64,000 bases of DNA from an uncultured Gammaproteobacteria bacterium (GCA_964504985.1 CAZDFU010000003.1:822-64821); one strand, 5' to 3'; counted from the stretch's first letter, positions 1 to 64,000 are shown. Numbers and translations are program-made. The notes: a model not told the origin generated them from the letters alone.

Positions 1-1313
1 CTCCATACAAAGTCAGGGCTACAGTCCTTGGGATTGGGGTGGCTGTCATGGTTAAAAAATGTGGGATCTTGGCTTTGGAGCGCAAAAGTGAACGCTGCTT
101 GACTCCAAACCTTTGCTGCTCATCAATGATCACAAGCCCTGCATTTTTAGTATCTAATTTAGAAGAAAGTAAGGCATGGGTACCTACTATGATATTAGGG
201 GAAAGGGCCAAGCGTGAAGGGTGAAGGTTTTTTACTTTACCCTTTCCGGTTCCCCCTTTCCCCTTAGTAAACTTCCTGCTTCCGGTATATATAGCAACAT
301 GAATTCCAAATTTTGATAAAAGGTTTGTTAAAGTATTGTAATGTTGAAAAGCCAATATTTCTGTTGGGGCCATATAGATTGTTCTAAATCCATTTAGATT
401 GGTAAGGTAGGCTATTATAGCTGCCACCACTGTTTTGCCTGAGCCCACTTCTCCCTGAACCAACCTGTTCATGGGCTGTCCTTTTTTAAGGTCTTTTATA
501 ATTTCCCCAATAACCTTAAGTTGAGCTTTGGTTAATTTAAATGGTAAAGATTTAATAAATTTATCCAAAATTTGTGCGTCAACCTTAAAGGTTGCAACTG
601 AAATTTTTTTCTGCCATTTTACCCTGGCAGCTTGAGTTGCTAAAGTTACATAAAAAAGCTCATCAAAGCCTAACCTTTCCCTAGCTTTTTCTGCCTCAGC
701 CCAGTTATTTGGTAAGTGGATTTTGCTTAGTGCTTCAGGCAAAGACAACATTTTACCTTTGATAACTTCTGGTAAAGGGTCTTCAATTTGATTAATAACC
801 TTAGGAAGCAAGTCATTTATTTTTGTCAAAAGCCATTTAGAAGTAAGCCCTGCTGTTTCAGGATAAACAGCCACCAATTTTCCAGTGTGCAAAGACACCT
901 GCAAAGACACCAGGGGTGTTTTTTCCCATTTGGGCATGATAATAGAAAGTTTATTTTTATATTTGGTTAATTTTCCTGAGATCTGCAGCCTATCCCCTAC
1001 CTGGATTTGTTTACTCAGCCAGCTTTGGTTAAACCAGGTTAATTCAACTGGAGAGGTGCCATCATTAAAAATAGCTTTGGTTAAAATTTTTCTGGATCTT
1101 GTATAGATATTTTTAATAGACCAGATTTCTCCTTTTAAGGTAACCACCTGTCCAATCTGGGCATCTTTAATAGAGGTTTTTTGAGAAAAATCATCATAGC
1201 GGAAAGGAAAATGGTAAATTAAATCCTTTACAGTTAAAAGGTTAAGCCTTTCTAATTTATAAGATAAAGATGGACCAATTCCAGCAAGGCTTTTTAAAGG
1301 GGTATTTAAATCC
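1..1313 (-). CDS. recG: ATP-dependent DNA helicase RecG (partial; C-terminus runs off window start)
   Basis: Minus-strand translation starts MDLNTPLKSLAGIGP...HFPFRYDD (RecG wedge N-terminus). Walker A GEVGSGKT, motif II IIDEQQRFGV, MTATPIPRT. No stop before window edge. Confidence 0.8.
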
Positions 1314-1347
1314 ATGAGGGAATTATATTACTAAGTGGAAAACAAAA

Positions 1348-3123
1348 CTATCTTTTAAAAAGAGTCTGTTTCACAATTTGTCTGGTTGATTGCCAATAAT
1401 CTTTAACTAAATCAGAAGCATAAGGATTTCCTTTAGTTGGTATTAACATCCAATCAGGAAGTTTTCCCTGCTGGGCTTCTTTAATAACTGTTGGGTTATC
1501 CCTTTGAATATCTGGATTATCTTTTATATTGTGAACTCTGATAACTCCTCCATCCCCAAAAAAAGGGTCATGAAATACATGCATTTGATTTTTATTTATT
1601 TCTGGAGTATGAGATTCAACTTTTCCAGCTGCCAGTGATTTGCCAAAGGCACCAGCTAATCCTCCTAAAAACTGCCAACTTCTGCTTAATAAATTAGTAT
1701 CAAAATCAGTTTGTATATTTTTGGAATCTATCTCTCCTTTTATAAAGTTTAAGACCTTGATCATAAATAAAGGATCTTTTTTAGCTTTTTCTCTGATTTT
1801 TTGACTTAAAGTCTCCAGAACCTCATTTTTTCTGTAACTTCTTTCATCCTCTTTGCCTCCTGGATTTTTATCTTCTGCCAATATATATCTCATAAGATCT
1901 GAGGTATTTATATCTCTGGTTCCTTTAGGAATATATTCTTCCCCATATTCAATACCATCTAACCTAAAGCTTGCAGTATCATGATCTTTAGGAATGGTTA
2001 AACTTAATTTACCATCAACAAGCTGATCAATTGCATTTTTTAATACAACATCCTTCATGACAATCTGGAAATCAGAAGACAAACCAGTTATTCTTTCGCA
2101 AATATTTCCCATTAGATCAAAGCCACCCTTTTTATAAATACTTCTGACCCTTTGTGTTTCCATTAAGTCATCTGGGAAACGTCTTTCCAGCTCAGGGACT
2201 CTAATATCACGGCTTAAATGAATTACACCTATTTCACCAGTGTTCATATCGTAAGATAATATTGTAGGTGCCCCGCTATATTGTTCGTATGTATCGCCGT
2301 GTTCTTCACTATAACCGAAGATAACCAAATTTATTCTATTTTCATTTAGCTCTTTATCAACACGGTGATAATATTCAGGGTCCTCTTTTTCCTTCTGTGC
2401 GCGTTTTCTCCTAGCTTCTTCCACAAAGGGCTTAATAATTTCTATAAAAAGGTTTAATTTCTCAGGAGATGGAGTATTTTCAGGGTTTGGGAGGTTGATT
2501 GGAGTGCGGGTAACTGTTGGGGTTTTTGTATCAATACGTTCTTGAGGTAAGGTATCTCTGAGGATTTTTGCTCCAACAGTTGCTGCTGTTCCCATTGCTG
2601 CAACTTTTAAAAATTTTCTTCTGCTTAAATTTCCAGTTTTCCTGTCAAATTTTAATTTCTCAAGTTCCTGTTCAAGTAGTCTTAAAGCAGCATATTTTCC
2701 AAATAGAAGCTGCATTTTATCTACTAAATCCAAACGTAGATTAGGATCTCTAAGAATAGCTGTGTGCATTCTGTCAGCTGCCCACCCTTTTTCAGGAATT
2801 CTTCCTCCTACAGCTATAACCTGAGCTCTTCTGATAATTTCATAAGCAATTTTAGCTTCCCTCTTTGGTACCAGAGCTTGAGTTGCATCCCATAACCTGT
2901 CAGGGTCAACACTATTTTTTCCTGAGGCTTCTGTTATAAAATTGCGTTCTCTTTCTATTTCCCCGGGAGGTTGGTTAATTTTATCAACGACAGTTTTTAA
3001 TTTATTTCCCAATGTATTTGCTAAATAAAGGCTTTCTTTTCTGTCTAAACCTTTTAAAACTTCTAAATTTCCAACAAATGCTCTTTCAACAGGTGAAACA
3101 GGTGGAGCTAATCCTTCAGTCAT
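1348..3123 (-). CDS. Membrane protein: conserved N-terminal cytoplasmic domain, internal RRKFLK+hydrophobic segment, LCP (LytR-CpsA-Psr)-like extracytoplasmic domain
   Basis: N-terminal ~170 aa paralogous to N-terminus of downstream PP2C ORF. SRRKFLKVAAMGTAATVGA TM/Tat-like segment. RINLVIFGYSEEHGD...GVIHLSRDIRV...GGFDLMGNICERITGLSSDFQIVMKDVVLKNAIDQLVDG resembles LCP family core. Confidence 0.55.
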   Translation of the reverse strand: MTEGLAPPVSPVERAFVGNLEVLKGLDRKESLYLANTLGNKLKTVVDKINQPPGEIERERNFITEASGKNSVDPDRLWDATQALVPKREAKIAYEIIRRAQVIAVGGRIPEKGWAADRMHTAILRDPNLRLDLVDKMQLLFGKYAALRLLEQELEKLKFDRKTGNLSRRKFLKVAAMGTAATVGAKILRDTLPQERIDTKTPTVTRTPINLPNPENTPSPEKLNLFIEIIKPFVEEARRKRAQKEKEDPEYYHRVDKELNENRINLVIFGYSEEHGDTYEQYSGAPTILSYDMNTGEIGVIHLSRDIRVPELERRFPDDLMETQRVRSIYKKGGFDLMGNICERITGLSSDFQIVMKDVVLKNAIDQLVDGKLSLTIPKDHDTASFRLDGIEYGEEYIPKGTRDINTSDLMRYILAEDKNPGGKEDERSYRKNEVLETLSQKIREKAKKDPLFMIKVLNFIKGEIDSKNIQTDFDTNLLSRSWQFLGGLAGAFGKSLAAGKVESHTPEINKNQMHVFHDPFFGDGGVIRVHNIKDNPDIQRDNPTVIKEAQQGKLPDWMLIPTKGNPYASDLVKDYWQSTRQIVKQTLFKR

Positions 3124-5465
3124 ATTGATTGATCTGGTATGATTTCTTCAAGCAGGTTGTTGGAAAGATTTTTGCCATAGTTAATTTTGAGTCCTGCTTT
3201 TTGGGCTAAGTCTTCAAGATAATCTTTTTTATGCTGTTCTATCAGGTTGTTTAGTTTAAGATAAGTAATTGTTGTTTTGATTCCATTTTTAAAAGCCTGA
3301 ATTATTTCCTCTTGAGTTGACTGAGGATTTCGTAAAATACTGATATATTCTATTGCTGCATTATAATATTCATTTAGAGCTTTATCTTGGAGAGGAATAA
3401 AAGAACGATCTGCATCGGCTTCTTTTATAATTCTATCAATGGTAGAAGATTCATCCTCATTACTGCTTTGACCTTCCTGAATGCCCTTCATATAATTTGA
3501 AAGGCTTTCCTGTAAATCCTGTGGGGCAGAGGCAAACATTCTTTTTAACAGTGCTATTTGCTGATCTGAGGGTGGTTTTTCGGCTGAGTAGTTCCATCTT
3601 TCAAATGGGAACCTGAAAGAGTCCAAATTATTACTATGCTTATTTTCTATGACAAAAGTGACAATACTTTCATCTTCCGCTAAATTAAGAACCTGGCTTA
3701 ATTCTGCTTCAAGATCTATTTTTTCATTCTCCCGGTTCTCTTGTTCAGTAACCGTTTCCTCTTTTGGTGTTACTGCTACTAATTGACGGAGTCTTAATAC
3801 AATGTCACTTACCCTTGCTCTTACATTTTCAGGTTCTTCTATCAATTCATCTGCTGGAAGAGCGGTATTAGATCCTTCAACAATGTAGTAGATTCTTCCA
3901 TCCCCAGAAGTACCTGCAATGCCTGTTACTTGAACAGGAATATCTGAACCAGCGTTTTTCCAAATCATTCGTCTGGGTACAAATTCTGTAGCTGGATTGG
4001 TAGTTTCAGGTTCTGTAGGGACAGGATATGTTAGAGGTTCAATTGTAGTTTCTTCTGGTTTTGCCAGTCCAACTAAATCTCTCTCATCTGGGATTGTTTC
4101 TTCAATTGAAGCTGGCTCCCCAGGTGTTGGTTGGTTTGGGGCGGGTTCAATTTTTACCTTTTTCCCTTTTACCAATTCCTCAATTTTAGCAACTGCAAGG
4201 CCAATATCATCTGTCCCGCCTGCATTTTGGGCTTTCTTAATGAGCTCTCTAACAGCATCCTCAGGATTTTTGCTTTTAGATAAAATTTTGGCAATTGTAT
4301 TATCCGGCAATGGTCCCCAAAGGCCGTCTGTACAAAGAAGGATCTGGTCTCCTTTTTCAAGCCTGTAAGGACCGTGTACTTTATCACTTCTGACGTCCCG
4401 TAAATCAGGTTCAACACCAATGGCCTCAGTAATAAAATTTTGTGCAGCCCTGGGATCTGTCCTTTCTCTTTCAGAGTGATCCGTTGTTAACCTGTTTAAC
4501 GCGCCTTTTCTTAAGAGGTATACTCTGCTATCTCCCGCGTGGGCTATATATAACTCATGCCCTTGAATTATGGCAACAACAAGTGTAGTGCCCATTCTTT
4601 CTGATTGCTCTGGTTTGTATACTGCCTTATTAGCTTTATTTAGAGCATTTACTAAGAATTCAGGGGGAGATACCATGTCTTCTTGTGCAAATTTGTAAAG
4701 TACTTGTTCAATTGCTGTATTGCTGGCTATCTCTCCTGATCTAAGTCCTCCCACACCATCAGCTGCTGCAAGTATAGTCCCTTTGGCTAAGTTTCTTATT
4801 TTTTCCTCTGTAAACGGGGCAGCCTCAGGAGTATCTGGGTGCACATAACCAACACTATCCTGGTTTATAGAGCGTTCTGTACCTCTAACTTTACTTGCAA
4901 ATAGGTCTATTTTTGCAAAGGGTTCTAGTTCTACCATCCCCTCTTCTTCCGGGGTTGTGACCTCATCCATTATTTTTAAAAGCAAAGGTAAGGCAGCATG
5001 TTGACCAAACAGTAGCTGCCTTTGATTTAATAAGTCTAAACGGTAATTTTCTGGATCAGAGATTAGAGTTTGATGAATTTTTTCAGCATTCCATTCCTCA
5101 CCTTCAGGAATCTTGCCTCCTACTGCCATTACCTGAGCTTTTCTTACAGTCTGATAAGCTATTTCAGCTTGATTTTTAGGATACAATGTATGAGTTATTA
5201 CCCAAAGCTCATCTGGATCATTTATATCTACAATGTCAGTAATCTCTGGCTTTCTTTTCCTTCCCAACCCCAGAAAACCTTTTTTATTCCGTGAATCTAT
5301 TTTATTTCTAACATAATCATATTCTCTTTTGTCCTCCTCTGGGGTTTTATAAGAAGCATCGCCTGCTTGTTTTAATTCTTCAGCCAGCATGTTTGATATT
5401 CTGGTAATTTGATCTGGAGTTTGGACAGTTAAGCTTTCCGGGATTTGAGACGGTATTTCTCGCAT
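3120..5465 (-). CDS. PP2C-family (PPM/SpoIIE-like) Ser/Thr phosphatase with N-terminal shared domain and long C-terminal uncharacterised domain
   Basis: LAAADGVGG, MGTTLVVAII..LYIAHAGDSRVYL, LLCTDGLWG are PPM motifs. N-terminal block ELWVITHTLYPKNQAEIAYQTVRKAQVMAVGGKIPE matches RLWDATQALVPKREAKIAYEIIRRAQVIAVGGRIPE of upstream ORF. 4-nt overlap with upstream gene. Confidence 0.7.
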   Translation of the reverse strand: MREIPSQIPESLTVQTPDQITRISNMLAEELKQAGDASYKTPEEDKREYDYVRNKIDSRNKKGFLGLGRKRKPEITDIVDINDPDELWVITHTLYPKNQAEIAYQTVRKAQVMAVGGKIPEGEEWNAEKIHQTLISDPENYRLDLLNQRQLLFGQHAALPLLLKIMDEVTTPEEEGMVELEPFAKIDLFASKVRGTERSINQDSVGYVHPDTPEAAPFTEEKIRNLAKGTILAAADGVGGLRSGEIASNTAIEQVLYKFAQEDMVSPPEFLVNALNKANKAVYKPEQSERMGTTLVVAIIQGHELYIAHAGDSRVYLLRKGALNRLTTDHSERERTDPRAAQNFITEAIGVEPDLRDVRSDKVHGPYRLEKGDQILLCTDGLWGPLPDNTIAKILSKSKNPEDAVRELIKKAQNAGGTDDIGLAVAKIEELVKGKKVKIEPAPNQPTPGEPASIEETIPDERDLVGLAKPEETTIEPLTYPVPTEPETTNPATEFVPRRMIWKNAGSDIPVQVTGIAGTSGDGRIYYIVEGSNTALPADELIEEPENVRARVSDIVLRLRQLVAVTPKEETVTEQENRENEKIDLEAELSQVLNLAEDESIVTFVIENKHSNNLDSFRFPFERWNYSAEKPPSDQQIALLKRMFASAPQDLQESLSNYMKGIQEGQSSNEDESSTIDRIIKEADADRSFIPLQDKALNEYYNAAIEYISILRNPQSTQEEIIQAFKNGIKTTITYLKLNNLIEQHKKDYLEDLAQKAGLKINYGKNLSNNLLEEIIPDQSI

Positions 5466-5474
5466 AGTTTTCCT

Positions 5475-5801
5475 TTAGTTTAATTTTTGTGGATTTTGTT
5501 TTAAGTCTGTAACAACCTTTTGCAGCTCCTGTTCCAGCTGTTCTGCTAGAAATGGAATTTGGGAGGCATATTCTTCTATTTTTTCCTTCATTTGGGGGCT
5601 GTCAGCAGAAAGATCTTTTAAAGAAGAAAGCTGTTCTTCATTTAAATTATCAACAATAACATCAATAATTACCCCATCCAAATATGTTCTAATCTTTTCA
5701 GATAAAGGTATTCTTTGATCTTCTGGGAGACTGGTAAAACCTGGTGAAGCAAGCACTTCTTTAACTAAATTATCTAAATATTGGTTAATCTTTTGATCCA
5801 T
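5475..5801 (-). CDS. Hypothetical small acidic coiled-coil protein (108 aa)
   Basis: ORF in operon position between 521-aa and PP2C genes; no recognised motif. Confidence 0.4.
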   Translation of the reverse strand: MDQKINQYLDNLVKEVLASPGFTSLPEDQRIPLSEKIRTYLDGVIIDVIVDNLNEEQLSSLKDLSADSPQMKEKIEEYASQIPFLAEQLEQELQKVVTDLKQNPQKLN

Positions 5802-5802
5802 T

Positions 5803-7368
5803 TTATTTTTGTGCTATTTTTGTTATCACATCTTTTACTAAACCAAACTTCAAAGGTTCTCCTGGGGGTAACATTCTTGCATCTACTCCTTGCATTAAGC
5901 CCCATTCTGGAACTTTAAATCCTTGTCTTTCAGCTAATGCAAAGGATACCTTAAAAACGTTCTGATTAGTAGGTTCTACCCCAATAGATTCTAAATATTT
6001 AGCAGTTGTATCCCAGATATTTGACTCCTTTTCTAATAGTACTTCATCAGGTGCAGAAGCTATATTTTCTGGAATCTGAAGTTGGGATTCAGGAGCAGGA
6101 GGTTGTTGTAGTGTTCCATCTGGAGGTTGTGCTGGTGTTTCTCCAGATATACCTGTAGCAGGGGTTTGTGGTTGGGCAGGAGAAGGAGTTTCAAGTGCAG
6201 CTGTATCTGGAGAAGATTCTATAACTTGCCCAGTTTGGGGTACCTGGGTGGCAGGCGCTGGACTTGGTTCTACTCCAGGTACACTAGCAGGTGTTTCTGA
6301 AGGAATAGGAGCGGAGGCTGGTGCTGGAGGAGGAGCATAAGCAGGTTCAGGCATTTTAGCTGGTGCAGGAGATGAGGCTGGCTGTGGAGCAACAGCTTGA
6401 GCAGCTTCAGGTGAAGCTGTAGGGGCAGCAGTTGCTGTGGAGGATTCTCCAAAACTTTGCTGTACTTGGTTAACCTGCTCAGGGACTTGTGGCAACCTGA
6501 TCTCAGGTGCCTTAATTTCTGGTAATTCAACTTTAGGCATGTTGATTTGAGGTAGTTGAACTTCGACACTTTTAATTGTTTGTCCAGGAATAGATTTAAC
6601 ATTTTCCCAGACGCTTTTTGCTGTAGTTGCTCCGGAAGAAGCAGTTTCCCGGACTGCCCCAACAACTGCTTTACTGGCTGCTGCCACTTGTTCTTGTATC
6701 CACTCATTTTCTAAGGCTAAACTAATAACAGTATTGGCAGCCACACCACCTACTGCTCCCATAGCAGCTCCTTTTAAGCCTGCCATGGCAATTGCTCTGC
6801 CGTCTTTAATCTTTAATTTATGTTTTAATTCTCCAACAAGATTAGCCTGATAAGTGGTTTCATTATAATTTCTGCGCTGGCGCATGTACTCTTTTGCTAC
6901 TCCAGAGATTCCACCTCCAGCAGCACCCAAAATTGCCATTTCTACCACCCCAACACCAGTCATGCTGGTGGCAATTTTTAAACCTGTTTTAAATGTTCCA
7001 GCTGCTACTGCTCCAACAGCTGCATCTGCTAACATATCTGATAATTTCTGGCCGAATACTCTTTTCTCACCCAAATTTTGAACTGTTTTTTTGGTGATAA
7101 CAGCCATTTCTGCAATATTGGGTTTTCTTGCAGAAAACTTTTCTGAAAGATTGGAAAAAGCATTTCTTATTGGGATTGAGCTTAAGAATTCATTAACTTT
7201 TGATGCTGCCTCACCTATTTTTTTTCTTGGGCTTTCTGGGGCGTTACCTCTTTGGTTCCAGGGGATTCTATTAGGATTTGGTCCTCTTGCAGGGCCCGAA
7301 TCTGTGTTAGCTTCCCGTTGGGGCATTCCCCATGAATTTCCTTCAGGCATATGAGTTAATTTTCTCAA
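5803..7368 (-). CDS. Hypothetical protein with Gly/Ala-rich hydrophobic core and Pro/Ala/Ser-rich low-complexity region
   Basis: 521-aa ORF. Disordered N-terminus, AAVGAVAAGTFKTGL...AILGAAGGGISG hydrophobic segments, PAPASAPIPSETPASVPGVEPSPAPAT low complexity. Stop overlaps start of next gene. Confidence 0.5.
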   Translation of the reverse strand: MRKLTHMPEGNSWGMPQREANTDSGPARGPNPNRIPWNQRGNAPESPRKKIGEAASKVNEFLSSIPIRNAFSNLSEKFSARKPNIAEMAVITKKTVQNLGEKRVFGQKLSDMLADAAVGAVAAGTFKTGLKIATSMTGVGVVEMAILGAAGGGISGVAKEYMRQRRNYNETTYQANLVGELKHKLKIKDGRAIAMAGLKGAAMGAVGGVAANTVISLALENEWIQEQVAAASKAVVGAVRETASSGATTAKSVWENVKSIPGQTIKSVEVQLPQINMPKVELPEIKAPEIRLPQVPEQVNQVQQSFGESSTATAAPTASPEAAQAVAPQPASSPAPAKMPEPAYAPPPAPASAPIPSETPASVPGVEPSPAPATQVPQTGQVIESSPDTAALETPSPAQPQTPATGISGETPAQPPDGTLQQPPAPESQLQIPENIASAPDEVLLEKESNIWDTTAKYLESIGVEPTNQNVFKVSFALAERQGFKVPEWGLMQGVDARMLPPGEPLKFGLVKDVITKIAQK

Positions 7369-7502
7369 AGATCAAAGAGTAAGTCAAATTTTTAAACAGA
7401 TAAAAGAAGAGGCAGGAAAGAGAAGATCAAAATGGATATTCCTGCAATTATAGATAAAATGATCCAGACTATTTTAAATTTTTTGTTATACATATAAATT
7501 TT

Positions 7503-8624
7503 CTAGGTGTGAGTTGTTAGTTTCTCTATTTCCTCCAAAGCTGCCTTTCTTTTTGGGTCTTCAAAATAGCTTCTAACTGGTTCAAGTTTTTCAATTATCC
7601 ATTCTGCCACAGCTTTTTTTAAATCCTGAGGGTGAAGCTTTTTTTCAGCATAATCTTTTTCCAGCTCCTCATATGAGGAATAGCTTAAATTTCCACCCCA
7701 TCTTTCATCTCTGTTAACTTCTAAAGTAGTTTTTGAATAAAATATTAAATACCTTGTCCAGTTTAAAATTGGATTTCCTTCAATAATCCCTTCTGGAGCA
7801 TAAGCATCATTTATTTTTTTCCTTATTTCCTCTTCTGTGTCATGGATAGATATACCACTGCCAGGTTTAGATTTGCTCATTTTATTTTTCATAGCTGCTT
7901 CATCAGCTTCCCCGCCGCTGTCTGCTGGTCCTGATAAACTAAGCAAAATTGGGTGATGTATGGCTACAGGTTTTATTTGATTGCCTTTAATATCTTTTAA
8001 GGGGTTTGTTTTAACCTGCATGGCAGCGTCTTTGGCAATCACATGTACCTTTCTTTGGTCAATTCCTGCATGAGCTATATTTGCTCCAAGTAAAAATATA
8101 TCTGCTGCCTGCATAATAGGATAAAACAGTTTATCTGTAGGCATTGAGTCGTCTGATTGATCTCTGCCCATGATGGTGATAGACCTTTTGGTTCTTGCCA
8201 GGGTAGTGGTTTTTCCTATTTCCAAAAGAGTCAGCCAAAAATCAGGGTTTTTTGCATATGTTTCTGAAGTCAGTTTAAAGATTAGTTTTTCAGGATCCCC
8301 TCCTATTAAGGTAAATAAAGCCTTGATAGCTTCTTCAAAATAATCTTTGGCTATTTTTTTAATAATCTCTAAATCGCCTCCTAATTTATCATTAATGGCT
8401 GAATGCAGATCTGCCAGCCAAATTAAAGTTTCTGCCCCGGCATCTTGCAGATCTTTAACCTTTAAAAGAGTAAATAAGTAGCCTAAATGCAGTTTTCCTG
8501 AAATCTCAAAACCAATATAATGTTTTAAGGGAGTATCTGAATTAATAAGTTCTTTTAATTCGTCTTCAGTTAAAACTTCCTCCAGGTTCCTGGTGATTAA
8601 ATTAAATTTTTCCTCATTGTTCAT
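7503..8624 (-). CDS. tyrS: Tyrosyl-tRNA synthetase, archaeal/eukaryal type
   Basis: HYIGFEISGKLHLGY (HIGH-like), KMSKSKPGSGI (KMSKS). C-terminal KLHPQDLKKAVAEWIIEKLEPVR closely matches M. jannaschii TyrRS ELHPMDLKNAVAEELIKILEPIR. Confidence 0.85.
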   Translation of the reverse strand: MNNEEKFNLITRNLEEVLTEDELKELINSDTPLKHYIGFEISGKLHLGYLFTLLKVKDLQDAGAETLIWLADLHSAINDKLGGDLEIIKKIAKDYFEEAIKALFTLIGGDPEKLIFKLTSETYAKNPDFWLTLLEIGKTTTLARTKRSITIMGRDQSDDSMPTDKLFYPIMQAADIFLLGANIAHAGIDQRKVHVIAKDAAMQVKTNPLKDIKGNQIKPVAIHHPILLSLSGPADSGGEADEAAMKNKMSKSKPGSGISIHDTEEEIRKKINDAYAPEGIIEGNPILNWTRYLIFYSKTTLEVNRDERWGGNLSYSSYEELEKDYAEKKLHPQDLKKAVAEWIIEKLEPVRSYFEDPKRKAALEEIEKLTTHT

Positions 8625-8649
8625 ATGGTAATATTAACACAGCTTAGGT

Positions 8650-10224
8650 ATGTCTAAAAATATTACTAAATTAACTTCTGCATTGGTGGCAGCTTATGAT
8701 CAGGTTTACTCATCTTCTGATGACAGGACTATCTCTGTGAACCCTTTGATAGCAGAACTTGCTACCTGGTATGAAAAGTTCCGTACATCTATGGATTACA
8801 GGGAGGATGAAGTAATCTTAAGAGCTGCAATTGAGAGGATTTTAAGAAGACGTTTGCTTTTAAGGGGAGGAGGCGGCGAAGCGGTTGCTGCTCCCTTAAT
8901 CCGGGAATTGATTTGGGCCCGCTATTTTCCTGATGCTTTTGTCCCCCAGTCCGCTGTTGAGAAAGTTACTGATATTATCAATCTTTACCTTAATCTTGAG
9001 AAAAAAATTAATGAGCATCACAGGATCAACCATGGCCAGGTTTATGATTGGATTGTTCATCTTCTTTCTTCTGAGATTGAGGATATTTTAAAGCCTGGTA
9101 ATGAAAAAGATTTGATGGCCCATTACATCTATCAGATTTTTAAAGACAGGATTACCATAAGTGATGATTCAGAAGAAACAAAAGATATTCAGGTGTTTAT
9201 TGCTGTGAGGCGTTCTTATGCTAATGATGATTTGGCACTTTTGCGGTTTAGATTGTTCAGGCAATATTTTGGCAAAGTTACTTCAGAGAATGTAGACACA
9301 ATTGCCAAGCTCTTTCTTGAGGCAAAACATAAATTTGAAATGCATTTTAAATATCCTGCCAAAGATAAGATCTATAACTACATAAAAAAAGAAATGATCC
9401 CCTTTTTGATTTTGGATGATGTTTTCCAAAAAAACCGCGGTAAAGTTGGCCAGCTTGTTTTGGATGAAGACCATCTGGGTACAGAAGTATTGGCAGCTTG
9501 TAATACCCGGTATAAGACTATATCTGGTAAGGTACGAAGGGCAATTGTCAGAAGTGTTATTTTTATCTTTATGACTAAGGCTGTTTTTGCTTTATTTGTG
9601 GAAGGAGCGTTTGAAAGGTTTTTATATGGCAAGATTATTTGGTCATCAATTGTTTTAAATACTTTAACTCCTCCGGCTTTGATGATTTTGGTGGGATCTT
9701 TAATTCAAACTCCCAATAGAGAAAACTCCTTTAGGATTCTTAAAAAAATAAATACTGTTTTGTATGATGAGAATCCTTCTCTTGATGCTCCTTTAATTGT
9801 GAGGAAAAAACCCAGTAAAACTGATCCTTTGCTTTGGAGTTTATTTATTATACTTTGGTTAACTACTTTTGCCTTAAGTTTTGGGGGGATAATTTTTATA
9901 TTAAATAAGTTTAAGATTAATCCCCTGTCCCAGGTGGTTTTTGTGTTCTTTCTGGCAATTGTTTCCTTTGTTTCATTTAGGATTAACAGAACAGCCCATA
10001 TGTATATATTAAAGGTAAGAAAAGATAATTTAGGTTCATTATTTTTTGACTTTTTCTTTATGCCTTTTATACAAGTAGGAAGAAAATTAACTCAAGCAGT
10101 TTCACAAATAAATATTATTCTTTTTATTTTTGATTTTATAATTGAGACTCCCTTTAAGGGTATAGCTGCTTTTTTTGAACAATGGTTACTCTTTTTAAGA
10201 ACCCAAAGAGAAAAGTTAGATTAG
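8650..10224 (+). CDS. Hypothetical polytopic membrane protein (524 aa)
   Basis: Soluble N-terminal half followed by multiple hydrophobic helices (FIFMTKAVFALFV, LWSLFIILWLTTFALSFGGIIFIL, VVFVFFLAIVSFVSF). Confidence 0.5.
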   Translation: MSKNITKLTSALVAAYDQVYSSSDDRTISVNPLIAELATWYEKFRTSMDYREDEVILRAAIERILRRRLLLRGGGGEAVAAPLIRELIWARYFPDAFVPQSAVEKVTDIINLYLNLEKKINEHHRINHGQVYDWIVHLLSSEIEDILKPGNEKDLMAHYIYQIFKDRITISDDSEETKDIQVFIAVRRSYANDDLALLRFRLFRQYFGKVTSENVDTIAKLFLEAKHKFEMHFKYPAKDKIYNYIKKEMIPFLILDDVFQKNRGKVGQLVLDEDHLGTEVLAACNTRYKTISGKVRRAIVRSVIFIFMTKAVFALFVEGAFERFLYGKIIWSSIVLNTLTPPALMILVGSLIQTPNRENSFRILKKINTVLYDENPSLDAPLIVRKKPSKTDPLLWSLFIILWLTTFALSFGGIIFILNKFKINPLSQVVFVFFLAIVSFVSFRINRTAHMYILKVRKDNLGSLFFDFFFMPFIQVGRKLTQAVSQINIILFIFDFIIETPFKGIAAFFEQWLLFLRTQREKLD

Positions 10225-10274
10225 CCTCTTTTAAGTTGATTTTTTAACCCACTTATTATATACTATAGGTTTAT

Positions 10275-11027
10275 ATGAGTGCAGAAAAACAACCTTTTAG
10301 AATTAATGGTGATGAAATTTCTGGTTTAACAGAATTAGATAAAGGCATCTTAGGATCTATTTTAGAAGCAAAAAAAGCAGGAAAAATAGTTACCAGAGCA
10401 GAGCTAGCACCTCAGTTTTATAACCCAAGAGACCCCGGTCCTGTGATAATGGGAAATTTTAATGGAGCCCTGCAAAGGCTGAGAGAAAGATTAAACGGTG
10501 TTTCTTCTCCGTGGAGTATTGTTTCTCAAAGAGGAGGAATTTTGGATTTAGCCAGAGCCCCAAAAGAAATACCAGACCAATTAAAACCTACGCCTCCAGA
10601 GTTTGCAGTAACCAGATATATCACAGAATGGTTGGGAAGCAGGTCTGGTAGGCTATATTATGACCGGATTCATGCTGATGATGATATCAAGATAGCTTTT
10701 CAATTTGTAGATGAAAGAATTGTACCCCGGGAAAATGGTTTGCCTGGATTTAAGGTTTATTATTTAACCAGAAAAGAATTAAGTGATGCTTATGAGGGTG
10801 GGTTTAAGAAATTGAAACAAGTTTCCTCGGATGAGCATATGAGAAGAGCGTGGGATGAAAAAACAACAGAGTTGTGGAATAACATCCAAAGGCTTAAGAG
10901 CTTGCTGAAAACAGAGACCGATGAAAAGTTTTTAGGAGAGATCAAGAGGCGGATTAGAAAAGCAGAATCAGATTATATATCAAGACATGAATGGCGCACT
11001 AACGGACAACCTTATATTATCTTTTAA
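10275..11027 (+). CDS. Hypothetical protein (250 aa)
   Basis: Clean ORF; no recognised motif. Confidence 0.45.
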   Translation: MSAEKQPFRINGDEISGLTELDKGILGSILEAKKAGKIVTRAELAPQFYNPRDPGPVIMGNFNGALQRLRERLNGVSSPWSIVSQRGGILDLARAPKEIPDQLKPTPPEFAVTRYITEWLGSRSGRLYYDRIHADDDIKIAFQFVDERIVPRENGLPGFKVYYLTRKELSDAYEGGFKKLKQVSSDEHMRRAWDEKTTELWNNIQRLKSLLKTETDEKFLGEIKRRIRKAESDYISRHEWRTNGQPYIIF

Positions 11028-11058
11028 AAACATTTTAAAAAGAATCCAAAGAGAAAAG

Positions 11059-12123
11059 TTAGATTGATTCCTGAATAGGCCTGAGAGGGAGTTCAAGGAA
11101 AAAGGTTGACCCATGCCCTATCTTGCTTTTGACCCATAATTTTCCTTTATGATGACGGATTATCTGCTGGCAGATAAACAGTCCAAGCCCCAATCCCTCT
11201 GATTTGCTTCTTACAACATCATGGGCTCTATAAAATCTGCTGAATATTTGTTTTTGGTCTTTTTTGGCTATCCCCAATCCAAAATCTCTAACACTTAAAC
11301 TTACTTTTCCTTTTGTTTCTTTTAATTTGACTATTATTTTTTTCTTTTGGGGGGAATATTTTATAGCATTTGTTAAAAGATTGGTGATAATTTGTCCAAT
11401 TCTATAGCGGTCTCCATAAAGCATCTGTTTTGATAGCCCCTTAAATTCTATAGTTCTATTTTTAGCAATGATTCTTTGATGAGCAATCACCTCTGTAGCC
11501 AGATCAGTCATGTTAAAGAATGAGTCTGAATAAGTGAATTTACCTATCTCTATGCTGGCTATATCCAGCAAATCATTAATAAGTTCCAGCATTTTATTTG
11601 TAGCTTCAGCAATAGAATGCCCGTATGAGGTAGTTTTGTCATTACCTTTTGCCTTTTCTACTATTAAATTAGAAAAACCAATCACTGCGGCCAAAGGGTT
11701 TTTTAGTTCGTGAGCCATAAAAGCTATAAACTCATCTTTCTGCTCTTCCATTTCAAATCTGGCTTCCAAAGCAATGCTGATGATAACCCCTTCCACAATA
11801 AATATTGCTGTCAGCACCAAATCCCCAACAAATGGGGATGTAGAAATATCATATTTAAGAAAGATAAAATAAGTTAATGTTGCTGATAAAAGGGTAGCAA
11901 AAATCCCAGGTCTTAATCCTCCATACCAGGAGGAAACAGCCACAATGAATGAAACCATTAAAAAAGCTGTATTATGACCCAAAACATCATGGAAATAATT
12001 TTTAAGAAAAAAAACAATTGTGATCAGTAAGACAGGTAGGCCATAGCGTTTAATCCTGTTTCTTTTTTGGAAATGGGTAAGATGAACCAGTAATACTTTT
12101 ATTTTAACCCATAATTCTTCCAT
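11059..12123 (-). CDS. Sensor histidine kinase (membrane-anchored, HisKA + HATPase_c)
   Basis: N-terminal TM helices. H-box FMAHELKNPLAAV, N-box LLTNAIKYS, G-boxes DFGLGI and GLGLGLFICQQII. No adjacent response regulator. Confidence 0.8.
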   Translation of the reverse strand: MEELWVKIKVLLVHLTHFQKRNRIKRYGLPVLLITIVFFLKNYFHDVLGHNTAFLMVSFIVAVSSWYGGLRPGIFATLLSATLTYFIFLKYDISTSPFVGDLVLTAIFIVEGVIISIALEARFEMEEQKDEFIAFMAHELKNPLAAVIGFSNLIVEKAKGNDKTTSYGHSIAEATNKMLELINDLLDIASIEIGKFTYSDSFFNMTDLATEVIAHQRIIAKNRTIEFKGLSKQMLYGDRYRIGQIITNLLTNAIKYSPQKKKIIVKLKETKGKVSLSVRDFGLGIAKKDQKQIFSRFYRAHDVVRSKSEGLGLGLFICQQIIRHHKGKLWVKSKIGHGSTFFLELPLRPIQESI

Positions 12124-12200
12124 AAAATCATAGCTGCCGGATTAGTACATACATTTTTTAGTATAAACCTATTAAAATAATATTGCAGTGATAAATATAT

Positions 12201-12302
12201 ACAAAGTGGTAAGTATTCACCTTTTCCCAGTACTTTGTCATTCCGAGCCTGACGAGGAATCTCAGGATTAACCCAGAGATCCTTCACTACGTTCAGGATG
12301 AC
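12201..12302. promoter_or_regulatory. Composite palindromic element in the atp operon upstream region
   Basis: acaaagt(12201)/actttgt(12233) inverted pair. 27-nt imperfect inverted arms gtcattccgagcctgacgaggaatctc (12237-12263) / gagatccttcactacgttcaggatgac (12276-12302). Confidence 0.4.
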
Positions 12303-12381
12303 AATTTACTGGGAAACTCTGAATAGATACACAAAGTGCAGTTGACCAACGCTTTCCTTCTCTTGTAAAATACAAATAAAC

Positions 12382-13325
<944 letters not shown>

Positions 13326-13400
13326 TTCATAGTTATTAGTTGGTAGTTCGGAGTAATTTTAAATACTACGGACTATGAACTACGAACTCAAAACTAATCA
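13326..13400 (+). promoter_or_regulatory. Intercistronic stem-loop between atpE and atpF
   Basis: agttcatagt ... actatgaact inverted repeats with nested tagttcg/cgaact. Confidence 0.35.
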
Positions 13401-13895
13401 ATGGAAATTTTGAATCAATTTGGAGTACAACCTATACTTTTGGCTGCGCAAGTGGTCAATTTTTTGATACTCCTTTTTATTTTAAAGAGGTTTTTGTATA
13501 AACCAATTTTAAATGTTTTAGCAGAAAGAAAAAAAAGGATTGAGGACAGTCTAAAAAATGCCGGGGATATAGAGCTTAAACTTGAGCAGACAAATGAAAA
13601 GATAGATCAGATGCTTATTAAAGCCTCTGAGGAGGGACAAAAGATTTTAGATGAATCACAAAAAAGCGCTTTGCAGTTAAAAGATGAGATTTTGCAAAAA
13701 GCAGCCCAGGAAGCCCAAACAGTTATCAAAAAAGCTGAAGAGTCTGTTAGACTGGAAAGAGAAAAAATGATGAGTGAAGCTAAAGAGGAGGTTATGAATT
13801 TGGTGGTGGAAGTTTTTAGAAGATTAACAGGTAAAGTATTAAGCAAAGAAGACCAGAGAAAAATCATAGAAAAGGGAGTGAGGAATCTTACTTGA
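13401..13895 (+). CDS. atpF: F0F1 ATP synthase subunit b
   Basis: N-terminal TM helix then long charged coiled coil; operon position. Confidence 0.75.
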   Translation: MEILNQFGVQPILLAAQVVNFLILLFILKRFLYKPILNVLAERKKRIEDSLKNAGDIELKLEQTNEKIDQMLIKASEEGQKILDESQKSALQLKDEILQKAAQEAQTVIKKAEESVRLEREKMMSEAKEEVMNLVVEVFRRLTGKVLSKEDQRKIIEKGVRNLT

Positions 13896-14305
13896 AACAA
13901 TCAAAATTATTGCAAAAAACTATAACTAAGCTGGTTGAGGTTTCTTTTAAAGAAGGAAAACTTTTAGAGGCTCAGGTTACTAAATCCATCAAACTTCTAA
14001 AAGTCCTTCCAAAATATGAGGCTATCTGGGCTCTGACAGAATATTTAAAACAGTTAAAAAGAAAAGAAAGACAGCATACTATGTATATTGAAACAGTTAT
14101 GCCTCTTTCAGAACAGCAAATTAAAAAAGCCAAAAGAATTATTGAGAAAAAAGTGAAAATTACTAAAGTTAAGATTTCAGTTAACCCGGAGATTTTGGGA
14201 GGGTTTAAGTTAAAAGTGGGAGATGATATCTGGGATGAGAGCCTTTTGGGAAAACTTAATCAGGTAAAAGATGCGCTAGCTGGAAAAATTTCGGTAAGAA
14301 GTTAA
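13892..14305 (+). CDS. atpH: F0F1 ATP synthase subunit delta (short form)
   Basis: Operon position between b and alpha; overlapping start; OSCP-like C-terminus. Confidence 0.6.
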   Translation: MKQSKLLQKTITKLVEVSFKEGKLLEAQVTKSIKLLKVLPKYEAIWALTEYLKQLKRKERQHTMYIETVMPLSEQQIKKAKRIIEKKVKITKVKISVNPEILGGFKLKVGDDIWDESLLGKLNQVKDALAGKISVRS

Positions 14306-14314
14306 ATAAAAAAT

Positions 14315-15871
14315 ATGAGTGATCTTATAAACCAAATTGAGTCTGAAATAAAAGACCTTAAACTAAAAGCCCAAAAGCAAAATATAGGGACTGTGGTGGA
14401 AATTGGAGATGGTGTTTGCAGGATTGAGGGGTTGTCTGATGTAAAGTCCTCTGAGCTTTTGGATTTTGGCCCTTCGACTCCCTCTGGTCGCTCAGGACAA
14501 GTTGCCACAGAACATATTTATGGGTTGGCTTTAAATTTGGAACAATATAATGTTGGGGCTGTTATTTTTGGAGACTTTACTGCTATTAAAGAAGGCCATG
14601 AGGTTAAAACAACGGGCAGGATTTTAGAAGTGAATGCGGGAGAGGCTTTGGTTGGCAGAGTGGTTGATGCTTTAGGAAATCCGGTAGATGGTAAAGGCCC
14701 GATAAAGACAAAAACTGCTTACCCTGTGGAAAAAATAGCTCCAGGGGTTATCACCAGACAATCGGTTAATACACCATTACAAACAGGAATTAAGGCAATT
14801 GATTCTTTGATCCCTATTGGAAGAGGTCAGAGGGAGTTAATTATTGGAGACAGAAATACTGGTAAAACCACCATTGCCATAGATACCATCATTAACCAGA
14901 AAGATGTTATTTGTATTTATGTAGCAATCGGCCAAAAAACCTCCAAAGTTGCTCAGCTTGTGGCTAAACTGGAAGAATTAGGGGCTATGGATCATACAGT
15001 TGTGGTTTCTGCTTCAGCTGCTGATTCTGCTACCATGCAGTATCTTGCTCCCTATTCTGGTTGTGCTATAGGTGAGTATTTTATGGACCAGGGTAAAGAT
15101 GCTTTGATTATTTATGATGATTTATCTAAACATGCCTGGGCTTACAGACAGGTATCTTTGCTTTTAAGAAGGCCTTCCGGGAGAGAGGCTTATCCTGGGG
15201 ATGTTTTTTATCTTCACTCAAGGCTTTTGGAAAGGGCAGCCAGATTAAATAAAGAGTTTGGCGGAGGGTCTTTGACTGCTTTGCCTATTATAGAAACTCA
15301 GGCAAATGATGTATCAGCCTATATTCCAACCAATGTTATTTCTATAACTGATGGTCAGATATATTTGGAACCAGACCTGTTTTTTGCAGGGATAAGGCCT
15401 GCTCTTAATGTGGGGATTTCTGTTTCCAGGGTTGGGGGTGCTGCACAAACTAAGGCTATGAAGTCTGTAGCCGGAAGGTTAAAGTTAGATTTAGCCCAAT
15501 TTAGGGAACTACAGGCTTTTGCTCAATTTTCTTCTGATTTAGACCCTCAAACAAAACTTCAAATTGAAAGAGGTAGAAGGATTACAGAAATTCTAAAACA
15601 ACTTCCCTACTCCCCTGTCCCTTTAGAACAGCAGGTTGTTGTTTTATGGGCAGTAACTAATGGGTATTTAGATGAAGTGGAAGTTGGGAAAGTTAAAGAA
15701 TTTGAGGAAAAATATATAGCTCAGTTGAAAATAAGAGCTAAAAAACTTCTTTCAGACCTGGCAACAGAGAAGATTTTAGATGAAAAGCTAATTAAAGAAC
15801 TGGAGAAAGTAACTAAAGAATTTGTCAGTACATTTTTGAAAGGAGTAAAGAGAGCAACTGGTAACAAGTAA
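14315..15871 (+). CDS. atpA: F0F1 ATP synthase subunit alpha
   Basis: [19 protein letters not shown]-loop; alpha-subunit-wide similarity. Confidence 0.95.
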
Positions 15872-15921
15872 CTAGGAACCCTTTTAAAAGATCAGGGTTA
15901 CTTGTGCCTTGTTGCAAAACT

Positions 15922-18176
<2,255 letters not shown>

Positions 18177-18267
18177 ATATAATAGCTGAAGACAAAAAAG
18201 ACCAAGATTTTACTTTAAGCCTATTCCGATATTTTTCCAAGCCTTCTACCTGATTTTAATTTCTACT

Positions 18268-18349
18268 AAAATTTAATGTGGTTTTGTTGGCTTAAGGATT
18301 AAGTCAAATACCCTAGGTGTCAAGCTAGTCCACCTCCCAGGTGGGATTC
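18268..18349 (+). repeat. Short palindromic repeat family 1, copy A (tgtggttttg...ccctaggtgtcaagctagtccacctcccaggtgggatt)
   Basis: Shares an 80-bp similarity block with 19821-19910 and core with 33931-33998 and 47701-47768. Contains hairpin CCACCT-CCC-AGGTGG. Confidence 0.7.
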
Positions 18350-18352
18350 TTG

Positions 18353-19885
18353 TTACAGGCTGTTTAATTTGGTGGCCAGGGAATCTTGTTCTTCATTTAG
18401 CTTTTCATCCTGCTTAACCATTTGATTTTCTGCCTCAGTTAACCACACATTTGCCTCAAGTTTAGAAATAACAGCGGAGGCTATATTTATTCTTTGGGAA
18501 ATAATTTCGTTCATCCTATCAATATCTCTTTTATTTTTACTGTAAAAATCTGGATATTCTTTTAAATTTGCCCAATTAGGTTGAATACTTTTTAAGTCAC
18601 TTAATAATTTTTTCCAGGGGTTGATAGTTTCCTGGTCATAATTTGGTGGGACATAGCCTGCTAAATGTCCAACTACTATTTGGGCTGGGCAGCCATTCAG
18701 CTGCCCCTCAACTTCTGCAATACCTATATCCTGAAAATCCTGGTTTAATAGGAATTTTTTTGAGTCTGGGAATGAGAATTGATTTTCTATTAATTCCTCT
18801 GCTTCATAATAGCCTAAAGCAGATGTTTCCCCATAAGTAATATTGGAATACCCTGCATCTGAGAGGGCTTTTTTCATGGTATAACCACTTCTGGTGGCCT
18901 CAAAAGAGAGGTCATTATATTTAAGGCTTATTTTGCCTCTGCTGGCAGCTGATGTTTCAAGTCTGGTCTGATATCTTAAGGGACCGGCACCTGCTTCTCT
19001 TCTTTTTTGGTTTAATAATTCTAAATAACGGTTTTTATCCAGCTTAATTTTTGAGATTTCTTCAAGATCTTTGTCAGTTTTTCTCCAATTTTTATCTAGT
19101 GTGTCTTTTTGTTTTTTCAAAGGGATAACATGGTCTATATCTTTAAACTCTATCAGACCCAGTGTGTGCCTTGAATCCCCGCTTCCCTTTCTATTGTCCC
19201 CCATAACAAATAATTTTCCAGCAGGAACTGTCAGGCTTTTGCAGTCAGCTAAAAACTCTCCCCCAAAAGTAGACCTGGCTTTAAAAATATATGGTTCTTT
19301 TTGAGGCTTACCATTTAAAAGTAATACCCCGTCTTTTATTTCTAATGTATCTGCAGGCAGTGCAATAACTCTTTTAACAAAACCTCTTGGTTTATCCCCG
19401 TCTTTGGTAGTTATTTCTGCTGTTTTAAAATTATAAAAAGAGACTATATCCCCTCTTTCTATTTCATAAGAAAATAATTTATATCCAAATAAATTAAGAC
19501 CAGAAGGATACCTCATCATTCCAGTAGTGCCTACTATTTCCTTTGATTGTTCCTCTGGGGTTTTGCCTTCACCTTTGGGAAAAGTGGGATACATTGACCC
19601 AGTTCCTGACAGTGGGATATAATCTTCCACCAGGTTTAATTTGTCCAATACTAAAAAAGCAGTTAATTTATATGAACTAATCCAAACAGGTACCAAAATC
19701 AAGAGGGTTATTAGGGCAAGAAAGGGCAGAAGAAATCTTTTTACAATTAAATATCCAATTGTTACAAAACTAAAATATTTTTTCATGAACTTACTAATAA
19801 TATAATAATTTATTGTGGTTTTGATGGGTTTTGCTATCCTTAGTCCTAGGGATACAGAAATTTCCCTAGGTGTCAACCTGGGCAC
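18353..19885 (-). CDS. Signal peptidase I fused to C-terminal CAP/SCP (YkwD-like) domain
   Basis: N-terminal TM. SGSMYPTF (box B Ser), KRVIALPADTL (box D Lys), GDNRKGSGDSR (box E). C-terminal half LLNQKRREAGAGPL...YGETSALGYYEAEELIENQFSFPDSKKFLLNQDFQDIGIAEVEG resembles CAP/PR-1 domain. Confidence 0.6.
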   Translation of the reverse strand: MPRLTPREISVSLGLRIAKPIKTTINYYIISKFMKKYFSFVTIGYLIVKRFLLPFLALITLLILVPVWISSYKLTAFLVLDKLNLVEDYIPLSGTGSMYPTFPKGEGKTPEEQSKEIVGTTGMMRYPSGLNLFGYKLFSYEIERGDIVSFYNFKTAEITTKDGDKPRGFVKRVIALPADTLEIKDGVLLLNGKPQKEPYIFKARSTFGGEFLADCKSLTVPAGKLFVMGDNRKGSGDSRHTLGLIEFKDIDHVIPLKKQKDTLDKNWRKTDKDLEEISKIKLDKNRYLELLNQKRREAGAGPLRYQTRLETSAASRGKISLKYNDLSFEATRSGYTMKKALSDAGYSNITYGETSALGYYEAEELIENQFSFPDSKKFLLNQDFQDIGIAEVEGQLNGCPAQIVVGHLAGYVPPNYDQETINPWKKLLSDLKSIQPNWANLKEYPDFYSKNKRDIDRMNEIISQRINIASAVISKLEANVWLTEAENQMVKQDEKLNEEQDSLATKLNSL

Positions 19886-19910
19886 CTCCCAGGTGGGATT
19901 TACCGTTTAA
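19821..19910 (+). repeat. Short palindromic repeat family 1, copy B
   Basis: tgtggttttgatgg...gaaatttccctaggtgtcaacctgggcacctcccaggtgggattt. Overlaps the last codons of the 176-aa ORF. Confidence 0.7.
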
Positions 19911-20430
19911 GGTCTGCAGGGGCTCTTAGGTATGGATTGTTTTCCAGATGACTGGAATTATTTGCAGAATTTTGAACCTGGGGAGGGTTTTCTTTAAAAA
20001 CCCCTATCCCCTCTATTACACCAAGGGTTTGTTGGTTTCCTGGCTGGGTAGTTAAATCCTGGGAAATTGTGGCTACTTCTTTGTTGGTAGAACTTACTGA
20101 AGGCAATTGTTTTATTAAGGAGATGGTTTCTTCCCTGTTTTGCCAGGCAAGTAATTTACTTTCATCTTCAGCTACTTCTCCCATTTTTTCTTCAAGGTTT
20201 GTTAAAGGAACATCTATTTCTCCTCTTTCCACAATATCCCCTAAAATATCTCCTGCATTGGCAATATGTTCAAAAGGCAGGCCTGCTAAAGCATAAGCCT
20301 TGATGGTATTAACATATTGGGTATAATTTTGTTGTTGGGAAGTTATTTTAAATGATTTCGCCCTGGTTAAAGGATGGGATGATTGTGAACTCAAAAGATC
20401 ATTCTTTGGGGCAGTTAAATTATTATGCAT
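19900..20430 (-). CDS. Hypothetical protein (176 aa); C-terminal residues encoded by repeat copy B
   Basis: ORF; no motif; final ~4 codons lie within the repeat. Confidence 0.4.
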   Translation of the reverse strand: MHNNLTAPKNDLLSSQSSHPLTRAKSFKITSQQQNYTQYVNTIKAYALAGLPFEHIANAGDILGDIVERGEIDVPLTNLEEKMGEVAEDESKLLAWQNREETISLIKQLPSVSSTNKEVATISQDLTTQPGNQQTLGVIEGIGVFKENPPQVQNSANNSSHLENNPYLRAPADLKR

Positions 20431-20488
20431 AGAAATGGATTCTACCAGATCTACTCAAGTATTTACTATTGGAGTATAATCTCACAAT

Positions 20489-21976
20489 ATGCAGATCCCA
20501 CAGACTCATATCAATATTAAAGTTAGAGATCTTTTTAAAAAGATCTATCAGGGCAGGAAAATTAATTTAGCTGCTTCTAAAAGTTCTTTAGAAATGCAGC
20601 TTAATTTATATTTGGACCATTTAAGCAGCCACACATTTGTAAAAATATCCCAAAGAGACAGAAAAAGGATCTGGGAAACAATTGAAAGAAACAACCATGT
20701 TGCCAAAACTTTATCTTCCCCTTTATATAGAAAAATTGTTAAAAGCAAAAGGGAGCTTTCCAAAGAAGTATCTATTGGGTTTGTTTTTTGTATTGATGGC
20801 AGGATTCCTGCCATTTTTTTAGGAGGAAGGTTTGCCAGGCATTTTGAGATTCCTGCTGGAGAAATATCAATCATTAGAAGAAAATCAGATGGCAGAATAA
20901 TTCCAGACTCTTCTGATTTAAATGAGGCTTTAAGAAAAACAGCCACCTCAAATGATGATTTATTGGAGATTGTGTTTGCTCATACTTCTTTATCAAACCC
21001 CCATCATGGTTGCGGGGCTATGATTGCCAAGATGAGGGCAGGTTTGCTTGATCCAAAACTTTCTTTAGAGGAGGCAAATTTAAAAATAATAAGAGATAGG
21101 ACTATTCCGGCAATTTCTAATATTTATAATGAGTTTAGAATTCAACAAGGGAATGAACCCTTGAAAATGGTGGGAATTTCCGCGCTTTTTGACACAGATA
21201 CTTTTGGCATAATTTTAAACTATGATTTAAGAAAGGCCAATAATTCCTTATCTACAACAGACCTTACAAATAAGTATGCTTCAGAGTTGGATGAGTACTT
21301 CATCAAAAACAATTTAGTATTTGGATCATTTAAAGAAAAATTCTCTGATTTAAAATTTTTAATCCCCCTTTCCCAGAATACATTAAAAATAGTTGAGGCT
21401 TTGCTTAATAAAAAAATAGCACCAAAACTTTTAGATGAGATTGGAGAATATATAAATAAGTTTTATTCTGATCTGACAGAAGATCAAAAACAGGCATTAA
21501 TTTTTGTATTGCTAAGAAACATTGCTTTTCAATATTTAACAGGGCTGGCTAAATTTAAGAAAAAAAGTGCTGATCATCCTTTTTTGGAACATGGAGAATC
21601 TTTTTTAGCTGTGGCTATGAGAGGAACGACCATTGGTAAATTTGATCCTCAAAATCAGGGATTTGCCTCCTCCCCTTCTGATCCTAAGCAGGCAATTTCT
21701 AATATTAATACCATGCTTTCTATTATGGGTGATTCCTCAAAACTTAAGCCCTATATTTTATTTGTCTGTAACAGTGTTAACAGCAGGGACTTAAGGGAAA
21801 ATAACCAGGTTATACAAAGGATAATTGGTTCAAATGCAGGCTTACTTAGGGATATTATTGAAGATAAGAAATTGGGTGAGATGATAGAAAAAGGTGAGAT
21901 GATACCAGTGCCTGTTTTAATTGAGGAAGATTCAAGGGAAGTTTTAAAAATAGTTGACCATTCAGGATATATTTAA
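20489..21976 (+). CDS. Beta-class carbonic anhydrase-like domain protein with long C-terminal extension (495 aa)
   Basis: FCIDGRIP (C-x-D-x-R) and NPHHGCGAM (H-x-x-C-G) ~60 aa apart, the two zinc-ligand signatures of beta-CA. Confidence 0.45.
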   Translation: MQIPQTHINIKVRDLFKKIYQGRKINLAASKSSLEMQLNLYLDHLSSHTFVKISQRDRKRIWETIERNNHVAKTLSSPLYRKIVKSKRELSKEVSIGFVFCIDGRIPAIFLGGRFARHFEIPAGEISIIRRKSDGRIIPDSSDLNEALRKTATSNDDLLEIVFAHTSLSNPHHGCGAMIAKMRAGLLDPKLSLEEANLKIIRDRTIPAISNIYNEFRIQQGNEPLKMVGISALFDTDTFGIILNYDLRKANNSLSTTDLTNKYASELDEYFIKNNLVFGSFKEKFSDLKFLIPLSQNTLKIVEALLNKKIAPKLLDEIGEYINKFYSDLTEDQKQALIFVLLRNIAFQYLTGLAKFKKKSADHPFLEHGESFLAVAMRGTTIGKFDPQNQGFASSPSDPKQAISNINTMLSIMGDSSKLKPYILFVCNSVNSRDLRENNQVIQRIIGSNAGLLRDIIEDKKLGEMIEKGEMIPVPVLIEEDSREVLKIVDHSGYI

Positions 21977-22043
21977 TTGACTAGGCTGGTATAATGTAAA
22001 TTAAGAATGCGACCCCCTAAAAAGGGTCGGTTTTTTAAAAGAT

Positions 22044-23132
22044 ATGAGTGAGCAGATAAAAGAGCCAATAAATCCTCAGCATTTACTTGAGGATAACTAT
22101 TCTGATAAAGCAGGAGAAAACATAGAAAAAATTCTTCAATTAAGAAAGGAAGGTCAACTTATACTTTTAATGGGTTGTTCAGATGCCAGGCTTATTTTGC
22201 CTGATGATGTTTACCAGATTAGAACCATCTCAGCCACAGGGCCAAGAAGCCCTTGGGAAAAACCTTTAAATTACGGAAGAACAGCTGGGGTAATAATTAT
22301 GGATCATTTATATTGCGGGGGTTTACTGGCAAAGGCTCAGCTTCCTGAAAACATTTTAGATGATGATACAGCTTTAGGATTTGTTAAAGATCACGTGTGG
22401 ACTGACGATCCGATTGTTCAGTCTATTCTGACTGGTTCATGGACAGCATCACGTACTCAAAAACCAGTTTTATCTGCTGTTCAGAATCCATATGATGGTT
22501 CGGTTTATATCCAAGGAGCTTTCAATAATGGTGAGCAAACCGAGCATAAAACTATTCCTACATATAAACTAATGCAAAGATATATTAAAGAAAAATTATA
22601 CGGTGATGAAATTCCTCAATTAAGGCCTGATTTAGTCCTCTCAATTTTTTCTAATATTTTGGGCCGGTTACCAGAAAAAGTTAAATTAATAGCTGAAAGT
22701 GTAGGAGATTTAACAACTTATCAAGGTACACAAGACCCGGAAGTGGTTGCTGTGACGTCTAACTTAAAAGCACTTTCAGCAAGATTCCCTGCTCTTTTTG
22801 GTCTTTCAAATACTGTTTTTCAGGTTAGCTTAAGAAGACAATCACTAGATATTGAAGGAGAATTAGAAACAAATGATGTAAGGGAGGTTTTCAGGCAAAT
22901 ACATTATCCTCTTTCCCATTGTATTGAAAATAATAAATCTGAAGGTAGATTACCATTTAAAAGTACAAGGGTTTTATATTTAGAAACTGGAGATATGAAA
23001 GATTCTCTTAGGCTGGCCCATCGTGTTAAAAGAAGGCGTGAAGTACAGGAGTGGTTAGATCTGCCAGGCAGAGTCATAATAGCAGCACAAGCTGTAAGAG
23101 GAAGAATCCAGCAAATTGAACTGGTTGTATAG
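22044..23132 (+). CDS. Beta-class carbonic anhydrase-like domain protein, second paralog (362 aa)
   Basis: GCSDARLILP (C-x-D-x-R) and IMDHLYCGG (H-x-x-C-G) ~45 aa apart. Confidence 0.45.
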   Translation: MSEQIKEPINPQHLLEDNYSDKAGENIEKILQLRKEGQLILLMGCSDARLILPDDVYQIRTISATGPRSPWEKPLNYGRTAGVIIMDHLYCGGLLAKAQLPENILDDDTALGFVKDHVWTDDPIVQSILTGSWTASRTQKPVLSAVQNPYDGSVYIQGAFNNGEQTEHKTIPTYKLMQRYIKEKLYGDEIPQLRPDLVLSIFSNILGRLPEKVKLIAESVGDLTTYQGTQDPEVVAVTSNLKALSARFPALFGLSNTVFQVSLRRQSLDIEGELETNDVREVFRQIHYPLSHCIENNKSEGRLPFKSTRVLYLETGDMKDSLRLAHRVKRRREVQEWLDLPGRVIIAAQAVRGRIQQIELVV

Positions 23133-23165
23133 AATCATTAAAACTTGCTATAATTTCTTCAACAA

Positions 23166-23576
23166 ATGTCACAGCTTCATTTAAAAATTGTAACTCCAGA
23201 GAAATTGCTAGTTGATGAAGAGGTTTCCCAGGTTAATGTTTCAACTGTTAGCGGGATGATTGGAATTTTACCGAATCATGCTAATTTAATGGCTAAACTT
23301 GCTCCCGGGGAGTTAACTATTAAAAAAGGTGGAAAAGTTGAGACTTTGGCAATAGGTTCAGGTTTTTTACAAGTTTCTGATAATACTTTATCTATCATGA
23401 CAGATTTAGCAACCCCTGAATCAGACATTGATGAAAAAGCTGTTGAGGAGGCTAAAAAAAGAGCAGAAGCTGCTTTGGAAGAAAAACTCTCTGATGAAGA
23501 ATATGCAGAAACCCTGGCTAATTTGGAAAAATCCTTAGCCCAGCTTAGGGTTAAAAGAAGGCATAAGGTAAGATAA
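23166..23576 (+). CDS. atpC: F0F1 ATP synthase subunit epsilon
   Basis: MSQLHLKIVTPEKLLVDEEVSQVNVSTVSGMIGILPNHANLMAKLAPGEL...AQLRV matches epsilon beta-sandwich + helical hairpin. Separated from atpD by ~5 kb. Confidence 0.85.
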   Translation: MSQLHLKIVTPEKLLVDEEVSQVNVSTVSGMIGILPNHANLMAKLAPGELTIKKGGKVETLAIGSGFLQVSDNTLSIMTDLATPESDIDEKAVEEAKKRAEAALEEKLSDEEYAETLANLEKSLAQLRVKRRHKVR

Positions 23577-23669
23577 GCAGCAGCCTGTCTCCCCGCTTTT
23601 ATGATTGTGAGTTTGCAGCTATGCTTAAATAATTGGTAATTAAAACTCTAACGTTATACAATTAATTAC

Positions 23670-24602
23670 ATGGCTAGTTTAGAAAGCCCTGATCTTTCAA
23701 TTATTATCCTAAATTATAATGTTAAGGAGCTATTATTAAAATGTTTGGAGTCTATTTTTAAAGACCCTAATTCTAAAAACTGGCAGGTTATTGTGGTGGA
23801 TAATGCTTCAGAGGATGGTTCTGCAGAAGCTGTTAAGAAAAAATATCTGAATTCCCAAATCCAAGTTGAAGTTGTGGAAAGCAAGGAAAATCTGGGCTTT
23901 GCAGGAGGTAATAATTTAGGAGTAAAATATGCCAAAGCTCAGGCTGTTTTATTTTTAAATCCAGATACTTTGGTTGTGGGAGATGCTGTCTCTAAATCTT
24001 TGGAGTTTTTGTTATCTAACCCAGATATAGGAGCCCTAACTTGCAGAGTGGAGCTGCCTGATGGGAAACTAGATTACTCCTGTCACAGAGGTTTCCCTAC
24101 TCCCTGGAATTCTTTTGCTTATTTTAGTGGTCTTTCTAGAGTTTTTCCCCGTTTCCGGCTGTTTTCAGGATACACTGCCTCTTATCAAAATATTAAAACC
24201 ATACATGAGATAGATTGTTTAACTGGAGCATATCTTATGGTTAGAAAAATTGCCGGTGATCAAATAAATTGGTGGGATGAAGATTATTTTTGGAATGGTG
24301 AAGATATTGAATTTTGTTACTCTTTAAAAGAAAAAGGTTGGAAAATATTTTTTTATCCAGAGGCAAAAATTATTCATTATAAAGGTTCATCCTCTGGTCT
24401 CTGGTCTTCTAAAGCAGTTTCTGTTGAGAAAGAGAAAATGTTTACCAGCGCTTCTCATGCAGCTTCAGCCATGAGGATTTTTTATATGAAGCATTACTTT
24501 AAAAAATACCCGGTAGTTTTAAGGGAATTTATTTTATGGGGAATTAAATCTTTGGAACACTTCAGAAAGTTTAAAATCAGAGTGGGGTTAAGGTATAAGT
24601 GA
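23670..24602 (+). CDS. Family 2 glycosyltransferase
   Basis: IIILNYNVKELLLKCLESI...VVDNASEDGS; DxD region; GT-A fold. Confidence 0.8.
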   Translation: MASLESPDLSIIILNYNVKELLLKCLESIFKDPNSKNWQVIVVDNASEDGSAEAVKKKYLNSQIQVEVVESKENLGFAGGNNLGVKYAKAQAVLFLNPDTLVVGDAVSKSLEFLLSNPDIGALTCRVELPDGKLDYSCHRGFPTPWNSFAYFSGLSRVFPRFRLFSGYTASYQNIKTIHEIDCLTGAYLMVRKIAGDQINWWDEDYFWNGEDIEFCYSLKEKGWKIFFYPEAKIIHYKGSSSGLWSSKAVSVEKEKMFTSASHAASAMRIFYMKHYFKKYPVVLREFILWGIKSLEHFRKFKIRVGLRYK

Positions 24603-24603
24603 C

Positions 24604-25491
24604 ATGGATTTATCAATAATAATACTAAGCTATAATACAAAAGATATTACCGGTCAATGTTTACTGAAGTTAAAGAGTGCTGTAGACAGTTTACAAAAGA
24701 AAACAGGCAATAATGCAGAGGTCATTGTTTTGGATAATGCTTCATCAGACGGATCTGTTGAAATGATTAAAACCAATTACCCCTGGGTTCAGCTAATTGA
24801 ATCAAAAGAAAATACAGGGTTTTCCAGGGGCAATAATTTAGCATTTAAAAAAACCAGATACCCCAATATTTTATTTTTAAACTCTGATGTTTATGTTGGC
24901 GAGGATACATTAATTAAAAGTTTGGAATATTTTAAAAATCATGGTTGTAATGTCTTGGGAGTTAGGCTTGTTTTTGAAAATGGAAAATTCCAACCCTCGG
25001 CCGGAAATTTACCAACACCAATTAATACTATTTTTTGGATATTAGGATTTGGACAACTGTTTAACCCATTTCATCCTAAAAGTGAGAATTTTTTTTCCCA
25101 GGAAAGAGAAGTAGGTTGGATTATGGGAGCATTTTTTATGATTAAAAGAGAAACTTTTATCAGTGCTGGTGGATTTGATGAGAATATTTTTATGTATATG
25201 GATGAGATTGATCTTTGCAAAAGGGTTTCAGATCTGGGTTTTAAGATCTGCTATGCCCCAGTTACTGAGGCAGTCCATCTGCACAGGGCCAGCAGCAAGG
25301 ATAATCCTGAGAAAGCCTTTACATTGGAGCTTAAGGGTATGAAGGTTTATCTTAAAAAATATCATGGATCCTGGTATCAGGTAATTAAATTATTTTTGAT
25401 CCTTGGGTTGGTTTTAAGAGTGATTGCTTTTTCCTTGTTTGGAAGAACAGCTAGAGCTAGGGCTTATATTGAAGGACTAAAAGAAGTATGA
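24604..25491 (+). CDS. Family 2 glycosyltransferase
   Basis: SIIILSYNTKD...VLDNASSDGS; overlapping start with upstream GT. Confidence 0.8.
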   Translation: MDLSIIILSYNTKDITGQCLLKLKSAVDSLQKKTGNNAEVIVLDNASSDGSVEMIKTNYPWVQLIESKENTGFSRGNNLAFKKTRYPNILFLNSDVYVGEDTLIKSLEYFKNHGCNVLGVRLVFENGKFQPSAGNLPTPINTIFWILGFGQLFNPFHPKSENFFSQEREVGWIMGAFFMIKRETFISAGGFDENIFMYMDEIDLCKRVSDLGFKICYAPVTEAVHLHRASSKDNPEKAFTLELKGMKVYLKKYHGSWYQVIKLFLILGLVLRVIAFSLFGRTARARAYIEGLKEV

Positions 25492-27269
25492 AAATTGCAA
25501 TTATTACACTTAATTACAATGGTAAAGAAGATACTTTGGAGTTACTAAATTCTTTAAAAAAACTAAGATCTAAAATCTATGATCTTAAAACTATAGTAGT
25601 GGATAATGCTTCAGAAGATGGAAGCGTGGGCGCTATTCACAAGGCTTTCCCTGAAGTAGATATTCTCCAGACAGGAGAAAATTTAGGCTTTGGACAGGGA
25701 TATAATAAAGGTTTTGAATATGCCAAAATCTGGGGGCCTGACTATTACTTGCTGATAAACAATGACTCAAAAATAGAAGACCCTAAACTTTTAGATAAGT
25801 TGCTGCAGGTATTTAAAAAAGATCCAAAAATTGGGATGGTTGCTCCTAAGATTTTATTTGAAAAGGGGTTTGAGTTTCATAAAGACAGGTACTCAAGTGA
25901 TGATTTAGGAAAAGTTATATGGTATGGGGGTGGTTTTATGGATTGGAATAATATACGCTCAGTTCACAGGGGCATAGATGAAGTTGATAGGGGTCAGTAT
26001 TCAGAAGTGGAAGAAGTGGGTTTTATCAGTGGTGCCTGTTTTTTAATTAAAAAAGAAGTTTTAGAAAAAGTTGGTGGATTCAGTGGAGATTATTTTCTAT
26101 ATTTTGAGGATGCCCAATTTTGTAAAAAAGTTTTAGAAGCAGGATATAAGTTATATTACTGCGGGCAAACTGTAATCAACCATAAAGTATCCCGTTCCAC
26201 AGGCATTGGTTCCAGCTTAACTGATTATTACCATACCAGGAATAGGCTTATTTTTGGCATGAAATATGGAAGGTTTAGGGCAAAGTTTGCCCTGGTTAGA
26301 GAAGCTATCAAGTTGTTGCTTATTGGCAGGCCTGCCCAAAGAAAAGGATTACTGGATTTTTATCTGGGAATAAGAGGAAAAGGAGAAGAGTCCCCAGGTG
26401 TCCCAACCGTGTATCCGTTAAAACTGTCCATTGGAATTGTTAATTATAAAACAGCCCAATTAACAAAAAAACTACTGGAAAGTATCTTTAAAAAAGATTC
26501 AGGATTTGATTCCAAAACAATGGAAGTTATAGTTTTGGACAATGGGTCAGAAGATAATTGTAAAGAAGCTATAAAAGAATTTTTGCCCAGGATAAAATAT
26601 CTGGAAAATAAAGAAAATGAAGGGTTTAGCAGAGGTTATAATAAAACCATAAACTTCTCTTTGGGTAAACATTATTTAATGTTTAACTCTGATATTGAAG
26701 TATTACCAGGCAGCTTATCTGAAATCCTTAAGGCAGCAGAGCATTTTGAGGGAAAGGCAGTTTTATCTGGGAAACTATTTTTTCCAGATAAAACAGATCA
26801 GGATTCTGTCTATCACTTGCCTACCCTTTCTGGCGCTTTTGATGAATATTTCTTAGGTAAGAATGGATCTTATTTTATGTACCTGCCTCGCCATAAGGCG
26901 GGTCAGCCAAAGTCTGAAGAATATACAAAAGTAGAAGGAGCAGTAATGGCTTGTTTTTTGATACCAAAATATATTTTAAATAAAGTAGGGCTTTTGGATG
27001 AGCAGACTTTTATTTATTTTGAGGATATAGAATATTGCAGGCGTTTAAAAAAGTTTGGATTCCCTGTTTATTTTGTACCTTCTGCCCATTTTATTCATCA
27101 CCATGGTGCTTCATCTAAAACTATAGGAGTTGATAAATCCCAGGCTCTTTTACAAAAAGCAGCCAGGCATTACCATGGAGGTTTTTATTATTTTCTCCTC
27201 TCCTGGGTATTGAGGTTAGGCCAGAAATTTGGCAGGGTTCAAACCCCTGTATCAAGGTGGACTAAATAA
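25488..27269 (+). CDS. Tandem double family 2 glycosyltransferase (two GT-A domains, 593 aa)
   Basis: N-terminal IAIITLNYNGKEDT...VVDNASEDGS and second LSIGIVNYKTAQ...VLDNGSEDN with downstream DxD-like motifs. Confidence 0.75.
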   Translation: MKIAIITLNYNGKEDTLELLNSLKKLRSKIYDLKTIVVDNASEDGSVGAIHKAFPEVDILQTGENLGFGQGYNKGFEYAKIWGPDYYLLINNDSKIEDPKLLDKLLQVFKKDPKIGMVAPKILFEKGFEFHKDRYSSDDLGKVIWYGGGFMDWNNIRSVHRGIDEVDRGQYSEVEEVGFISGACFLIKKEVLEKVGGFSGDYFLYFEDAQFCKKVLEAGYKLYYCGQTVINHKVSRSTGIGSSLTDYYHTRNRLIFGMKYGRFRAKFALVREAIKLLLIGRPAQRKGLLDFYLGIRGKGEESPGVPTVYPLKLSIGIVNYKTAQLTKKLLESIFKKDSGFDSKTMEVIVLDNGSEDNCKEAIKEFLPRIKYLENKENEGFSRGYNKTINFSLGKHYLMFNSDIEVLPGSLSEILKAAEHFEGKAVLSGKLFFPDKTDQDSVYHLPTLSGAFDEYFLGKNGSYFMYLPRHKAGQPKSEEYTKVEGAVMACFLIPKYILNKVGLLDEQTFIYFEDIEYCRRLKKFGFPVYFVPSAHFIHHHGASSKTIGVDKSQALLQKAARHYHGGFYYFLLSWVLRLGQKFGRVQTPVSRWTK

Positions 27270-27281
27270 GAAAATACTTTT

Positions 27282-27530
27282 ATGATAGAAAGAGAAACGC
27301 CAGTAGAAACAAGAGAACCAACTTTAAGCGCAGAAGTTTATTCACCGTCAAAGTTTACAAGGGCTTTAATGGCAGGGTTAATTACTTTTGTTGTGGCTGA
27401 TATTATTCTTTCATCTGCTTTACCAGCTTTTAGTTTCTCAACTGAATCTGCTAATAGGATTGCCATAATTGCTGCCTTAATCCCAGCTGCAGCTGCTTAT
27501 TATTTTGTTAATAGGAAAAAGGATAAATAA
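27282..27530 (+). CDS. Small membrane protein (82 aa)
   Basis: Two hydrophobic segments; follows GT cluster. Confidence 0.4.
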   Translation: MIERETPVETREPTLSAEVYSPSKFTRALMAGLITFVVADIILSSALPAFSFSTESANRIAIIAALIPAAAAYYFVNRKKDK

Positions 27531-27573
27531 AAGCCTCTTGACTAGTTTTATTTTAAATGCCAATAATTAATTA

Positions 27574-27822
27574 ATGTCCAAACAAAAAGGTGCAATTGTA
27601 CCTTTAGTTTTAATTATAATCATTATTATCCTGGCTGTTTTAGCTTTTATATTTATATCACAAAATAAGTTCAATCAAACTAATGAGTCAAAATCTCCCC
27701 AAACAGCTGCCGGTTCAAGTTATCTTAAAGAACAATATCAGAACCCTTTTGAAGAAAAAAGCCAATATGAAAATCCATTCTCAGAAGATTCTTACCAGAA
27801 TCCTTTTGATAACCTTAAATGA
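27574..27822 (+). CDS. Small single-TM protein with Q-Y-x-NPF tripeptide repeats (82 aa)
   Basis: N-terminal TM then QYQNPFEEKSQYENPFSEDSYQNPF; stop overlaps next start. Confidence 0.45.
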   Translation: MSKQKGAIVPLVLIIIIIILAVLAFIFISQNKFNQTNESKSPQTAAGSSYLKEQYQNPFEEKSQYENPFSEDSYQNPFDNLK

Positions 27823-29012
27823 TTAAAATATTTAAAATTACCAGGACTGGGGTTGTGGCTTTTTTGGCAGCCTTAATTTTGAGTTTTATCTTTGTTTCTT
27901 TAACTTATGCACATGAAGGTGAAGACCATGAAGAAGAAAACCCTGAACAGGCGGCTAAAAAATATAATCTAACTTTTCCTATAACAGAACTTGGGGGATG
28001 TCAAAATTATGCAGCCTGCAGGTCTTATTGTGAGTCTGAGGCTAATAGGGATCAGTGTACTTCCTATGCCAAGAAAAAGGGATTCTACCAGGAGAGAAGA
28101 AAAGAAGAAGGAATAATTAATGAAGCTAAATCCCAGTTAGGTTGTGATTCAGAATCCTCCTGCAGGGCTGTTTGTGAGAAAGAAGAAAATATTGAAAAGT
28201 GTTCTGCATTTGCCCAAAAGCATAATTTAGGGGGGCCCAGAGGAAAGCCGGGTGATAGGAATATATTACAAAAAGCCAAAGAAATTTTGGGATGTGATTC
28301 AGAGCAGTCTTGCAGGTCAGTTTGTGAGAATCCTGCCAACCAGGACAAATGTTCTACTTTTGCTGCTCAAACTGGTTTAGGTGGAGGGGTTAGAAGGGTT
28401 GGGCCTGGAGGGTGTAATTCTGAAGAAAGCTGCAGGAGTTTTTGTGAGAAAAATATTGATGAATGCAGAAAGTTTGGAGGAGGGCCCCCTGAGGGGTATG
28501 ATAGTGGCAGAAAAGGTCCTGGCGGGTGTAATTCTGAGGAGTCTTGTAATGCTTATTGTCAGTCTAATCCAGAAGAGTGTGCAAAATTAGGAGGAGGTAC
28601 TGGAAATTTTGGAGGAGGAAGAAGGGGTCCTGGAGGGTGTGATAGTGAGGAATCTTGTAGAAGATATTGTGAGGCAAATCCTAAAGAATGTGGTATTGGT
28701 GAAAGAGGTGTTAGAGATCAAAGAGAGGGTTTTGAAAGAGAAGGAAGAAGGGATTTTAGACCTGAGAATAATCAGAGACCAACAGAAAATTATCAAAGAG
28801 AAGAATTTAGGTCTTCCCAGGAGTACCAAAGACCAGTTGAGGATCAGTACCAGCAGCCTCAAACATATGAACTCCCCAGACAAGACACTCAGCCTGCTGA
28901 ATCTTTTCAAAGGGAATCATCATCAGATACTTTCACTAATACAACCCAAGAAGTTAGAGGGGCTTCAACAGGAAGAAATCTATTCCAACAAATCTTAGAT
29001 TTCTTGTTTTAG
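27819..29012 (+). CDS. Secreted/anchored protein with six tandem ~45-aa four-cysteine repeats and Q/E/R-rich tail
   Basis: N-terminal hydrophobic segment. Repeats G-C-[DN]-S-E-x-S-C-R-x-x-C-E-x(5,6)-C-x-x-[FY] occurring six times. Confidence 0.6.
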   Translation: MIKIFKITRTGVVAFLAALILSFIFVSLTYAHEGEDHEEENPEQAAKKYNLTFPITELGGCQNYAACRSYCESEANRDQCTSYAKKKGFYQERRKEEGIINEAKSQLGCDSESSCRAVCEKEENIEKCSAFAQKHNLGGPRGKPGDRNILQKAKEILGCDSEQSCRSVCENPANQDKCSTFAAQTGLGGGVRRVGPGGCNSEESCRSFCEKNIDECRKFGGGPPEGYDSGRKGPGGCNSEESCNAYCQSNPEECAKLGGGTGNFGGGRRGPGGCDSEESCRRYCEANPKECGIGERGVRDQREGFEREGRRDFRPENNQRPTENYQREEFRSSQEYQRPVEDQYQQPQTYELPRQDTQPAESFQRESSSDTFTNTTQEVRGASTGRNLFQQILDFLF

Positions 29013-29167
29013 AATTCTTGTAATGATTCTAAATAGAAACAGTACTTGAGGGTCTGGAGGGAAGATAGATAGCGTTCCTTTCGGGAAACTAACAGCGCAA
29101 GCGCGGTACTAATCCTTCATCGTCGATAATTGTAAAGATTGTCTGGATAAATCCAGCCAACCTTAAA

Positions 29168-29210
29168 AAGTCCACCTGATAGACGTTAGTCTAACCTTAA
29201 TTCCTAATTT
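29168..29210 (+). repeat. Direct repeat flanking mazEF cassette (left copy)
   Basis: aagtccacctgatagacgttagtctaaccttaattcctaattt; ~35/43 identical to 29929-29973. Confidence 0.6.
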
Positions 29211-29247
29211 TCTTTTGAAGAGCTGGTGATATATAAACAACAGTCCT

Positions 29248-29622
29248 TTAGGTAAACAATTTACGAACATCCTCTAAAATCTTACTCTTAATTGTTGGAG
29301 TTAATTGACCAACGGCATCTTTAATAATAGTCGCATCTGCTGTAAATAATTTATCTGGTCGTACAAAACTTACGACTGGTAAACTACCCTTAGAAAAATC
29401 TTCAGATTTAATACTGATAGCTATTTTGCTTGTATAAGGTTTTGAGGTAATTTGGCATAAAATAAGAAAATCTTGATGCTTCGCATTAAAATTATCAAAC
29501 TCAACATTTGCTAAAACCAATGCTGGACGAACTTTCCGGCCTTTTAAATTGGAGAATGGAAATGTAACTAAAACAACACTTCCTACTCGCAGAGAAGTTC
29601 TGTTTACTGTAAGCTTGCCCAT
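29248..29622 (-). CDS. mazF: MazF/PemK-family endoribonuclease toxin
   Basis: SH3-like toxin fold cues: VVLVTFPF, KVRPALVLAN, QDFLILCQITS. Overlaps upstream antitoxin gene. Confidence 0.7.
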   Translation of the reverse strand: MGKLTVNRTSLRVGSVVLVTFPFSNLKGRKVRPALVLANVEFDNFNAKHQDFLILCQITSKPYTSKIAISIKSEDFSKGSLPVVSFVRPDKLFTADATIIKDAVGQLTPTIKSKILEDVRKLFT

Positions 29623-29843
29623 GCTGTATCCTCTTCAGGTCTATCCCAATCAACCGCAAGAGTTTTTTCAGATAGCGATAATGTAGTTGTTGCAGAGGTA
29701 CTCTTTACAGGTGCTGGAACAATTCTTATTTCACCCTTTTTTACCTGTAATTCAACCTGTTCCCCAAGGCCACTTTCTTCAAGCGCGGGTTTAGGTATAC
29801 GTATTCCACGAGAATTTCCTATTTCAATAATTGTTGTTATCAT
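29604..29843 (-). CDS. mazE: MazE/AbrB-family antitoxin
   Basis: SpoVT/AbrB swapped-hairpin motif IIEIGNSRGIRIPKPAL; 19-nt overlap with toxin. Confidence 0.65.
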   Translation of the reverse strand: MITTIIEIGNSRGIRIPKPALEESGLGEQVELQVKKGEIRIVPAPVKSTSATTTLSLSEKTLAVDWDRPEEDTAWASLQ

Positions 29844-29928
29844 ACTTCGATTTCACTCAGTATGACCCTGAGTATTTGTCGAATGGGTCATAGTAATTAC
29901 ATTGTACCTACGCAGAATAATGTTGTCA

Positions 29929-29973
29929 AGTCCATCTGGTAGACATTAGTCGGACTATTATCCCTAATTTATT
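29929..29973 (+). repeat. Direct repeat flanking mazEF cassette (right copy, in mazE promoter region)
   Basis: aagtccatctggtagacattagtcggactattatccctaattt. Confidence 0.6.
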
Positions 29974-30097
29974 ATTTGACGAGTTTGCATTATATCGGTC
30001 GCTTCCTAGTTCTTCTTGATCCTTTCTTTTAATTGCTCAGAAGTTAACTTCTTAAATGTTTGGATAGCAATATTGGCTAGCTTATTTTAGTGTCTAT

Positions 30098-32326
30098 CTA
30101 AGCCCTTAACTTTATACCGGCTTCAATCATTGTTTGAATAAATACTTGCGTTCCTTCTTCAGTTAGTACTTCTATGGGGCCTCTGGGAGATTCAAATCTA
30201 TCGGCGAAATATTCAGGATGGTTCTCTTTAAATGATATGATCACTTTTCTGGCTTTATCCACAACTAGTGGTTGAGTGCCTTTAAATAAACGCTTTAAAT
30301 TTTTATGATTTAATCGTAAACCAACGTCAGGTTTATCTGTTGATTTTTTCGGCTCATTATTTTTAATTCTAACCCCCATATCTACCATAGCTTGGATAAA
30401 TCTTTCCCTACCCTCAGCTGTGATAACCTCAACTTCAATTCCGCCGTTACTTCTTCTGCTTAAGTATTCAGGATGTTGATCATGAAGCTGATTTTTTACC
30501 TGATCTACAAATTGGAGTATCCTATTATGGTGGCCTTTAAATATTAGCATTAATCCTCTCTGTGATAAGACTAAATCTGTATCCTGCACTACTTCTAGTT
30601 GATGATCCCTTAATTTTACTCCGGCTTCGAGCATTGCTTTTATAAAAACAGCTCTACCTTCAGTTGTCACAACATCGACCTCTCGAAAATGTTTATTTAT
30701 CCTTTTTGTAAAATACTCTGGATGCTCATCCTCTAATTGTTTTTTGACCCGAGAATATAGTTGAAACAATCTTCTATAATCACCAACAAAGATAACGTTG
30801 TCTGGACTTTGTGGAGACAATACTATTTCACCATCTTTAACATCAAATAAACCTTTCCTTTCTAACTCTCTTATGGGCTTTACATCAGCTTGGGTTTTGA
30901 AGTTGGTAATAGCTGGTAGATTTTTAAGTCCTTCGATGTCAGTTTCTGGACCTAAATACAATAATCCATTTTCCAGTTGTCTTACATTTCCTTTCATCCA
31001 CATTGCCATGTTATATGACCAAGAATATTGGCTGGTTTGATACAAACAGTCAACTATAACTCCAAATAGTTTTCCATTAGTTCTTCTGGCTAGTCTTCCT
31101 GTATATTGGGTATATCTTAGTTCGGAATCTGTTGGTGAAGCCCATACTAGAACTTCGGTGAATGGAGCATCAAATCCCTCTGATGCTACATAGGGTGAAA
31201 TTAATACTTGTATTGCTTTTTCGTCAGCCTCTGGTAGTTTATATCTCTCAATTGAATCTATAGCTGGAATTTGTTCAGTATGTATAGCTTTAGCGACTGG
31301 TTTATTTATAGCAACTCCAACTTTGATGCCCCTATCATATAAAAGTTGAGCTAATTCCTCTGCTTCCCATACATAATTACAAGCTATAACTGTTTTATAA
31401 TTCTTTCCAGAAGGATCTTTAATGATATTGGATACTCGATCAGCTATAAATGGTCTTAATTCAGGGCTCTTTTTAAGTAATTGCTCCAGTTTTTTATAAT
31501 CTATTCTCCCGAGTGCTGTTACTGGAATTTCATCAACAAGATCTTGGGTGTTAATTTGAAGTCCTAAGAGAGGAGGTAAAAATCTTTCTTCTTGAGCTTC
31601 AGGTAAAGGTAAAGATTCAATAACAATAAATCCATATTGCTCAGGCCTTTTCATGCTACCCGAGTGACGATAAGGAGTAGCGGTAAAACCAACTAATCTA
31701 TTGAACTGATTGATAGATTCTAATCTAGGTTCTGTTCCAACATTATGGGCTTCGTCAATAACTACCAAATCATAATCTTCGGGATTTAGAGTTCCTTTGT
31801 TTAATGCTGACTGAACAGTTTGTATCGTTGCGATTTGTACATTGACATCATCACTTTTACCATATTTACCAATAGTATAGAGAAAGGAGTGAGATTCTTC
31901 TAGAAGTCTCTCCTCCTCTTCGGTATTAGTTGTTTCATCAGTTAGACTTTGGTCTTGTTCTGATTCAATATAACTAGGTTCTTTCTCATTTTGTGGAGGT
32001 TGTTGATAACCAGATAATGAATCATGAGCCTGATCTACTAATACAAGCTTTGTCCCCGCTACAACTAAAACTTTAGAATCAGGCTTTCTTCTTATTTGTT
32101 GCTCTATAACCAAATGAGTAATTCTCCCTTTACCAATACCGGTTGCCATAGCAATCATAGGAAAATGATCTTCAGGGTTCTTGTTATCTAAATAATCCCT
32201 CAATTTTGAGGCTGCTCTTTCTTGTAGGAAATTTAACCTTTGTTGCTGATCAGGTGTAAGTAATCCATCTCGGTTAATTTCTCCTGTTGAGCCATAAATA
32301 ATACGTTCTGCTCCATTATCTACCAT
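30098..32326 (-). CDS. Superfamily 2 DEAH-box helicase with three tandem ~85-aa C-terminal repeats
   Basis: Motif I AMATGIGKGRITH, motif II VVIDEAHNVG, motif III GFTATPYR, motif VI QYTGRLARR. C-terminus carries three repeats of HPEYF-x-R-x(6)-EV-x-T-x-EGR-x-x-FI-x-AM-x(3)-G-x-KLR. Confidence 0.75.
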   Translation of the reverse strand: MVDNGAERIIYGSTGEINRDGLLTPDQQQRLNFLQERAASKLRDYLDNKNPEDHFPMIAMATGIGKGRITHLVIEQQIRRKPDSKVLVVAGTKLVLVDQAHDSLSGYQQPPQNEKEPSYIESEQDQSLTDETTNTEEEERLLEESHSFLYTIGKYGKSDDVNVQIATIQTVQSALNKGTLNPEDYDLVVIDEAHNVGTEPRLESINQFNRLVGFTATPYRHSGSMKRPEQYGFIVIESLPLPEAQEERFLPPLLGLQINTQDLVDEIPVTALGRIDYKKLEQLLKKSPELRPFIADRVSNIIKDPSGKNYKTVIACNYVWEAEELAQLLYDRGIKVGVAINKPVAKAIHTEQIPAIDSIERYKLPEADEKAIQVLISPYVASEGFDAPFTEVLVWASPTDSELRYTQYTGRLARRTNGKLFGVIVDCLYQTSQYSWSYNMAMWMKGNVRQLENGLLYLGPETDIEGLKNLPAITNFKTQADVKPIRELERKGLFDVKDGEIVLSPQSPDNVIFVGDYRRLFQLYSRVKKQLEDEHPEYFTKRINKHFREVDVVTTEGRAVFIKAMLEAGVKLRDHQLEVVQDTDLVLSQRGLMLIFKGHHNRILQFVDQVKNQLHDQHPEYLSRRSNGGIEVEVITAEGRERFIQAMVDMGVRIKNNEPKKSTDKPDVGLRLNHKNLKRLFKGTQPLVVDKARKVIISFKENHPEYFADRFESPRGPIEVLTEEGTQVFIQTMIEAGIKLRA

Positions 32327-32463
32327 AATTAAACGTATTATACCAAAATTGGGAGAATTTATAAACCTATAGTGTAATTGTCCTCTTAGTGGACACTGTT
32401 CGAACCATTATTCTTAACTTAAGTTTTAGTGAGGCTGAAGTATACAGACATTTACAGTTTTAA

Positions 32464-33300
32464 TTAAGATTCCATTTTAACTTCAAGCGGAAATTCATAA
32501 CCCCTTTTTGTTTTAACAAGAACTTTATAAACATTAGTACCTCCAACTGGTCTAAAACGATTCTGTTCTGGACTAGTTCTAGGTTCGATGTCAGAGAATA
32601 ATACTGAAATATCCCTAATATCTTCTGCTTCTATTTTTAATAGCTCATTTGGCTTCAGATTAGTATTAAGGGGATCGTCAAAAACAAAGTAAGTACTTCT
32701 CCAGGTTTCATTACCAGTATTTCCCTCCATTATTGCTCCGATATAATCTGATTTTGAACTGTTGGAGTTATCAATATGCAGGAATACCCGAAAGCTGAAA
32801 AACATATATCTTCCAGCAGAGTAGTTTTGCCAGCTAGTTGTATCTACTTTTAAGGTGACATCAATTGAAGGTTTTGGTTTCTTTTTTTCTGCCCACAATT
32901 TCTCCGAGGATTGCAGATTCCCTAACTCACCATGTTTAAGACACTCCTCAAGTAGAGTATTCATGCAATGGTTGGGTGGTAAATCCCCAATGTAATCTCT
33001 TTTGTTCGAAATTTGGGTATGAAGTGATGAATCCCCCTCATTCCGGAATTCTTGAAGTTTCTTAATGTTTGCTCTTTTAGAATTGTCCCAAGGGTATTGT
33101 GATACAACTTCAGTAAAGGTATTGAATCCCAAAAGAGGCGGTATGGTATCAATAATAGCTCGGAGTAAAGGAGCAGCAACGTATATAGCTTTACTATTCT
33201 TATTTAGGCCTTTTAACTGTTGAATTAATTTCGAATATTCAAAAGGACCCACCTTCTCTTTGAATTTTTGAATAATTCTTAAATCTACATAGCTACTCAT
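32464..33300 (-). CDS. Hypothetical protein (278 aa) immediately upstream of helicase; candidate HamA-like partner
   Basis: Clean ORF co-oriented with helicase and 138-nt gap. No motif recognised by eye. Confidence 0.4.
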   Translation of the reverse strand: MSSYVDLRIIQKFKEKVGPFEYSKLIQQLKGLNKNSKAIYVAAPLLRAIIDTIPPLLGFNTFTEVVSQYPWDNSKRANIKKLQEFRNEGDSSLHTQISNKRDYIGDLPPNHCMNTLLEECLKHGELGNLQSSEKLWAEKKKPKPSIDVTLKVDTTSWQNYSAGRYMFFSFRVFLHIDNSNSSKSDYIGAIMEGNTGNETWRSTYFVFDDPLNTNLKPNELLKIEAEDIRDISVLFSDIEPRTSPEQNRFRPVGGTNVYKVLVKTKRGYEFPLEVKMES

Positions 33301-33589
33301 GCGCTTATTTTACCATTAAGCTGGTTTAGAGAGTGATGTTTTATTAATGCTCTTATCAATTTTAGCAATAAATACCTTTTCTGCAGAGTCACCATTTAAA
33401 CTGGTAACTTTAATTTTAACTTTGCTTCTAGAGCTTTAGATAGGTAGGAAAACGGCACTGTAGAAGAAAAAAGAATAATATTACATGCGATTGGTTTAAG
33501 GCTTATTTTAAAAGATAAAAAACTAGAAATAACACCGAGGTCAATGTTCAAAGAGATACAAATTGCAACTGCTTTAGCTTCAAAAGGTT

Positions 33590-34010
33590 CGATTATTGAG
33601 GCATCTGTCCGGAGGGAAGGATTCCCTTCGACTACGCTCAGGGTAAACTGCTCATCCCTCTGATAATATTCGTCTCGTACGCTCGCATTGAGCGAGCTTG
33701 CGAGCCGAAATGTCCGGAGGGAAGGATTCGCACCTTCGCAGGGAAAACCCGGTAGATTTACAGTCTACTGCAATTGACTACTCTGCCACCTCCGGTATGC
33801 CTTATTATATCTTAGGCAAATTGATTGGACAACTTTTAAAATATACTTCTGCGGACTGTAAGTCCTTGAAGATCCCGGTTGTAACCGGGGATCCGCGATA
33901 AACTTTGTTCATCGGGACTGTAATTAAATTAAAATTTCCCTAGGTGCCTGCTCGCCTCGCTCGACGCGAGTCGAAGCGGGCCTAATCCACCCCCCAGGTG
34001 AACAAAGATA
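33590..34010. ncRNA. Candidate structured non-coding RNA region (unassigned family)
   Basis: ~870-bp gene-free interval. Locally GC-rich in an AT-rich genome. Direct repeat of tgtccggagggaaggattc at 33605 and 33709. Perfect hairpin gctcgc-attga-gcgagc. Contains repeat family 1 variant at its 3' end. Confidence 0.35.
33931..33998 (+). repeat. Short palindromic repeat family 1, copy C (variant with 34-nt GC-rich insertion)
   Basis: aaatttccctaggtg...ccaccccccaggtg. Confidence 0.5.
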
Positions 34011-34174
34011 GCCCTATATACTCCTGATGTTTGGGTATCTTCAAGGCGCCAAACAGCTGTTGATTTAGTTAGGAATCCTTCCATGAAAGTTTTTAAAACT
34101 GTAGCCTCAAAAATCCCCAATAGAGCACTGCAGGCAATCGCTTGAACATTAAAAAACTGTTATAATCCCTTAAT

Positions 34175-36730
34175 ATGACCCATGGTTCATGGAAAGCAAG
34201 AAGAGAGCACCAGAGGCTTTGGAGATTTAAATTTCTTTCCAATCTTTCTACTTTCATGCTGGTTCTTGTGATAGGCTTTCTCCTGCTTCTTTTTGGTACT
34301 GTAGTATTCTTTGCAACTCAAATCCCCTCCCCCCAGGATTTAACTAACAGGTCTGTTGCCTCCTCCACCAAAATTTATGACAGGTCAGGTGAACTTTTAT
34401 ATGATATTTATGCAGACCAAAACAGAACCCCTATAAAACTTTCAGATATTCCAGACCATGTTAAAAAAGCCACCATCTCAATTGAAGATAAAGATTTTTA
34501 TAAACATTCAGGCTTTTCTATTGCAGGCATAGCGAGGTCTTTGTTTGAGCTGGTAGTTCACCGCCGGGTGGAAGGCGGGTCTACCCTGACTCAACAATTG
34601 ATTAAGAATGCCCTGCTTTCAGGGGAAAGGACATTAACCCGGAAATTAAAAGAGTTTATTCTGGCTATCCAGGTTGAAAGAGCCTATTCCAAAGACCAGA
34701 TTTTGGAGATGTATTTGAATGAAATCCCTTATGGTGGCACAGCCTATGGTATAGAAGCAGCATCTAACCTATATTTTGGGAAATCAGCCAAAGATCTTGA
34801 TTTAGCAGAAGCAGCTCTTTTAGCAGGTTTACCACAGCGTCCTTCTGTTTATTCTCCTTATGGAACAAGGCCTGAGTTATCCAGATCCAGGCAAAAAGAA
34901 GTTTTAAGAAGAATGGTTGAAGATGACTATATTACAGAGGCCCAGGCTAAGCAGGCTCAGCAACAGCAGTTAACTTACCGTACCAGCCAGACTGAAAAAG
35001 GTTTTAAAGCTCCTCATTTTGTTTTGTATGTGAAAGAAAAGCTGATAGAACAATTTGGAGATAAGATGGTGGAACAAGGAGGCTTAAGAGTTACTACTAC
35101 CCTGGATTATAAATTGCAACAGGCAGCAGAAGAGATAGTTAAAAAAGAAGTTGAGAATTTAGCCTCTGCCAAAGTTGGTAATGGTGCAGCCGTTGTTATG
35201 AACACTAAAACAGGGGAGATTTTATCTATGATAGGCAGCAAAGACTATTTTGGAGCTTCTCTGCCCGAAGGGTGTACTGAGGGAGATTCCTGTATTTTTG
35301 AGCCAAATGTTAATGTGGCAATCCGCGAAAGACAACCTGGTTCTGCTACCAAGCCTATCAATTATGCCAAGGCTTTGGAAAAGGGTTATACAGCAAGCTA
35401 TGTTTATATGGATGTTAAAACAGAATTTCCAGGCGGTGATAGGCCAAGTTATATACCGGTAAACTATGATGTGCAATTTCATGGACCAGTTCAGATGCGT
35501 TTTGCCCTGGCTAATTCCTATAATATCCCTGCTGTTAAAAACTTAGCTTTAGTTGGGGTAAAAGATGTTTTGGAATTAGGTTACAGGATGGGAGTAACTA
35601 CCTGGGAACCTTCTGAGGAGAATGTTAATTCAGTTGGATTAAGCCTGACTTTGGGAGGAAGAGAGGTCAGGCTTCTGGATTTAACAACTGCTTTTGGGGT
35701 TATGGCCAATAAAGGACGCCAAATTGACCCTATTTCTATTTTGAAAGTTACTGATTCAAAGGGTAAGAATTTGTTTGAATATCACCAGTCTGAGGGACGG
35801 AGGATCCTGGATGAAGGAATTACCTTTATTATTTCTGATATCCTTTCAGATAATGGAGCAAGAACTGCTGCTTTTGGTTCTAACTCTGTTTTAAATATCC
35901 CCGGAAAAGTAGTGGCAGTGAAAACAGGTACAACAGATGAGAAAAGGGATAATTGGACAGTGGGATTTACCCCTTCTGTGGTGGTAGGGGTTTGGGTGGG
36001 AAATAATGATAATTCTGTAATGAGCCCTGCTGTTTCCTCAGGGGTAACAGGCGCTTCCCCTATCTGGAATAAGATTATGAGGGAGGTTTTGAAAGATAAA
36101 CCCAATGAGTCATTTGAGAAACCTTCTAATGTGAATCAAATGGAAATAGATGGTTTAATGGGTGGCAAGCCACATGGAGGATCTCCAGCTAGAAAAGAAT
36201 ATTATATTTCAGGCACAGAACCAAAGGGTGAAGCTCCTGCTTATCAGAGAGGTAAAGTTTGTAAAAATAATCCTCATAGATTAGCAAATGATGGTGAGGA
36301 TGCTGATGAGAAAGATGTGATAGTCCTAAAAGAAAATGATCCAACAGGGGCTAATAAATGGCAAAAAGGTATTGATGATTGGGTTTTAACTGCAGCTGAT
36401 GGCAGGTTAGTTGGGGCTTCCAAAGGTTGTTCTGGAGTTCCTGGGTTCACAGCTGGAAGTGGAGGGGTTATTGAAATTGTTAATATCCCCAATGGGGCTA
36501 ATGTGCCTAGAGTGTTTGATGTTTTAGCCAAAGCCAATTCCCCTGCAGGAGTAAAAAAGGTTGTCTGGCAAATAGATGGAAGCAATAAATCTACTCAAAC
36601 TTCTGAGCCATTTGCCCTGCATGTAGAATTTCCTGAAGGAGACAAGGGCTCCCATACTATTTCAGTTACTTTAGAAGATAACAATGGAGCCTCACATTCC
36701 ACCACAATAGGTGTTTCTCTCAACCTCTAG
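34175..36730 (+). CDS. Bifunctional class A penicillin-binding protein (glycosyltransferase GT51 + transpeptidase) with C-terminal extension
   Basis: N-terminal TM. GT51 motifs ISIEDKDFYKHSGF, GGSTLTQQL, RKLKEF. TPase SATKP (SxxK), SYN, KTGTT. C-terminal ~200 aa extra domain. Confidence 0.9.
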   Translation: MTHGSWKARREHQRLWRFKFLSNLSTFMLVLVIGFLLLLFGTVVFFATQIPSPQDLTNRSVASSTKIYDRSGELLYDIYADQNRTPIKLSDIPDHVKKATISIEDKDFYKHSGFSIAGIARSLFELVVHRRVEGGSTLTQQLIKNALLSGERTLTRKLKEFILAIQVERAYSKDQILEMYLNEIPYGGTAYGIEAASNLYFGKSAKDLDLAEAALLAGLPQRPSVYSPYGTRPELSRSRQKEVLRRMVEDDYITEAQAKQAQQQQLTYRTSQTEKGFKAPHFVLYVKEKLIEQFGDKMVEQGGLRVTTTLDYKLQQAAEEIVKKEVENLASAKVGNGAAVVMNTKTGEILSMIGSKDYFGASLPEGCTEGDSCIFEPNVNVAIRERQPGSATKPINYAKALEKGYTASYVYMDVKTEFPGGDRPSYIPVNYDVQFHGPVQMRFALANSYNIPAVKNLALVGVKDVLELGYRMGVTTWEPSEENVNSVGLSLTLGGREVRLLDLTTAFGVMANKGRQIDPISILKVTDSKGKNLFEYHQSEGRRILDEGITFIISDILSDNGARTAAFGSNSVLNIPGKVVAVKTGTTDEKRDNWTVGFTPSVVVGVWVGNNDNSVMSPAVSSGVTGASPIWNKIMREVLKDKPNESFEKPSNVNQMEIDGLMGGKPHGGSPARKEYYISGTEPKGEAPAYQRGKVCKNNPHRLANDGEDADEKDVIVLKENDPTGANKWQKGIDDWVLTAADGRLVGASKGCSGVPGFTAGSGGVIEIVNIPNGANVPRVFDVLAKANSPAGVKKVVWQIDGSNKSTQTSEPFALHVEFPEGDKGSHTISVTLEDNNGASHSTTIGVSLNL

Positions 36731-36804
36731 ATTTGTAAAATATCTCATAGTATGTTATAATTACCTCTAAGCGGACCCTAATTTAGGGCCTGTATTTTTT
36801 TACT

Positions 36805-37458
36805 ATGATATATCAAACAGTAGCTAAAATTTCTACAGTTGCTTTATTTACTTTAACTCAGTTTAACACCCTTCCTGCCACACCAGAACAGGTATTATCT
36901 TCTCATGAGATATCTTTGGAGAACAGGTATCCTGTAAAATCAGTCAGTGATATTTTCCGTGATAATATCTTGCTGAATTTAGCTTATATGGATGGTAAGG
37001 TTAAAGGGAAAAAAGATATTAACTGGGACGAGATTAAAAAGCCTTTCACTTATCAATTTAGGCTGGAGCCTAATAAAACCTTTGCCTTTCATGAAGATGT
37101 TTCAGATGAGTATAAAGATAAAGTAACTAAAACCACACAGGCTCATTTTAATGCTGAAGAAGGATTTAAAACAGATGGGTATTTATTTGGTGATGGAGTA
37201 TGCCACTTAGCCTCCTTAATATATTGGACAGCCAAAGATGCCAATTTGGATATTAAAGCTCCAACAAACCATGATTTTATGGCTATCCCTGAAATTTCTA
37301 AAGAAAATGGAGTATCTATTTATAGCAACCCCTACTCCAATGGTTCAAATACCCAGCAGAATTTATATGTTACTAATAATAAAACTAAAGTTATTACCTT
37401 TAAATTTGAATATAATGGGGAAAAATTAAAAGCTTCTGTTATAGAAGAAAAGCAATAA
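36805..37458 (+). CDS. VanW-like domain protein (217 aa)
   Basis: N-terminal hydrophobic; GDGVCHLASLIYWTAKDANLDI resembles VanW core GGGVCQVSTTLYNA. Confidence 0.45.
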   Translation: MIYQTVAKISTVALFTLTQFNTLPATPEQVLSSHEISLENRYPVKSVSDIFRDNILLNLAYMDGKVKGKKDINWDEIKKPFTYQFRLEPNKTFAFHEDVSDEYKDKVTKTTQAHFNAEEGFKTDGYLFGDGVCHLASLIYWTAKDANLDIKAPTNHDFMAIPEISKENGVSIYSNPYSNGSNTQQNLYVTNNKTKVITFKFEYNGEKLKASVIEEKQ

Positions 37459-39123
37459 TTAGGTTTCCAAATCAACTTCCATTACTGCCGCCCTTTTTTC
37501 TATCCCTAATTTATTTAAAATTCTTAAATGAACTTCAGCCAAGTGCCCAATTTGTTTTCCATTTTTTTCTAACCTTAAAATCCTTTTAGGGTGAAAAAGT
37601 TCAGTTTGAACCATGCCTCCACCCCCGAGGTGTAAGCTCAAAGTTTTAGCAATATTGGCCAGTTCCTCTATTGGGTTGTCTGTATTATTCATTAAAGCAA
37701 TAGACAAATGATATTTTTCTATTGGTTGTTCCTGCTTTTTTGAGTAAGTTTTCCCTATTTCAAATATCCCAATATCTTTATATCCTTGTCTTATATTTTT
37801 TCCAACTATTTCTACCAGATTAGGCCAAAGATTATCTCTTAAATATTCCGTTTCCTTAGAAATAGGATTAGATATTTTAATTAAGTCCTTTTTATCCTTT
37901 GTTAAACTGGTTAAAATATCAGTAGAATAATATGCATATGTTTGAACCTCAGTCAGCCCTGCCTCATATAGAGCCTGTTTAAGGTTCTGTATAAGCCTAA
38001 AAAAGGGGTTTTGGCGGTGGTCTGGTATATTCACCTCAGCAGGATGTTTGGAGGGGATTTTTTCATATCCATACATTCTGGCTACTTCTTCAATTACATC
38101 TTCCTCGATGTTTATATCCAATCTCCACAGCGGTACTGTAACTTCCCAATTGAGGTTCCCGCTTGACGGGTGGGAAACCATTTTAAAGCCTAAGGATTCT
38201 AAAGAGGATTTTACAATTTGCTCAGGTATTTCTATCCCAATTAAGGAATTAACTTTTTCTTGATTTAAAACAATAGTTTTAGGTTTGTCTTCAAGATTAC
38301 CTGTTAAAGTAAGAGCTGTTAATTTTCCGCCCAGACTTTCATACATCTTTATTGCAGCAGAAAGCGATTGGAGCAAATTTGTTTTTGTTAAGCCATGCTG
38401 GAATCTTTTGGATGCTTCTGAATAAAGTCCCAGCCTTTGGCTGGTTTTTCTTAAGGATATTGGGTCAAAAATAGCTGCTTCCAAAAAAATAGAGGTGGTA
38501 GTCTCTGAAACTTCACTCATTTTTCCTCCCATCACTCCGGCAATTCCAATCGGACCTTTTTCATCTGTAATTAATAAATCGTTTTCAGAAAGCTCCCTGA
38601 TTTTATTATCCAGTGTGGTAATCTTTTCCCCATCTCTAGCAACCCTTACTACTACAGCCCCTTGTACTTTTTCAGCATCAAAAGCATGCATAGGCTGTCC
38701 AAATTCCAGCATACATAAATTAGTTATATCTGCCACATTACTGATAGATCTTATTCCGCAAGACTGAAGTTTTTCATTCCATTCAGAAGGAGAAGGGTTA
38801 ACTTTTAGTTTTTCTATTTTTGCCAGGCAGTATACCGGTGCTAAAGCAGCATCTTCTACTTCAACTGCCACTTCTGAAAGGGTGGGAATTTGCCACTTTT
38901 CCATTGTAAAGTTGACAGGAGAATTTGTAACGGCTGAAATTTCTTTTGCTGCTCCTCTCATAGATAAAAGATCAGCCCGGTTGTAGCCTTTCATATCCAG
39001 TTCAAAATAATCTCTAGAAACTTCTTTTAAGCCAATAGTGCGGAGGGGTAAAAGCCTGATAAGTTCCTCAACAGAAACCTTTAAATCCACCAATTCTTTT
39101 AACCAGTTAATACTTATTTTCAT
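37459..39123 (-). CDS. pheT: Phenylalanyl-tRNA synthetase beta subunit (short form)
   Basis: 554 aa. B3/4 and B5 domain similarity, catalytic-like core; translationally coupled to pheS (overlap). Confidence 0.8.
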   Translation of the reverse strand: MKISINWLKELVDLKVSVEELIRLLPLRTIGLKEVSRDYFELDMKGYNRADLLSMRGAAKEISAVTNSPVNFTMEKWQIPTLSEVAVEVEDAALAPVYCLAKIEKLKVNPSPSEWNEKLQSCGIRSISNVADITNLCMLEFGQPMHAFDAEKVQGAVVVRVARDGEKITTLDNKIRELSENDLLITDEKGPIGIAGVMGGKMSEVSETTTSIFLEAAIFDPISLRKTSQRLGLYSEASKRFQHGLTKTNLLQSLSAAIKMYESLGGKLTALTLTGNLEDKPKTIVLNQEKVNSLIGIEIPEQIVKSSLESLGFKMVSHPSSGNLNWEVTVPLWRLDINIEEDVIEEVARMYGYEKIPSKHPAEVNIPDHRQNPFFRLIQNLKQALYEAGLTEVQTYAYYSTDILTSLTKDKKDLIKISNPISKETEYLRDNLWPNLVEIVGKNIRQGYKDIGIFEIGKTYSKKQEQPIEKYHLSIALMNNTDNPIEELANIAKTLSLHLGGGGMVQTELFHPKRILRLEKNGKQIGHLAEVHLRILNKLGIEKRAAVMEVDLET

Positions 39124-40166
39124 ATTTTTTGCAGGAACCTTAAGTCCCCACTTTTAAACGCACGGATATCTTCTACTCCATATTTGAGCATAGCCATTCT
39201 TTCAGGCCCGGCTCCCCAGGCAATACCAGAATAAACATTGGGATCAATTCCACCATTTTTTAATACAGCAGGGTGAATCATGCCAGCTCCAGCCAGTTCC
39301 AGCCATCCCATTCCTCCACAAACCTTACAGCCCTTACCTTTACAAAAGATGCAAAGCCCATCAACCCCTGCTCCTGGTTCTACAAAAGGGTAATATTTTG
39401 GCCTAAGCCTGGCTTTAATATCCTTACCCAGAATTCCTTGGAAAAAGTACTCAGACAAATATTGTAAATTAGCCATACTGACCCCTTTATCTATATATAT
39501 AATTTCAAACTGATCAAGGGTATGTTCATGCCTGGCATCAACAGCCTCATACCTGAAGCAGCGGTCAATGATCATCATCCTGATTGGAGGTTTAAACTCC
39601 TTCATAATTCTTATCTGAGCATTTGAGGTATGAGTTCTAAGAAGAAGTTCCCCGGGGGTAGATTTAAGGTTGGAAGTATCTATATAAAGTGTATCCCAAA
39701 GGTCTCTGGCAGGGTGGCCTTTGGGAATGTTCAACAGCTCAAAATTATATTCTTCACTGTCTATATGAGGGGCATCATACAAACTAAAACCTAATTTAGC
39801 AAACAACTTAACAATTTCATTTTCCAGCTTGGTAACAGGGTGCAGGTGGCCTTCTCTTTTTTTAGCCTGCAACCTCGAAGGTTGCAGCACAAATGTTTCA
39901 TTTTCCAGCTTTTTATAGCTTTCTTCCCTCAGATCCAGGCGCCCTTTTTCTATGGCTTGTTCCAGCTCTGCTTTGGTTTTATTAAAAAGCGGACCGATTT
40001 TTTTCTTTTCATCAGAGGAGAGTTTGAAAAACTGTTTTGGTAAAAGTGTTATTTCACCTTTTTTTCCAAAAAGCTCCAGAAAAATTTTATCAAGGTCTTT
40101 TAAAGATTTGGCTTGACGGATTTTTTCCAGGACCCCTTTTCCTATTTGCGAAATTTTATCTTCCAT
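39120..40166 (-). CDS. pheS: Phenylalanyl-tRNA synthetase alpha subunit
   Basis: Class II motifs: GHPARDLWDT (motif 1 region), FRYEAVDARHEHTLDQFE (motif 2), GWLELAGAGMIHP (motif 3). Confidence 0.85.
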   Translation of the reverse strand: MEDKISQIGKGVLEKIRQAKSLKDLDKIFLELFGKKGEITLLPKQFFKLSSDEKKKIGPLFNKTKAELEQAIEKGRLDLREESYKKLENETFVLQPSRLQAKKREGHLHPVTKLENEIVKLFAKLGFSLYDAPHIDSEEYNFELLNIPKGHPARDLWDTLYIDTSNLKSTPGELLLRTHTSNAQIRIMKEFKPPIRMMIIDRCFRYEAVDARHEHTLDQFEIIYIDKGVSMANLQYLSEYFFQGILGKDIKARLRPKYYPFVEPGAGVDGLCIFCKGKGCKVCGGMGWLELAGAGMIHPAVLKNGGIDPNVYSGIAWGAGPERMAMLKYGVEDIRAFKSGDLRFLQKI

Positions 40167-40261
40167 ATTGCTTGATTCTAATATATACTTCCGTGGTTTG
40201 TAAGTCCAGGTTTTCTGCTAGTGATTACAATTTTAAAGGAGTTGGGCAAGCCTAAAGAGTA

Positions 40262-40498
40262 TTATTGTATATCTTTAGACTCAATAATAAGCGGTAATCC
40301 TTTTTCTTCAGCCATTTGTCTGGCAGTTTGTAGGAATTCTCCAATTGTTTGTACTTTTTCTGGCCGGGATAAATTCTTAGGGTCTGGTACTATTTCTGTC
40401 CGTATGATTTGATCTACAGTTAAGTTAGCAAAGGGTGGGTTATTGGGGTCTGCGATAACTCTTAAGATGTTAATTATCTTTGATTCTATGTGAGACAT
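40262..40498 (-). CDS. Hypothetical small protein (78 aa)
   Basis: ORF between rplT and pheS in same orientation. Confidence 0.4.
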   Translation of the reverse strand: MSHIESKIINILRVIADPNNPPFANLTVDQIIRTEIVPDPKNLSRPEKVQTIGEFLQTARQMAEEKGLPLIIESKDIQ

Positions 40499-40502
40499 AG
40501 AT

Positions 40503-40850
40503 TTATGTTTTAACCTGGCTAATTATTTGTTTGAAGTCTTCGCTATGATTTACTGCTAGTTCTGCCAGGATCTTGCGATCCAGTTTTATGTTATGAGTCT
40601 TTAGTCCAGAGATAAATTTGGAATAGCTTAAACCTTCTGCCCTTACTGCATTACCTAGTTGAATAATCCAAAGCCTTCTCATATCCCTTTTTCTATTTTT
40701 TCTGCCTGCAAAAGCATATTCTCCAGCATGAAGCAAAGCTGATTTTGCTTCTTTGACCAGCTTGCCTCTGCCACCTCTGAAGCCTTTGGTTAATTTATGT
40801 AATTTTTTATGTCTTCTGTGACTTGTTAGGCCCCTTTTAACTCTTGCCAT
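40503..40850 (-). CDS. rplT: 50S ribosomal protein L20
   Basis: MARVKRGLTSHRRHKKLHKLTKGFRG... Confidence 0.9.
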   Translation of the reverse strand: MARVKRGLTSHRRHKKLHKLTKGFRGGRGKLVKEAKSALLHAGEYAFAGRKNRKRDMRRLWIIQLGNAVRAEGLSYSKFISGLKTHNIKLDRKILAELAVNHSEDFKQIISQVKT

Positions 40851-41001
40851 TGTAATATCCTCCTTTTTTGAAGAAGCTAATTATTTTCCCAAAATATCCT
40901 GATCTGTTAAATCCAGAATAGTTTCTGGGAATAGAATTGCCTTTTTTTGAATTTCCATTTTGCCTAAAATTTCTAGTTTCTCTGCCCATTTTTATAGATC
41001 C

Positions 41002-41199
41002 TTACGCAGGGATTACCTTTCTAAATCTTTTAGCTTCACCTTTAAAGTATTCCACAGTCTTCCTGTGGTTTTTTAAAGCACCCTTACTTTTATTCCTTTT
41101 TAAGTGACCTGCACCTAATTGATGCCTTCTTAAAATTTTACCCTTTGAGGTAATTTTTACTCTTTTTAATATTGATTTATTAGTTTTCTGTTTTGGCAT
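41002..41199 (-). CDS. rpmI: 50S ribosomal protein L35
   Basis: MPKQKTNKSILKRVKITSKGKILRRH. ORF-track upstream extension (to 41232) rejected; ATG at 41199 overlaps infC end. Confidence 0.85.
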   Translation of the reverse strand: MPKQKTNKSILKRVKITSKGKILRRHQLGAGHLKRNKSKGALKNHRKTVEYFKGEAKRFRKVIPA

Positions 41200-41722
41200 C
41201 TTCTTTATTTCCTCCCTTACTTCTTCCAACAATCATTGATAATTTTCTTCCCTCCATTTTAGGGTCCCTGTCTATTGCTACTTTATCCCCCAGTAATGCT
41301 AAGGCCTCCTGTAAAACTTTATAGCCTAATTCCTGGTGAGCCATTTCCCTGCCTTTAAACTTCACTGTCAGCTTGACCTTATACCCTTTTTTTAAAAACT
41401 CTTCTGTCCTAGTTAATCTAACCTTTAAGTCATGCTCATCTATCCTGGGAGAAAGCCATAGTTCTTTAAGCGCTCCTTCTCCGCTGCCTTTTTTAGACCC
41501 TCTTTCTTTTTTATTTTCATCGTATCTGAACTTTTGGAAATTGGCAATTTTGGCAACTGGTGGATTTGCATTTGAGGCAATTTCTATCAAATCCATCTCC
41601 ATCTGTTTTGCTTTTTCCAGGGCATCTACCCTGCTTAAAACTCCCAATTGTTCTCCTTTAGAGTCTATAACTCTTAAATTTGGAGCCTGGATATGTTCGT
41701 TAATACGGTAAAATTTGGCCAA
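41180..41722 (-). CDS. infC: Translation initiation factor IF-3
   Basis: INEHIQAPNLRVIDSKGEQLGV...LIEIASNANPPVAKI...KVKLTVKFKGREMAHQELG. Confidence 0.9.
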   Translation of the reverse strand: MAKFYRINEHIQAPNLRVIDSKGEQLGVLSRVDALEKAKQMEMDLIEIASNANPPVAKIANFQKFRYDENKKERGSKKGSGEGALKELWLSPRIDEHDLKVRLTRTEEFLKKGYKVKLTVKFKGREMAHQELGYKVLQEALALLGDKVAIDRDPKMEGRKLSMIVGRSKGGNKEDAKTEN

Positions 41723-41825
41723 GTATAAACAAAAACCCCTCCTTAGGTTTCAAAAAATTTTAACACAACTTTGATTTAGATTCAATGGTTGGACTAATAA
41801 CTGTTTAGTATTTCCTGCTAAACTG

Positions 41826-43610
41826 TCATTTTTTTTGTTCAATCTCCTGATTAATTTTCTCTAAGAATTCTAAAACCGGCATTGCTCCTAAATCTTTCCC
41901 GTCTCTTGTCCTGACAGCTGCTTGTTTTCCTTCTTTCTCCCTGTCTCCTGCAATTAACATATAAGGGATTTTTTGCATTTGAGCATCTCTTATTTTAGAT
42001 TGCATTTTTTCAGCCCTTGAGTCTATCTCAACTCTGATATTTGAATCTTTAAGTTGTTCGAGTACATTTTGTGCATATTCAATGTGACGGTCTGCAATGG
42101 GTATAATTTTTACCTGAACTGGTGCAAGCCATGTTGGAAAAGCTCCACCTGTATGTTCAATATAAACAGACAAAAATCTTTCAATAGACCCCAGCAGAGC
42201 AAAATGAATCATAACAGGAGTTTGTTCAATGCCTTTTTCATCAACATACTTTAAACCAAATCTTTTAGGTTGGACAAAATCCAATTGTGGAGTGGCCAAC
42301 TGCCATTCCCTGCCTAAGGCATCTGTTACCATAAAATCAATTTTAGGCCCATAAAATGCAGCCTCACCCTCTGCTGCAAAATAATCCAATTCATTTTCTT
42401 TAGCTACCTCCAAAAGGATCTGTTGAGCCCTGTCCCAATTCTCAGCTTCCCCTAAGTATTTTTCTGAGTTGTTAGGGTCTTTAAAAGAAAGCCTGGCTTT
42501 AAACCTCATTCCTAAAGCACCATAAAATTCTTTCACCACATCAATTAAGAGTTGATAAATTTCTTTAACTTGACCAATTGTGCAAAAAGTGTGACTGTCA
42601 TCCTGAGTTGCTGATCTGACTCTTGAGAGTCCGATTAATTCTCCTGCTTTTTCATCCCTATAAATGGTTGTTGTTTCCATATATTTAATTGGTAAATCTT
42701 TATAGCTTTTTTGAGATGAAGCATAAATTTGTTGGTGGTGTGGGCAGTTCATAGGTTTTAAAACCATCTGATCTTCTGTTTCCTGACTCTTAACCAAAAA
42801 TAATTCATCTCCAAATTTATCCCAGTGGCCGGAGGTTTTATAAAGATCTGTTTTAGCAATATGAGGAGTCCAAACTTTTTGAAAGCCCCTTTTAAGCCTT
42901 AACTCCTGTGAGAAGTTATTTAATAATTCTCTGAGTAAAGTTCCTTTTGGAGTAAATAATGGTAAACCCTTACCAACTAAATCTGAAAAAGTAAAAAGGT
43001 CTAATTCCCTCCCTAATTTTCTATGGTCTCTTTTTTTGGCTTCTTCCTGCATTTTAAGGTACTCATCTAATTCTTGTTGATTTGGAAAAGATGTCCCATA
43101 AATTCTGGTAAGCATTTTAGCCTTAGCGCGGTCAGCGTCTGAGGTTAGGCTCTGCTTATTTTTCTCCGAACCTCTCCAATATGCTCCAGCAATATGGGTT
43201 AATTTAAACGCACTGATATCTTTAGAAGGATTTTCACTATGCCCTCCACGGCAGAGATCTTCAAATCCGCCTGATTTATATAAAGTAATAGGTTCACTCT
43301 TTTTTATGATTTCCCCAATAAGCTCTAATTTATAAGGGTTATTTTTATAGATTTCTTTGGCTTCATCTGCAGAAACTTCCCTTTTTTCAAATTTAATCCA
43401 GGAGGGCAAAAGTTTTTTCATGACTTCTTCAATTTTTGGCAAATCCTCTTCAGAAATAGTTTGGTCACCAAAATCAAAATCATAGTAGAAACCATTCTCA
43501 ATAGCAGGTCCAATTGTGGGTTTGGCATCTGGCCAAAGTTGTTTCACAGCTGCTGCAAGTAAATGAGCACAAGAGTGCCTTATGTTATTTAACATGTCTT
43601 TATTTTCCAT
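41826..43610 (-). CDS. thrS: Threonyl-tRNA synthetase (lacks N-terminal TGS extension)
   Basis: HSCAHLLAAAVKQLWPDAKPTIGPAIENGFYYDFD (second additional domain zinc motif), class II core, C-terminal anticodon-binding domain. Confidence 0.9.
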   Translation of the reverse strand: MENKDMLNNIRHSCAHLLAAAVKQLWPDAKPTIGPAIENGFYYDFDFGDQTISEEDLPKIEEVMKKLLPSWIKFEKREVSADEAKEIYKNNPYKLELIGEIIKKSEPITLYKSGGFEDLCRGGHSENPSKDISAFKLTHIAGAYWRGSEKNKQSLTSDADRAKAKMLTRIYGTSFPNQQELDEYLKMQEEAKKRDHRKLGRELDLFTFSDLVGKGLPLFTPKGTLLRELLNNFSQELRLKRGFQKVWTPHIAKTDLYKTSGHWDKFGDELFLVKSQETEDQMVLKPMNCPHHQQIYASSQKSYKDLPIKYMETTTIYRDEKAGELIGLSRVRSATQDDSHTFCTIGQVKEIYQLLIDVVKEFYGALGMRFKARLSFKDPNNSEKYLGEAENWDRAQQILLEVAKENELDYFAAEGEAAFYGPKIDFMVTDALGREWQLATPQLDFVQPKRFGLKYVDEKGIEQTPVMIHFALLGSIERFLSVYIEHTGGAFPTWLAPVQVKIIPIADRHIEYAQNVLEQLKDSNIRVEIDSRAEKMQSKIRDAQMQKIPYMLIAGDREKEGKQAAVRTRDGKDLGAMPVLEFLEKINQEIEQKK

Positions 43611-43652
43611 GGCTTCAATATAACAGAAATACCCTTATTTTGAATAGTCTCA

Positions 43653-43862
43653 TTAAGGCTTAGGTTCCTGTTTTTCAAATACTTCTAGCTTTCCCACATG
43701 GAATGCGGGAGCCTTAAGTTGTTGTGGCGCATCAATTCTATCAGGCAATTCCCGCCTGACAAATTCAGGACTTATTGGATGCCCAAGCTCGCGTGCTCTG
43801 TTGCTCATATCAGAACCAATATATATAAGTCTTTCTGTCATTTTTACCTCCTTTCTTTGCAT
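43653..43862 (-). CDS. Hypothetical small protein (69 aa); C-terminus encoded by repeat family 2 copy
   Basis: ORF; last 14 codons lie in repeat 43686-43719. Confidence 0.3.
   Translation of the reverse strand: MQRKEVKMTERLIYIGSDMSNRARELGHPISPEFVRRELPDRIDAPQQLKAPAFHVGKLEVFEKQEPKP
43686..43719 (+). repeat. Short palindromic repeat family 2, copy A (tagctttcccacatggaatgcgggagccttaagt)
   Basis: Near-identical to 44243-44276; hairpin cccacat-gga-atgtggg. Confidence 0.7.
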
Positions 43863-43983
43863 TAAAAAAGCCTCCTTCCGGAGGCTTGTCTTTGTTTAGT
43901 GTCTGACCTAAACTTACACTACAAAACCTCCCCTATTAAAAGTGGTAATTGTAGTACAACAATTTTGAGAAAAATTAATCATT

Positions 43984-44193
43984 TTATTTAAACTGCTCAA
44001 AAAAAGTATTTAATCCTGTAAATGCTCCTATGAGATTTAAGAAATATATTATAACACCAACTACAACAGATGCTCCCAAAGCTGACCCCACTCCCCAGGC
44101 TATTCCTCCTAAAAAATTCCCAATAATAATATCCTTTTTCTTAATTTCCATATTAGCTGTTAGGTGTCTTTTGATTTCCTTAGTAGCCTTCAC
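43984..44193 (-). CDS. Small hydrophobic membrane protein (69 aa)
   Basis: IIIGNFLGGIAWGVGSALGASVVVGVIIYFLNLIGAF; bracketed by family 2 repeats. Confidence 0.45.
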   Translation of the reverse strand: MKATKEIKRHLTANMEIKKKDIIIGNFLGGIAWGVGSALGASVVVGVIIYFLNLIGAFTGLNTFFEQFK

Positions 44194-44242
44194 TGGATAT
44201 ATATTAAGTGGTAAAGAAGAGATTGTAAAGGTGATTAGTATT

Positions 44243-44276
44243 TAGCTTTCCCACATGGAATGTGGGAGCCTCAAGT
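44243..44276 (+). repeat. Short palindromic repeat family 2, copy B
   Basis: tagctttcccacatggaatgtgggagcctcaagt; abuts tRNA-Val. Confidence 0.7.
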
Positions 44277-44284
44277 AAGGTGGT

Positions 44285-44357
44285 GTGGGCAGTAAGGGAC
44301 TTGAACCCCTGACATCGTTCACGTCAAGAACGCGCTCTACCAGCTGAGCTAACTGCC
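44285..44357 (-). tRNA. tRNA-Val (anticodon GAC)
   Basis: Minus-strand GGGCAGTTAGCTCAGCTGGTAGAGCGCGTTCTTGACGTGAACGATGTCAGGGGTTCAAGTCCCTTACTGCCCA; cloverleaf with 7-bp acceptor, TTGACGT anticodon loop. Confidence 0.9.
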
Positions 44358-44441
44358 CTAAAATTTCAATGAATCACAATGCAATTTCAAACTATGATGA
44401 TCCGAAGGTTATTTTATGTTATGACTATAATTTATTCAAGT

Positions 44442-45095
44442 TTAACCTGTGGCTTTAGTAAAGTGACCAAAATCTTCCGCGCCTTTAAGTAATTCATTCT
44501 CACCCATCATGCCCCCTGGTTGTTTTCCTGTAACTTGAGCTATTTGATTTTGTCTTTTTTCCTTTAACTGCTGCTCAGAAAGTTTTGAATTTGCCTGTTC
44601 AAAATATGTTTGTACATCAACCCTTAAAGCACCATTTTCATTCACAGTTCCTTCATAGCTGAGGTTAGAGATACCCCCAATTGTTTTATTAACATTCTCT
44701 ATCATTTGAGCCCTCATCTTTTTTTGTTCCTCCTCTGATCTAACCTGGGTTTGTTGTTGAGCTATTTCCTTTTGTTTTGCCACCCTTTTTTGATTATTCT
44801 GGACCTCCTCTTTTTCTTTGGGGTTGTTAAACTTTATTTCTGTTTGGCCTCCGATTTGGGTTTTTGAGGTTTCTTTAGAAGTTCCTGCAATATCTACAAA
44901 TAACTCACCTATAGCATTACCTGCATCAGCCAGAAAACTTCCTCCATTTTTTACTAATTGAACAGGATCAGGAGTAAAACTGGATAAATCAGGAAATAGG
45001 CTTGAAGAATTACTATCTGAATTTGCTTCAGACTCAAAACGTCTTTCATCATATTCCCAGGGTGCAGTTTGAGGCACAAGTGAGTTGTTATTCAT
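44442..45095 (-). CDS. Hypothetical coiled-coil protein (217 aa)
   Basis: ORF; Q/K/E-rich central region. Confidence 0.4.
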   Translation of the reverse strand: MNNNSLVPQTAPWEYDERRFESEANSDSNSSSLFPDLSSFTPDPVQLVKNGGSFLADAGNAIGELFVDIAGTSKETSKTQIGGQTEIKFNNPKEKEEVQNNQKRVAKQKEIAQQQTQVRSEEEQKKMRAQMIENVNKTIGGISNLSYEGTVNENGALRVDVQTYFEQANSKLSEQQLKEKRQNQIAQVTGKQPGGMMGENELLKGAEDFGHFTKATG

Positions 45096-45335
45096 ATTAT
45101 TGGAATTTTACTACTTCCGCCTTAGAAGTCAAATCAAAATATTGTAAGAAATTAATTAGTGCTGAGAGGATAAAGTCCTGATTGAACCTGTCCTCTGTAT
45201 CAATAGCCTCAATTATACAACTTTCCTTCCTAATCTGCAAGAAACGCAGCTGTTGCCCGCACAATAAAACACTATTTGTATATAGATCTAGTGTAGTGTA
45301 TTGACAAGTTTAGTTGTTTATAGTAAAGTTTAGAT

Positions 45336-45596
45336 ATGTTTAGTAATGTCAAGAAAGTGTATACTCCAGAACAAGTAGCAGAAATGCTGCAGCTTAATAA
45401 AGCTACCATTTATGATCTTATTTCCCGGGGCGAGATAATTGCCAAAAGAATCGGTAAGGTCTATAGAATACCTGCCAGTTCTATTTCTTTTGTCTTTACT
45501 GGTTTAGATGCAGACCTTTTGGAAGCCCAAAAAGAAGACCTAAAGAAGCTTTCTGAAATAGAAACGGAAATTTCCAAAGCTAGAGCAAAACTGTAA
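45336..45596 (+). CDS. Excisionase/MerR-like HTH_17 DNA-binding protein (putative antitoxin)
   Basis: YTPEQVAEMLQLNKATIYDLISRGEIIAKRIGKVYRI; stop overlaps PIN gene start (TAATG). Confidence 0.6.
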   Translation: MFSNVKKVYTPEQVAEMLQLNKATIYDLISRGEIIAKRIGKVYRIPASSISFVFTGLDADLLEAQKEDLKKLSEIETEISKARAKL

Positions 45597-46021
45597 TGGC
45601 TCTTAAGGTTTTTATTGACTCTGATGTGGTTATATCATCACTTATTTCTTCTGAGGGAGCAGCATACCTTCTAATTAATAATGTTTTAGACTTAGAACTC
45701 TATATTTCCAACCTATCTTTAAAAGAACTAGAAGTAGTGGCAGAAAGATTAAAGTTAGAGAAAAATCTGCTTACAGAATTGGTAAGCAAAAGGTTCCAAA
45801 AGGTAGATTTAAAAGACTCTAATGAAAAAATAAAACACTTATTTGATGATTATGTCCTGGATATAGATGATGCCCATATAGCTGCTGGAGCAAAGGAGGG
45901 CAAGGTTAGATTTTTAATATCATATAATCTCAGGCATTACAAATTAGATAAAATCAAAAAAGATTTTGGTATTATTGTACTTACTCCTGCTCAGTTCCTG
46001 CAATACTTACGGAGCCTTTAA
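45596..46021 (+). CDS. PIN-domain protein (VapC-like putative toxin)
   Basis: VFIDSDVVIS (first acidic residue), DIDDAHIAAGA, PIN size 141 aa. Confidence 0.55.
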   Translation: MALKVFIDSDVVISSLISSEGAAYLLINNVLDLELYISNLSLKELEVVAERLKLEKNLLTELVSKRFQKVDLKDSNEKIKHLFDDYVLDIDDAHIAAGAKEGKVRFLISYNLRHYKLDKIKKDFGIIVLTPAQFLQYLRSL

Positions 46022-46074
46022 AACATAGAGTCCTATAGTTGATAACTACAATCTTCTTTGTTAGGATTATTGTC

Positions 46075-46938
46075 ATGAATGAGGCTCTAGCACCATATAT
46101 AGCTAAACATATTGACTTTCCCAGCTCAGAAAAATCTGGTGGAGCACAGCGATATCTAACTCTAGCGAAAAGGATTTCAACTCCTAAGGGAACAGCTACA
46201 GAGTTAGTATTTCATTATACTAGAATTTTGGATGATGCTGTGGATGAATCGTCGGAAGTGTTGCCAATAAAAAAAGCCTTAAAAGAGGAGAGAGATGGTT
46301 TAAAGGCCGGACCTTTTACAGTATTACAACAAGAATTACTTGCTCCTGGGATTGAAATTTACCCTTGGTATATACAAGATCAGATTAGGCTTGAAATGCG
46401 AAAAGTAATTACAGGACTATTAATGGATTTGGAACTTAGATATGTTAGCACCGCTCCTGAAGAATCAGATTTAAAATATAGAAATTTAATGGATTTTTGG
46501 GCAGCGTTTAATATCTTAAATCTAGGTTGGTCAGGCAAAAAATTAACTGCTAAACGTAAAGCAGTGGAGTTAGTTAATGCCTGGGCAACTCATGACAATA
46601 CTTTAGATTTAGCAGAGGATTTAAATGGCGGGTTAATACTCGTGAATAAGGGTAACTGTGAAAGGTTTGGACTAGAATTTATGGATGGAGAACTTGTAAA
46701 CCCTCAAGGATTGAGAATGTACTCGCAATACCAGAAAACCAAACTTGCCACAGTTTTCAGAGAAAATAGAAGTGCTGTTTTTGGAATTGGTCTACCTGTT
46801 TGGAGTGCAGCCCTGATGTTCCTATATTTTGGAAGACGGCCAAAGGTAAAAGCCATTGATTCATTTACAGGGGAAGGGATAGTTTTTAGAGCGCCATTAG
46901 ATTCTATCCATAGGATTACTGATAAGCACAAGAGTTGA
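46075..46938 (+). CDS. Hypothetical protein
   Basis: ORF; ATG at 46075 preferred over upstream TTG at 46039. LDDAVDE resembles an Asp-rich DDxxD-type motif but fold unassigned. Confidence 0.4.
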   Translation: MNEALAPYIAKHIDFPSSEKSGGAQRYLTLAKRISTPKGTATELVFHYTRILDDAVDESSEVLPIKKALKEERDGLKAGPFTVLQQELLAPGIEIYPWYIQDQIRLEMRKVITGLLMDLELRYVSTAPEESDLKYRNLMDFWAAFNILNLGWSGKKLTAKRKAVELVNAWATHDNTLDLAEDLNGGLILVNKGNCERFGLEFMDGELVNPQGLRMYSQYQKTKLATVFRENRSAVFGIGLPVWSAALMFLYFGRRPKVKAIDSFTGEGIVFRAPLDSIHRITDKHKS

Positions 46939-47025
46939 ACCTAAAATTAGCCTTAAACACTGTGTTCTTCTAGCCGTTGTCCCTCTCCCCGTCCACCCAC
47001 TTGTGGTGAGATGGGACGGGATAGG

Positions 47026-47108
47026 TGCGGACGAGAGGAGTTGAACCTCCACGCCCTTGCGGGCAATAGGTCCTAAACCTATCGTGTATGCCGTTTCACC
47101 ACGTCCGC
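47026..47108 (-). tRNA. tRNA-Leu (anticodon TAG), class II long variable arm
   Basis: Minus-strand GCGGACGTGGTGAAACGGCATACACGATAGGTTTAGGACCTATTGCCCGCAAGGGCGTGGAGGTTCAACTCCTCTCGTCCGCA. Confidence 0.85.
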
Positions 47109-47130
47109 ATATGGGACTTATTTTAACAGA

Positions 47131-47889
47131 TCAGCCAAATTTTTTAATTGTGTTGTTGTGGGTTTTGTTTTCCAACTCATCATCAAGCGGGGCAAGATTA
47201 ATTTCTTTTCCATATTTTACCTCTAAAGCTTTTTTCAAAAGCCAGTCAGCTAACTTTGGATTTTTAGGTAAAAGTGAACCATGCATATAAGCCCCAATGG
47301 CATTTTTATAAATACAACCTTCTGTTTGATCTTCACCATTATTACCAAAGCCTTTAGACACCAGTCCTAAAGGAGTTGCCCCCTTTTTAAGAAAAGTTTT
47401 ACCTGAATGATTTTCAAAACCAACTAACTTGCCAAACATTGTATCAATAACAATATTCCCAATCATTCTTTGATCAGAAGCTAAGGTATAGGCTGGGAAA
47501 AGTCCAACTCCTTTAAGTCTGGGGCCTTTATGAGGTTGATAATATTCTCCCAATAGTTGATAGCCTCCACAAATAGAAAGCAGAGGTATCCCCCTTTCTA
47601 CTTCTTTTTTAATAAACTTTCCTTTACCAGAAGTTATTAAATCTTTAGCTACCAGCTCTTGTTGTTGATCCTGCCCTCCCCCAAAAAAATATAGGTCTGC
47701 TTTTTGTCCACCTGGGAGGTGTCTACCTAGTCCACCTGGGAGGTGGACTGCGTTGGTACCTAGGGAAATATTAATAATTTTTACTTTAATTCCCCTCCAC
47801 TGGGCACGTTTTTTTAAGGTAATAATATTGCCTGTGTCTCCATAAATATTCATCAAATCACCATATAAATAACCCACAACAATTTTCAA
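47131..47889 (-). CDS. gatD: Lipid II isoglutaminyl synthase glutaminase subunit GatD (CobQ-like GATase); carries an in-frame repeat-element insertion
   Basis: Collinear with S. aureus GatD (IYGDTGNIITLKKRAQWRGIKV..., ICGGYQLLG catalytic Cys, GFENHSG). 13 extra residues HLPGGLGRHLPGG encoded by repeat family 1 copy. Confidence 0.8.
   Translation of the reverse strand: MKIVVGYLYGDLMNIYGDTGNIITLKKRAQWRGIKVKIINISLGTNAVHLPGGLGRHLPGGQKADLYFFGGGQDQQQELVAKDLITSGKGKFIKKEVERGIPLLSICGGYQLLGEYYQPHKGPRLKGVGLFPAYTLASDQRMIGNIVIDTMFGKLVGFENHSGKTFLKKGATPLGLVSKGFGNNGEDQTEGCIYKNAIGAYMHGSLLPKNPKLADWLLKKALEVKYGKEINLAPLDDELENKTHNNTIKKFG
47701..47768 (-). repeat. Short palindromic repeat family 1, copy D (inverted orientation, inside gatD CDS, hairpin arm duplicated)
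   Basis: Minus-strand reads aatatttccctaggtaccaacgcagtccacctcccaggtggactaggtagacacctcccaggtggac. Confidence 0.7.
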
Positions 47890-47893
47890 TTTA

Positions 47894-49207
47894 TTACTCC
47901 TCCTCCCAATAATTTTTTTTAATGTCTGATTTTACCAGTATTCTTTGTAGATCAAGCATGGCTGTATAAGTAGGCAGGATAAATAGCTGCCCTTTTAAGC
48001 CCTTTTGAGCCTCTTTAAGAGCCTTTTTCAGGTTCTCTTCTACCTTTATCTGGTTAATATTAAATCCTGCATATTTGAGCCTGACAGCCATATCATATGC
48101 CCTGGTGCCGGAACAAACAATTTTCAATTCTCCTCTACCGCGGGTTTTCTGATCTTTCACAGAATAGTCTGCGTCTATTTTTAATTTTTCAAACTCCCCA
48201 TCCCAGATCCAGGATACATCTGTTCCATCTGCCAAATTATCATTTAGGGCGAAAAGCAACCTGTCTGCTGGTTTAATCTGCGGGGCAATTGTTTCAAAAA
48301 CCTGGGTAGCACCTGCTGGGTTTTTGATTAGGAAAATATACCCGAAAGGTAATTTTTCTACCCTGCCAAAAGCTGGCTGGTAATTTAAAAGAGAAGAAAT
48401 AATTTTGGCTGCAGAAATGTTTAGGTTAGAGGCACATGCTATGGCAGCTGTAGCATCATATATATGGTAAATACCTGGAATGGGTAGGTTAACAGATAAT
48501 AGTTTATTATTAGTAGGCAGTAGAAAAGAGCTTCCTAAAAGTCCTTTTGTTTTGACTTTTTTTGCTTCAAAATCAGGTTTATACCTTCTTTTTTTCCCTA
48601 TACCCTCCCCTGCTATTTTAGAACCCTCTACCCCAAAAGTTTTAACACGTCCTTTAAAGGCCTCTTTTAGTTTTAAAGTATTGGCATCATCACCATTTAC
48701 CAAAATTATTGTTTCAGGAGAAAGTTTTTTTAATGTCTCACACCACCTTTTAACAATAGTATCTACCTCCCCATACCTGTCCAACTGGTCTCTGAAAATA
48801 TTTAAAAATACCACCATAGCAGGATTCAGTTTAGGAGCAACAGAGTTAAAAGCAGCCTCATCCAACTCCCATATCCCCAGATCATAGTTAAAATTCCCAT
48901 TTGAAATGCGGGAGGCTGAAATTAGGGTTGAGGCTATGCCTCTTTCCAAATTTGAGCCTGTATGGTTTCTGATTACCTTAAGGTTTGATGTTTTGGCAAT
49001 ATGGGCCAGCATTCTGGCTGTGGTGGTTTTACCATTTGTACCAGTGATAATAATATTTTTAGGGATATTAAGACTAAGTTTTTGAACAAGAGAAGGGTCT
49101 ATTTTAAGAGCATATAAACCAGGGGCTGCAGAGCCGCCACTCAACTTTAATTTTCTAACAAAAGAACGGATTAGTTTACCGGCTAAAACTGCAGTGAATG
49201 TTCTCAT
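47894..49207 (-). CDS. murT: Lipid II isoglutaminyl synthase MurT (Mur ligase family + DUF1727)
   Basis: ITGTNGKTTT P-loop, Mur ligase middle domain, adjacent to gatD with 4-nt gap. Confidence 0.8.
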   Translation of the reverse strand: MRTFTAVLAGKLIRSFVRKLKLSGGSAAPGLYALKIDPSLVQKLSLNIPKNIIITGTNGKTTTARMLAHIAKTSNLKVIRNHTGSNLERGIASTLISASRISNGNFNYDLGIWELDEAAFNSVAPKLNPAMVVFLNIFRDQLDRYGEVDTIVKRWCETLKKLSPETIILVNGDDANTLKLKEAFKGRVKTFGVEGSKIAGEGIGKKRRYKPDFEAKKVKTKGLLGSSFLLPTNNKLLSVNLPIPGIYHIYDATAAIACASNLNISAAKIISSLLNYQPAFGRVEKLPFGYIFLIKNPAGATQVFETIAPQIKPADRLLFALNDNLADGTDVSWIWDGEFEKLKIDADYSVKDQKTRGRGELKIVCSGTRAYDMAVRLKYAGFNINQIKVEENLKKALKEAQKGLKGQLFILPTYTAMLDLQRILVKSDIKKNYWEEE

Positions 49208-49223
49208 CTTCTCAATCCAGAGG

Positions 49224-49838
49224 TTATCTTAACACAGGGGTTCCAGAAACAGCAGCAATTTTAGGGCTCTCTTGGGAACTTAGTAAATTATTTTGGTCTG
49301 CCTCATATTGAGCTGCAAAGGTATTCAGATCATTCATAAAGAAAGTTACATTAGCCCCCCACCTGGGTGAGGCAGCATAAACCCTGTTTATTGCATAAGG
49401 ATCTGTTAACCCCTTATTTAAGTACCCCTCCCTTAATCCTTTGGCAAGGGTAAAGATCCCATCCCTCCAGGAACTAAAATAAATAGCCTGAGTGCCATAT
49501 ACTCCCCATCCCCAGGCATTATAGCCTCCAGGTATCTGTTTACCAAAAGTAGATTCAACACCAGCAATAGAGGGGATTAGCTTCCAGTCCAAGTCATACA
49601 TTCTGGCAGCATCCACAAAATCCTGGGCATGATATTGCAAGGGTGAATCAAAGCGTGCCAGATATTTAGCTAAAATCTCAGCTTCTTTATTAAGTTTGCC
49701 TGCTGATATTTCTACGCCAGGATTGTTGGTTGGCAGATCAAGTTTAACTATTGTTTCTTCTGCTCCTGCTTTATGAAAAGTTGTAGGTGAGGAAAGGGCA
49801 AGAAAGAGAAAAGCTAAAATTGTTAGTTTTTTGCTCAT
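49224..49838 (-). CDS. Secreted peptidoglycan hydrolase, glucosaminidase (FlgJ C-terminal-like) family
   Basis: Signal peptide. LIPSIAGVESTFGKQIPGGYNAWGWG...GLTDPYAINRVYAASPRWGANV resembles mannosyl-glycoprotein endo-beta-N-acetylglucosaminidase domain. Confidence 0.5.
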   Translation of the reverse strand: MSKKLTILAFLFLALSSPTTFHKAGAEETIVKLDLPTNNPGVEISAGKLNKEAEILAKYLARFDSPLQYHAQDFVDAARMYDLDWKLIPSIAGVESTFGKQIPGGYNAWGWGVYGTQAIYFSSWRDGIFTLAKGLREGYLNKGLTDPYAINRVYAASPRWGANVTFFMNDLNTFAAQYEADQNNLLSSQESPKIAAVSGTPVLR

Positions 49839-49950
49839 TAAAAAATCCTGATTCAGCTTTAGGGCAGATATCAGGATTAAGGGGGTATTTTAGCAGATTT
49901 AACTTAAGAAGTCAAACATTATAGGGTAATATCTGGGCAAAATGAGTGGT

Positions 49951-50970
49951 TTAGGGGAGTTTTAAGATCACTTCTGCTAACTTTCTGCTGTTATGTCTGA
50001 ATAGATGCTCCCTGATATGATATATAGCCAGGTGTTCCTTAATTATTTTTGTATGCGGGGCAACTTTCTGGCATTCTTCCAGATCAATTTCCACAGGCTG
50101 CTGTTTATCTTTTTTATAAACTTTTAAAACTTCTTTATCCAAGCCATTGCTGTTTGCCAGCACATAATTTATATGTTTACCTTCCCCTAAATAATAAATA
50201 AAGGCTTTAAGGTAATCTGAGGCTTTAAAGTTATCTGTTTCCCCCATTTTAGTCATCAGATTTAAAACTAAATATACTTTTGCCTTAGATTGTTCTATAG
50301 CTTCTTTAATACCGCTGACTAAAAGGTGTGGCAGGACTGAGGTATATAAGTCTCCTGCTGAGAAAATAACTTTATCTGCTTCAAGTATGGCAGAAATTGC
50401 TTCTGGATTTGGGTCAGCAGCAGTTTCAAAATAAATCCTTGAGATTTTTTGTTTAGGGTTATAATCCTTTTTTTGGGCTCTTAAATCTATATTAGATTCA
50501 CCATTAAGCTCTTTGCCTCCCTCAAGTTTGGCCATCAAATTTAATTCAGAAATACTGACAGGATAAACTCTAGCTTTTATTCTAAAAAGCAGCCTTTCAG
50601 CTTCAACAGCCCTGTCAGGGCCTTTATAAATATGCTCCAGTCTTGCTGCTATCAAATTCCCTAAAGCATGTCCTTTTAGAGGACTTCTCATATTATCCAT
50701 CCTGTCATCAAAAAGTTTTTGGGCAACCTGACGCTGTTTGGGGTCCCCCATCAGGGCCAATAGGCACTGCCTGATATCCCCAGGGGGTAAAACACCAAGC
50801 TCTGTTCTTAATCTGCCAGAAGATCCTCCAGAGTCCCAGGTTCCTACAACAGCAGTAATAAGTTCTGGTTTGTTTAGTTCAACCAAACCTCTAAGAAGTG
50901 AAAAGTGGCCAGTTCCTCCACCCAGGGTGACAATTTTTTGGGCAAAAGGATGCTTTGTATTTGCTGCCAT
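49951..50970 (-). CDS. yvcK: Gluconeogenesis factor / YvcK-CofD family (UPF0052)
   Basis: KIVTLGGGTGHFSLLRGL...TAVVGTWDSGGSSGRLR. Start set at ATG 50970 (MAANTK) because the longer ORF would overlap a tRNA. Confidence 0.8.
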   Translation of the reverse strand: MAANTKHPFAQKIVTLGGGTGHFSLLRGLVELNKPELITAVVGTWDSGGSSGRLRTELGVLPPGDIRQCLLALMGDPKQRQVAQKLFDDRMDNMRSPLKGHALGNLIAARLEHIYKGPDRAVEAERLLFRIKARVYPVSISELNLMAKLEGGKELNGESNIDLRAQKKDYNPKQKISRIYFETAADPNPEAISAILEADKVIFSAGDLYTSVLPHLLVSGIKEAIEQSKAKVYLVLNLMTKMGETDNFKASDYLKAFIYYLGEGKHINYVLANSNGLDKEVLKVYKKDKQQPVEIDLEECQKVAPHTKIIKEHLAIYHIREHLFRHNSRKLAEVILKLP

Positions 50971-51019
50971 TTGAAGAATTATATCACTTTTTCTGCTAAA
51001 ATATGCTTGGGTCAAAAAT

Positions 51020-51103
51020 GCCCCGATGCTGGAACTGGTAGACAGGCTGGCCTCAGAAGCTAGTGCCAGAAATGGCGTGGGAGTTCGAATCTCCCTTGGG
51101 GCA
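51020..51103 (+). tRNA. tRNA-Leu (anticodon CAG), class II
   Basis: GCCCCGATGCTGGAACTGGTAGACAGGCTGGCCTCAGAAGCTAGTGCCAGAAATGGCGTGGGAGTTCGAATCTCCCTTGGGGCA. Confidence 0.85.
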
Positions 51104-51212
51104 CCCAATTTTAACTAATCAACCTCAGAACTATCCTTAAATTAAATGTAAGTAGGCTTACAAACTTTTTGTAACTTATCTGACAGAAGGTATCAGCCAA
51201 AAAAGGTATCCT

Positions 51213-52880
51213 TTGTGGATGAATAATTATAGGATAGAACAGATTCCTGTCATGGGTAAAGAAGATAAAATTACCTACCTATATTTAGTCCTTGGGGGGA
51301 TGGTTATTACTTCCATTTTTGCAGTCTGGTGGTTTATGCCTTCTCATCTTCCCCATAATTTTAGCGGTGTTTTTCATCTGGTAGATATTATGCTTTTTGT
51401 GATGCTGAGTTTTATTGTCTGGCATCAGATAATTATGGAAGTTTTAGCCTGGTATATCTCTTTAAATATGAAAACTCCCAAACCTACCTTTGCCCCTCCA
51501 GGTTTTAAAGTGGCTTTAATGACTGCTTTTGTGCCTGGAAAAGAATCTTATGAAATACTGACAAAAAGTTTAAGAGCTATGAAAGAGGTAGATTACCCTC
51601 ATGACACCTGGCTTTTGGATGAGGGCAATGATCCCCAAGCCAAACTTATATGTAATTTATTAGGAGTAAAACATTTCTCCAGGTTTGGTATAGAAAAATA
51701 TAACCAACCAGAAGGAAGATTTAAAGCTAAAACCAAAGGTGGAAATTATAATGCCTGGTTTGATATTTATGCCAAACATTATGATATTGTAGCCCAGCAT
51801 GATGTAGATTTTGTGCCTATTAAAGGGTTTTTAACTAAAACTTTAGGATATTTTAAGGATCCTCAGGTGGCTTTTGTAGGATCTCCGCAAATTTATGGTA
51901 ACCAGGAGCAGTCCTGGATTGTAAGAGGCGCAGCTGAACAGGCTTTTAGTTTTTATGGTCCTATTCAAAAAGGCTTATTTGGAGCTGATATGCAGCTTTT
52001 TATTGGTGCCAACCATATTGTTAGGGTTAAAGCACATGATGATATTGGTGGCTACTCCGGGCATATTGTAGAAGATCATTTAACAGGTATGAAGATGTAT
52101 GTTAGAAGGTGGAAAAGTGTTTATGTACCTGAAATACTGGCTGTAGGAGAAGGGCCTGCTAGTTGGGGAGCTTACTTTAGTCAACAAATGAGATGGGCTT
52201 ATGGTTTAATTGATATTTTACTAAGGCATAGCCCTAAGTATTTACCTTTGATGAGGTTTAAACATGCTTTTAATTACTTCATGCTTCAGCAGCACTATTT
52301 TCATGGATTGGCTCAGGGTATTGGTGTAGTACTGATCCTTCTATACTTTTTCTGGGGTATTCAGGCAACTTCAATGGAATTAACAGAGCTGATTTTGTTA
52401 TATATGCCTGTGCTGATTATCCAGATTTTTGTGTTTTATTTTCTGCAGAAATTTTATATATACCCATCTAATGAGGCAGGTTGGTTAGGTAAAAGTAAAT
52501 TGTTAAATTTGGCAGTGTGGCCAATATACCTGGTGGCGTTTCTATCTGTTATTATGAAAAAACCCTTAACTTATAAAGTTACACCAAAAGGCAGCATAGA
52601 AAAAGAAATGCCCTCATTTAAACCTTTTATACCTCATTTTATCTTGGGGACTTTGACTTCTGTGGGTATCGCTGTATCCTTTTTTACCCATTATCAGGCA
52701 CCTCAGATATTCTTTTTTGCTTTCCTAAATTCTGCAGCTATGTACTTTTTTGTTGCAATGGTATTAATACAAAGGCTGCAGGCAATGTATCAGGATAATA
52801 TTTATGCTTTTCTTAAGGGTTTGAAGGAAAGTTGGGGGGTCAGAACACATGCGGATGGTGTTGCTGCTGTTTGGAGATAG
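51213..52880 (+). CDS. Membrane-embedded processive family 2 glycosyltransferase (cellulose-synthase-like)
   Basis: TM helices flanking GT-A domain; DEGND (DxD), QQMRWAYG (QxxRW). Confidence 0.75.
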   Translation: MWMNNYRIEQIPVMGKEDKITYLYLVLGGMVITSIFAVWWFMPSHLPHNFSGVFHLVDIMLFVMLSFIVWHQIIMEVLAWYISLNMKTPKPTFAPPGFKVALMTAFVPGKESYEILTKSLRAMKEVDYPHDTWLLDEGNDPQAKLICNLLGVKHFSRFGIEKYNQPEGRFKAKTKGGNYNAWFDIYAKHYDIVAQHDVDFVPIKGFLTKTLGYFKDPQVAFVGSPQIYGNQEQSWIVRGAAEQAFSFYGPIQKGLFGADMQLFIGANHIVRVKAHDDIGGYSGHIVEDHLTGMKMYVRRWKSVYVPEILAVGEGPASWGAYFSQQMRWAYGLIDILLRHSPKYLPLMRFKHAFNYFMLQQHYFHGLAQGIGVVLILLYFFWGIQATSMELTELILLYMPVLIIQIFVFYFLQKFYIYPSNEAGWLGKSKLLNLAVWPIYLVAFLSVIMKKPLTYKVTPKGSIEKEMPSFKPFIPHFILGTLTSVGIAVSFFTHYQAPQIFFFAFLNSAAMYFFVAMVLIQRLQAMYQDNIYAFLKGLKESWGVRTHADGVAAVWR

Positions 52881-53526
52881 CTGCTTCCTGCTCTAATTTT
52901 TCCAAATTACTGATCACTAAAAACGGGCGTTTGCTGTAAATAATCTTCCCTTTTTCAAACTCTTTTATTATCAAACTGGTAGTTTCCCGGGTTAACCCAG
53001 CCAGGGTGGCAATAATTTGGTGGGTCAAAGGCAAATCAATAACTATTTCACCATTCTCCTGCTTTTTGCCAAAGCGTTTGGCAGCAATTACCAATACTAT
53101 GGCTACTTTGTTATATGAATTGCCAAACATCAAAGACTCCATTACCCCCAGGAGTCCATCTAAACCAATCAGGATTCTTCTGGTTAATTCAAATAGTACT
53201 TCTGGCTCCTGGCGGACAAACTCCACTAAGGCTTCTTTGGGGGCCTTTAAAAGTTCAATTTTTGTCAGGGCTTCAAAATAATAAGTATTTTGGGTTTCTC
53301 CAATAGCCCACATCATGGAAAAATAAGAACCTGGTTTAAAAATATTTAAAGTTAATTCCTGGCCTGTTGCAGAAACAGTATAAAGTCTGGCATAGCCTTC
53401 TTTAAGGTAAAAGACTCCGGGAGGGATATCATCAGCGCGGACAATAATCTCCTTTTTGTTGTAGATCCGTTTGGTATCAAACTTGTTAAAGAAATGCTCG
53501 ATTTTCTCACCAAAGGAATTTTGCAC
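52840..53526 (-). CDS. Crp/Fnr-family transcriptional regulator
   Basis: cNMP-binding-like N-terminus; C-terminal HTH LPLTHQIIATLAGLTRETTSLIIKEFEKGKII. Confidence 0.75.
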   Translation of the reverse strand: MQNSFGEKIEHFFNKFDTKRIYNKKEIIVRADDIPPGVFYLKEGYARLYTVSATGQELTLNIFKPGSYFSMMWAIGETQNTYYFEALTKIELLKAPKEALVEFVRQEPEVLFELTRRILIGLDGLLGVMESLMFGNSYNKVAIVLVIAAKRFGKKQENGEIVIDLPLTHQIIATLAGLTRETTSLIIKEFEKGKIIYSKRPFLVISNLEKLEQEAAISKQQQHHPHVF

Positions 53527-53654
53527 ATGTTAATTTTACCACAAAACAAAAAGTCCTGTTACGCACTATTTGTAATGATTCTTACAGTTTTTCTGCAATA
53601 TATCTGACAGAAGTTTTAGCCCGAAAGGGATATTCTAAACATGTTCTGAAAAAT

Positions 53655-56600
53655 ATGTACAAAGGAAAAATGAAAAAAATATTTCAAAAACTAATATACA
53701 TTTTTGCTGCAGCCTTAATTGTTTTTTACCAGGTTGCGCCTATTGGTTTCTCCCTCAGTACAGTTTTGGCAAAAGATGGCGAGGAAGAAGTTGCTTCTGA
53801 AAATAAAACTGATAACTCAGGTTCCAGTTCAAATGGAGATTCTCAGCCTGAAAGTAATTCATCCGGATCAGGTTCATCTGGGTCTGGTTCATCTGGCAGT
53901 TCTGGGTCTGGCAGCGGATCTTCCGAACCCGCTCCCCAACCTGCAACAACAGAACCTGTACCTGTTGCCACTAATAATGAAGCCGTTCAACAGGAAACTG
54001 CACCAGTAAATATTGTTCAAGAGCAAACCGCACCAGTTAATGCTGTGGAAGTACCGGAAATAATTGCTCCTGTGGTACCTGTAACAAATGAGGTTGAGGA
54101 TGTGAAAAACGGCGGGGTTATTAAAGATGCACCTGGTGATACAGTGAGGCCAACAGATCCAGTGGTAACAACAGAGGCTCAAGCAGGAGCTCTGGCCCCA
54201 GAGACTGCACCGCAAGATCCCATCCCTGCCCAGGCAGACACTTTAGTTGAACCTGTAGAACCCGCCGTAGAAACAGTTACTTCTGCAGTAAACACCATAA
54301 CCGGGCCAGTAGAAACAAGCATTAATACAACATCTGTGAGCAGCCCAACAAGCATTGCTGGTGTAGTTGATCAGGTAAATGGTTTTCCGTCTGCTTATCA
54401 AGACAAATTAGGCATAGCTGTTATCCCCTGCCTTGATGGATCAGACCCTAATTGTGTCTTGCCAGGAGCAGGTGAAGAAGAAGGGTTTGATCCTTCCCAA
54501 CCAACTGCTTTAGGTACTAACTTTCCATCAGAATTTTTCTACTGGATTGCAGAATCTGAACCATTAACTACTCCAAATGGAGGTAAAACTTTTATCAGGA
54601 CAGCTTTAGAAGGAGCCTTCCTGAATGAAGAACCAATCTCAACAGATCAGATGGTCTTTGGCAGAATCAGAGTAACAGGCACAGGTTTAGAACCAAACTC
54701 TACCTACATTGTCACCCATCCTTATGGAATTGATACTTACAAAACAAATGATGTAGGTATTATTGCAAGAGGAGAAGGAACAGAAGATATTGGTTGTGAG
54801 GTCAAGCCTTGTGACTTTACTAAAGCATTAGATAGCAGAATCTTTGATGGGTTCCTACAAATGTCTGAAGGTGCACCAGTTGGTTATCTCGGTGATGCAG
54901 CAACAGCAGCAGAAGTAACAGGAAGTCCTTTAGGCCAAAATTCTTATAGAATTGAAGGCCCAGGTTTACCATTAGGAGGTTTGTTTACCAACCTTTTCAC
55001 TGTAGCAGGTAAATTACTTTCTGGCCTTATTACCCCAATTTCTGTGGAAATCCCAGCTAACCAGCCAGCTCCTGTTAATGAGCAAAATGGAGCGGCGGGT
55101 CCAATTGATGATTCAAATGGGTTTCCTGCATCTTACCAGGATCTTTTGGGTACAACTGTTATCCCCTGCCTTGATGGATCAGACCCTAATTGTGTCTTGC
55201 CAGGAGCAGGTGAAGAAGAAGGGTTTGATCCTTCCCAACCAACTGCTTTAGGTACTAACTTTCCATCAGAATTTTTCTACTGGATTGCAGAATCTGAACC
55301 ATTAACTACTCCAAATGGAGGTAAAACTTTTATCAGGACAGCTTTAGAAGGAGCCTTCCTGAATGAAGAACCAATCTCAACAGATCAGATGGTCTTTGGC
55401 AGAATCAGAGTAACAGGCACAGGTTTAGAACCAAACTCTACCTACATTGTCACCCATCCTTATGGAATTGATACTTACAAAACAAATGATGTAGGTATTA
55501 TTGCAAGAGGAGAAGGAACAGAAGATATTGGTTGTGAGGTCAAGCCTTGTGACTTTACTAAAGCATTAGATAGCAGAATCTTCCAGAGTTTACTGGAATG
55601 GGATGTCCCTCTGCTTAATGGTTATCTGGGTGATGCTATAACTCCACACACTGTTATGGGAAGCCCAACAGGAAACAACTTCTTCAGAATAGAAGGACCA
55701 GGATTGCCTATTGGGGGACTATTAACTAACCTCTTTACAGTAGCAGGAAAATTAGCAGGAGCTATAGGAGGGGTAGTTGATAATATTTTACCAACAGAAG
55801 AGCCTGTTATAGAGGAAGGAACAACTGCTGAGGAAGATATGGTAGAGCCAATTATGGATACAGACCCAGCAGATGAACTTATAGCAGAGGATCTACTTGT
55901 TGGAGGACCTACCGCTGAGGAGGGAACAGGAGAAGACCCAATTAATGAGGCTGAAGATACTCCTGATGCAGAAATTGAAACTCCTGTGGCAACTGAGGAT
56001 ACAGTTAATGAACCCGTGGGGGAGGTAGTAGTTTCCCCTGCTAATGAAGATGAGCAAGAAACAAATGAAGAAGAGCAAGAATCAGAAGAAACAGAAGAAC
56101 CAGAAGCACCAGTTACTGTTATTCCTGGAAATGAAGATGAGGTAGAAGATAATAATGGGACTAATACTGAGGAAGAGGTTATTCAAGAAGAGATTATTCA
56201 AACAGTAGAAACTATCCTTGCAGATCCACTTGACCAGCTTCTTAACACAAACAGCCAGGAAGAAGCATCAGAGCAAGTAACTGCTTTTCTTCAACCAGCT
56301 ATTGTTGAGGCAATAAATAACCAAGCAAACACAACTGAAGATAATACTGTTTTAGCAAGTAATAATTCCTCAGCTGCACAAACAAACAACACCACATCTG
56401 AGTCTGCTGCCAGCTCAAATAATAATTCCAGCTCAGTATCAAATAATACTAGCAGTCAATCATCAAGCTCAGATAATAACCAATCATCTGGTTCAACTAA
56501 CCAGTCATCTGGCGGGATTGAGGCAGGACAAAAAACTAGTGCAGAGGAGGCAAAAACTGGAGAAGAAAATAAAACTCAGGTATTGTCAGTACAAATTTCC

Positions 56601-56789
56601 CAAACCGCAGAAGATAACTCATCTGAGATTTTTGAACAAGCTGAACAGCCTGAGCAACCAGAACAATCAGATTCAAGTGAAGTAACCTCAGAAGAAAAAG
56701 AAGCAGGGAAAAATCCTATAGGCATAGTTTTAGCTCTAACCGGCTTAGCTATCGCAGGAGGGTTTTTCTCCAGACGCTTTATTGTCTAA
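53655..56789 (+). CDS. Large secreted/surface protein (1044 aa) with S/G-rich and acidic low-complexity regions, internally duplicated 142-aa module, C-terminal hydrophobic anchor
   Basis: N-terminal signal/TM. SGSGSSGSGSSG linker. Two identical copies of VIPCLDGSDPNCVLPGAGEEEGFDPSQ...CEVKPCDFTKALDSRIF. C-terminal LALTGLAIAGGFFSRRFIV. Confidence 0.7.
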   Translation: MYKGKMKKIFQKLIYIFAAALIVFYQVAPIGFSLSTVLAKDGEEEVASENKTDNSGSSSNGDSQPESNSSGSGSSGSGSSGSSGSGSGSSEPAPQPATTEPVPVATNNEAVQQETAPVNIVQEQTAPVNAVEVPEIIAPVVPVTNEVEDVKNGGVIKDAPGDTVRPTDPVVTTEAQAGALAPETAPQDPIPAQADTLVEPVEPAVETVTSAVNTITGPVETSINTTSVSSPTSIAGVVDQVNGFPSAYQDKLGIAVIPCLDGSDPNCVLPGAGEEEGFDPSQPTALGTNFPSEFFYWIAESEPLTTPNGGKTFIRTALEGAFLNEEPISTDQMVFGRIRVTGTGLEPNSTYIVTHPYGIDTYKTNDVGIIARGEGTEDIGCEVKPCDFTKALDSRIFDGFLQMSEGAPVGYLGDAATAAEVTGSPLGQNSYRIEGPGLPLGGLFTNLFTVAGKLLSGLITPISVEIPANQPAPVNEQNGAAGPIDDSNGFPASYQDLLGTTVIPCLDGSDPNCVLPGAGEEEGFDPSQPTALGTNFPSEFFYWIAESEPLTTPNGGKTFIRTALEGAFLNEEPISTDQMVFGRIRVTGTGLEPNSTYIVTHPYGIDTYKTNDVGIIARGEGTEDIGCEVKPCDFTKALDSRIFQSLLEWDVPLLNGYLGDAITPHTVMGSPTGNNFFRIEGPGLPIGGLLTNLFTVAGKLAGAIGGVVDNILPTEEPVIEEGTTAEEDMVEPIMDTDPADELIAEDLLVGGPTAEEGTGEDPINEAEDTPDAEIETPVATEDTVNEPVGEVVVSPANEDEQETNEEEQESEETEEPEAPVTVIPGNEDEVEDNNGTNTEEEVIQEEIIQTVETILADPLDQLLNTNSQEEASEQVTAFLQPAIVEAINNQANTTEDNTVLASNNSSAAQTNNTTSESAASSNNNSSSVSNNTSSQSSSSDNNQSSGSTNQSSGGIEAGQKTSAEEAKTGEENKTQVLSVQISQTAEDNSSEIFEQAEQPEQPEQSDSSEVTSEEKEAGKNPIGIVLALTGLAIAGGFFSRRFIV
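54418..55582 (+). repeat. Perfect 427-bp direct tandem duplication (units 54418-54844 and 55156-55582, period 738 bp) within the surface-protein gene
   Basis: Line-by-line identical DNA between the two units. Confidence 0.85.
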
Positions 56790-56815
56790 GCAATAAGAAA
56801 GTAGATTGGTCTTTA

Positions 56816-56848
56816 AAAACTCCTCCCGGGAAACGGGGGAGTTTTTTT
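56816..56848 (+). terminator. Rho-independent terminator after surface-protein gene
   Basis: aaaaactcctcccgg-gaaa-cgggggag followed by ttttttt. Confidence 0.75.
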
Positions 56849-56942
56849 GGTTAAATATTAGTTTTTCCCAATGGTAATCTGCTGGGAATTTTGAATAGTT
56901 ATGTTTTGTGAGGTTTAAAATTAAGAAGCCTTTAGGTATAAT

Positions 56943-57026
56943 TAACAAATCAGCCGGGATGCTGGAATCGGTAGACAGGCTACCTTGAGGTGGTAGTGCC
57001 CGCAAGGGCGTGGAGGTTCAAGTCCT
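56943..57026 (+). tRNA. tRNA-Leu (anticodon GAG), class II
   Basis: GCCGGGATGCTGGAATCGGTAGACAGGCTACCTTGAGGTGGTAGTGCCCGCAAGGGCGTGGAGGTTCAAGTCCTCTTCCCGGCA. Confidence 0.85.
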
Positions 57027-58544
57027 CTTCCCGGCACACGAGCCGACCAAGTCGGTTTCAAATTGACGAATAGATTGATATATCGGGCTAATGTGGGTGT
57101 TGTCTAAGCTCTTATAGTCCCAAACCAGTCCGGAAGGGCTTATTGAACACATAAGCACACGAATCTGGCTAAGAGTAGACATTTGATAAGTTTGAGGAAG
57201 ATTTGCAAACTTCTCTTTCATAAACTTCACAATTGATTCAAGGTTATATTTTGCGAGGAGTGCATCATCTTTGGTAACTTGAACAGCAGCAATTTGATCT
57301 TCAATTAGCTTATTCTGTTCTTTGAAGATTTCATCCGAAAATACCCCACTTAAATTCTTCTGAATAAGTGCTTGGCGCATTTCATAGAGTCTTTTTAGCT
57401 CACTATCTGCTTGCTCTTTTCTTTTTTGGAGTTGGGATACTCTTTGATAATAAATTCGTCTTAAAAGAGCTATAAAAGCATCCAGTGCTTGTTTGGTAGG
57501 AGTAATAGTGGATAAGAATTGTAAAGCAGCATTATTGAGCTTGTAAGCCTGTATTGAAGGCATTTTACAGCCATGCTGACATCGGTAATAAGCATATCTA
57601 GCTTTTTTTCCTTTACTCCATCCGCCAGTTAAGGGTTGTTTACATATTCCACATATAACCAGCCTTCGTAGAGGGAATTCAGTATTGTCTTTATTTCTTC
57701 TTGCCACAGGAACATGGAGATTGGTATTTCTGCCGTCTATTACCGCTTGTACGCGATAAAACATCTCTTCAGTAACCATCGCCACATGTTGTCCTCTAAC
57801 TTCCTCCGGATACCGTGTAGAAGTTAGTATGCCGATATAATATTTGTTTCTAAACATCACACTCAGAGCTTGTTTCCTGATTATGTTTTCCTTGCCTTTA
57901 TATCTTTGGGTTACACCCCATTCATTCATCAACTCTGCCATTTCCTGAAGAGTTTTGGTACCAGTTGCCATTAATTTCCAAGCCTCAACAACTTTATCCC
58001 AAGTTTTTGTATCTTTGACTATATAGCCACTTTCACTTTTATAGCCAAGTGGTGGTGTGCCACTGGTAAGTCCAGCTAAAAACCTAGCTCTTAGTCCATT
58101 TTTAGTACGTTCGCTTCTGATATCATTATCCATCTGAGCAAAACTGGCAAGCATAGTTTCTACAAACTTTTCTGTGGCACTGTTTCCAGTAGGTTCAGAA
58201 GTAGATAAAAGTGCTATCTGGTATTCAGTAAGCTTTTTCTTAATTGCCAAAAAGTCTCCAACCTGACGTGAAAGTCTATCTAATCGGTAAACAATCAACG
58301 CATCAATATTTTTCTTATTTCTCCTGCAAAACTCCATCATCTCAATAAGTACAGGTCTGCCAGTGATATTTTTGGCTGATCGGCCTTCTTCTTTGAAGAC
58401 TTGGATAATCTCAAGCCCTTTACGTTCTGCTTCTTGAGCACAGATTCTCTCCTGAGTTTCCAAAGAGAAGTTATCTACTTGTTCTTCTGTTGAAACTCGA
58501 AGATAAACAATTGCTTTTCTAGATTCTGATTTAATTAATGCCAT
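57018..58544 (-). CDS. Large serine recombinase (phage-type serine integrase)
   Basis: N-terminal resolvase domain AIVYLRVSTEEQ (catalytic Ser). Recombinase domain. Zinc ribbon CGICKQPL...YYRCQHGC. Coiled-coil C-terminus. Confidence 0.8.
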   Translation of the reverse strand: MALIKSESRKAIVYLRVSTEEQVDNFSLETQERICAQEAERKGLEIIQVFKEEGRSAKNITGRPVLIEMMEFCRRNKKNIDALIVYRLDRLSRQVGDFLAIKKKLTEYQIALLSTSEPTGNSATEKFVETMLASFAQMDNDIRSERTKNGLRARFLAGLTSGTPPLGYKSESGYIVKDTKTWDKVVEAWKLMATGTKTLQEMAELMNEWGVTQRYKGKENIIRKQALSVMFRNKYYIGILTSTRYPEEVRGQHVAMVTEEMFYRVQAVIDGRNTNLHVPVARRNKDNTEFPLRRLVICGICKQPLTGGWSKGKKARYAYYRCQHGCKMPSIQAYKLNNAALQFLSTITPTKQALDAFIALLRRIYYQRVSQLQKRKEQADSELKRLYEMRQALIQKNLSGVFSDEIFKEQNKLIEDQIAAVQVTKDDALLAKYNLESIVKFMKEKFANLPQTYQMSTLSQIRVLMCSISPSGLVWDYKSLDNTHISPIYQSIRQFETDLVGSCAGKRT

Positions 58545-58546
58545 AT

Positions 58547-58882
58547 TTATCCTTCATGCAAAACTTCTTTTAATGTCATGCCACCAAATACATCTCTTTC
58601 AAACTCATCAAGCCAGTTATTAGCTAAAAATTGAAACTCTGCGACTACACATTCAATTTGCTCATCAGATAATGTGTTAGCAGTTTCACCAAGTATTCTT
58701 CTGGTTTTGAGAATACTTGCTTCTTCTGTTTGGGTTGGAAGAATAGAGTTAAGAGCACTTTCTAGCGAGGCAAGAGGATTAGTATTAATAGGCTCTGGAG
58801 AGACAATATTAGAATTAACTGTAGGAGTAGTTTGAAATCTAGTTTCGAGTGTAGGATAAAGTGGTAATCGTTGTGGTTCCAT
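58547..58882 (-). CDS. Hypothetical protein (111 aa) upstream of integrase
   Basis: ORF 3 nt upstream of integrase start; possible recombination directionality factor (speculative). Confidence 0.35.
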   Translation of the reverse strand: MEPQRLPLYPTLETRFQTTPTVNSNIVSPEPINTNPLASLESALNSILPTQTEEASILKTRRILGETANTLSDEQIECVVAEFQFLANNWLDEFERDVFGGMTLKEVLHEG

Positions 58883-59407
58883 AGTGTGTTCAATAGGTCT
58901 TCTTGAGTACAGTATATATCTCGATCGAGATAGTTGTCAAGAGGCAATTTAAGTAGAAAAAAGTCCCTACGCGTGGGGACAAAATGTGTAAACGCGTTTA
59001 TACATTTTTAAGGCTATTTTGAGCCTAATTCTTCAAAAAACACAGACTCTTTATACTTATATAAATATAAGGGGGTGTAATATAATCTAAAACAAAGATG
59101 TATAACCCTAACCTCTACCCAAGTTCCAATCCTCTGCTCAACCTATTAACTATTAACCTATCTAACATGAAAACATTACCACCAATTACTAAAACCCAAA
59201 AACAAATAATCTTATTTCTCTATAAATTCCGCTTTTCTACAGTAACCCCACTACAAAAACTTTCAAAGATTTCTCGCTTTTTTTTAACTACTCAAGATGC
59301 TATTAAATTTAGTAACGGGAAAACAAATCAATTGTCTTAATACACATTATGCCTATTCATAATTCAAATCATATCTCAGTGCTTAGAATCTTTGATATAC
59401 TTCTAGC

Positions 59408-59894
59408 ATGAGTAATATTGAAATAACAACTCTTTCATCTGAAAATTGGGAAGAATACAAAAATCTTAGGTTAACGGCTCTTAAAGAAAATCCAGAGGCT
59501 TTCGGTTTATTGTATGAAGAAGCTAAAGAATACTCTAAAGATAAATGGTTAGACCCTCTTGTAGAAGCAGAAAATGAGGAAAAATAAATGGATACTTTTT
59601 GCAAAGTTAAATGGAAAACTAGTTGGAATGATTAGTGGAAGTGTAATAGATGGAGATACTGTTAAATTAGGTGAGGTATTTGTTGCTACGGAGGCAAGAG
59701 GTATGGCTCTCGGAAAGAAACTTCTGGAAACTTTAATCAGTAAAATCACTAAATACCCTGAATTAAAAAAAGCTAAAGCAAAAGTGTTTACAACTCAAAA
59801 AGCAGCGTTAATCTATATGAAAGCTTTGGTTTTGAAACATCGGAGACAATTACAGAACACTGGCCAGATGGAAGAACTCATGAAACGTTTATAA
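59408..59894 (+). pseudogene. GNAT-family N-acetyltransferase interrupted by frameshift in an A-run
   Basis: Frame A 59408-59587 (MSNIEITTLSSENWEEY...EAENEEK*) and frame B 59574-59894 (…LFAKLNGKLVGMISGSV…VATEARGMALGKKLLE…) join at gaggaaaaataaa. Confidence 0.55.
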
Positions 59895-60037
59895 TGTATA
59901 AATCTTTACAATAGAGAGGAAAATCAAATATTTGGCAGAAGATAGAGTAATTTTAAAAATTAGCAATTACTTAAACCTTTTCTATTTATGGTAAATTTTG
60001 CCCATGACTCATTCTGCTTATCTTCCCTTCTAAGTAA

Positions 60038-62122
60038 TTAGATTTTTTTATAATATTCTTCAACTCTTTTTGCTATTTCAGTTAAAGGTAAGCCATTCTC
60101 TTTCCCATGTGTTTCTAATTCAGGATCAGTTGGTTCAAATATCCATGATTGAAAGCCTATCATGCCGGGATTATTTTGCGTGTTTTGGCCTTTATCGTCA
60201 ATAATCGGTACATCAAAAAGTTTTTTGAAAATGGGAGCAATTCGTTTACCTGAGGCGATATCAAAAGGTTCAAAATCATCATCATTAAATTCCCTCTCAT
60301 GTTCCAAACTATAATCTACAAAATCAGCTACAACTTGCGCAATAATATCTTCTTTTTGCTTATAATCATGTTCACCTCCTGCGATAAGGTAATTTTGCTG
60401 TGCCATTAAAACAATGTCATCCTGCCATAAACCAAAATCAGTTAGATATTTCTGTATGCGATCTCTTGCAGTTGCATCTGTACAGATAACAACAGTACCT
60501 ACTTTACGTAACCTATCTAGAAGCTCTTTCGCTTCAGGATTTGGAACTTTCGGCCCATCGTTGTTTATAAGAACATTATTTAGATCAACCACAATAGGTT
60601 TAGGAATTGTGCGTAATAACTCTAAGGCTTTTTTATCCCAAGCAAAGCCCCTCTTTTCAAAATAACCATTCAATTCAGCGATAGTACCTTTCAAGTTCTC
60701 CTGCTCTGAAGCTTCTTGTTGAGATTCAGCAGGTTTCTCTAAATAAGCCCTAGCAAGTAGCCCGTCTGATACGACACGGAGCGCAGTATCCTTACCGCCC
60801 TCTGTTACTGCCTTCCGTATTCGATCGATATCAGATTCTCTAAAAGAGGCCATGCCAATATGCTGATTTATGATTTCGTATAATTCTGGTCTCGCATTCC
60901 ATAGCATGTCCGCGTGTGCAGAATTAGGCATGATAGCTGAATGAGTAAGTTGAACATCGGACCCCTCTATAAAAGCACCTAAAAAATTTTCTGGAGGATG
61001 AGCATCCTTGGTCAGTACCCCAAGGTATATACCAACTGTTCTTTCGGGGGTTTGTGGAACAAGAGTGATTGGTTCTCTTCTATAAAGGGCGTTTTGGTGT
61101 CCATAAGATGTCTTATGCCAGGTCTGGAAAGTTTCATCATGTTTTGTAAAAAAACGAACTTTCCTTGTAGCATCAAAAACACCGTTAACGATGGCCGATT
61201 GAGCGAGTAGTTCTGGAGCAGTGTTTGTCTCCCGCTCTTCTTGATCTATAGTTGTTGGTATTTTACTCGATATTTGTTTCGGTGAAGGACGTACCTGTAC
61301 TAGATTATAGAAGCTAGGAATGTTCGGGTCAAAGATCAGCTCTAATTGAACACCAAAATCAATCCCTGTTTTTTTAATAGCAGCAAATAAATCAACAACA
61401 AAGGGATTTGCTGCCAAGTCGTTATATCCGAGAAGAGATTTATGAAAGCTTCTGGTGGGAATAATTGGTTCGCCAGTTTCTGCATCCCAAGCTCCTACAC
61501 CAGCTTCCGCATCCTCTGTAGCGGATGTAAACGCTCTCCCGCGCTCATTGCCAGAAGCTACTCTGGCAACCACCTTTCCTTCTAATGAACTATAACCGAT
61601 GTCTATTACTAAGCCTATCCCTTTAAGTGCATTCTGCACAACAAATGGTATTTCTGGTAATTCGCTACGTTTTTGCGCATCTTCAAACTTTCTTCGTGTG
61701 TCGTAATCAGTTAAGTTAAAGCTTCTAAATGTACCACTTTGACCATCAAGCCAATCTTCAGTAAGAGAAGAGCTGCGAAACATTGCGTTAGGATGAGCGG
61801 CAGGATGGACAGATTTAACATCTTTGACTATAGACCACCCGGGCACATCAAGCCCTACACCTGACGAAGATCGTCGAAAATTTTCACTAATCATCTTGCA
61901 AACTACTAACCCAAAAGCTTTCCCCCCTCCGTTGCGTAACGTATTTTCAAGACCTTCTTTAGTGTGTGGATATCGGGCAAGTCGAGTAGTAAAAGCATCG
62001 AGGTTTGCTTGCGTATACTGCCATCTATCCAAAGCAAACTCTGGCTTTTCTGAGTTTTCTGATTCGTGCCTGACAGCGTATTGCTCTGGTGTGGTTGCTG
62101 GTTGTGGTTCATTCATACTCAA
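60038..62122 (-). CDS. PEP-utilising-enzyme N-terminal (PPDK/PEP-synthase ATP-grasp)-like domain fused to C-terminal HAD-like domain (694 aa)
   Basis: GGGKAFGL, VPGWSIV, MFRSSSLTEDWLDGQSGTFRSFNL (cf. RSSATAEDLP..SFAGQ..T). C-terminal IVVDLNNVLI...VVICTDA...K(x)nDFVD HAD-like arrangement with degenerate motif I. Confidence 0.5.
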   Translation of the reverse strand: MSMNEPQPATTPEQYAVRHESENSEKPEFALDRWQYTQANLDAFTTRLARYPHTKEGLENTLRNGGGKAFGLVVCKMISENFRRSSSGVGLDVPGWSIVKDVKSVHPAAHPNAMFRSSSLTEDWLDGQSGTFRSFNLTDYDTRRKFEDAQKRSELPEIPFVVQNALKGIGLVIDIGYSSLEGKVVARVASGNERGRAFTSATEDAEAGVGAWDAETGEPIIPTRSFHKSLLGYNDLAANPFVVDLFAAIKKTGIDFGVQLELIFDPNIPSFYNLVQVRPSPKQISSKIPTTIDQEERETNTAPELLAQSAIVNGVFDATRKVRFFTKHDETFQTWHKTSYGHQNALYRREPITLVPQTPERTVGIYLGVLTKDAHPPENFLGAFIEGSDVQLTHSAIMPNSAHADMLWNARPELYEIINQHIGMASFRESDIDRIRKAVTEGGKDTALRVVSDGLLARAYLEKPAESQQEASEQENLKGTIAELNGYFEKRGFAWDKKALELLRTIPKPIVVDLNNVLINNDGPKVPNPEAKELLDRLRKVGTVVICTDATARDRIQKYLTDFGLWQDDIVLMAQQNYLIAGGEHDYKQKEDIIAQVVADFVDYSLEHEREFNDDDFEPFDIASGKRIAPIFKKLFDVPIIDDKGQNTQNNPGMIGFQSWIFEPTDPELETHGKENGLPLTEIAKRVEEYYKKI

Positions 62123-62304
62123 TACACCTTTAATGATTATACAACACAGTTATAGGTTCTGCAGGAGTAGAGCTTCGGTTTTTTCAAGATATACGCAGTC
62201 CTTGCTATTCCTGATAATAAAAATGATGTTTATAGTATTCCCTCACAACTTCATATATAATTCACATAGAAACTCAACAGGTGAAGTTTAGAGAAGAAAG
62301 GTCC

Positions 62305-62550
62305 TTAGTTTTTGGATCTGTTATTTAAGACTTCTGTGGCTACTTTTTGCATTTCAGTTACCAAAGATTCAATATATTCTTGGTTATTTATCTTTTCTGG
62401 TGTATATTTTGCAACATTTTCTTTAACAATTTCCGTAGTTTTGATGCGATCTGAAACTACTGCATGTAAAGTCTCGCTGTTTAACGATTCACATAATTCT
62501 TTGCAGAATTGATAGTTCGGGTTTGATTGCAAATCATCTGGTACACTCAT
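62305..62550 (-). CDS. Hypothetical small protein (81 aa), divergent from XRE regulator
   Basis: ORF; Cro-like position. Confidence 0.35.
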   Translation of the reverse strand: MSVPDDLQSNPNYQFCKELCESLNSETLHAVVSDRIKTTEIVKENVAKYTPEKINNQEYIESLVTEMQKVATEVLNNRSKN

Positions 62551-62575
62551 GAGGCAATTCTAGCAAAGTCAGACT

Positions 62576-62806
62576 GTGAGCGCAAACTATCTCGATAAGA
62601 TGTATAATATAGATGTTATGGGTTTCAAAGAAGATAACGCTAAGAAATTTAAAAAAGCTCGGGAGGATCAGAGTCTTACTCAAGCTCAAGTTGCTAAAAG
62701 GGCAAAAATAAGCACCAATTACTACGCACGAATTGAGAGAGCTGATCCTGAAGCCAGAGGGAATGTTTTAGATAGAATTGCGAAGGCTCTAGGGGTAAAG
62801 CTATAA
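62576..62806 (+). CDS. XRE-family helix-turn-helix transcriptional regulator
   Basis: LTQAQVAKRAKISTNYYARIERA (Cro/C1 HTH). Confidence 0.7.
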   Translation: MSANYLDKMYNIDVMGFKEDNAKKFKKAREDQSLTQAQVAKRAKISTNYYARIERADPEARGNVLDRIAKALGVKL

Positions 62807-63013
62807 AACTTTCTTTCATCTGAATTTTTTAATATAATACGATTTGGAATAACGAATGCCCTCGGGTGAGTAGTTTTCGCTTTCTGTCTCCTCTTGCTCT
62901 GGGTAAGCAAGCATGATTTTATAAATCCAAGGCAGAAAGTGTTCAAAAGAAAGTCGCTCAGGGGCACTTAAATTCTATGGACGGTTAGCTCAGGAAGAGC
63001 GCTTCGCTCTGAT

Positions 63014-63086
63014 GGAGTCGTAGCTCAGTTGGTAGAGCGTCTGATTTACATTCAGAAGGTCACAGGTTCGAGACCTGTCGGCTCCA
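63014..63086 (+). tRNA. tRNA-Val (anticodon TAC)
   Basis: GGAGTCGTAGCTCAGTTGGTAGAGCGTCTGATTTACATTCAGAAGGTCACAGGTTCGAGACCTGTCGGCTCCA. Confidence 0.85.
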
Positions 63087-63171
63087 CATTCGAAGATGGC
63101 GGGGGTTCAAATCCCTCAGTACCCACTTGATTCCAGTGGCACTGCCCTGTGATATACTAAATCTTACTTTT

Positions 63172-64000
63172 ATGTGCGGGATATTTGGTTATGTTGGCCC
63201 TAAAAATGCTCCTGAAATTATTTTGGAAGGATTAAAAAGGCTTGAATATAGAGGTTATGATTCCTGGGGAATTGCTGTTACTGCAGATGTTATCAGCGTT
63301 AATAAGCAAATAGGAGCTATAGGTGACCTTGATAAATTAGCCTCTTTGCCCCCTTCTTCTGCAGGAATTGGCCATACCCGTTGGGCCACCCATGGTGCAA
63401 TAACCCAACCTAATGCTCACCCTCATTCCTCTACTGATAAAAGTTTTGTCCTGGCCCAAAATGGGATAGTTGAAAATTACCAGAAATTAAAAAAAGAACT
63501 TATTAAAAAAGGTTATAAATTTGAGAGTGAGACAGACACAGAAGTAATTGTCAGACTTATTGAAGACAAACGGGGTTCAAAAGATGATTTACAAGAGGCT
63601 GTCAGAGAGGCTTTTTTAGAACTGGAGGGCAGAAATACCATTATTGTTTTAACTAAAGACGGACAAATTATCTCTTGCAGGAATGGTTCCCCTTTGGTAA
63701 TTGGTAACAATAAAGAAGAAATGTTTTTTTCCTCAGATACCCTTTCCTTTGCTCCATACTCAAATTCAGTACTGGTTGTGGAAAATGGGCAAATGGTTTG
63801 TTGGAATGGAAAGCTGGAGGTAAGGGATATAAAAACAAATAAATCCTTGCCTGTTCATTTTGAGAAGATCAATTTTAAAAGCAGTAAAGTTGATAAAGAA
63901 GGCTATGATCACTTTATGTTAAAAGAAATTTCTGAAAGTCCTTATGTTATAAATCAGGTTATAAACCAGGTTGAAGATATAATTTCCTTAGCCAAAGTTA
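63172..64000 (+). CDS. glmS: Glutamine--fructose-6-phosphate aminotransferase (partial, runs off window end)
   Basis: MCGIFGYVG (N-terminal nucleophile Cys2), RLEYRGYDSWGIAV, GIGHTRWATHG. Confidence 0.9.
   Translation, partial: MCGIFGYVGPKNAPEIILEGLKRLEYRGYDSWGIAVTADVISVNKQIGAIGDLDKLASLPPSSAGIGHTRWATHGAITQPNAHPHSSTDKSFVLAQNGIVENYQKLKKELIKKGYKFESETDTEVIVRLIEDKRGSKDDLQEAVREAFLELEGRNTIIVLTKDGQIISCRNGSPLVIGNNKEEMFFSSDTLSFAPYSNSVLVVENGQMVCWNGKLEVRDIKTNKSLPVHFEKINFKSSKVDKEGYDHFMLKEISESPYVINQVINQVEDIISLAKV

Follow-up and report, generated by a model that had tools for sequence, protein, structure and literature searches.

A predicted two-domain relative of PEP synthase and pyruvate phosphate dikinase, with an orphan C-terminal tail, from a small unannotated CPR family

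The window (the whole stretch of DNA analyzed, 64,000 nt) carries a PPDK-like gene on its minus strand. The following features were identified around it.

56953-57037: tRNA-Leu(GAG), overlapped by the stop-proximal 20 nt of the integrase gene.
57018-58544, minus strand: large serine integrase gene with Resolvase, Recombinase and Zn_ribbon_recom domains, matching the integrase family phrog_95 (E 6e-75).
59408-59915, plus strand: gene for a GNAT acetyltransferase, which a six-frame reading shows to be split over three frame segments, with only the middle piece matching Pfam Acetyltransf_1 (E 2.7e-10, profile positions 36-108).
60038-62122, minus strand: the PPDK-like open reading frame, supported by the ORF call, identity to database protein P0001 and upstream signals.
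62305-62550, minus strand: small DUF2750-like open reading frame.
62576-62806, plus strand: XRE-type HTH regulator gene, divergent from the DUF2750-like frame.

A tRNA-half scar was also noted within the same ~6-kb stretch. It is plausible that the PPDK-like gene lies inside a ~6-kb segment that bears an integrase and is flanked by a tRNA. The initial annotation had described the gene as cargo of a mobile element next to a GNAT gene. Placement in an integrase-bearing segment agrees with that description and the GNAT neighbor exists, but the neighbor is frameshifted into three pieces and the cargo reading itself is not supported, as discussed below.

Read from a TTG at 62122, the frame encodes 694 aa and ends with a stop codon at 60038-60040. 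The more likely start codon is the ATG at 62116, giving 692 aa; it is preferred because of an RBS-like AAAGGTG, located 3 nt 5' of the TTG and 9 nt 5' of the ATG, and a TATAAT just upstream. P0001, a 692-aa protein beginning with MNEPQ, is 100% identical to the frame read from this ATG, and is the sole member of its cluster, which comes from a single contig. Residue numbers given here follow the 694-aa (TTG) numbering; those of P0001 are 2 lower (His403 is His401 in P0001). GC3 for the whole gene is 0.286 against a genome background of 0.288, and GC by codon position equals the background. The frame itself and all of the strings quoted from it at the outset are real, namely GGKAFGL (66-72), VPGWSIV (93-99), RSSSLTEDW (116-124), SGTFRSF (129-135) and VVDLNNVL (511-518).

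The first two thirds of the protein comprise two domains, which contain the following features.

61232-62044, minus strand: divergent PPDK_N-type ATP-grasp nucleotide-binding domain, residues ~27-297, from AlphaFold, Foldseek and hhalign to a sister family.
61907-61927, minus strand: GGKAFGL motif, aligned to the GGK of the sister family and of PpsA; K68 is the equivalent of Lys22 of PPDK and RPH.
61751-61777, minus strand: RSSSLTEDW motif; by alignment R116 is the equivalent of Arg117 of RPH-Lm and of the arginine in VRSSATAED of PEP synthase.
61280-61354, minus strand: GVQLE...LVQVRPSP, aligned in register with the D-I-E-W...L-Q-A-R-P Mg/phosphate-binding motifs of PPDK_N (Q259, E261, Q276, R278).
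60731-61231, minus strand: predicted divergent phospho-histidine 'swivel' domain, residues ~298-464, from a sub-domain AlphaFold model and profile-profile links.
60914-60916, minus strand: CAC codon of His403, the predicted phospho-acceptor, aligned to the His of the sister family.
60752-60775, minus strand: VVSDGLLA, containing by alignment the family S-D-G motif (452-454) at the end of the swivel domain; compare '..v.vDG..G.V' of PEP-utilizers.

These two domains define a small, unannotated family of CPR bacteria (Patescibacteria) with a conserved core of ~430 aa. An initial set of 23 homologues, mostly 400–475 aa long, covers only residues 1 to ~465 of the protein. An exhaustive HMMER search of 1.84e9 proteins yielded 115 representatives (~100 clusters) without ever reaching canonical PPDK_N proteins. 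The named sources are CPR without exception: Saccharibacteria, Uhrbacteria, Parcubacteria, Paceibacterota and Magasanikbacteria. Close relatives carry, instead of the tail, an N-terminal extension of ~250–290 aa, in which histidine-phosphatase motifs (RHG, SSPxxR and HxE) can be identified in four of six sequences, along with a weak His_Phos_1 match. The PEP/pyruvate TIM barrel (PF02896) is absent from the protein, and tblastn found none elsewhere in the window. Likewise, neither a rifampin-binding nor any other substrate domain is present between the two domains, the swivel-like domain starting directly after the ATP-grasp.

The initial annotation assigned the N-terminal half to the PPDK/PEP-synthase type of ATP-grasp and would have given this up for want of a PPDK_N profile hit. 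Taken literally, that condition applies, as no such hit is obtained directly. PF01326 matches neither the protein, even at E <= 10, nor any of the 23 family members; the protein and the family profile find no PPDK_N match in Pfam, NCBIfam or the PDB, and the family profile finds nothing among PDB dikinases. Direct hhalign of the family against a PPDK_N alignment gave z 2.3 over column shuffles, no better than controls. Homology is recovered through a sister family. Against the family profile the bridging protein, P0118, scores E 1.7e-5 (9e-9 with a 92-sequence profile), and against PF01326 it scores E 2e-23. Its own family is found in the DPANN archaea Woesearchaeota, Nanoarchaeota and Micrarchaeota, and PF01326 is detected in 30/30 of the hits that make it up. 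When the alignment of the CPR family (A1) was compared with that of the DPANN family (A3, including P0118, P0128 and P0135), hhalign returned a probability of 98.8% with E 1.3e-16 over 252 columns, and the 92-sequence core returned 99.1% with E 1.6e-18. The A3 profile in turn matches solved structures, the PEP synthases 8a8e and 9dae at E 2e-16 and RPH 5fbs at E 4e-12. Its alignment to 8a8e continues through the phospho-histidine swivel domain, via '..GGRTSHAAIVSRELG..'. Transitive homology of this kind is strong evidence that the family belongs with PPDK_N, though no direct match exists.

The assignment of the N-terminal half is borne out by this bridge and, as regards fold only, by structure prediction. 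AlphaFold gives an ATP-grasp fold with pLDDT mostly >90 over residues ~25–290, lacking a Rossmann-like pre-ATP-grasp N-domain. At E <= 1e-3 Foldseek gave 186 matches in the PDB, the best 50 of which are nearly all ATP-grasp enzymes. ATP-grasp matches are at E ~1e-5, with RPH 5fbs at E 4e-5 over 339 columns. The top matches are Ddl, MdnC, PsnB and CPS; dikinases are not ranked above other ATP-grasp enzymes.

Conservation was assessed in 92 family representatives with pairwise identity <=50%. K68, R116, D123, E261, R278 and P279 are found in 92/92, placing the N-terminal motifs above chance; Q276 is found in 91/92 and Q259 in 89/92. The PPDK_N signature positions GGK, RSS..ED, VQ, xxE and QxRP align collinearly with the CPR family, and direct alignment to E. 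coli PpsA is confined to RSSSLTEDW. The catalytic and phosphate-binding residues of PPDK_N have their equivalents here: the GGK lysine, the RSS arginine, the Mg-binding glutamate and the Q-x-R residues, with the roles of Glu, Gln and Arg being those in PPDK. In RPH, Lys22 binds the ATP phosphates, and roles for Arg117, Thr136 and Glu297 as well as the swivel mechanism have been described (PMC4844700).

The initial annotation reported no recognizable phosphohistidine swivel domain. This appears to be wrong, as a divergent form is predicted at residues ~298–464. His403 is invariant (92/92), and the S-D-G motif is nearly so (S452 87/92, D453 91/92, G454 90/92). In the HMM alignment of P0118 to the family profile His403 pairs with the His that is invariant in the sister family, and the latter in turn pairs with the catalytic His of PEP synthase 8a8e and PpsA. 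The C-termini of the family and A3 align in hhalign at 93.8% (E 1.7e-7), and the C-terminus of A3 aligns to the PEP-utilizers mobile domain at 86% (E 4.9e-6). In hhalign the family and A3 align over the ATP-grasp, the beginning of the second domain and the final ~47 columns of that domain. The His-to-His equivalence therefore rests on one HMMER alignment and a zero-threshold hhalign run (-mact 0), the latter aligning the family's C-terminal domain collinearly with the full canonical mobile domain at statistically insignificant scores. Direct searches are negative here as well: PF00391 matches neither the protein nor the 23 family members, the A2 profile found nothing in the PDB, and direct hhalign to the mobile-domain alignment gave z 1.5 over column-shuffled controls. 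The sub-domain AlphaFold model of the second domain is α/β with a pLDDT of 85. Its Foldseek matches are weak and non-specific (best E 7e-3, TM ~0.35–0.46). The best include MccF/LD-carboxypeptidase, a PA domain and LeuD, with Enzyme I at rank 41; all four are swivelling beta/beta/alpha domains (SCOP c.8).

P0001 is probably an ATP-dependent, His-autophosphorylating two-domain phosphotransfer enzyme of the CPR family, that is, a stripped-down dikinase relative with an orphan tail. Reasoning from the chemistry of the dikinase family, Mg-ATP would bind in the ATP-grasp cleft via K68, R116, S134, Q163, Q259/E261 and Q276/R278. The swivel domain would then dock and His403 would attack the beta-phosphate, becoming (pyro)phosphorylated, with the AMP-forming stoichiometry of a dikinase. 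The swivel domain would subsequently swing off and pass the phosphoryl group to an acceptor outside the conserved core. In P0001 the tail, which keeps an Asp (Asp513) and has Asn at the acid/base position, could serve as an acceptor-binding or product-processing module.

Somewhat unlikely is that the protein is instead a regulatory histidine kinase or phosphocarrier of the VadK kind, acting on or binding partner proteins, with no small-molecule substrate and a tail that is a docking or unrelated segment. The core is without a substrate domain and shares its two-domain layout with VadK (Rv1127c), which autophosphorylates and interacts with methylcitrate-cycle enzymes (PMC13400623). However, no conserved neighbor, operonic partner or acceptor gene was found in the neighborhoods of family members, whereas VadK has Rv1126c, described as its operonic partner by the authors of that study (PMC13400623). 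Lineage-specific fusions to phosphatase-like folds (weak His_Phos_1, weak HAD) are no less compatible with chemistry on metabolites or phospho-esters. This alternative also overlaps the dikinase-like explanation in its first half-reaction.

The C-terminal part of the protein contains the following features.

60041-60730, minus strand: linker helix followed by the orphan tail (together residues 465-694), which may be a HAD-like Rossmannoid domain of the cap-less type.
60569-60592, minus strand: VVDLNNVL, HAD motif-I-like, at the position from which profiles align, with D513 at the nucleophile position and Asn515 at Asp+2.
60470-60493, minus strand: VVICTDAT, HAD motif-II-like, a hydrophobic strand ending in Thr, coinciding with a low-confidence AlphaFold strand (542-545, P0001 numbering).
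60182-60205, minus strand: IIDDKGQN, HAD motif-IV-like, a strand followed by DD, from motif reading only and with no profile support.

The last ~180 aa had been called HAD-like with a degenerate motif I, and the motif-I string is indeed there, but the HAD layout has neither a Pfam or PDB match nor homologues behind it, and its NCBIfam matches are sub-threshold. The HAD motif I pattern hhhhDxDx[TV] is not matched by the tail, which reads IVVDLNNVL. For YqeG HAD-IIIA, E was 0.068, 0.016 or 0.0023 according to the fragment used, and for mannosyl-3-phosphoglycerate (MPG) phosphatase families it was 0.06–0.1, all far below curated cut-offs and covering motifs I–II only, starting at VVDLNNVL. No homologues of the 230-aa tail were found anywhere, and it is missing from 114/114 other matches of the exhaustive profile search. 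Because there are no homologues from which to build an alignment, AlphaFold pLDDT is low in the tail (30–60); the alternating helix/strand pattern is compatible with HAD and not diagnostic of it. The tail is possibly HAD-like.

It would be rather improbable for the tail to be a recent accident. In that case the core would have been fused with, or read through into, a HAD-like gene that once stood on its own downstream; alternatively, the tail would be an artefact of assembly or of a frameshift, in an island that is decaying. Its restriction to a single sequence, P0001, fits such an origin, as does its composition, which departs from that of the core (GC 0.358 vs 0.430; GC3 0.239 vs 0.310). The neighboring GNAT gene has two frameshifts at or near homopolymers, and a motif-I-like string is usually at the extreme N-terminus of a HAD protein, whereas here it follows a 45-aa linker. 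However, a 230-codon open frame in 36% GC DNA has a probability of ~6e-8 by base composition unless it is coding. The AlphaFold model places a continuous helix across the junction of core and tail, and other family members have appended domains as well.

CPR bacteria and, in the sister form, DPANN archaea could possess a dedicated, minimal dikinase-derived ATP-to-His module joined to varied covalent-phosphoenzyme folds. The module might form an unrecognized His-to-Asp or His-to-His phosphorelay or kinase–phosphatase cassette that phosphorylates or salvages a host metabolite or surface polymer. The partners may be the HAD-like domain with an Asp nucleophile and no acid/base residue in P0001 and the N-terminal RHG histidine-phosphatase-like domain in relatives. 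We regard this as a long shot.

The cargo reading proposed at the outset, an RPH-like antibiotic or small-molecule phosphotransferase on a mobile element, with the HAD-like tail and the GNAT completing a drug-modification locus, is very unlikely. The protein does belong to the superfamily of rifampin phosphotransferase, and the ~6-kb stretch holds a phage-type serine integrase abutting tRNA-Leu, the XRE regulator and the tRNA-half scar. Small-molecule dikinases exist in the superfamily, reportedly including the two-component MarK. HpeHI is another example (PMC12167813). However, a rifampin- or substrate-binding domain is absent, the swivel following the ATP-grasp directly. The family is found only in CPR genomes, where its members lie beside housekeeping genes (ScpAB, SecDF and L27 among them) and share no conserved partner, and no relatives were found in phages, plasmids or IMG/VR viral contigs. 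GC3 is equivalent to the background, neither PADLOC nor PHROG gave a match for the gene, and the GNAT is frameshifted. The gene is apparently not a resistance determinant.

Finally, a generic ATP-grasp ligase (carboxylate-amine/thiol, as in Ddl or the RiPP macrocyclases) with an unrelated C-terminal domain, its likeness to PPDK_N being convergent motif noise, would suit the Foldseek leaders and the non-significant direct profile comparison, but is extremely improbable given the strong homology that leads, via a PF01326-positive family, to PEP synthase and RPH, the collinear and invariant signature positions, the missing pre-ATP-grasp N-domain and the invariant His on a second, swivel-like domain.

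As judged from sequence, the protein is a very divergent relative of the PPDK-type enzymes within a small CPR family. The closest detectable relatives are the uncharacterized DPANN A3 proteins (~400–440 aa, 'PEP/pyruvate-binding domain-containing'). They share the size and two-domain layout of the CPR family, and both come from ultra-small, host-dependent lineages. Unlike the CPR family, A3 proteins are recognized by the Pfam PPDK_N profile and can be aligned to PEP synthases of solved structure. Their His motif, LGxHHDxEIAR, is closer to canonical, and they lack the CPR-specific TSATxDxE and EDW motifs.

PEP synthase (PpsA; 8a8e, 9dae, 2ols) and PPDK likewise have an ATP-grasp followed by a swivel His, with GGK, VP.gf, RSS..ED, VQ, xxE, LQ.RP, the His loop and DG..G.V collinear. 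However, they possess the TIM barrel PF02896, which the CPR family does not. In the CPR family GGK and RSS are separated by a helical insert that is ~50 aa shorter, N-[ST]-x-H-G replaces G-G-x-T-S-H as the His motif, and Gln takes the place of the first acidic residue of D-x-E. RPH (5fbs; PMC4844700) also combines an ATP-grasp with a swivel His, and the equivalents of its GGK Lys, RSS Arg and Mg-binding Glu are invariant in the CPR family. In contrast, the ATP-grasp of RPH is separated from a C-terminal swivel by a rifampin-binding domain of ~450 aa, which is missing in the CPR family; the swivel is at ~794–864 in reference RPHs versus ~298–464 here.

VadK (Rv1127c) of M. tuberculosis is a truncated PPDK reduced to the ATP-binding and His domains, and it autophosphorylates with Mg-ATP at a predicted site, His422 (PMC13400623). 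Its authors state that it evolved from PPDK and has the same N-terminal ATP-binding and central histidine domains (PMC13400623). Compared by architecture alone, it resembles the CPR core in having an ATP-binding and then a catalytic-His domain, no PEP/pyruvate domain and a length of ~430–490 aa. It differs in coming from Actinomycetota rather than CPR and in having an operonic partner; the CPR family is also invisible to Pfam and PDB profiles, and the 230-aa tail is confined to P0001.

With this assignment ~100 CPR 'hypothetical protein' clusters missed by Pfam, NCBIfam and PDB profiles gain a fold, a predicted active-site His and a testable half-reaction. Motif reading was correct in a case that profile HMMs missed, and it took a bridging family to prove it. 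An ATP-driven His-phosphotransfer protein without a built-in acceptor, in minimal host-dependent CPR and DPANN organisms, would be either a regulator like VadK or a dikinase acting on some substrate, and either would add to a poorly understood physiology.

Glucan, water dikinase (GWD), of the same superfamily, carries carbohydrate-binding modules (CBMs). HpeHI has its swivel on a polypeptide of its own, joined to a substrate-binding domain like that of RPH (PMC12167813). Unlike HpeHI and GWD, the protein described here has no recognizable acceptor module, unless the orphan tail serves as one. It would share the swivel-His mechanism with HpeHI, MarK and GWD, which illustrate how ATP-grasp and His modules are combined with varied acceptor modules, in cis or in trans.

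The gene under study is a minus-strand ORF at 60038-62122, as the initial annotation gave it, encoding 694 aa counted from a TTG codon, and every string quoted from it was found again (residues 66-72, 93-99, 116-124, 129-135 and 511-518). The public protein P0001 (692 aa, 100% identical to the ORF) is two codons shorter and begins with the ATG at 62116. This ATG is the likelier start because a Shine-Dalgarno-like AAAGGTG and a TATAAT lie directly upstream. Residue numbers follow the ORF, with those of P0001 being two lower. No riboswitch or other RNA was detected upstream of the gene at gathering scores, and no compositional foreignness was seen when its GC3 (0.286) was compared with the window background (0.288 +/- 0.038).

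A homologue search with this protein, which we refer to as the mini-dikinase, returned 23 proteins, mostly of 400-475 aa, with coverage confined to the N-terminal ~65% of the query. Exhaustive HMMER searching of 1.84 billion cluster representatives with the family profile gave only 115 proteins, 92 of them at E < 1e-30, and never reached the canonical, very large PPDK_N superfamily. The family is small and closed. Fourteen loci were obtained by scanning one genome per GTDB species. The named source MAGs belong to Saccharibacteria, Uhrbacteria, Parcubacteria, Paceibacterota and Magasanikbacteria, and the family is therefore one of the CPR/Patescibacteria; a few auto-labelled TPA assemblies among the sources carry the label 'Gammaproteobacteria'. 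Two paralogues were located on different contigs of a single MAG, CAYUTM01 (loci L025 and L033). Database labels of the members are 'hypothetical protein' or lacking. The conserved core stops at '...VSDGLvg.iyl' (residue ~464), and the 230 extra residues that follow it (465-694) occur in the window protein alone.

The N-terminal half had been read as a PPDK-type ATP-grasp domain, with a Pfam PPDK_N match named as the test. Pfam-A yielded no PPDK_N, PEP-utilizers or HAD match to the mini-dikinase, even at E <= 10, NCBIfam yielded noise-level matches alone (the best relevant being YqeG HAD-IIIA, E 0.068), and phmmer found no match among all PDB chains. Scanning the 23 homologues one by one against Pfam gave no relevant match, nor did an HMM of their alignment searched against the PDB. 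By the annotation's own test the interpretation would have been refuted at that stage. When E. coli PpsA alone served as hhalign partner, only the RSS..ED stretch aligned, with a probability below 1%, and this partner was rejected. Two further hhalign targets, one for PPDK_N (9 sequences) and one for the mobile domain, were built here from plasmid-borne genes. Against them the CPR family scored z 2.3 and z 1.5, respectively, relative to column-shuffled controls; neither value is significant. At zero threshold (-mact 0) every motif was collinear with those of PPDK_N and the mobile domain, at scores that were not significant.

The connection to PPDK_N runs through a sister family. Near the bottom of the exhaustive HMMER list (E 1.7e-5) is P0118, a protein of 433 aa that scores 51 bits against the 92-sequence family profile (E 9e-9, database size 1.8e9), aligning in two blocks with GGK, VP, RSS..ED, VQ.RP, VNG, the His and VSDG in register. 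In Pfam, P0118 also matches PPDK_N outright, with 83.5 bits (E 2e-23) against a cut-off of 27, which makes it a genuine member. Its relatives comprise 25 more proteins of ~400-460 aa and four remoter matches, all containing PF01326; P0118 and P0125-P0149 were combined into an alignment termed A3. Named sources of A3 include Woesearchaeota, Nanoarchaeota and Micrarchaeota, and one protein carries the JGI label 'phosphohistidine swiveling domain-containing'. Against A3, hhalign gave the CPR family a probability of 98.8% (E 1.3e-16, 252 columns) and the 92-sequence CPR alignment 99.1% (E 1.6e-18). The A3 profile in turn matched the PEP synthases 8a8e and 9dae (E 2e-16) and rifampin phosphotransferase 5fbs (E 4e-12) in the PDB, and its alignment with 8a8e passes through the swivel domain ('..sdlgrhHdleiaRkkg..iktGdtvrvvSDGvkgfvY' vs '..DEGGRTSHAAIVSRELG..LKTGMYVTV--DGTRGLVY'). 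Over its last ~110 residues, the CPR family aligned with the A3 C-terminus (93.8%, E 1.7e-7), which itself aligned with the 9-sequence PEP-utilizers mobile-domain alignment built here, His on His (86%, E 4.9e-6). Because the direct comparison is not significant whereas the links through A3 are strong, the homology claim rests on the intermediate family and not on a direct match; it is by this bridge, with no direct profile match, that the PPDK-type ATP-grasp was borne out. The A3 proteins of ~400-440 aa consist of PPDK_N and swivel without a PEP/pyruvate domain and are found in DPANN archaea. As such, both ultra-small symbiont radiations hold related minimal dikinase-like proteins.

An AlphaFold2 model of the mini-dikinase, built with the 23-sequence alignment, has pLDDT values mostly above 90 for residues ~25-460 and of 30-60 in the tail. 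Foldseek gave 186 PDB matches at E <= 1e-3, of which the best 50 are almost all ATP-grasp enzymes, so that the modelled N-terminal fold is that of an ATP-grasp, the kind of ATP-grasp not being told by Foldseek alone. The top matches (Ddl, MdnC, PsnB, CPS and PurK) have E values of ~1e-5 over ~230 columns, while rifampin phosphotransferase 5fbs ranks 29th (E 4e-5) with one of the longest alignments, 339 columns. Residues 298-467, modelled separately, form an α/β domain (pLDDT 85) with weak Foldseek matches (E >= 7e-3) to MccF/LD-carboxypeptidase, the PA domain and LeuD, and to Enzyme I at rank 41. We take these matches to share the SCOP 'swivelling beta/beta/alpha domain' fold (c.8), to which the phospho-histidine domains of PPDK and of Enzyme I also belong. 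They are compatible with a swivel domain, short of proof.

Conservation was counted over 92 representatives with pairwise identity of at most 50%. K68 (GGK), R116 (RSS), D123, G130, S178, E261, R278, P279 and His403 are 100% conserved, and Q163, Q259, Q276 and S134 are 88-99% conserved. In rifampin phosphotransferase the ATP phosphates are positioned by Lys22, Arg117 and Thr136 and Mg is bound by Glu297; His825 of its swivel attacks the beta-phosphate, becomes pyrophosphorylated, loses the gamma-phosphate and then carries the beta-phosphate to a second site (PMC4844700). The aligned equivalents of these ATP/Mg residues in the mini-dikinase are K68, R116, S134 and E261. Since His403 is invariant and aligned, through A3, to the catalytic His, the earlier claim that a swivel histidine could not be recognised was incorrect: a divergent swivel His is present and invariant, with the motif N-[ST]-x-H-G in this family in contrast to the canonical G-G-x-T-S-H. 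The PEP/pyruvate TIM barrel is absent from the mini-dikinase and from the rest of the 64-kb window. The rifampin-binding domain is likewise absent from the mini-dikinase, in which ATP-grasp and swivel abut, whereas ~450 residues separate them in reference RPHs. With neither domain present, the core, as predicted from sequence, is a 'mini-dikinase' without a built-in acceptor site.

The C-terminal tail had been described as HAD-like with a degenerate motif I. The latter was confirmed, as the acid/base residue at Asp+2 of this non-canonical motif is replaced by Asn. By eye, the order of strings (hhhhD513-L-N515-N-V-L, helix, VVICT548, ..., GK-R, VPIID643-D644) would fit a cap-less HAD, the end of which we liken to FCP/SCP-type HADs. 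A 73-aa fragment over motifs I-II drew HAD families as three of its four NCBIfam matches, all sub-threshold (YqeG HAD-IIIA, E 0.0023; mannosyl-3-phosphoglycerate (MPG) phosphatase, 0.061; HAD-IIB-MPGP, 0.1), and each of the three alignments begins at motif I of the profile. The tail matched nothing in Pfam or the PDB, and the HAD fold itself is unproven; we consider the chances that the tail adopts it to be roughly even. A recent accidental fusion, with its junction at 60700-60740, is a live alternative. The tail was found in one sequence on one contig, and has a GC content of 0.358 against 0.430 for the core. A word-indexed protein search with the C-terminal 229 aa (60038-60727) found no homologue, but it missed even the identical P0001, so this negative says less about absence than it seems to. 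Scans of contigs from GTDB genomes and JGI metagenomes, with tblastn confirmation, likewise gave no tail homologue.

Instead of a tail, six relatives (P0002, P0007, P0009, P0025, P0027 and P0113, the last truncated) carry an N-terminal extension of ~250-290 aa. In P0007, P0009, P0025 and P0113 (alignment A4) the extension, of ~290 aa, has invariant RHG, SSPxxR and HxE strings such as histidine phosphatases of the PGAM/SixA type typically show; these extensions gave one weak His_Phos_1 match (E 0.0023) and none in a PDB profile search. The extensions of P0002 and P0027 differ from those of the A4 proteins. If both the HAD reading of the tail and the phosphatase assignment of A4 were true, mini-dikinases would have been fused independently to two phosphatase folds, both of which form covalent phospho-enzyme intermediates; this idea is the most interesting lead and the least secure.

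The mini-dikinase lies inside a stretch of ~6 kb from tRNA-Leu(GAG) to tRNA-Val(TAC) and an orphan tRNA half, with the following features:

56953-57037, plus strand: tRNA-Leu(GAG), called by ARAGORN, below gathering score in the Rfam tRNA model
57018-58544, minus strand: large serine integrase (Resolvase, Recombinase and Zn ribbon; phrog_95, E 6e-75)
Also in the stretch: two small unassigned ORFs
59408-59915, plus strand: GNAT acetyltransferase gene in three frame segments
62305-62550, minus strand: small DUF2750-like ORF (sub-threshold DUF2750, E 4.6e-4; PADLOC Csn2 model, E 1e-4)
62576-62806, plus strand: XRE/Cro-type HTH regulator, also similar to regulators from defence systems (control and CapH types)
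63014-63087: tRNA-Val(TAC)
63091-63127, plus strand: orphan tRNA 3' half (T-arm and acceptor), directly after tRNA-Val(TAC)
~63173: probable start of glmS

The last 20 nt of tRNA-Leu(GAG) overlap the 3' end of the phage-type integrase gene, the pattern that would be expected of an integrating element supplying a tRNA 3' end. No direct repeats of this 3' end that could serve as att sites were found elsewhere in the window. The orphan half shares ~80% identity with the corresponding half of tRNA-Val(GAC) at 44285-44358 and has the look of an attachment-site scar left long ago where the integrase segment ends on the right. The stretch resembles a decayed integrative element, so that the window copy may plausibly be carried by a mobile element, as proposed; taken as a whole, the CPR family is not mobile cargo. 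Homologue loci elsewhere adjoin ScpAB/MurG, SecDF/Maf and L27/L9 genes, no conserved neighbour was seen across 15 loci, and searches of phage records (50,697), plasmids (72,556) and IMG/VR gave no relatives. A GNAT gene does adjoin the mini-dikinase, but it is broken: the N-terminal segment (59408-59587) reaches a stop after GAGGAAAAATAA, the middle segment in another frame (59574-59894) gives the sole Pfam match of the gene, and the C-terminal segment resumes the first frame from 59813 (LYESFGFE...FIMYKS). The frameshifts, at about 59585 and 59815, mean that the gene is a pseudogene or else that the assembly has errors at homopolymers. The DUF2750-like ORF and the XRE regulator form a divergent pair directly upstream of the mini-dikinase promoter region. 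A plus-strand ORF of 1044 aa at 53655-56789, probably a surface protein, starts with a hydrophobic segment and ends in a hydrophobic anchor, and has low-complexity regions rich in Ser/Gly and in acidic residues. The ORF has no Pfam family match and contains a 300-nt direct repeat (54357-54656 / 55095-55394, 92% identical), with a module of ~245 aa duplicated. An antibiotic-modifying or resistance-cargo role for the mini-dikinase, as had been suggested, is unsupported, there being no rifampin-binding domain, no relatives in the phage, plasmid and IMG/VR sets and no match of the protein itself in PADLOC; PHROG gave none either.

Overall, the initial observation is confirmed in part, and its interpretation is supported in part. 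The explanation that we favour, and consider rather probable, is an ATP-dependent two-domain phosphotransfer enzyme that would be autophosphorylated on His403 and belongs to a new CPR-restricted family, with a unique and possibly HAD-like tail. We are considerably more confident of the domain identities themselves, a PPDK-type ATP-grasp and a swivel. The main gain is an annotation for 'hypotheticals' of CPR and DPANN genomes, and the core is also a candidate for a minimal module of the dikinase or phosphorelay kind. Among known systems, two-component small-molecule dikinases (HpeHI, PMC12167813) and glucan, water dikinase illustrate how ATP-grasp and swivel are joined to varied acceptor modules. 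The architecture of the mini-dikinase core is that of VadK (Rv1127c) of M. tuberculosis, a truncated PPDK with ATP-binding and His domains only, which undergoes Mg-ATP autophosphorylation at a predicted site, His422, and has methylcitrate-cycle enzymes as interactors (PMC13400623).
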